Below, piece by piece: positions 1 through 64,000 of a stretch of 64,000 nucleotides of DNA (position 1 is the stretch's first letter; every line of letters starts with the position of its first letter). The notes under the pieces are model-generated. The model was not told the DNA's origin. It made no database searches and was given only the letters and a program-made list of their open reading frames with translations. This stretch comes from Saccostrea cucullata (taxonomy: Eukaryota), in the NCBI RefSeq assembly GCF_032062105.1, contig NW_026930642.1, forward strand, positions 310,001 to 374,000. The letters are read 5' to 3'. Position numbers and translations under genes: made by a program.

Positions 1-389
1 ACCTACAAACATTTTTTTTTTTAAATGTAATGGTGTGTGTGTGGGGTTTATGGGGAGGTCATATCTTTTTTTGAAAACATGTAATTCATATACTTTCCAA
101 GAAATAGATCTATCAAAGCTTCAAATTTTATGAAACTAAGAAGAAATTATGAAGTTTTAGATTTTATTATTTTAAGTATTATACCATAAACAAAATTGGG
201 TGTTCTTTTTTTATTTAATCCATCTTGATACAGAATAAAAATTAGTACCAAGTCTTAAGAGTGTATTTTACTGAGATTACATGTGCTTTCTTATGTGGTA
301 CATGTTTTTTAACACGTGATATATTTTTAACCCCCCCCCCCTTCCCTCCTGTCTTAATATTGAATCGGGTTCGAATTCATAGGATGATA

Positions 390-460
390 TAAACTTCCGG
401 TTTCCGTACTTGGGCAGAATGAACAAAGCCTAACCACAACTTTTTTCTTTTTGTGAGTAT
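390..460 (+). promoter_or_regulatory. Candidate promoter and non-coding first exon of DAPP1
   Basis: ETS-like ACTTCCGG near 393 followed by a strong donor GTGAGT at 453; a matching acceptor (ttttcag, ending 5695) lies just upstream of the DAPP1 ATG. Inference only. Confidence 0.35.
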
Positions 461-960
461 TATAATTCAGTATGTTCATTACTTTCAATCCATTAGATTT
501 TTCATGCTGATAAAAGTATATTATATATATACCCTGGCACGTTTTAAGCTTCTGATTGCAGAAAATTGCCCCAAGAATGGGCAAGATCATCGAATACGAT
601 CGGATCAATTTATAAAAAAAAATATCAGTGAGCATGTTACAGGCCCAAAGTAAAGAATAGAATTAGGTTCTCTACTTACGTAATAGTTGTTTTTCCAGTT
701 TATTTCTTTTTCATAATACAAATCTAACACATAGTTTGTTTTTAACCACTGTTTTTTATAACCTTACCAACTTTATTCAGTATCTTAGAAATAAAATCAA
801 TGAATGTGTGCATTATAGTTTCTAACACACAGATCGAAATTGTCCAAGAATGTTTGCAGATTAAAAATATTTATGAGTAACTTACAAAGGAAAAAGTGGG
901 ATGTTATGTTATGCCAACAACTGGAGATAACTCTTAGAAATGTGAAATTTGTATATGTAG

Positions 961-1895
961 TAGGGATGTCAAATCAGTCAATTTTTAATACTCGGTTACT
1001 CGGACGTTTTTCCGATTGAGTACCCGGGTACTCGGTAAGAGTCTAAATAAATATGAACAAATTAATTGATAACTGTAAAACATTGTAAACTCTTTTAGAA
1101 ATAAAACCACAGGGTCTGATGGGAGGTTTACCCGTAAATGTTTCTGTTGTAACAATTATGACCACTTTGTGCCAGACGAAAAGTTAAATTAATTTTTTTA
1201 AAGTTCAATTTATTTATCAGATAAATACGAGAAATGAAATCATAAATGGTTCACGGTTTTAAAAAAAATCTGCTCCGTAATTGTAATGTATCTCTTTGAT
1301 GCGTTTGACGTCGAAGTGATCAGTAGTCAGAACTACATACATGTACAGTACCATCTTGATCAAGTTCTCCTATAACTGAGCGGATTTATGATCTTCGTAC
1401 ACTTGTCGATCCTAGATTTCATAGAATTATGAGACGGTATGTTGTAGTTTTATGCAACGATGGACATCAGTTTTTTAAAGCCTTTGCTTCAACCATTTGT
1501 ATTAATTGGCATGTATCAAACGCATCCATATCAACAATCGCACGTGCAATATCGTCTGCCTCTTTCCCCTAGAATTTACGGCTTTTTATAGAATTGATAA
1601 AATTATCTAATTTATTTAAACATAATAGTTCAATGAAAACAAATAATTAAGGAAAACAAAACATAAGGGTAGAAGACAACCGAAGTTGAGAAAAGCCAGG
1701 TAGGTAGCAGGTGCTTGGTCACGGTAATTACGGTATAAACACTGCCAAAGGCGATAACGGTCATTACAATGCGTAGGAAACCCTAATTACTGTATGTACA
1801 AGCGCAATGAACATTTTACGTTTTAAAACCGACATTTTAATGCATTAATAAATAATCTTAGAAATATTTAAAATATATAACTGTAGACATCCCTA
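961..1895. mobile_element. hAT-like MITE
   Basis: Terminal inverted repeats TAGGGATGTC (961) and GACATCCCTA (ends 1895); degenerate 8-bp flanks ATATGTAG/GTATTTAG (6 of 8 identical). Confidence 0.6.
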
Positions 1896-1974
1896 GTATT
1901 TAGATTATCTTGAATTAGATTGAAAGGAATGTATATAAAACTGTAGTAAAAAAATTTCAGCATCTGCATCAGTA

Positions 1975-2634
1975 CGTCAGAAAAACACACCATGGGTCGC
2001 ACTGTAACACACAACATGCTGTATAGTGCAAAGTTGTGTTAGCATGTTATGTGACAGCGCAACATTGAGTTTTGTGAAGATGTGTTTGCACAACAGCATG
2101 TTTTGTGACAGAGCAATAGCGTTTGTGTGAAATTGTGTTCTTACAACAGCATGTTTTGTAAAATTGTGTTAGTGCGACAGAGTGTGTGCTAGCACAATTG
2201 GCATTATTACCATTTGCAAAAATGCAATAGTCATTGTTCGGAAAAACACGCTGTCGCTCTAACACACAACAAGTCATAACACTAACTTGTTTGTACTATT
2301 TTGAACCTTTGTACTATCACAACTTTAGAAAACTCTCTGTCGCTCTAACACACAACACCCCGTTGCACTACGTGGTCACACTATCACAAAACACTCCGTC
2401 GCACTATCACGAAACACGCAGTCATACTATCAAAAAACACACCGTCGCACTATCATAAAACATGCCATAGCACTATCATAAAACAAGCCGTCGCACGAAT
2501 ACAAAACACTTCGTCACACTATCACTTAACACGCTAATACAGATTTGCTCTTAACAGTGTGACAGTCATGAGTGTGTTGTGTGTTAGCGCAGCGGCATGT
2601 TTTTCAGAACACAGTTTTGAGCTTCTGCAAATGG
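1975..2634. repeat. MITE with an internal ~22-bp minisatellite, plus an adjacent partial inverted copy
   Basis: About 2210-2270 is inverted against about 2575-2634 (ccatttgca...tgcaaatgg). Tandem units of the gtcgcactatcacaaaacacgc type span 2376-2535, with reverse-complement units at 2030-2190. Confidence 0.55.
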
Positions 2635-2709
2635 CCCTATCCAGACACCATACATAATATTCTTACTAATGTATCTTGTGAATAGACAATTTTAGATGTT
2701 TTATCTATC

Positions 2710-4784
2710 CAAGTGAGCTTTTCTGATCATATTTTGTTCTGGTGTTCATCTGTCTGTTTGTCTAGCTGGCTGACTGTCTGTCTGTCTATCTGTGAACCTT
2801 TCACATTTTTCTTCTCAAGAGTCAATTTTAACCTGCCACATAGTATCCTTAGGCGAAGGGGATTCAAGTTTGTTCAAACAAAAATCCATTCCCTCTTTCA
2901 AGGTGAGATACTTAGGAATTAGTGAAATAATAATGCCATCTTTAAAAATCTTCTTCTCGGGAACCACTAGGCCAGGAAAGATGAAATATATTTTCCTCAG
3001 GTAGTGTAGATTCAATTTTGTTCAAATCATGCCCCCGGATGTAGGGTGGGGCCAGGCCTAAAATAAAATATTATTTGTTTGCAGTTGCCTACCGACCCAC
3101 TGAAAATGCACCCGACCCAAACTTTTTTTCAGCCATTTTGTAATATTTTTTTTTTCAAATTTTTCAGGATATTGAAAGTGTTTCATTGTCAATTTTTGTC
3201 TTTATCAATCAGTAGTTTATACCAAGAGTGGAGCTTATTCATGTATAGTAGGCCTATGAAAAACTTTATTTTATGTTATCTAACAAAAATCTGAAAACAA
3301 TCACTATTTCCCCCCCCCCCCTAAATAAAGGTCGTTAATTGATAAGGTAAAAAGAATGCCTACCTACCTACCCAGTCTAAAAATTATAGGCCGGCAACTG
3401 CAAATGAAGAATTTTTTAAGCTTGGCCCCACAATGAACGATTAAAATTTCACATAGGAATACATATGAAAATTCTTTGAAACTCATCTTTTCAAGAACAG
3501 CAAAGCTGTGATTGGTCATATTAATATGGAAGCATCCTTAGGTATGGTAGATTCAAGTTAGTTCAAATCAATTCATGACCCCTGGGGTTGAGATAGGGCC
3601 ACAACAGGGGATCAACATTCTACAAAGAAATATATAGGAAAATATCATTAACATTTTTTTTTCAAGAACAGCAAAGCCTTCGTAAGTCATATTTATATGG
3701 AAGCATCCTCAGGTAGTGTTGAATCAGGTTTGTTCAAGTCATGACCATTAGGGGTAGGGAGGCCCACAATGGGGGATCAAAATTTTACATAAGAATAATT
3801 ATAGGAAAAAGTTTTTTTCTCAAGAACAGAAAAGCCATGATTTGTTATATTGATATGGAGGTACCCTCAGGTAGTAAAGAATCAAATTGGTTCAAATGAT
3901 GGCCCTTGTGGCCAGGATGGGGCCACAATTGGGGATCAAATTTTAGCAAATTTATAGATAGGGATAAAAATCTTCAGCTCAAGAACAGCATACCCATTAG
4001 ATTGCTATGAAAGCATCATTGGGTAGTTATAAATTCAAGCTCAGTCTTCACAACAATTCTTTTTCAGCACAATCCCTTCGGGCATGTATACTGATCATTT
4101 GAACCCAGCCCATTGAAATTTGTGCATGCTCTACTCAAAATTCATTCATATAGCAGATATGATTGTGCAACAAAAACATAAGGATTTTATATTAACTATA
4201 AGGACAGTGTTTCTGTTTTTAATTTCTCTCGATCTTAAGTTTAAATTGTTTTCAGAGTTTTAAATCAACCATGGCCTGCCTGTCTGACATTTTCTTATAT
4301 TTTGTCTTTTTGATCACTTTTGACTCTCATGCTAGTCGTTTGTTGGCAGGTTTAGCTGAACTGAATTTCAGAAATAGGACAACTGCACCTGGCATCAATA
4401 AATATTTCACAATTTAGCAAGAAACTTCAAGAAAACAAATAGGTTAAATTAAACACTTTAATGATTACGATGGACTATCATTTGACAGGTCGTACTGAGA
4501 ATGTAACTTAAGATGAATGTAGACTGGCAATTCATCTTAAGACATTACATAGCAAGTTTACGCGAATAACTGGGGTATGACAGAAGAAATGGCAAGTAAA
4601 CATCGTGAATCAAAAGAAAATGCCAGCTGGCATATTTACCAGGTCCCCGGCATCGGGCACCCAGGTTATTTCGAAGACTGCAAGCTCCCCCCACCCCTGT
4701 TAACTTTTCAATACTGAATTGAGTTTTGCTATTTTTCCTAGCCAGTGTGCTCAGGTGAGCAATGTGGCCCATGGGCCTCTTGTT
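2710..4784 (+). mobile_element. Helentron/HINE-type non-autonomous element with ~166-bp Cg170-like tandem units
   Basis: 5' module gtgagcttttctgatca plus a (tctg)n microsatellite; repeated ttgttcaaatcatgacccc...ggggccacaat units; 3' end ctcaggtgagcaatgtggcccatgggcctcttgtt (subTIR plus hairpin). Confidence 0.8.
3055..3427. mobile_element. MITE with GGCC termini and a 3-bp TSD (CCA), nested in a satellite unit
   Basis: Structure gggg-CCA-[ggcc...ggcc]-CCA-caatg; removing it restores the unit ggggccacaatg. Imperfect TIRs share tttgcagttgcc / ggcaactgcaaa. Confidence 0.7.
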
Positions 4785-5771
4785 TTACACCTGCTATATT
4801 TAGCTGTTATTTTTTATGTAGCTATTGTAATTTGCTGTTGTTTTCTGTGTAGCTGCTGTATTTAATATCTATTGTATTGAACCACTTATCATAATCACCC
4901 TTTTCTAAACATTTATTAGGTCCATGGGATATATGATTTCCTTTCTTTGTCCGCATTGTTGAATTTTGATCTTTGTTCATGTATTATTATTACAAAATAT
5001 GCATTGATTAACTTGTATATCCTTTAAAATTTGAAACCCAACTAACTTCTTTTGAATCTCGTGAAACACCATGAATCTCTTCCTGCATCTCGTACTGAAG
5101 TTTATTGTTCATTTATTTGATTTCAAGGATTTTTTACTCTTTTTTTAAAACCAGTTTATGGTTCATATCCTTTATACTCTTCCTTAGTACACCTTTATTT
5201 ACATACAATAAAATGTACCCCATATCTGAAAATAATAATTTATGTCACAAGTTTCGATAGCAGTTTGTATAAACAAAGTCGTAGAACAGAACTGTGGTTT
5301 TAATATTAGTCAAAAGTGGATTTTGATAGCTGTTACTGACATGTACCAAATCATTACTGAACTGGTCCCTCTATTTGACCTGATGAGAACTGTTATTAAA
5401 TCACATGTCTGAAATGATTCACAGCATCCTTCGGGTTTATTTTCCGACTTCTTAATCATATGTAATAACAATTCAACATAATGATGTCACTGAAGGTTTG
5501 TTTATTTTTTGCCAATAATTAACACTGAGCAGGAAGTTCCTCATTCAATCTAAGATACTGATTTCACTTGAAGGGAAGTCGAGCACATAAATAGTACAAG
5601 GAGTGCATGTTTACAAAGTGTGCCATGTTCAGTCTTATTGAGACTGATTATTAACATTGATAAATATCATTAACCTAATTTGGATTGCTTTTCAGATAAA
5701 TGTGTTCATGAGTGCCATTGTCAGGTTGTAAAATGCAGGATCTTAATTTGAAGTGAAAGTTTTTGACAAAA

Positions 5772-8700
5772 ATGTCAAGTGAACAAGTGGAAACATTAAG
5801 GTAAGCAACGAATATTCTTATGATCAAAATGTAATTTGTTTTGAAATTTTAAAGAGAGACACTACAGTCTGGAAAATTAGATGCTTAAAGGTATGAAACA
5901 GCACTTGAGATGATTACTGATTCCCATTTCTGCCTTTTTCCTGAAGTAGTACTACTTTCAAAAGAAAAAAAAAATGAAAACAACATCAGTGATAGAGGCA
6001 CGAAATACTTCATGTCCATTTATTTATGACATTTATGTTTTGGACAGCTGGTTTCATCCTGGTTGTGACCGACACACGGCGGAGAGTTTACTATTACAAA
6101 ACGGAGTGGATGGGACTTACCTCCTGCGACCCAGTTCTAAACCGGGGGATTACGCACTCTCCGTCAGGTAAACATCAACTACTAAGTTTTAACAATGGAG
6201 CATTGGACATTTGGTCTCATTAGACTTTACGTTGGATACTTTGACTTAGATCTAGACTCGCAACTCTAAGCGTGTAAATTAAAATAGTCTTTATATGAAT
6301 GGCTATGCTTTTGAACTACATACATGTAATACTAAGTTCTATAAACCAGTGATTGTCATCTTTATTTGCTGAATAAAATCTGAAAGACAGGGTAAGTTTC
6401 ACTTCATGGCCAAGCTCTTACTGGGGCAGATATTTCCTTTTTAGTCCTGTAAATTGAGTTTAGATCAGTATAGTACTCTTTGAAATGACATGTCTATGAT
6501 CTGTTGATGAGGCAAAGGGGTCAACTTTGAATCTTTAAGTGTTTTTGACGACCCTGAGGGGGGTCACCAGGTGCTCCAGTACATTTAAGTAGACAGTATT
6601 TTAAGTCTGTATGTACTAATTGACTGTTTTGTATACTACTAGATGTGACTCATCTGTGAAGCATTACCCATTAACCTGGACGGGGACGAATTATAAATTC
6701 GGGCATGGAGAATTTGATAGTGTTCAAGATTTACTACACCACTTTCAGAATAAACCTCTAATTGGCTCCGAGTCAGGTACTTTTTATATCAAACATTATT
6801 TTAATAGCAAATTATCTTGAAGTATGTTATCTAGATAGATTATATTTTATATACAATGTATAAAATATGTATGATGATTTACAGATTTGTAAATATAAAT
6901 AAAATTCAATGATAAAAATGCACATATTAATGAAATGGATGGCCTTGAAAGTTCTCATGATGTTAGACTTGCACATATGTATTATACAATTATGGACTTC
7001 AGTGTAGGTCGATGTGTGGTTATAAGGACTCATGGCAATTGATATTGACCGAAGACACAGAAAGTGATAGCGAGCGAGCCTGTGAGGTTGCTATCATTTT
7101 CTGTGTCTGAGATCAATATCAATATTCACTCAAAGTGAATGCACTGATACAGTCCAAACTGAATAGACTCAGTTGTCATTATGTCAAAATGGTTAAAACA
7201 CGCTTCTTATATTATGGCGTCATGTTCTACGTAACTTTGGTGCAACTGAACAGTGTCGTGCGATATCATTTTCCATGGACACGCTTTCGCGTCGGCATCA
7301 CAAAAGGAGGAATATCACATGATGTTTTTTCAGCAAATAAAAATTACAAAAATAATCTTCTTATATAATATACAAGATTATAGCATTCTAATTTGGAAAA
7401 AAAATCTGAATATGGAAAAGATGAGATAAAGGGAAAGTATGTTTTATTTAGTAAGTACGGATGTATGAAACTATACAGTGTATTAGGTGTGATTATTAAT
7501 TTTCAAGAAGTTCCTAATGTATGGTGCCTTTTATTAATGAAGGTTATTAGAGATGACAAATTTCTTTAAGATGAACTTTTTTGTAGGTCAGCTAACCCTC
7601 CTTAGTTTTCCGTACCCTCGGGTAATTGATGAACCTAACATGTATGATACAATTCGAGTCCATGCTGAGTTCAGCACCGCAGACGATTTCTCCAGAGGAC
7701 CTGAATTCTCAGTGCGTACTTCTGTTTAAATAAGATGTCATCAGATGTAATGCTACTTATACTGAATTATCTTTCAAAATTATTTCACATATTGAAGTTC
7801 ATCAGTTAAACTTTGTTATCTCAAGATATCTTGAATACCATGGATACTATAAAATCACATACATTTATGTGTATTTATGGGGTCAATTTTTCAAGGTTTG
7901 AGGAAAAATGTTGCTTTGTGGGAATATTTGATTTCATGGTTGGAAAATATTTAGTAGACTAGTTATACATATGGAATTTTACATTTGGTGGTGGTCATTA
8001 ATTTGTGGGTCTCTCCATGCCTCGAAAACAACGAAAATTAAACCCCATGAAACTAAGTGATTTCACAGTATGTCAAATTTAATTGGAAGTCCAAACTACT
8101 TTTTCTTGTATTTTAACCTAGGCATTTTGAAAACCCAGATAATTTGGGATAATGAGAGTTATGGTAACTGTACATGTCTTTGTTAGATTGTGATCAGGGA
8201 TTTGACTTAAAAATTAAATTACATGCATAATCAATGTAAAAGAATGTAACGATCAGAAATGAAAATCAAGAAACATTTATGCCTAACATTAATCCTGTTC
8301 TCCATGCATTTCTTTGTAGATTAATTCAAAGGAGGGATTTTTAACAAAACTTGGATCCACATTCAAGGTTATGTTGTTGTTTTTTTTTAATTTACAAAAT
8401 CAACAGGAGTTGATTAAAAAGATAAGATACCGTATATACTTGCATATAAGTCGGTCCACACATAGGTTGGTTGTATTTTTTAAGCTTATATTAGAGGGAT
8501 TGACCCTCTAAAAAACAAATCTTTTTATAACCTTTTAAGTCGAGGTGTTTTTGACCACAACTGGACTCCCCAAAAACCAAATTATAAGCGAGTATACATT
8601 GTATTTGGTAATTAAACTTTCACACAAACAAAACAAAAGGTATTCTTTTCAATAGATCATTTTGTGATATTTAGTAGTGAACATGAACAGTAACACCTTG

Positions 8701-11380
8701 GATGTTTATATTTTGTTTGTTTGACTTTTACAGACATGGAGGGGCCACAATAGATATAGATATAAGAAGGGGTTTGTCCTCACCAGTTACTCAAAAATGT
8801 GGCCCATGGGCCTCTTGATAATTTATATACAAAAAGTTGATAAAAAAGACAAAACTCTAGTACCATATTTTTCAGGGCATTATGCAAGTCTTTTTATAAC
8901 TTGAGTGTCGGACAAGAAGTGCCACAAAAAACGGCTCTCAAGTATAAAGTGTAATTAAACTTTCATTAAAACAGAATGTATTCTTTTCAGGTGGTCATTT
9001 TGTGATATTAACTGGTAAGAGTGGACATTAATAAATACATGTTACAGTTACATGTGGAATGTACATGTTTATATTTTGATTGTTTGACTTTTACAGACCT
9101 GGAGAACAAGATGGTTTGTCCTACAGAAAAATGAGCTCCGATATTACAAAAATAAAACAGACAAAACTCCCATCAGGGCATTAAATCTAGACGAGTGTTC
9201 CGAGTGCCAAAGAGATGGCTCTCACAAGGGAAAGTTCAATGTTTTCAGGTAAGTAGTGCTTTGGCATCTGGTTCATCTACCTTGTATAAAAGATGCTAGT
9301 TTTCCATGTGTAGTAGGTAGGCTTGCATATTGTTCAAAATCTAAACTCTAACAACTTGTTAAAATTTTGTACATGACCCTGATGAGTCTATATTTTGTAA
9401 AGAATGTGTATTTACAAAGTCAAGTATTTTTTTGGTATATGTTTACTTCTTGAGAGCATTTTCAATTTATTAGTATAAACAAGTGTCCATACCTATTGCA
9501 GAGTTGTGTTTAAATGGCGGACATTTTACATGTATGCCACCACTGAGCAGGAATGTAACGACTGGATTTCTCTCATTAATTGGAGGCTGGTATGTAATAT
9601 TGCTCGTCTGTCTGTCTGTGTGATGATTGATGTGGGGTTTTAACACTTGCCTAATTATTAATGACTGTGTGTACATGTTAACTACAGAGTAAGCACATGC
9701 ATAGTAAAGCTTCGTTCAGAATTACGGCAAAATGGTAGGTGGAGTTCTTTTGCAAGTTTTAATATTTTGGCTTTATCAGAATCTTTGAAATGTACCCAAG
9801 TTTGCATAAATACATGTAATCAGGCATGAGATGAGAAGCAACATATAGCTGTGGAATTTTTGAGAATGCGCTGCAGTATATATATTTCAAGTGCCATATG
9901 CAAACACATGCAAAAGGATTATACACAGCATTACTTCTCTGCACAGATAGGAAACATTTCTGAATTTAAAAACTGTGGTTTTGGAATAAAGAAGGAGAAG
10001 CAACTCATTATTCTCTGAACATACGTAAGGCTTATTATGTATTTACATGTACAATTTACATGTCTACCAGTATGTTCAATTCTCCATGACCCTAACACAT
10101 GCACAGAATAGCAATGCTTTTCTGCTTCAGAAAGTTTTCATGCACACAAAAACTATATATTAAGCAAGTACATTACAGTGCACAACTTTGAAGAATTACA
10201 AATGAACCCAAAAAATGTTGCCTGGGTGGGTGGGTTGTGTCTATCCAAAGCTATATTTATCAGCAATATCAACTGTCATGGTAGCTTATTAGGCAGACCG
10301 CTTGGGCAGTAATAAGAAGATCATGGGTATCCCTGGCTGTGAGAAAACAAAGTCAATAAAAAATAGGTAGAAATGTTCCTTGGCCATCCACTTAGCCCTA
10401 GGCAATGAAAGTTACAGGTATTTCAGACAAGACTAAAAACAGATGACCCATTTACTGCAGGTGTTGACATGTACCAGTAAGATCACTTACTGATCAATAG
10501 CCCCAACTGCAAGTAAAAGTCTAACTTTGAAGCCCTTCACCAGCATACGTGACATCTCATATGCATCTTGCAATCTTGCAATATCTAATAACTTTTTTTG
10601 GAGATATAAACCAAGATGAGGATTAAGATCAATGCTACAGGTCAAGGTCGTATTGGATAGTGTACAAAGGTTTTGAATTTGCATCCAATTTATTAAGAAA
10701 TCAGTTATCAATAATGATTATATTTCACAAACACATACACTGTACTGTATCAACTATCCAGTATGTATATGTATTATTTTTTTTAAATTTGACTTTTAAA
10801 TACCTTTATTGGTAATTTTTCTAAAAATATTTGATCAGATTTCATTGCATGTATTAGCCTTTATTTACTTTGGTATATTATTGCATGTCTAATATATATA
10901 TATATATCCAATGAAAACCTTTGTTCCAGGTAATCACCAAAACATATATTAAGACAAGGTTTGCTTTGGATCAGAGCATTTATTTTAACCCTGATACAGA
11001 CAATTTAATTAGTTAAGGTCACATAAAATGACAAGTTACGTATACCAGTATATAAGTTATGGATGTGGGATTATTTTAAGCACATTTCACTCAAATTTAC
11101 CACAAAAAAAAATGTGTGTTTAAAATATGACATATTTATTCTTGATGATTATATTATATATTTTCAATGTTGCAAAAATTTATGTTGTTTTTGATATTTA
11201 CAAGAAATTCTGCTTTGACATTTGAGTACTAGACAGTTAAAAAAATTTCATTTGTCATTTGACTATGTACATGTAATTTGGTCCTACCTTGGTGAATGTT
11301 GAGCAGATATTGTTTGATCTAACTCAGTCTCTATTTTTCAGAAATCTGGTCATAAAAGACAATCTTCAGCAGCTGTGTGA
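5772..11380 (+). CDS. DAPP1: Dual adaptor of phosphotyrosine and 3-phosphoinositides (DAPP1/Bam32) ortholog, SH2 + PH, 8 coding exons, 244 aa
   Basis: Exons 5772-5800, 6048-6167, 6643-6776, 7587-7711, 8320-8367, 9097-9248, 9502-9589, 11342-11380; all GT-AG, phases consistent, 735 nt in total. SH2: [29 protein letters not shown]...YALSVR...VKHY. Linker [19 protein letters not shown] matches vertebrate HPYPRKVEEPSIYESVRVH. PH: [22 protein letters not shown]...[25 protein letters not shown]. The last short exon ([12 protein letters not shown]) is the least certain. Confidence 0.93.
7020..7370. mobile_element. Short non-autonomous element with a long internal hairpin
   Basis: Arms of ~34 bp at 7038-7071 and 7090-7123 (attgatattgaccgaagacacagaaagtgatagc / gctatcattttctgtgtctgagatcaatatcaat); the segment is GC-richer than the surrounding intron. 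Confidence 0.5.
8608..8950 (+). pseudogene. Decayed tandem duplicate of the DAPP1 PH exon 6 and its upstream intron
   Basis: 8608-8733 is collinear with 8951-9096, including an identical acceptor tgtttgacttttacag. 8734-8942 retains exon fragments (acatggag, ggtttgtcct, gacaaaactc, tcagggcatta, gagtgt, agtgcca, ggctctca) in the original order. Confidence 0.8.
10275..10560 (+). mobile_element. Decayed SINE relic
   Basis: Shares body motifs with the reverse-strand SINE at 59.4-59.65 kb (aggtgttgacatg...tcaatagccc...gccct). Confidence 0.45.
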
Positions 11381-12765
11381 CCCAGTCTATAAATAGTGGC
11401 CTATCAAATCAAAGAACAGCAATAAGAAATGCCCAACAGCAAAGAACACTTGTCATAGAAATAACTACATGTATGTTGTATCCTATCTAATGATGGATGT
11501 AAAATCTGCATGCAGGTTTGGACAAGGGGTAAAATTCATAGGATTTAGATAGAGTAAATTTTCAAAAAATCAGTAAGATTAGCACCTTGCCAAAACTTTG
11601 TCAAGATATTTTTGTGAAATATTCTTTAAAAGGATAAATTTTTACTTAGTATATGTATATCAAAGAAAGCTAAACAAATACATAATCGGTGTTTTATCAC
11701 TTTCCTAGAGCTGTATTTAATTTCCAAAGCAAAATGAACAGGTGGTGAAGTATATTTTAAAATTAACCTTTTTTAGCATTTATTGTAAAATACACTTGAG
11801 TATATATTTAATATATTAATTTATTTAAGAATACTGAGGGTAAATTTTGTGTTTACAACATTAGAATTGTATGTATGATATTATCTGTAGTTAGTGAATA
11901 ACATTGTATAATGCTTCAAGTTGTGCTACCCTTACTTTAGAATTGCTGCGTGTGATACACTTACGTGTATGTGCTTTTGTTAATCAAGTGAAAGTGTGCC
12001 AGGAGAAAATTTGAGCTCTCCTTGCTAGAAAAAAGGAGCATTGAACCTTGTTGTTTTTAGATCTAGGCTATATTGTGTTAATATTTGTTTGTTTGTATTA
12101 TATTGTACTTGTAAAGACAAGAAATACCAAATTTTGACAATGTGTAGTGAGTAGCATTTTGAAATTCTTTCATGTTTTTTTTTTAAACTAGGAGTTAGAA
12201 ATGTTTTGAATTATTTATTGATAATCTTTTATATTTTTTAAATCTCTAAACAGCTTTAAGGGATAGAGCTTTCAGATTACCTGTTACCGTACACACCTTA
12301 TTAGTGGTATCTGTACTATTTGCAGGTACAGTGTACATGAATGAAGATGGAACATTTCTGCCAGAATCAGTTGAAACCTAATTTTTGATAAAATTTTATT
12401 TTCTGACACAATACATTGTAAATGGAAAACTAGAAGTCTGTAATAAGTGACTATCATGATATGTATGTGTGTCTATCTTTGTTGTTATGTAAAACTCTAG
12501 CTTTGTTATTTTTTTCTTGCCATCTGTTTTAAAATCTCCAAATGTTACAGTTTTAAATGGAAATGCATAATCATGTATATACATGTATATGAATCATGTA
12601 AAAGTAGAAAAAGCTTTAAATTTTTCATTTACTGATCATACTTTGGAAACAAATATTCTAATCAAAAGTACTTTGTATGTTCTGCAAGCCAATTTTATTT
12701 GCGAGAAATATCTGCAAGTTTACAGTCTTCTCTTACTTGCAAATATCTCTGATTTCTAACCATTT

Positions 12766-12943
12766 ACAGCAAAACTTGGTTATAAGGAAGTCACAGGGAC
12801 CTATGAAATTACTTAGCTATATCCGTAATTCGTTATAACCGTATAAGAAATTCACGAAAATTATATAGCTGGGGATCCAAGATGACTTCGCTATATCCGT
12901 AAATTTGCAATATCTGTGTTCATACTAAACAAGTTTTGCTGTA
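12766..12943. mobile_element. Tc1/mariner-type MITE
   Basis: TACAGCAAAACTTG ... CAAGTTTTGCTGTA termini with TA flanks. Confidence 0.55.
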
Positions 12944-15499
12944 TTCACATTAGTATTTATGTAAAATAATGCATTTGTCATGAAAATTAATAGTCCTGGA
13001 TATATTCCAAATTAACAACTTGTAAATAAAAGATATTGCAAATAATGATTGGTTTACAGTGCATATTTCTCATAGCTTGAATATTACTACTTATAGTACT
13101 TATTGTACTTATATAGAATTAAGTAATTTTGTAGAAGTATTTATTGAAATACTTTGGAACATCTGATAATTATGACACCGTTACTGTAAAATCCAGTATA
13201 TTTCATGATTTATGTTGTGCACTTGACTTGTTTGTAATTCACAGCTTTTTTATGAACTTAGGTTGTAGTCATCAATTTTATATTAAGTTGCTTTATTTTT
13301 TTGCTTCCTCACAATATACACCTCTGTAAAGTGATTGCACCAAATTCTTTTAGATCTCAAATCTTAAATTTACTTTTATACTTAATTTGAATGCTTGTTT
13401 ATAATGTATAGACAGTATTATAAGTGTGCTCACAAAGTCAGTTTTTCGATAGAAAATTATTTCTACAAACCAATTCATTGCTTGCTCAATGTTTCCCAGC
13501 AATTCCATAAAGGGGGGCTTTATAGACATACATTCACACAGATTTTAAAACTCAAAAATCAGCAATTTATTGACTCTTGACAACTTCCCTACTGGAAGTC
13601 AAGAATGATAACTAAAATTGCCAGAAATACTCAAGGAAACGAAAAGGTTCTCATCTTTCTTATCAATCTGAAACTTTTTAAAATGCGATTTTAAACTTTT
13701 ATCCTCTTGAAATTTTATGTATATTTGTTTGTATTCAGGAACAATAGAGCATACAGAATAATTTAGGATTTACGTTTGCCACTATAAGGTTGCATCTTCA
13801 ATTTGTTATAGAACATGCAGGTAATGCTACATGTATATATATGCAAATTTTACTGTCATATGTGACAGTGTTATAAATAGCACTGTTAAAATGCAATAAG
13901 AAAGCCTTATTTCATAAATATGCTAAATTGTGGTGTTATTACAGCAAAAAGAATTCATCTTTCTTTCTGAGTTATACCCAGTCCTCTGAGTTTTAATTAA
14001 ACACCTTTACTTCTGTATTTTTATTTCACATGTAACATGCATGTCACTGCAGGTATTCAGCAGATGTGAAATCTTTAGCCTGAACAAGCTTTGTTTTTAA
14101 AACACCTAGAACATATGGTGAACATATGTGTTGATTAATATTAGTTGGATGATTAAGAAATAATATTGAGATTTTATTTACCAACAATAATAATAAAGCA
14201 TATAATAAATTGTAATTTGGAATATTATAACAATGTTATTCTTATATAAATGACTACACCTCATAAATATGCAAATTTTGAATATTATTTCCCTTTTTTT
14301 TTTTATACCATATTTGTATAAAATAACATACTTATTGATACCAAATAAATGTTTTTAATAATTCCTATATATAGCTGAACTTTGTTATCCCAGACATGGA
14401 TATTCCATAAACAATATGTCTGTAAGATTTAACATTTCAAAGCTCTTTTTTCTTGAAGTATTTTATACAGATTATTATTCCTTGTTCTGGATTCAATCAA
14501 GTTTGAAATAACCATGTTTGATAGTATACTGTACTAGTAATAAAATTTCCAAGTACTTGCATTTTACTGAAATGTATAAGAATTATGTAATCAAGTATAC
14601 CTGAGAGTGTATCAATGTTAAAGGATATACAGGCTCAGGATAAGCTGTGAATTATTGTATACCTGTGTATATTTTTGACTTTAGATATTGAAGCCTTTCT
14701 TTTCTGCATTACAAGCAGCTGGTGTTCATTCAATCTTGATGTAAACCTGCAATAGTGCCTGACTATTACAGAAATCTCTGTCATTTGTGTTATTATATTT
14801 TGTTTCTTTTTGTTTTCAAAAAATTAGGAATAAATTTTTTTTATTTCAATCTTTTTTCTTTGCTTTAGTCATCTGATAAATGAGATTTGAAATTACTGTG
14901 TAATCACAAATTTTTGTGAGGGTTTAATTTTCACTGTGTTTGACAAATGAAGAGAGCCACAAAATTTATGTCCACAATGAAATGAAAACTAATCAACAAT
15001 TCTTCATCCACGAAGTCTTAATTTCCATGAACCCAGAGTTTTTCCTGAAATGGCGGAAATTTGACCCCACAAAAATACTGTAAATGTATTATATTTGGTA
15101 TGTACGATATGGCAGAAATTAAGGTTTCAGCATGTTAGTGCAGATTTGATTTAGCGCTAATTGAATGTGCTAGATATACTAGTAAATATATGATGTACAA
15201 AACATTTAGCTACAAGACATTAAGTGCTGTACATGATTTAACGGATCTGCTTTCCACCAAAATCACTAACTAGAATACACTACTAATGTAATATGTTTAC
15301 AGTATGTGATTTAACAGAAGTTTGGACAAAATTGACCTAGCGGAATCAAAGTAAGCTTTTATATCTTGTTTTGATCAAACAGAATAGGTTTCGCAAAATG
15401 CACTGTCAAAGTCAACAAAAAAGAGATGAAACATATATATATAATTTACATTCTTCATACAAAAAAAAGAGGATGAACTGGTTTGTCAGAGCCAAAGAG

Positions 15500-15733
15500 A
15501 CAGATATCAAACATACTCAAGACTTAGATTTTTTCAATGATTTATTTTCTAAACCTGTGGAAGATTTCAAATATGGATGGATTAAAATTCCTTTGCACAT
15601 ACTCATAAAAATCAGAATGCATCATCAGAAAGATATTGAACATAAAAAGGACTTTTCAATGACTAAAAATGTGGAAGATTTCAATATGAACGGATTTAGG
15701 TTTTCTTTGCATCTACTCATAAAAATCAGAGCA
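15500..15733. repeat. Two-copy ~114-bp tandem duplication in the presumed 3' UTR of the minus-strand death-domain gene
   Basis: tgtggaagatttcaa...ctttgca..tactcataaaaatcaga occurs at about 15556 and 15670. Confidence 0.7.
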
Positions 15734-15797
15734 CATTTTTTAGTCCTGAAATATGTGTAAATGTTTAACTGTTGTATAATAAGGAGATGGTCAATGT

Positions 15798-18700
15798 TTA
15801 AAGTAATGCAGCCGCATCATTCATTCTACAATCTCGTAGAGCTTGCGCCAGAACTGACGATGTGGCCTGACTTCCTTCGCGGTTCTTCCAGGACTTTAAC
15901 ATAGCGTACACCTGAAAATAAATTGAAACAATCAATACTCAATGAATTCAAATGTTTAAAAAGTTTAAATTCAAAATGTGGACAAGTTTTAAATTCTGAG
16001 TAAGTTGAGAAAAATAATAAATGATGGATGCATTAATACTAGTATCCTTGATGATAAAAGAGAGAATATTGCTAATCACATGGAATAAAATTTATCCTAA
16101 GATAGACTTATTTGAACCACATGGCTTTAAAACAAGAGTTTTAAGACTAGCTGTTAGCAGGAAAGGTTTCCACCTCAGGCTTGTAACTGGTACATACAAT
16201 AACAAAATGAGCTGTTTCCAACCAAAAGCATAATTATATGTTTCATAAATTTTTAATAAGCTAAATATTACTAAAGGCAAACTCATACATGTATATGCAA
16301 CATCAGTATCATGACTTTTCTCTACTATAAATACTTCCTAAAATGGTACATATAAATAAAACAAGAGATGTTTGTAAAACACTTATGGCCCCCCTCCCCC
16401 CAATTGGAATTTTTCTAAGTCCAAAAGGGCATAACTCTGTCAAACATGTGCGATCGTACCCAAAACAGAACCTGATCTAGATATTCATCTGATAAATCTG
16501 TATACTAAATTTCATTTCAGTATGTGCAACCTCTGCAAAGAAAATGAACAGAAACTGCAAATAAATGGAATTTTTCTAAGTCCAAGGGGCATAATTCTGT
16601 CAAAAATGGTGCGATTGTACCCAAAACAAAACCTGACCTAGACATTCATCTGATAAATCTGTATACTAAATTTCATTTCAGTATGTGCAATGGTTGTGAA
16701 GAAAATGAACAGAAACTAAGTTGATTGACAGACCAACCGATAAACAGCAGCAAAGCAATAAGCCCTCCCTTCTTCGAAGGGGGGCATAATAAAAACATGG
16801 GTAACAAGATGTCTGAGCCAATGCTCACCTATTATACCCCCGCTCTGATGTGAATTCTTAAGTTCAGTTATGGTCAGACACAGGGATAAAAGGGAAGTTG
16901 ACATCGGATTCACACAAGAATGAATCCTCCCATAAGGCATATACGTAAACAAATATTATGCTAAAATTTCAAGCATCTGCAATAAGAAGTTGCAGAGAAA
17001 ACTGTGACAAAAATTTGTTACTGACAGCTAGACAGACAGATGGACGAACGGACATGAGCTGACACGAAGAAACACAAGGGTATATATATAACAATATACC
17101 CTCCTCTCCTTCGGAGCAGGGGTATAATTAAACTGATTACATTAACCCCTTACTTTAATGAAATTTCAATGGAGCATTATTTAGAGTCAATTGTCGCACA
17201 TGAAACAAATGTTCTAGTAGTGTACACCTCTCTAAATACAACATTTATGCAAGTTTGGTCTTTGAATTTCAGTTACTCAGGAATCGAGTTATTCCAAAAC
17301 CTATCTATTTTTTATAATCATTCGGAACCTGCAAGATTTTATGCTAGTAAGTTGGCTAGTGTACATTCATCCTTAGATACATCATCTTTGCAATTTTGGT
17401 CAGCAAAGGGATTTTCTAGTGACCTGGGAATAATCTGAAGAAAATCTGGTATTTTCATTCCTGCAACACTCATCTGAAAAAGTTTGTTGGATTCAGACTA
17501 TCATCAGCAACAGTCAACAGTCTGGCAGAATGCATCTCTAAATGCATCATCTATGCAAGTTAGCTTAAAACAGGGCTTATAGGTTCATTAGATTGCACTG
17601 GTCAATTATTTGAAAAGGAATTGTGGTCCAAAAAACTTGAGATGGTGGACAAAAGAAAGAGAAAAACCAGGCACCAGAGTCCAACTGAATTATCGTGCCC
17701 TGATTCACTAAAAAGGCTGACCATTTTATATTCATTTGAAACAAGAAATTAAGGTACTTTGCAAAGAATAGTGTTTAATGAACATAATAAATACTTGAAG
17801 ATTCCTGGCAGAACCTAACTGTTTTGGAGTGCATGGTGCATGCATGTGTATACATTTTATAACCCAGATTCTCACCAGTCTAGCCTAATGCTTCTAAATA
17901 ATTTAAGTTTATTTAATAGATGCATAAGAAGGAAAGAACCAAGATATATAAAAGATAAATAGTCTGAGTTCTGCTAGATCTAACAACTAAACACATATCT
18001 TAACCTTGTCACTTTGATTCTGAAAAAAAAAACACAACACTTTGTTTTATGTAACACAAACAGAATTTGAGGAACTGCATGCAGTTCTGTAATGATGCAC
18101 ACTGAAGTGGTAGGAATATTATTGTATTTTTCTAATATTCACTTTTACATACAAACACACTTCATTTCTTTTACTAATTAATAATGTAGCACCTGCCAAT
18201 CACTTAAAAATATTCATTAATAGTCTGATCAGTACCTTTAGTATTTTAATTTAGTATGTGTTTAAAACAAAAATTTTTGTTTAAAAATTAAAAAACAAAT
18301 TTCTTAGTATTGATTATTTTTTTAATTCCTTCCTAGTAGCTTTAATATTTAATAATAAGCTCTAATGTTTAACCAGTGCACCATTTAGGTGTACATGCTT
18401 GCAAGCCAGCCAAAATAGATAACCCCATACTAACTAGAAAAAGGTGACTTAGATGTTGATACTTTATTGTTAACCATATTGTAAATCAAGTAGGTATTAT
18501 AGCACCTCTTTATCTTTAACCAGTGATAAATATTAAGCCATTGTATTTGTTTTTGATGCTCTGCATTCAGAATGGGCAGAGAAAAAAATAATATTAATAA
18601 ATCTTTCTCTCCAATACATGTAATATGTTAATATATTATTAAGACATTAGTGGCCACAGATAAATTAAAAACCAATTATCACTGATATTAAATTCTCATT

Positions 18701-21700
18701 GACCTTTTCACTTGGATCCTAAAAATTGATATACATGAAGCATTCATTTTATTTTATCATATTTATATATCCAAGCAATGTTACACTCACTCTTGCTATT
18801 TTCATAATTATAATGAGTCATAATTTTGAGTTTTAATAAAAATAGTTGGCTTTATAAAATATTTCTAAGTTTAATTTTTTATAATTTTTTTTTATTATTT
18901 GCATTTGATCTCACCTGCTGGCGTTGGTCATTACTCCTGGATTGGAACTCTTCAATGTCTTCAAATTCAAAGTCCAGTTTGTTGGCTAATCTGACCCAGT
19001 CCTTGTTGTGGATCTTCACTGCTATTTTCTGAAGCACCTTGTCATCTGGAATGGGGCCTCCCATATTACTCCTGGGGGCGGGGGTGGGGCCTGTACTGTT
19101 GAACTATTGTAAATGAAAAAAATAATGAAAACCATCATTCTGTCCTATGAATAAAACTACTATACAATTGTCTCGATTTCTTACTCACCCCCACCCCCAC
19201 CCAACTTTCCATTCAGCAAATGGGGTGGGGAAGGAAACAATCTCTTAAAATCATACTGTCAAATAATCTGAAATCCTTTGATTGAAGAACACATCCATGT
19301 TAAATCATGTACATATGTACTCTTTTTTATGACCCATGATAAAGCTAGAATCGATTCACTTGGTTTTAAAGAATAATTAAATGCAATCAATAAGTGAAAT
19401 TTAATTAATCCTTATTTTTTAATTCATGGCATATTAACTCAATACTTATAGGAGTTTGTCATGGTGACCTCTTAAAACTACAAGCAAGGTACAAGTTACT
19501 TATGGATAAAAATTTAATTGCTTCAATTTTTTATTTATATTTCCCCAAGTCGATAATGACAAGTTCAAATAAAAAAAATTGTAAAGAGGTCACATTACTA
19601 GTTCTTGTCTGCAGTTCTTAACAAAGTATACAAATTATAAAACTTCTGTGAAACAAGTTCACATTCATAATCATTAAGTACACTTTCTAGTAAATATATA
19701 TCATTTGGTTGATCCAGTGTGTACATGTTTATGGGCACTAAATATTATAACAAATTTATATAAACATTTGTACAGTCAAATGTGCATTGCCACTGCATTC
19801 TTTGGAAAAAAAGTTTAAAATAAAGTGCAAAAAGGCAAAATATTGTCTATGTTGTGTGCATTGAATAAAAATGTTTTGTGCAGATCCTAGTATAAACAAC
19901 TTTGTCAAATAAATTTTATTTGAAATCTTACAAAAATTATTTTTAAGTAGGATTTAAAAAGGAATATAAGTTTTACTGACCAAATGGAAAAGCATTAAAA
20001 AATAGAAAGAAAAAAGTGTAACATTCAAAAGACATGTAGAAGTAATATATGCTTTTAAGGAATATATTTATATGTTTACTTGACTATTTCAACAAGCTGA
20101 AAGTCGTATTTGTTGAAGATTTAAATGCCTAATTTTTTCATGTAATTAAATTCCATTTATAAAATGTTGTGATATGTAAATGCATGAAGCAAGTGACTAA
20201 TGTAAATTCAATGTGTACTATTATAATACCATTCTATTCTGAGTTTGTCTGCCAGATTGCATCTGTAAAATTAAAGTTATATTGTACAGTTCTTGAGAAA
20301 TCCCTGTTGTGGAATCCACCAGTTTTAACCTTATAACAAATACTGTTATATTTACCAGTATTTATAGATAATTAGAAGTCTGACATTTAGATATTTGTAT
20401 AAACCCGGGTCATGCTGATCAAGTTTGTATTCTGTTGACATTAAACCACTATCTTGATACATCTATTGCACCTGACTTGAATCTCCTGTCAAATGACCTC
20501 ATTTTTACATTTCAGGTAAGAAAACAGGTACTAGTAAAAACAAAAAAAAAACAAAAAAAACAAGAGGCCCATGGTCCACATTGCTTACCTGAGTAACATG
20601 GCCCTTTCATCTTCATCAGCACAATTTTTTTTTTTACACAAAACTTTGATCACATACATGTATATAATTATGGCATAACCTTACTACCAGGGGTTAAATT
20701 TGAATAAAACTGAATCTTACACTATTTGCAGATGCTTCCATGTAAATATGATCAATCAAAGTTTCACTGTTCCTGACTAATAAAAGACATCAACTAATTA
20801 TATTCCTTTGAAAAACTTTCATCTCCCACAACCAAGAGTACGTCATGATTTGAACAAATTTTAATCTACACTACCCAGGATGATTCCATATAAATATAAT
20901 TGATCATAGCTTTGCTATACTTGAAAGGATTTTTTTGAAATCCTTTTGTATATTTTTGATCCCCCATTGTGGCCCAAAACTACTCCTGGGGGGTCAGGAA
21001 TTGATGAACACTAAACTTACACTACCTGATTGAGGATTCCTTTGTATAAGTACATGTATTTCTAATTATAGCTTTGCTGTTCTTGAGATAAAGGTTTTAA
21101 AGATTTTCCCTAAATATGTATTCCTAATTATTTAACTTCAATCCTATGTTGTGATTACCCTATCCCTTAGGGATCATAATTTGAACAAATTCAAATATAG
21201 AGATGTTATGGATCTTTTGTATGTCATATCTTTTCTGAACCAGTGGTTCTTCTTGAGAAGAACTTTTTAAAAAGATGTCACCAAATTTTATCGAATTAAT
21301 CTTTCCTTGAAAAAGGGTAATAATTATGGCTTTTCTTGTGAACAAATCTTAAATCCTCTTTATCCAAGGAGGCTTCTTGGCAAAATTGGTTGATATTGAC
21401 CAAATGGTTTTGTAGAAGAAGTCGAGAGTGTGAAAAGTTTACAGACAACACATGACACATGATAGCTGATGACAGACAGACAAACGTCAGACGCTTTTTG
21501 ATCAGAATAGCTTGCTTAAGCCTACAACTCAGGTAAGCTATAATATTGTGCTGACTCTTCAAAGATAATTTGATTTTTTTTCTTACCTCTGGAAGTTTGC
21601 TGTGAAGTTCTTGTCTCATTTGTGAGGGCAAAAGTTCAAAGTTCAAGGCCTCTTCCAGAAGAGGTTGTGGAATTTTTAGACAGCCTCTAACAAAATTCTC

Positions 21701-24653
21701 CTCATTTATTGTCCCTGACAAGATAAAATGAAATATGGAGATAAAAATAAAAATTTACTATAATCAAGCTCAGAGATCCACAAAACAAGGAAGAGTAAGC
21801 AGCCCCTTTCAACTGGTAACACTCACCATACACTCCTTCACATTTCAGTTCATGATAATATTAATATTTATGTTCCATTAATAATTAATTTAAATTTATA
21901 TATGATAAGCAAAGATTAAATTCAAAGCTGTATGATATGAATGCTACCTTTGTTCCCTGGGTCCATGAATTGGTAGAGTGTATTAACAACTCGATCTATA
22001 TTCTGTCAAAAAGTTAAATTAATTAATCACAGGAAACTAAAACAAAATAAAAAGGGCCAATAACAAACTACTATTGAGGATATTCAAAATAAAGTTAATG
22101 CATTAATTTGGTGTTCATACTAAGAAGAAAGTATATGGTAGGAAGTTATATATATTTAGCAAGATGTACTATCCCAAACTTCGTAAAAATTCTTTTAAAA
22201 ACCTTGATATATGTACTAGACATTTCTTGATTTTGCCCATGATTCCACTCTCTGTAGTCTTACCCCTTTATCCTCTGGCTGGACATACACTCTCTCTATA
22301 ATCTTTCTAAAAATGTCCTTTGGTAAATTATTCCCATTGTTTAACATCCGGAAAACACCTAGAATGAAGAATAATATATTGTAATGCATTTAAATATCTT
22401 TGATTGTCAAATATTTCCATATTATGTTTTTTTTTTCTATCAACAAAAATACCACAGGTAAAAAGTAAAAATACTTCAACTGCTTGTAATCTGAAGTTCT
22501 CTTATGCTATTAAGATTTCAAACCCATGCTGTGTGATGCACCTTTAAGCTTGTCTTCTGTGGTGGAAGTCTCACACCATTTTAATCCTCTGAGGAAATTT
22601 TCAAATGAAATTGTCTTTGTCCTGGGATTTACAAACTTTTTCATTATCTGAAATTGCAATTACATGTACATGAAATTAGTACTTGAACAAAAACTTGTGA
22701 AAATTAGAGACAATATTAAATATGTACGTACTATAATGAACTTATTGGAATCATCAAATACATTTGCATGAAATATGTCTATATGTTATGAAAAAAAATG
22801 AACAGTGTTTTAGGTGTTTGAGGAATAACATACATTTAAACATGTGTTGACATTATAAATTTGCATAATGCCATGTTTCCATGTGATATTGTCTTTCCAT
22901 GCTAAAAAAGCAAATAAAACAACCAAAAGTATCTTGAAAGAAAGAAGTCACCAATGTTTAATATGTATAACTTATTTATCTTCACTAGGATTGTTTGCAT
23001 ATTATTTTGCATTAGATCTCTTACATTTCTTGAGAAGGCATCTTGATTGATTGTATGTTGAGCTAAAGCTTCTTCAGTGAGTTCTCCTTTATCTGTACAT
23101 CCCAGCTGTTTAAATCGTAGCCAAAGTCTCTCCACCTCTGCAATACTCACTAACATATCAATAATAACATCTTAGCAATAATCATCAGTATAAAAACAGA
23201 TACAAAACATAAATACAAAACAAGTTGTTAAAAAGATTCATTGATAATTCTAGGGCCAATTAATACATATTTAGGAAAATAAAAATGTTAAAGATGGAAT
23301 TTCATGCATATGTCTGATTAAATTTATGATACTGATCAATGTTTGTAAGGGGAAAAATTGCCTTCATCATTTCAATGACATTAAAAGATACACATTATTT
23401 AATTTCAAATGGGGCAATTAACTTTGAAAAATTCCTCAATTTTAATACTTTTCAATATTTTAAAATTTCTTTCTTCTGGGTATCAACCATCCTAGCAATG
23501 CCGGGGTCCTGAGTCAACACGTTGCCGCTAGACCCCTGGCATATTTCATCCAATATCTGTGGGCTGACTGTAGCAACATCTTTCAGAAAAATTGCAAAAC
23601 TTGATTGTTTTTCTTATCTCTAAACCAATCACATTAAGCCATTCTATTATAAACAACTTGTAAAATGTGCATTGGAGGTGTCAGCTGAATCCTTATCAGA
23701 CTATTTTTGAAAGCTCTATATAATTTGATTGGTGCTTCTCAATGAGAGAAGCAAGCCCACAGATATTGAATGAAATATACCAGAGGTCTAACAGCAACAT
23801 GTTGACTCAGGACCCTTGGCTTGCGAAGATGGGTATCAACCATCCTTGCAAATTATGCCAGCTAGGGGTCTGGAGTCAACACATTGCTGCTGGATCCCTG
23901 GCAAATTTCAGTTGATATTTTAGGTCTTGCTTCTGTCACTGAGAAGCACCAATCAAAATTAAAGCTTTCAAAAATAGTTCAATAATGTTAAAAGAAAGGA
24001 TTCACTTGAAACCTCAAATACACATTGTTTATCGTAAAATGGCTTAATGTGATTGCTTGAGTTAGAGATAAGAAAAACAATCAAGATTTGTAATTTTTCT
24101 ATAAGATGTCACTCCAATCACAATCTAATTAAAATTAGATGTTAGATCCACTTGCATACTCGCTACACTAACATCTAACAACATTCCATAGAGGGTCACG
24201 ACAGAGGTCAAATTCGGAACAACTCTAGACATATTCCTTCACTAATATTCAATGTTTTTGCAGGCGACGATTTGATTGGTTGATAGACTTTGACCTCTGA
24301 CGTGACCCTCTATAAGATGTTGTTAGATGTTAGTGTAGCGAGTACACGAGCGGATCTAACATCTAATTTTAATTAGATTGCTACAATCAGCTCACATAAA
24401 ATTGAATGAACCTCCAGGGGTCCAATGTTAATGTGTTGACTCAGGGCCTCTGGTATTATGAGGATGGGTATCAACTTTTTATGTACAAATATGTGATAAA
24501 TTGATTTACACAGTGAAAATCAACTAGCATATTATTTGACGCACATTCAGAGGCAACAGCGTGGATAGTTATCCAGTTTGGTTTCTTGGGATCGGTGTGA
24601 CGGGTACATGCCTTAGACTCTGGAACCAGGATCTGACTAGTGAAGGCACCCAT
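15798..24653 (-). CDS. Uncharacterised N-myristoylated calcineurin-B/CHP-like EF-hand protein fused to a C-terminal death domain (~317 aa)
   Basis: Minus-strand exons 24653-24545, 23149-23025, 22647-22542, 22358-22264, 22002-21948, 21714-21587, 20262-20230 (33-nt microexon, less certain), 19103-18915, 15911-15798; GT-AG with consistent phases, 954 nt. N-terminus MGAFTS (MGxxxS). CNB/CHP-like helices: LSIAEVERLWLRFKQLGCTDKGELT, ISFENFLRGL, EDKLKGVFRML, DPGNKGTINEENF. Death domain: VLQKIAVKIHNKDWVRLANKLDFEFEDIEEF...VYAMLKSWKNREGSQATSSVLAQALRDCRMNDAAALL*. Confidence 0.88.
16359..16790 (-). mobile_element. HINE/Helitron-type non-autonomous element with a ~160-bp internal tandem duplication
   Basis: aacaagagatg terminus; duplicated ggaatttttctaagtccaa...aaatgaacagaaact unit; terminal hairpin gccctcccttcttcgaaggggggcata. 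Confidence 0.65.
16803..17128 (-). mobile_element. Second HINE-type element
   Basis: aacaag...tgagccaatgctca hairpin end; (gaca/gacg)n microsatellite; terminal hairpin ctcctctccttcggagcaggggtata. Same architecture as 45568-45869 and 57009-57340. Confidence 0.6.
20559..21541 (-). mobile_element. Helentron/HINE element with Cg170-like units, decayed
   Basis: aacaagaggcccatggtccacattgcttacctgag at the left end, catgatttgaacaaa units, and ctcaggtaagcta at the right end. Confidence 0.75.
23488..24466. mobile_element. Two oppositely oriented copies of one MITE (23488-23831 and 23841-24466) sharing a triplicated target site
   Basis: GGTATCAAC occurs at 23479, 23832 and 24467. Each copy has catc...gatg ends with long TIRs, and the interior of copy 2 is the reverse complement of copy 1. 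Confidence 0.8.
24121..24380. mobile_element. Mutator-like MITE nested in the second copy
   Basis: Near-perfect ~90-bp TIRs (caatctaattaaaattagatgttagatcc...); 9-bp TSD ctccaatca/ctacaatca with one mismatch. Confidence 0.85.
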
Positions 24654-24849
24654 ATTTACTGCATAAGAGGAAATAATAATACAGCCATTCAAAAGAAAAT
24701 TGCACATAAGTATATACATATAGATCAAAAGAAATATATAAATTAAAATAAATTATCATTATCATACAAAAGCTGTTTGATCACGATCTTGCAAATACAC
24801 TTGTAAACAGACCTAATTAAAAGTTTTTCAGCCTTTTTTTTGTTTACAT

Positions 24850-25380
24850 GTTGATACGGCAAACCGGAAATGAAAAGAATAAACTAAAACACTGTTTGAC
24901 GACAAATATTCCGGAAAAATATTTCTTTGGAAAATGCAATACGGAAGTTCCGGTTCTTAGTTCAAGGGACTAACTTGTTACACAGTTTGACCTTTGTAAG
25001 TACTAATATAACATTTTTTACACATTCCATGAATTAGAAATCAATTAACAATCATTATAGCCAATTTTTCCATGAACATTTTACATCAAATCTGCTTTGC
25101 AGCTTCAAATCGATGACGAAAAGTGCGAACGTGACAGAAACGTATGAGAATATGGCGTATTTTGTCAGTGTTTGCAAATGTCATGTTTAATAAACCGATT
25201 TCAACAAAATTTATCTGCCTTAAAATGTGATAAATGTGTTGTTGTAAGTGTTTTTTACAATGACTATCGTTATCCTTCTTCTATTTTTTTAATGAAATGT
25301 GCAATCTTTGTTTCCCTCAACAAAAAAATGATAATATTTACGACACGTGACTGAGAAACACATGTCGGTCATGGTCATGA
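24850..25380. promoter_or_regulatory. Candidate bidirectional promoter shared by the EF-hand/death-domain gene and NCOA4
   Basis: The divergent start codons are 1.24 kb apart. ETS-type CCGGAA/CGGAAG motifs cluster at about 24864, 24909 and 24942-24954, and an E-box GACACGTGAC lies at about 25342. Confidence 0.55.
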
Positions 25381-25896
25381 TCTTGATCAATTGACAGACT
25401 ACTTCAAGTTGAAAGGCGTTTGCATTTTATTATTATTTTGTTAAATTCAAGTATTTTCTGTGTAAGAGGTTTATTTACTGCTCTGTTATATAAATGAACT
25501 ACTTGTACTTTAGTAAATAGAATGCATTTAGGCAAGACGTAATTATTTTGCCAATTTTATTGTTCCCAGGGACAGGTATATTTCTAGTTAGGTCAGTGTT
25601 GTTACATCATGTGATAGATTAGTATGATTTTAGATCAAGGCTACTAATCTTTAATCCATTGACACAAAAAGTTCTGATGGAGATACATTCTTGTGACCTG
25701 TACCTGTTCTAAATATTAGGCCTAGATAAGATTTGTACCTTTCATCTGTTTGTGTCCCAATACACAACTGCGTAGTTTATGGTGCAGTATATGAAACAGA
25801 CACATAGGTTTTCCTGCTCTTCAAAACAAGTTCTTTAGAGGTGCACAGATTTTGAATAATTTTTTTTTGTTTTTGTTCCTAAAGTGATACTGTGAA

Positions 25897-50870: not shown

Positions 50871-51707
50871 AGCATGCATGACACATATTATTTTTATATT
50901 TTAGCAACATTTGTTTATATTAGAACTTGTTAAACTTATTTTCGGGAAGCGGCGCGCGCGCAATGTAGAAACTGGGTCATATTTTTACCACGGTTTGCAG
51001 CGAGAGTTAAAACTTCTTTGCAGAATGACAAGTAATATTGATATTTTTTGTTTCAAACAATTCAGTTATTTTAACTGTCATTTTCTTTAATAAAACCGAT
51101 CAAGGAAAACAATTTATATTTGCATTTGTATATACATATGTATACTGCACATCAATTGGTCTAACTAATGAAATTCAGTGAACTGCTTAACTTTCCGGCT
51201 TGACTTGCATTTATAACTTTTTTTTTGTTTTTATGTACTTGGCAACCACTGATTCATTTTTCTAAAGTAAAGATTTCATATTTTATTGACCACGGTTGAA
51301 TATTTTACAGTCTGTTGATCTTCGTTACAAGTAAAGTTACGACAATATTTGAGGTCTCTGCTATAAATACTAATTGGTCACTTACGATGGTATTTGATTC
51401 CGATCTACTAAGTTCTTTTATGATCTACCTGCGGCTGGGTGGTTGCACGCCTGGGTGATTTCTGTGCACCCCGCTATTGATTTTGGCGGGGTGCCATTTC
51501 GATTTAAACTTCCTTGTTAAGAAGAGATCTATACAAGTGACCTGAACACGTTTGTCGCGATAAGTCGTGTCATATTATCTGTCAAAATTATCATTGCAAC
51601 AGTTTTAAGTAATACTTTGGACCATAATCTAAACTTTTAAGCGAATAAAATATGCATAACAAAAAAGTAGATTTTGCAAGTTGTATATATATATTTTTTT
51701 CTCTCAG

Positions 51708-53999
51708 ATGGTTCAGAGGAAACAAACGCAACCGATCATTCCCCAGAGGAAACCAATACGCCCTATTGAGCGCCAGAAAATGCGGCCATGGTTGGTCAAT
51801 CTTCTGAATAATGAGAACATCGAGGGATTTTCTTGGGAGTCTCAGGAGCGCGAGACATTCCGGATCTCCTGGAGACACGCTGCCAGACAAGGGTGGGATC
51901 CCGAGGTGGATGCCGGGCTGTTCGAACTATGGGCCAAACATACGGGTACATTGACACATGTTCTTTTTACTTTATTGATTCCACTGTTTGACGACCGCAA
52001 TAGTTAATGATTCATCGCTTCAAACAAATGAAAGACATACTGCACAACGCAACACACACTCTGACTGCATGAGTATAAGGTTTCAACTTCGTGCAACTTA
52101 GTCTAGAGTCCTTTAAAGATCGCGGCGACTCAATAGTTTGTCAAAATATGAAACAAGTACAATGTACTTGAAATTTTCTTTCCGTGCTTGATATAGCGTC
52201 ATAAACTAGGTTATATTTTAAAATTAATGTAGGAAAATACGTGGTGGGTGATGAACCCGATCCCAAAAGGTGGAAGGCTAACTTCAGGTGTGCCTTAAAC
52301 AGCCTCCCCGACGTCAAACAGCTCAAAGATCAAGGCCAAAGGAAGGGCAAGGACGCATATAAAGTTTACCAGTTCCTCAACGAGAAAAAAGCCGTCCACA
52401 AACACAAATCTGCAGGTACAAAACACCCCCACCCCCACCCCCTAAAAAACCTCACAATGACCTAAAGTAATTTTCATTGAATACCAATGTTGTCGGTCCT
52501 TTTCCAGATTGTTTTACCTCGATCTGTTTGTAATTTTGTCAATTGTTATTTCAGAGCGAACCTCTGTACCAAAAATAACCCAGACCAAAACGAAGAGGAG
52601 TCTGCGAGCTCGCAATACCAAGAGAATCTCTTACAGGAAGATGGTAGAGATGGACAGCGAAGGCGAAGAGGAGGAGTCTTCCTCAGACTTCATCATGTCG
52701 GAATCCGACAGCTCAGCTTCTGTGGGGGTCAGTGTAATAATGTCTACTTAAGGAGGAGCGAGAATTCTCATCTTTTTAAAACTAGCTTAGTTGAGTAGTA
52801 TCCATAGGACTATAACAAATCTTTCCCTTTGTTTAGAATGACACCCCAGAGCGAATGGACGACATCTCATCAGACAACGAGCCAGTATTTGAGGAAAGCT
52901 TAGAAACACGCCTCCCAGATTTCAATAAAATCTGTAAATCCACAGGTATGTTTACTTTGATTTTGATATATGAAAAATGAATCGCATAATCAATAGCAAT
53001 AGCATATCTCAGTGAATAGATGTCTTGCCAAATAAAATGAACATTAATAAATATATTGGTCTTTTCTGACAGTGATGATCATGTTACTATTTTTAGATCT
53101 CACATCCCTCCAGCTGCCCCCGGAGAAGGACCTCCGAGGTCACGTGCCTTGCCCTTACCCCAGTACCAACACTCTTTTCCAGTCCCTCTCCCAGGTATCC
53201 CCCTCCATCGGGGGAACTAGAGATGATGGTAAGTTATTTTTTCATTAAAGGTATTTCAGTCTTTATATTAAAGAATGGTGTAGCAATTATTTTAAATTCA
53301 GTGCAATAAGGTTAAATATTTTGCATTCATGCTAAATGGACAAGTAAATACTGAGTAAAAAGCCTTAAAGGTAGTTTTATTAAAAGATTAAAGCAAAGCA
53401 TGTGTTGTAAAAGTGCTTGAAGAGGGTTTAAATTTTTAATTTTTTTTCACGGTTTACAGAGTCCGCCTCGACCACAAGCAGCACATTAACTGACGAAGAA
53501 CTGATACAGCTGGTTATGGAAGCCGAGGTCCAAACACCGGAAACGGAATACCCCGATTTGTGGGGCAGTGGACTTCCGGTGCCACAGGAGGTCGCTTACG
53601 TTGATGCCATAATTGGTAAGGACCAATATATTTATTAACAAAATAACATTTCTAGTAAATTGAAATGCTGTTTGTTACTTTAACTTTCAAACTAATTTTA
53701 ATTACACTGTTATTTTTTTCTCTCTAGAAGAGGGTGATACGACCTACTTAATTTTGGACAATGTGGAAAATGAAGTTGTGATCACAGATACCCCCGCAGT
53801 ACGCTGTGAACAGATCACAAATGGAGAGGTCATGGTAAGGGTGAAATCTGGCATTCAGTAATAAAAAACACAAACATTTACCGATAACACACGTAATACT
53901 TAGATAAACATGATAAAGGGACAATGGAGGGTAATTTAAATTATAGTCCTCTTTATTTTGTAGCAGTACACTGGATTGACTGATCTCTCACAGCTATGA
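51708..53999 (+). CDS. Interferon regulatory factor, IRF1/IRF2 type (IRF-A), 8 coding exons, ~377 aa
   Basis: Exons 51708-51945, 52233-52415, 52555-52727, 52837-52945, 53097-53228, 53460-53615, 53728-53834, 53964-53999; 1134 nt. DNA-binding domain RQKMRPWL...W...FRISWRHAARQGW...LFELWAKHTGKY...[19 protein letters not shown]. A basic NLS-like segment and an acidic tail follow; no IAD1/SMAD-like domain is visible. Confidence 0.93.
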
Positions 54000-56900
54000 A
54001 CTAATAAAGTGACTCTGTGAAAAAAAACACTGATAATCCAATTATCATCCGTCGGTCGGACTGACAAACCAGCGAAGGCCCCGTCGATTTCAAGAGTGTA
54101 TTCATCCGCCATTCTTCGAAGAGAATCATCCTTCATCATTCATTATATACTATTGTTGGGGTGAATTAATGACGACGATTTGATTTTTATTGTCTTTGTG
54201 GGAAAGGAAGCTGGTCTCCATTTTCTCATTTTGTGCAATATCGTGATATATCTTGTCACGTGACTGAGAATGTCATATGACGGACAAACCATACCAATTG
54301 CTCAGGTTGAAAACAAAATTAAAATAAAAGGACCAATCGTTTCCATGACGATTATACCGGTGCACTGTTGAGTAAAAAAGGAATAAAAAAAAGACATAAA
54401 CATTAAATGGAAATTACATGTGCAAACTGACACTTGTATGTAGACAAACATGTACTTGATAATGTATAATGTGTATGTTGCTGAATACTAGTAAAATGTG
54501 ATATATCTGAAGGAATATGCTTTGTGTTTTATCAACAAACAATGAATAGACGTTATAAAATTCGCTTTCTTTCAAATTAAGAATATAAGCTTTATATACT
54601 GTGTATAATTTTACAAAAGCGAAATGGCAACCGTGAGGGTTACCCAGGGCTTTTGTTTAATGTATTGTTGCACATCTAATTGCAACTTCAGCATCACGAT
54701 TCAAACTCAAATGTTTCACACTGTAATCCAGAATACCGGAAGACATTTTGAGAGAGGTTTTGGGCATGGAACAACATTTCAAATTTTGTTTATACCTCTA
54801 TGACATGCCCAAGAAGGGTCACCTAAAATTTAAATGGAAATGAAGTTTAATTTTACTTTCTCAAACCCTGGGATAAATTTAACAGAGCAGGCTAATTATA
54901 TGGAAAACATGTAGGAGGATGATGACTGGGTCGTAAACTATCAAAAGAATGTCCGACCTCTGAAAATATAGAAGTGGTCACCTACTCAAGATAATAGTTA
55001 TATTATATGCGAAACTGGATATTTAAAAATCCAAAACAAGAAAATGTAGAAAAAGTTTTCTTGTAATTAATGTCAAAAGTTCGTAAGGAACCATACCCTT
55101 TTAGCCAAAAAAAAAAAATCATCAACAACAACAACAACAACAACAAAAGAAACTGGGTTAGAGATGAAAAAGCCGATTCCTTACAACAATTGGATAATGA
55201 AAATCCTAAATTAAGAAAATAAAGAAAAACATTGCATACCAGTTTTCATAAGGAACTATGCCCTTTTAGCCCCGAGGAATACCCGAATAAAATGCAGATT
55301 TCTTATAACACATTTGCATATAGGCATTATAGTAGAATATAAATTCATAAACACTAAGAAAAAATACAAACCTTATTTAAAAGTACATCCTTAGGGACCC
55401 CTTGAGGAGCCCCTAGGGCAACATAAAAGCGTTACATCCACCCGACCTACATGTGCATCTAAATCGTACGCAATGGATATACAGTTGAACCTCGTTTATC
55501 CGGATACTCCAGCACTTCGATTCCAGGCCATATCATTCGAATAACTGAATCTCATCTGAACTCATTCGCGAAGTAGGTTTTTACGAGCAGTATTACATAA
55601 CATAATTGTTTAAGTGTTAATTGTCAAGACCCCCCTCCCCCCCCCCCTAAAAAAATGAATCGAAGAGTAGGTTAAAAATTACACAGATCTGGTGATATAA
55701 AAAGGTGGTGTTATCAGGTGTAATGCCAGAAATATACTTGTACTTACTCCTAATGTGACAAGACCCACGGTCAACTGAGTATATGTTGGAGTTTCGCAAG
55801 ATTTGGCCACTGTAGTTTCCTCAGAGTCTGGAACTCTCTCCTAGTCTCGTGTGACAACAATTAAGTTAAGAAGTCCCATAACCCTTTTCTTACTACTTCT
55901 AATGCAGCTCGGGAGTAAACTGTATGACAGGTTTTAATATATCTCATACCTGGACGTCCATGATAAGAAAAACAATGTTTCATGACCAACTACTAGTTCA
56001 TTTTGAGTTTCCACCTTTGGCTGTGATGTTAGTTACAGGGGTCATGTAATTCTCAAGTCTGATAAAAGATGAAGCATCTGATCATTATTATCTCAGCTAG
56101 ATGTCCATGAGCAACGAAGTAAGGATTTTCAAAATTTGCCCACTCAGAAGCCTGAAAACCTTGAACCAAAGGGCCACCAAATTCAAAATTTTTGTAAAGA
56201 GTTCATATACTCATGTAATCATTCCAACCGATAAACCGAAATATCTGACGTTTTTCAGTCTTTATTAACGATTTTGATATTTTACGTGCCTGGCCAAAAA
56301 AAAAGTAAGGAAAACGTAAGATATTTCGGACAACCGTATGCAGAAAAAAGGATTTGTTTGAGATTGCAATAATTTTGAAGGTTTTTGTCCCATTCTAAAG
56401 TCCAAGGAAAACATGTACAGACCCCACGAAACCAATGTAAACATTTCATGTTCACTACACGCTATATATAATGGAATTCGTCAAACCAACCGTTCTACGG
56501 AAGCTGGAAATAATGTATGACGACGGACAAAAGCAGACAACAATAGATCACGTGATTCATGGGACCTTAATATGCAAGGTATAGCAAATAAAACTCGAAC
56601 ACACAAAACACACATATACAAAAAGGTGAGTTTTTTCTCGGTACTAGATTTTTTAATACAAGATCAACTTTTTACAATTTTATTAATACCCTAAGGGAAG
56701 AGGGCTGCGGGGAAAAGGGAGTTGTAAAGAATGGTGGCAAAGTGGGGAACTACAACGAGCAAGAAAACAAGCACCCTCAGCAGCTCACCCCAACCGACTT
56801 GAAAAATCTATATATATTAGGGAACTGCAAAAGTGGTAGTTAGTTACCACACTCCCCCTTTCGTTCTATGTAACACAAGACAGATTTCTTTATTGTTATA

Positions 56901-57008
56901 CAATAGCGTTAAAAAATCATTACAGAAAAAAACAAGACACCCCAGTTTGTAAAACATAGGTTTCGCATTTCTAATTCATTTCGTTTCCCCCTCTTTTTGC
57001 TTTGACTT

Positions 57009-57340
57009 TTTTATACCCCCCGCTTGAAAAGCGGGAGGGTATATAGTAATCGTTAATTCCGTCCGTCTGTACGTCTGTCCGTCCATCCGTCCGTCTGTTA
57101 CGCTTTGGGGTACCCATCTCTTATCCGCAACTCCTCTCATACCACTGAATGAAATTTGATGCAACTTTCACAGAACCTTTATTACATATTGCCATTGTGC
57201 ACCTCCTATTTTACTTTTTGATCCGACACATATTTTGGGTTTCCTGGCCACAGGAAAACATGGAATTTTTCACCAGTTATAACCATATGGGAGGCGGGGG
57301 GTATCATTTAGTGAGCTCATCGCTCACAGTACCTCTAGTT
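57009..57340 (+). mobile_element. Short HINE/Helitron-type element (family B), copy 2
   Basis: tttataccccccgcttgaaaagcgggagggtata, (gtcc/gtct)n, and 3' gtgagctcatcgctcacagtacctctagtt. Confidence 0.8.
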
Positions 57341-57699
57341 TTTTGTAGATATATATATATACCTGAATACATCCCCTGAATCCTCTCGTAAAGAAGCTAT
57401 TAAAACATACTTAATTGTTACTTTCCATAAACGTCCTTTGTGTCTATAGTTCCCACATTAAAGGTGGGGATTTTTTTGCTCGACATACATATATTATACT
57501 GGTGTTAGGTAACCAGTCTTTATCTGATGTAAAATGATACACTATTTTACAGAGAAAACATTTATAAATGGCAACAAATGTAAATCACTTGATCTGGTTA
57601 GGGTAAAAAGTAACAAGGGTACGTTAGACCATGTTGTTTCTGTATCATACATACATGTACTCGCAGTATTAACAATAAACTTCAATTGCTTTCTAAGTC

Positions 57700-59076
57700 A
57701 ACAAGAGGCCCAGGGGCCACATCGCTCACATGAGCACATCGGCTAGGAAAATCCACATATCAGATCAGAACTGAAAGTTTACGGGGGTGGTTGGGGGTGG
57801 GGTGGGGGGCTTGAATTTTAATACTATTTGAGAATGCCTTCATATCAATACAGTATATGACTTTGCTGTTCTCGATAACAAGATTTCTTTATAAACATTT
57901 TGTTTCTATATATTACTTCGTAATAACTTGAATTTGATTCCCCATTGTTTTCCTCCCTACCCCAAAGGGCCATGATTTGAACAAATTTATATCTTCAATA
58001 CATGATGCTTACATGAGGGTATCACTAAACAAAGCTTTTCTGTTCTTAAGATTTTTCCCTTTATTTTTCTATGTAAAACTTTGATCCACCATTGTGATCC
58101 CACCCTTCCCTTGGGGATTATGATTTGAACAAATTTAATTCTACACTACCTGAGAATGCTTCCATATAAATACTAGTATCACTAATCATGGATTTGCTAT
58201 TCTTGAGAAGATTTTTATATATTATAATGTAAAACTTGGATCCCCCATTGTGGTCCCACCCTATCCATGGGGGTTATGATATGAACAAACCAGAATCTAC
58301 GCTACCTGAGGAGGATTCCATATATAAATATCACTAATCATGGCTTTGAAGTACTTGAGAAGCTAATTTTAAAAGATTTTTCCTATATATTCCTACGTAA
58401 AACTTTGACCGGCCATTTTGGCCCCACCCTACCCCCGGGGCTCATGATTTAAACAAACTTGAATCTACACTACCTGAGGATGATTTCACATGAATTCCAT
58501 CTTTCCTGTCTCAATGGTTTATGAGAAGAAGAATTTTCCTATATATTCCTATGTAAAACTTTGATCGACCCCATCCTACCCCCGGGGGGTCATGATTTGA
58601 ACAAACTAGAATCTACACTACCTGAGGATGATTCCATATAAATATCTCTAATCATGGCTTAGAAGTACTTGAAAAGAGGATTTTAAAAGTTTTCCCTATA
58701 TATTCATATGTAAAACTTTGATCGGCCATGGTGGCCCCTCGCTACCCCCAGGGGTCATGATTTGAACAAACTAGAATCTACACTGCCTGAGGATGATTCC
58801 ATATGAATATCACTAATCATGGCTTAGAAGTACTCGAAAAGAGGATTTTAAAAGTTTTCCCTATATATTCATATGTAAAACTTTGATCGGCCATGGTGGC
58901 CCCTCCCTACACCTGGGGTCATGATTTGAACAAACTTAAATCTATACTACCTGAGTGTGATTCCACATGAGTTTCATCTTTCCTGGCCCAATAGTTCTTG
59001 AGAAAAAGATTTTTTTTAAATGACATTAATTTTTCTATAATTCATAATTATACTTAGTATCTTCCCTTGGAAAAGA

Positions 59077-59121
<45 letters not shown>

Positions 59122-59133
59122 GTACTTTGTAGA

Positions 59134-59195
<62 letters not shown>

Positions 59196-59276
59196 ACGAC
59201 AACAACGACGAAGACAGAGAACGGACAAATTTTGATCAGAAAAGCTCAATTGAGCCTTCGGCTCAGGTGAGCTAAA
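57700..59276 (-). mobile_element. Complete Helentron/HINE element with about 7 Cg170-like units; same subfamily as 42003-43203
   Basis: Shared end aacaagaggcccaggggccac...ggctaggaaaa...cagatcagaactgaaagttta; catgatttgaacaaac units; gagccttcggctcaggtgagctaa. Confidence 0.9.
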
Positions 59277-59364
59277 AATGTACAAACACAAATTAAAATT
59301 AATCCAGACAAGTGAAATTTGCAGAAAATAGTTAGATACTCGAGGAAGGGAGAGGGTTTTTTTT

Positions 59365-59650
59365 TCTTTGTTTGTTGTTTAACATCCCTCTCAAGATTTG
59401 TTTACTCATAGAATATGGAGACGTCACCACTTGCCGGCAGAGGGCCGCAAACTTATTCCTGTTGTCTTCCTGGCATACTTAGGGCTATTGAGCAGTCCGG
59501 ATTGTTTTCATGTCAACACCTACTGTAACACGGGTCTTCGGTTTGTACAGCTTCATCCGAAGGAACAGTTTCCACATTCCGCAGTGGATTCGGAACGCCT
59601 TCTTACTCTACGACTCTAAAGCAGACGCTTTAGCCACTATCCAACGCCGG
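59365..59650 (-). mobile_element. tRNA-derived SINE, decayed
   Basis: The minus strand starts with an A-box-like tagtggctaaagcg and a B-box-like gttccgaatcc, and ends in an (aaca)n/A-rich tail near 59365-59380. Confidence 0.6.
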
Positions 59651-60467
59651 CAACGAATAAGGAGAGGGGGGGGGGGAGGTGAAGGCCAGGGACTGCAGAA
59701 TGGCGTGAGACCGGAGAAGGGGACAAGAAGGGGGATAAAGTCATTAAAACTTATTAAATTTTGTATACATTAGACAATGCAGATTGGGAGTGGGTTTGTC
59801 TCGAATCCTCTGGATACACATTTGAACTTTATATAGGAAACATTTTAACAGAAGTATAATAATATGTTTTATCATTATGCTTCAATGGTATAAGGAAATC
59901 TATAAAAGCAAATATGAAATCTTATGACTGACTATCTTTAAAATCCATCACACTATTTGTCTCGCTCTGAAAAAATGATATGATTTAATTAAATTTTGAT
60001 ATCCATACATTATAATCCAAAACGAAATTGAAAATTTAAACGTTTTTCAGCAATTATCGACTTGCCCCCCTCTCGTATCATCATACCATATGCTTAATTA
60101 TCATAACTTTAACCCAGATTTACATGATATACTGTATACATTTTTTCTGAGTATCGCTTTTACTTATACTTATCCTTTCTCTTTCTTCCCCAGAAAAAAA
60201 AATCCCAACCTATCTTTGGTGATGGGATAAGTGCACATTGTTATACTTATGACATCCCTCCCCCTACTATTGATTTTTAAACAAAATACATGTAAACAGG
60301 ATGTCATCTGCAAAAATATTTAATTCTAAGCTACATTTGGTCATTGATAAGGATAAAAATTAAAATTGTTTGCTTAATAATCAATAAATGACGTAAAACA
60401 GAACAACATTGAATGTTTTAACTGATATGATATTTTTAGATTAACCTTAGGTTAAACCTTCATACAT

Positions 60468-60530
60468 AGGGAGTCACGTGACTCAATACCAAGAAAAAGT
60501 CAATTTATACATTCTTGGGAAGTCCTCATA
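60468..60530 (+). promoter_or_regulatory. Candidate promoter elements of IRF-B
   Basis: Perfect 14-bp palindrome GAGTCACGTGACTC (60471-60484); STAT-like TTCTTGGGAA (N4 spacing) overlapping kappaB-like GGGAAGTCCT at 60512-60526. Confidence 0.45.
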
Positions 60531-60980
60531 TCTTTATAATGGCGGCAAATTTACATTTTGCTTTTTGAAAAATACTTGGAGAGATTTGAGAAATTCTCAT
60601 TTCTACCTAAATCAGAGAAATATAATGGCAAAAATTTTCAGCATGAAGTTTATGACACGCGGACTCGTTGTAAATGTAAACATATCACACAATGCATTGC
60701 GCTATACATCGACTGCCGTTTTCAGAAATTCATCGCAGCTCGATTTTGCTTTTCTGAAAACAAGCTAGCAAATCGACCAGATACTATAAGATTCAAAGTA
60801 GTGAATACGGATTTAAGAAGAGTCTCTCTGAATCGTTTCCAAAGAAGCTGACACTTTTGTCAAAATTTTTATTTTTATTAATATTTTTGTGATATTTTAT
60901 TTATTTATTTATCTCTCTCTCTTGATTCTGGACATTGACTTCTTTTGGACTTGTTTACTGTGTTTCTAAGGTAAACTACA

Positions 60981-63285
60981 ATGGGATTTGACAAAAATAA
61001 ACGGACAGATGAAAAAATGACGAAAAAGCGGCCGATTGAGCGGCAGAAAATGCGGCCATGGCTGCAGGACATGTTGGAAAATGGTGGCGTCCAAGGGCTG
61101 GAATGGTTTGATAAACCTAAAGATCAGTTTAAAATCAACTGGAAGCATGGGTCTAGACACGGCTTCAACACCAGAAAAGACGCCAGTCTCTTTGAGAAAT
61201 ACGCCCAACACACAGGTCAGTAATAAATTGATTCTACATGTCCAGTCTTAGTCAAGTAGGGCCTAGTACTTCCTTCTCCACCTCCTACCCTCCAAATATC
61301 ACATGATTCAGCCTTTTAGAATTTTTTTTATTAAACTAGGATTTTTTTTCATGGACAACTTTAATTTTGAATTGTGAATAGGCCGAACTTTCGTCTATTT
61401 AATCATCAAAATTTAATGCACACCTCTATAAATTTTCATTTATTGATAATGCATTCAAGTGCGTGAATTTACGTCAACATAGAGAACCCAATTTACTTAT
61501 ATTCGGTCATTTATTTCTTACTTTGTATATTTCTATATCCTATATCTTTGTATATTTATGTCTTTGATTTTGTTGTTCGAATAATGAAACACAAATCTGA
61601 AATATTTTAGCACATTTTAACAAAAGAGTTTAAATTAATTTTAATTAATTTACATTTTTAAAGATGGAAATATTTTGCACATAAGTTTTCTGCGTTTTTT
61701 CAAGTTTTTTTTTTCCAGTCTGACATCATAAAAAATGCTGTTTTCGTTCATGTTGATGACCTGAATTACATATGATTCAGAAAAAAACACCTCAGAATTA
61801 AATTAACATCTTAGTTTAAACTTTATTTCATTTAAATTAGACATCATATATACACAGTAGATGATACACACAGGATTCGGAAACGAACCGTTTCCTTAAA
61901 TTAACTTTCAACTATTTATAAATAAACATTTGTTTATAACAAAATCTTCATTTATTACATTTATTAAAATAATGTTAAAATGAGGATAAAAAATGTTGAA
62001 TACCAATACAAAATTTTAAAAATTTACACGTGAAAACTCTACAATAATTTGAAAAATCATTTTTATTGATTCTTTTTTTTTTTTTTTTTTAATTTATTAA
62101 AATATTTAATTATCTTTTTTTGTACGATTCAACAGTATCAAAATTGAAGAATTAAAATTTTTTTAAATTATAACGATTTTTTATAATATTTAAGATAAAT
62201 ATTTGTTTATTAAAGCCAAATTTGAACATTTTTTTATCATGGCTATTGCCACACCACTGTAACATTTTAAGTTGTAATAATTTTGTTTTAGAAAGATTAA
62301 TTTTTACTCGATCCTGGTATAAAATTTTTATTTCTAATTCCTGACCTTATTTTTGTTTTATTTTCGGAGAATATTTCAACATTCTGCATGTGGTTTATAA
62401 AACAACAAAAAATTACATGAATTTGTTTATATACAAGTATTAATATTATTTACGCGAAACCTTGAAGGCATGTTCTCCGAGCTATTTTAATATATACAAA
62501 TTAAATAAATAAAATTAATTCTTTTTATATTAAAAAAGGATAGTTGTATTTTACCAAACTTTACAAATTCGTGTTAAAAAAAATAATTCTTGAAATTTAT
62601 TTTGCTATGAAAATTATGAAATATAATGTTTCACTATAAATGATAGCTGAATGTTGGAGGACAAAACAGTAACTATTTCGATGTATTTGTTATTTAATAT
62701 CTATGCGCATGCTTGTCGACATGCTTTCCGAGCAGAAGTAAACGTACATTTTTTATTTTATTTTTAATTCTTCGTTTAAAATCTAAACCTGCGAAAATCT
62801 AAGAAAAATCTCAAAAACTGGGAAAATTGACATAATACTCGTTCATTTTCTTAAGAATATATAATATTTTTATTTTTTTTAACCACACTATACAAAACAG
62901 AATTTTTAAAAGAAATCTTCATTTTCTTATTAATTTTATTATAATATAAAAACAATAAAACAATATTTTTCTTTATGTAACAATAAAGAAGTATTCTTTA
63001 TCATTAAAACGGAAAAAAAAAAGTTAAAAAAAGGTTGAAATATTTTGTCTGGCATAATTGATTATTTTAATTATGTACAAAAAAGTACATCAGATCTTTT
63101 GTCTTTTCAAATTAATATTTATAAGTTTCAATTGAATACAAATATAGACAATGTACCATTTCGTTCAGACAACAACAAAAAAAAAATTACTTTGTTTTAC
63201 AACAATAAAATTGCTCGACATTTATGTATTTTGATTTCAGTTTTTCCCCTAGCGTAAAGAAAGAAAAAAAAATGCTTTTTTTCAT

Positions 63286-63320
<35 letters not shown>

Positions 63321-63835
63321 GTTAAATAAATAAATAGTTAAAAAAATTTTAAAAATACATATTTAAAAAAAAAAAAATGAGTCTATGAATTTCCCCGTCT
63401 TTCATCTATAATAAAATCATTTTTTTAAAATGATGTTTATTAAACTAAATCTCATAACCCCTTTAATAGAACAAAAAAAAATTAATAAGGAAATCAATCA
63501 ATCACATGTATAAATTTCTCCAGACATTCTAAAACAACCCCCCCCCCCCCAAAATGCATGCTATGGCTTTTTCCTTAACCAAAAGTCAGTAAATGTAGTT
63601 GGACTGCATACCAAACATAGTTTTCAAAGAAGTTTTCAAAGTTGTTTTAAAATTTTAATTATAGGACGGTGGGATCCCGATGATCCAAACCCAAAGAAAT
63701 GGAAGGCAAACTTCCGGTGTGCTCTCAACAGTCTCCAAAACGTCATGGAGATCAAACAACTGGGAGAAAGCAAGGGTGCGCATGCCTACCGGGTATATCA
63801 ATTTTTGCCGGAGGAGGAGACGAAACCAAAAGATG
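60981..63835 (+). CDS. Second interferon regulatory factor, IRF1/IRF2 type (IRF-B); only the first two coding exons lie in the window
   Basis: Exons 60981-61215 and 63665-63835, with a phase-1 intron at the same HTG position as IRF-A. Sequence: [12 protein letters not shown]...LEWF...FKINWKHGSRHGF...[33 protein letters not shown]. The gene continues past the window end. Confidence 0.93.
63287..63319 (+). repeat. 33-nt poly-G tract in IRF-B intron 1
   Basis: Uninterrupted G run inside an extremely AT-rich intron. Confidence 0.9.
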
Positions 63836-64000
63836 GTAAAAATATATAAAAACACTAAGTATCTGCACTTCCCAATACTGCAAAGCCGAACAATTTTCAA
63901 AAAAAAATTAAACATCATAGTATAAAAGAAATATTAAATATTACAATAAATAGATACTAGTAAATAAATAAAGGATGATATGAAATTTACATTGAAATTT

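What the first reader, a model, noticed from the sequence alone, without database searches (positions are those of the whole stretch)
15798..24653. Myristoylated calcineurin-B/CHP-like EF-hand module fused to a death domain: a candidate new membrane-anchored immune or cell-death adaptor
Seen: nine small exons scattered over 9 kb, only partly visible in the ORF track, splice into one ~317-aa protein. It has an MGAFTS N-terminus, a four-EF-hand CNB/CHP-like fold, a Pro/Gln-rich linker and a complete death domain. Known: CNB, CHP and CIB proteins are normally stand-alone, myristoylated regulatory subunits, and death domains nucleate Myddosome, DISC and IMD-type complexes. I know of no characterised protein with this combination. 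Inference: it could tether a death-domain signalling complex to membranes, or recruit calcineurin A or an NHE-type target helix to it. The neighbourhood (IRFs, DAPP1, NCOA4) is immune- and stress-related.
Basis: partly seen in the sequence, partly recalled or inferred. Interest (0 to 1): 0.85.

Follow-up and report, generated by a model that had tools for sequence, protein, structure and literature searches.

The report
Ancient EF-hand–death-domain adaptor of invertebrates
This oyster gene is real and belongs to an unstudied family, found from corals to lancelets, that joins a calcineurin-B-like module, which has lost its calcium-binding residues, to a FADD/RIPK1-type death domain, probably to hold cell-death or immune signalling complexes at a membrane, though no function has been shown.

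Summary
The gene is real. RNA from four studies joins the EF-hand exons to the death-domain exon. The exons match Saccostrea cucullata LOC134229409, annotated only as 'uncharacterized'.

Orthologues with both modules occur in molluscs, annelids, a nemertean, a flatworm, hemichordates, amphioxus, stony corals and probably rotifers. An unidentified 62-member chordate cluster also matches. All seven introns are shared by oyster, Capitella and amphioxus, and two are shared with the oyster's own calcineurin B gene. The fusion is therefore ancient and arose from the calcineurin-B/CHP lineage.

Two refinements: no EF loop keeps a canonical calcium ligand set (0 of 76), and the death domain is FADD/RIPK1-like, not MyD88/IRAK-like, with invariant Asn in place of FADD Arg117 in bilaterians. 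Best guess (0.45): a myristoylated, calcium-independent docking module that tethers or caps a FADD/RIPK1-class complex at membranes. The immune-neighbourhood argument fails, since neighbours are not conserved. No paper describing the family was found, and the scan had not noted it elsewhere.

The parts
25739..26000 (-). Upstream exon, mostly 5' UTR; its 5' end is approximate. It holds two in-frame ATGs (25805, 25745) in weak context, which the RefSeq X1 model uses for a 25-aa extension.
   Evidence: A contig of run X1 continues 255 nt past 24662 and its loose end matches this exon; found in P0107
24545..24658 (-). Exon 1: ATG at 24653, myristoylation-type start MGAFTS, and family-specific PxKPNWITxHA segment (aa 1-36)
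   Evidence: RNA junction to 23149; conservation
23025..23149 (-). Exon 2: EF1 with the invariant EVERLWxRF helix (aa 37-78)
   Evidence: RNA junctions; hhalign to the oyster's calcineurin B exon, probability 93%
22542..22647 (-). Exon 3: EF2, degenerate loop (aa 79-113)
22264..22358 (-). Exon 4: EF3, loop shortened relative to calcineurin B (aa 114-145)
21948..22002 (-). Exon 5: entering helix and first half of the EF4 loop (aa 146-163)
21587..21714 (-). Exon 6: rest of EF4 and C-terminal helices of the EF module (aa 164-206)
20230..20262 (-).
   Evidence: No depth and a direct 21587->19103 join; similar 12-14 aa inserts in C. virginica and M. gigas isoforms
18915..19103 (-). Exon 8: disordered Pro/Gly linker and first half of the death domain (aa 207-269 of the 306-aa form)
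   Evidence: RNA; Pfam Death positions 2-45; pLDDT <50 at 207-221
18005..18019 (-).
   Evidence: AG/GT ends; present in P0078, P0108, P0109; a 5-aa insert at the same place in Crassostrea/Magallana
15798..15911 (-). Exon 9: second half of the death domain and stop codon
   Evidence: Pfam Death positions 47-81, E 5.5e-9; matches P0107/P0108

Best explanation
A calcineurin-B/CHP gene duplicated before the cnidarian-bilaterian split, lost its calcium ligands and fused to a FADD/RIPK1-class death domain. Shown: the transcript, both folds, the age of the fusion, purifying selection and the degenerate loops. Inferred: Gly2 is myristoylated in bilaterians, while corals use a basic-hydrophobic MFKFLRR start instead. 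The pseudo-EF module then acts as a calcium-independent clamp for an amphipathic helix of a membrane protein and, with the lipid, fixes the protein at a membrane. The flexible linker presents the death domain to a TNFR/FADD/RIPK1(IMD)-type assembly. Because the residue equivalent to FADD Arg117 is an invariant Asn in bilaterians, it more likely places or caps such an assembly than nucleates it. Speculative: at rest the N-terminal helix fills the module's own groove and a target displaces it, like the CHP3 target-myristoyl switch (PMC10368425).
For: One transcript. The EF profile's best PDB hits are calcineurin B (E 1e-13 to 7e-15), ahead of KChIP (3e-11), CHP1 (8e-10) and NCS-1 (4e-8). Two introns match the oyster's own calcineurin B in codon and phase. 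No member of 76 fits the PROSITE EF pattern; EF1 and EF2 never have both Asp1 and an acid at 12, EF3 is shortened, EF4 has both in 6 of 76. Hydrophobic W46, F49, F93, W102, F116, F189 are invariant or nearly so. Gly2 in 59 and Ser6 in 54 of 64 bilaterian rows, with aromatic residues at 4 and 8. Death-domain profile best hits are RIPK1 (6e-15) and FADD (1e-14). N247 aligns with FADD R117 and is present in 62 of 62 bilaterian rows with a residue there. The linker is disordered and varies widely in length. dN/dS is about 0.04 in the EF module. In two models the N-terminal helix extends the alignment into what I infer is the fused target-peptide part of the CIB2-TMC1 structure 8xoq.
Against: No partner, localisation, tissue or stimulus data. 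Death-domain class from sequence similarity is weak evidence: ankyrin, THOC1 and CRADD domains score close behind and tie structurally. A mostly single-copy, slowly evolving gene is atypical of bivalve immune genes (own knowledge). In this genome upstream in-frame ATGs could give a non-myristoylated form. The groove-filling hint rests on residues with pLDDT 50-68 and an inferred numbering offset. The role of Arg117 is recalled, not retrieved (searches failed).
Confidence: 0.45

Rival explanations
1. A non-immune structural or trafficking adaptor, for example in motile-ciliated epithelia, sperm or the membrane skeleton, whose death domain works like those of ankyrin, UNC5 or THOC1.
For: Slow, vertical, mostly single-copy evolution. 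Found in animals with ciliated epithelia, with no arthropod or nematode hit. THOC1 and ankyrin-G death domains top the structural list (Z 13.2, 12.7), and calaxin, a ciliary doublet EF protein and an axonemal death-fold chain also appear.
Against: Sequence profiles rank RIPK1/FADD above ankyrin and THOC1. No protist homologue was found. X-box matches appeared upstream in only some of 11 loci, not at a shared position.
Confidence: 0.25
2. An alternative calcineurin regulatory subunit: the EF module binds the B-binding helix of calcineurin A and the death domain delivers the phosphatase, or an inhibited form of it, to death-domain complexes.
For: Calcineurin B is the closest profile match and shares two introns. 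CHP3 is reported to interact with calcineurin A (PMC10368425).
Against: Only about 18% identity to calcineurin B, lost calcium sites, a shortened EF3, and an intact canonical calcineurin B gene in the same genome. CHP2, KChIP2 and NCS-1 fit as well or better structurally.
Confidence: 0.15
3. A true calcium sensor that couples a Ca2+ rise to death-domain assembly through a calcium-myristoyl switch, using EF4 or a non-canonical site.
For: EF4 keeps Asp1 (71 of 76) and Gly6 (72 of 76). The fold is that of NCS/CHP sensors.
Against: Position 12 of EF4 is acidic in only 7 of 76 and is Asn in the oyster; the other three loops are broken.
Confidence: 0.1
4. An artefact: two adjacent genes joined by the reader.
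For: None remaining.
Against: Junction reads and single contigs span both parts; the same fusion and intron set is found across phyla.
Confidence: 0.01

Closest known systems
Calcineurin B (PPP3R1) and CHP1-3/tescalcin
   Same: Four-EF-hand globular fold, MG start, best profile match, and two intron positions shared with the oyster's calcineurin B gene.
   Different: Those are stand-alone 170-210 aa proteins that bind Ca2+. This one lacks the ligands, has a shortened EF3, a family-specific N-terminal segment and a C-terminal death domain.
NCS-1/KChIP/hippocalcin, CIB1-3, plant CBL, calaxin
   Same: Same fold (VIA Z 10-12) and N-terminal acylation in many members.
   Different: Lower profile scores than calcineurin B, no working EF2-4 sites, and none carries a death domain. 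The RefSeq name 'neuronal calcium sensor 1' for the M. gigas orthologue is an automatic label.
FADD, RIPK1, TRADD, CRADD death-domain adaptors
   Same: C-terminal death domain closest to RIPK1/FADD, joined by a flexible linker to a second interaction module.
   Different: No DED, kinase, RHIM, TRADD-N or CARD; Asn replaces the FADD Arg117 position in bilaterians.
TRAM/TICAM2 and TIRAP sorting adaptors (own knowledge)
   Same: Functional analogy only: a lipid-anchored adaptor that places a signalling assembly on a membrane.
   Different: They use TIR domains; no homology was found or expected.
Database entries LOC134229409 (S. cucullata), LOC105330847 (M. gigas), Hypp7774 (Branchiostoma), CAPTEDRAFT_225193 (Capitella)
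   Same: These are this gene and its orthologues.
   Different: They are labelled uncharacterized, 'Death domain-containing protein', or mislabelled ankyrin-3 or THO complex subunit 1-like; the EF module is mostly below Pfam thresholds.

Membership tests
Calcineurin B / CHP family | Four-EF-hand CNB-type fold | tested here: met
   AlphaFold model of the EF module, pLDDT 84, pTM 0.74; CHP2 Z 12.8, rmsd 3.4, 166 aligned; profile E 1e-13 to human CNB
Calcineurin B / CHP family | N-terminal Gly2 myristoylation motif | tested here: met
   58 of 59 MG-starting members fit the motif; corals lack it. Sequence only; the modification itself was not tested.
Calcineurin B / CHP family | Canonical Ca2+ ligands in at least EF3/EF4 | tested here: not met
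   0 of 76 fit the PROSITE pattern; EF3 shortened; EF4 has Asp1 plus an acid at 12 in 6 of 76
Calcineurin B / CHP family | Stand-alone protein of about 170-210 aa | tested here: not met
   About 300-330 aa with a death domain in nearly all members
Calcineurin B / CHP family | Shared gene structure | tested here: met
   Two of the three CNB introns located fall in the same codon and phase; shows ancestry, not membership
Calcineurin B / CHP family | Binds the calcineurin A or NHE helix in its groove | not testable with these tools
   No complex prediction or binding assay available
Neuronal calcium sensor (NCS) family | Functional Ca2+ sites in EF2-EF4 | tested here: not met
Death domain superfamily (PF00531) | Score above the Pfam gathering threshold and a six-helix bundle | tested here: met
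   66 bits against a cut-off of 22.6; six helices in the model; Z 12-13 to solved death domains
FADD / RIPK1 / TRADD / CRADD | DED, kinase plus RHIM, TRADD-N or CARD as the partner domain | tested here: not met
   No such Pfam hit; the N-terminal module is EF-hand
FADD / RIPK1 / TRADD / CRADD | Arg at the FADD-117 position | tested here: not met
   Asn in 62 of 62 bilaterian rows; Arg or His in corals
Myddosome components (MyD88, IRAK4) | TIR or kinase domain and a MyD88/IRAK-class death domain | tested here: not met
   No TIR or kinase; no MyD88/IRAK hit at E<0.01; structural Z 8.8-10.4, below the FADD/RIPK1 class
Ankyrin / THOC1 (names given by some databases) | Ankyrin repeats with ZU5, or the THOC1 helical domain | tested here: not met
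   About 308-aa proteins with only the EF module and death domain

The most novel reading that the evidence does not exclude
An ancestral animal adaptor, kept in some chordates but apparently absent from human, fly and worm, in which a calcium-blind calcineurin-B module is a target-operated membrane switch. Binding a membrane-protein helix would free its myristoyl group and place a one-sided death domain that caps or gates TNFR/FADD/RIPK1 assemblies, or would bring calcineurin to them. This would be a missing regulatory node of the ancestral extrinsic death and immune pathway.
Probability: 0.25. Interest if true: 0.85.

Novelty: new variant of a known kind. Interest (0 to 1): 0.68.

Why it matters
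Death-domain adaptors are a short, well-catalogued list in model organisms. This family adds one with a partner module not seen on any characterised adaptor, kept with the same exon structure since at least the common ancestor of bilaterians and, for the EF exons, of corals and bilaterians. It has been overlooked because the EF module falls below Pfam thresholds and, as far as the searches and my knowledge go, human, fly and nematode lack it. If it regulates FADD/RIPK1-type complexes, it bears on apoptosis and immunity in farmed oysters, snail vectors and corals. It is also a natural test case of a calcineurin-B fold working without calcium.

Tried and rejected

Two separate genes: rejected.

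Immune neighbourhood as evidence: two IRF genes and NCOA4 are in the window (DAPP1 not checked), but amphioxus has an M28 peptidase gene next door, Stylophora has dynactin p62 and ELO genes, and the Capitella neighbours have no Pfam hit.

Promoter motif scan (X-box, NF-kB, ISRE, STAT, Fox) in 11 upstream regions: no shared signal.

Ten paper searches (domain combinations and 12 accession numbers) and two supplement searches found no description. Papers on FADD Arg117 were not held.

The 62-member chordate Atlas cluster could not be opened; its sequences and species are unknown. The word-based homologue search is lossy (the third search missed members found by the second), so absence from vertebrates, echinoderms, sponges or ecdysozoans is not established.

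Finding calcineurin B in the genome by profile or Pfam failed; a short DNA pattern found it. No EF-bearing paralogue was found in this genome.

Window searches were exon by exon, and full-length work used proteins returned by the tools. Codons were joined only inside a local script for counting.

Full report
Verdict. Its function is unknown; my best reading is a membrane-tethered, calcium-independent adaptor for FADD/RIPK1-class death-domain complexes (0.45).

Gene structure. Pfam finds the death domain split over the last two exons. I laid four RNA sets from four studies on 18895-24890. All join exons 1 to 6 and exon 8 at the predicted sites, and in three runs one contig carries EF and death-domain exons together. 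Exon 7 is still probably real as a minor cassette, because C. virginica and M. gigas isoforms carry a similar 12-14 aa insert at that place. Every exon except exon 7 is found letter for letter in RefSeq XP_062567147 or XP_062567148, Saccostrea cucullata LOC134229409, 'uncharacterized'. The exon 8-9 junction was outside the stretch laid; it rests on these models and on transcript-derived proteins.

Start codon. This genome has two in-frame ATGs upstream (25805, 25745), both with C at -3, while the MG start has A at -3 and G at +4. In three M. gigas transcripts an in-frame stop lies two codons before MG. Gly2 is present in 59 and Ser6 in 54 of 64 bilaterian rows. MG is therefore the likely start. 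Myristoylation is inferred from the motif (58 of 59), not shown. Coral members start MFKFLRR-like instead, a basic-hydrophobic stretch that could also bind membranes (inference).

Family range and age. Full-length homologues with both modules occur in bivalves, gastropods, a chiton, annelids, Lineus, Macrostomum, two hemichordates, Branchiostoma and stony corals. The Lingula model has the EF part only. Compact AT-rich loci from metagenomes carry both modules; I take them for rotifers, which is an inference. The ESM Atlas holds a 62-member cluster, commonest phylum Chordata, 269 aa, 97% with a death domain. It matches the EF part of my model by shape and the amphioxus protein by features (0.94, next 0.77). 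I could not identify its species. All seven introns fall at the same codon and phase in oyster, Capitella and B. belcheri, and the five EF-module introns also in Stylophora. The tree follows animal phylogeny where it is resolved, with duplications in Crassostrea/Magallana and Solemya. Against M. gigas, dN/dS is about 0.04 in the EF exons, and dN is 0.13 with saturated dS in the last two exons. No arthropod, nematode or mammal hit appeared, but the searches are lossy.

EF module. AlphaFold gives a confident two-domain model (pLDDT 81) with a disordered linker at 207-221. The EF part alone (pTM 0.74) matches CHP2, KChIP2, NCS-1, calcineurin B, CBL2 and CIB2 at Z 10-13. By sequence profile calcineurin B is closest. 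The oyster's own calcineurin B gene shares two intron positions and phases with this gene, which points to descent from the CNB/CHP lineage. The calcium ligands are gone: no member fits the PROSITE pattern, EF1 starts with Gly, EF2 has neither Asp1 nor an acid at 12, EF3 is shortened, and EF4 has both key acids in 6 of 76. What is conserved is the hydrophobic and helix-1 set (EVERLWxRF, F93, W102, F116, F189) and a bilaterian segment at residues 22-32. In CNB and CHP such residues line a groove that clamps a target helix (established knowledge; PMC10368425). I infer a calcium-independent clamp. As a weak hint, the N-terminal helix extends the alignment with the CIB2-TMC1 fusion 8xoq to about residues 3-6, against residue 21 for CIB2 alone, as if it filled the groove. 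Those residues have low confidence and the numbering offset is my inference.

Death domain. The family profile scores RIPK1 and FADD highest, then CRADD, ankyrins, THOC1, PIDD and TNFR1, with no MyD88 or IRAK at E<0.01. Structural Z-scores do not separate THOC1, ankyrin-G, CRADD, FADD and RIPK1. Residue N247 aligns with FADD Arg117 and is Asn in all 62 bilaterian rows that have the position, but Arg or His in corals. From my own knowledge, not retrieved here, this arginine is needed for death-domain assembly and is the NleB target. Its invariant replacement suggests a special partner or a one-sided cap, but other death domains such as NRADD also lack it, so this is suggestive only.

Mechanism. 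Shown: one transcript, two folds, ancient fusion, purifying selection, lost calcium ligands. Inferred: myristoylation, a helix-clamping groove, membrane tethering, and a FADD/RIPK1-class partner. Speculative: a target-operated myristoyl switch as described for CHP3 (PMC10368425), and capping rather than nucleation. Rivals are a non-immune ciliary or structural adaptor (0.25), an alternative calcineurin subunit (0.15) and a true calcium sensor (0.10).

Neighbourhood. NCOA4 and two IRF genes are confirmed in the window, but neighbours differ in Capitella, amphioxus and coral, and upstream motifs show no shared signal. This gives no support for an immune role.

Novelty. It is not a member of the CNB/CHP, NCS, FADD/RIPK1, Myddosome or ankyrin families by their defining features. 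[quoted passage not shown] The gene models already exist in databases without a function. Earlier scan notes held nothing on it. I rate it a new variant of a known kind, interest 0.68.

Noticed in passing
window 24659-24662: The X1 contig and RefSeq model X1 enter exon 1 three bases earlier than the AG acceptor; in this assembly that site follows TG, not AG. It may be a tandem TG/AG acceptor or an allele difference. Two other contigs start exactly at 24660, as expected at a branch.
   Followed up: partly
window 18895-24890: RNA filed under the same species label differs from the assembly at about 3% of exon positions (14 synonymous, 4 non-synonymous codons among those listed), suggesting divergent lineages or high polymorphism.
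   Followed up: partly
window 23487-24453: Several nested inverted repeats (up to 101 nt arms) in intron 1, MITE-like, with many matching reads from elsewhere.
   Followed up: no
window 16405-16717 and 26419-27000: 161-bp and 168-bp tandem repeats; the second lies between this gene's upstream exon and NCOA4 and resembles the oyster satellite.
   Followed up: no
window 27913-32198, 51732-51968, 60981-61220: NCOA4 (Pfam ARA70) lies head-to-head with this gene; two IRF DNA-binding exons lie further on.
   Followed up: partly
   Followed up: no
proteins P0028, P0146 (C. virginica LOC111118108 and its M. gigas counterpart): Crassostrea/Magallana have a second, faster-evolving copy of the gene; Solemya also has two. 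None was found in this genome.
   Followed up: partly
L018 (Stylophora pistillata): The death-domain exon is not found within 10 kb downstream of the last EF exon in the assembly, although a transcript contig encodes the full protein; one gene model (PFX17806) is only 235 aa. Unexplained.
   Followed up: partly
proteins P0100 (Lingula), P0085 (Tegillarca), P0049 (Babylonia): Two models lack the death domain and one has an internal duplication; they may be annotation errors or real variants.
   Followed up: no
L080 (G000:C11651:271000-280999), L081, L085, L086: A cluster of NCS-like genes on C11651 and one on C1047; canonical calcineurin B on C14498 and C21243 (two near-identical copies, probably haplotypes).
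   Followed up: partly
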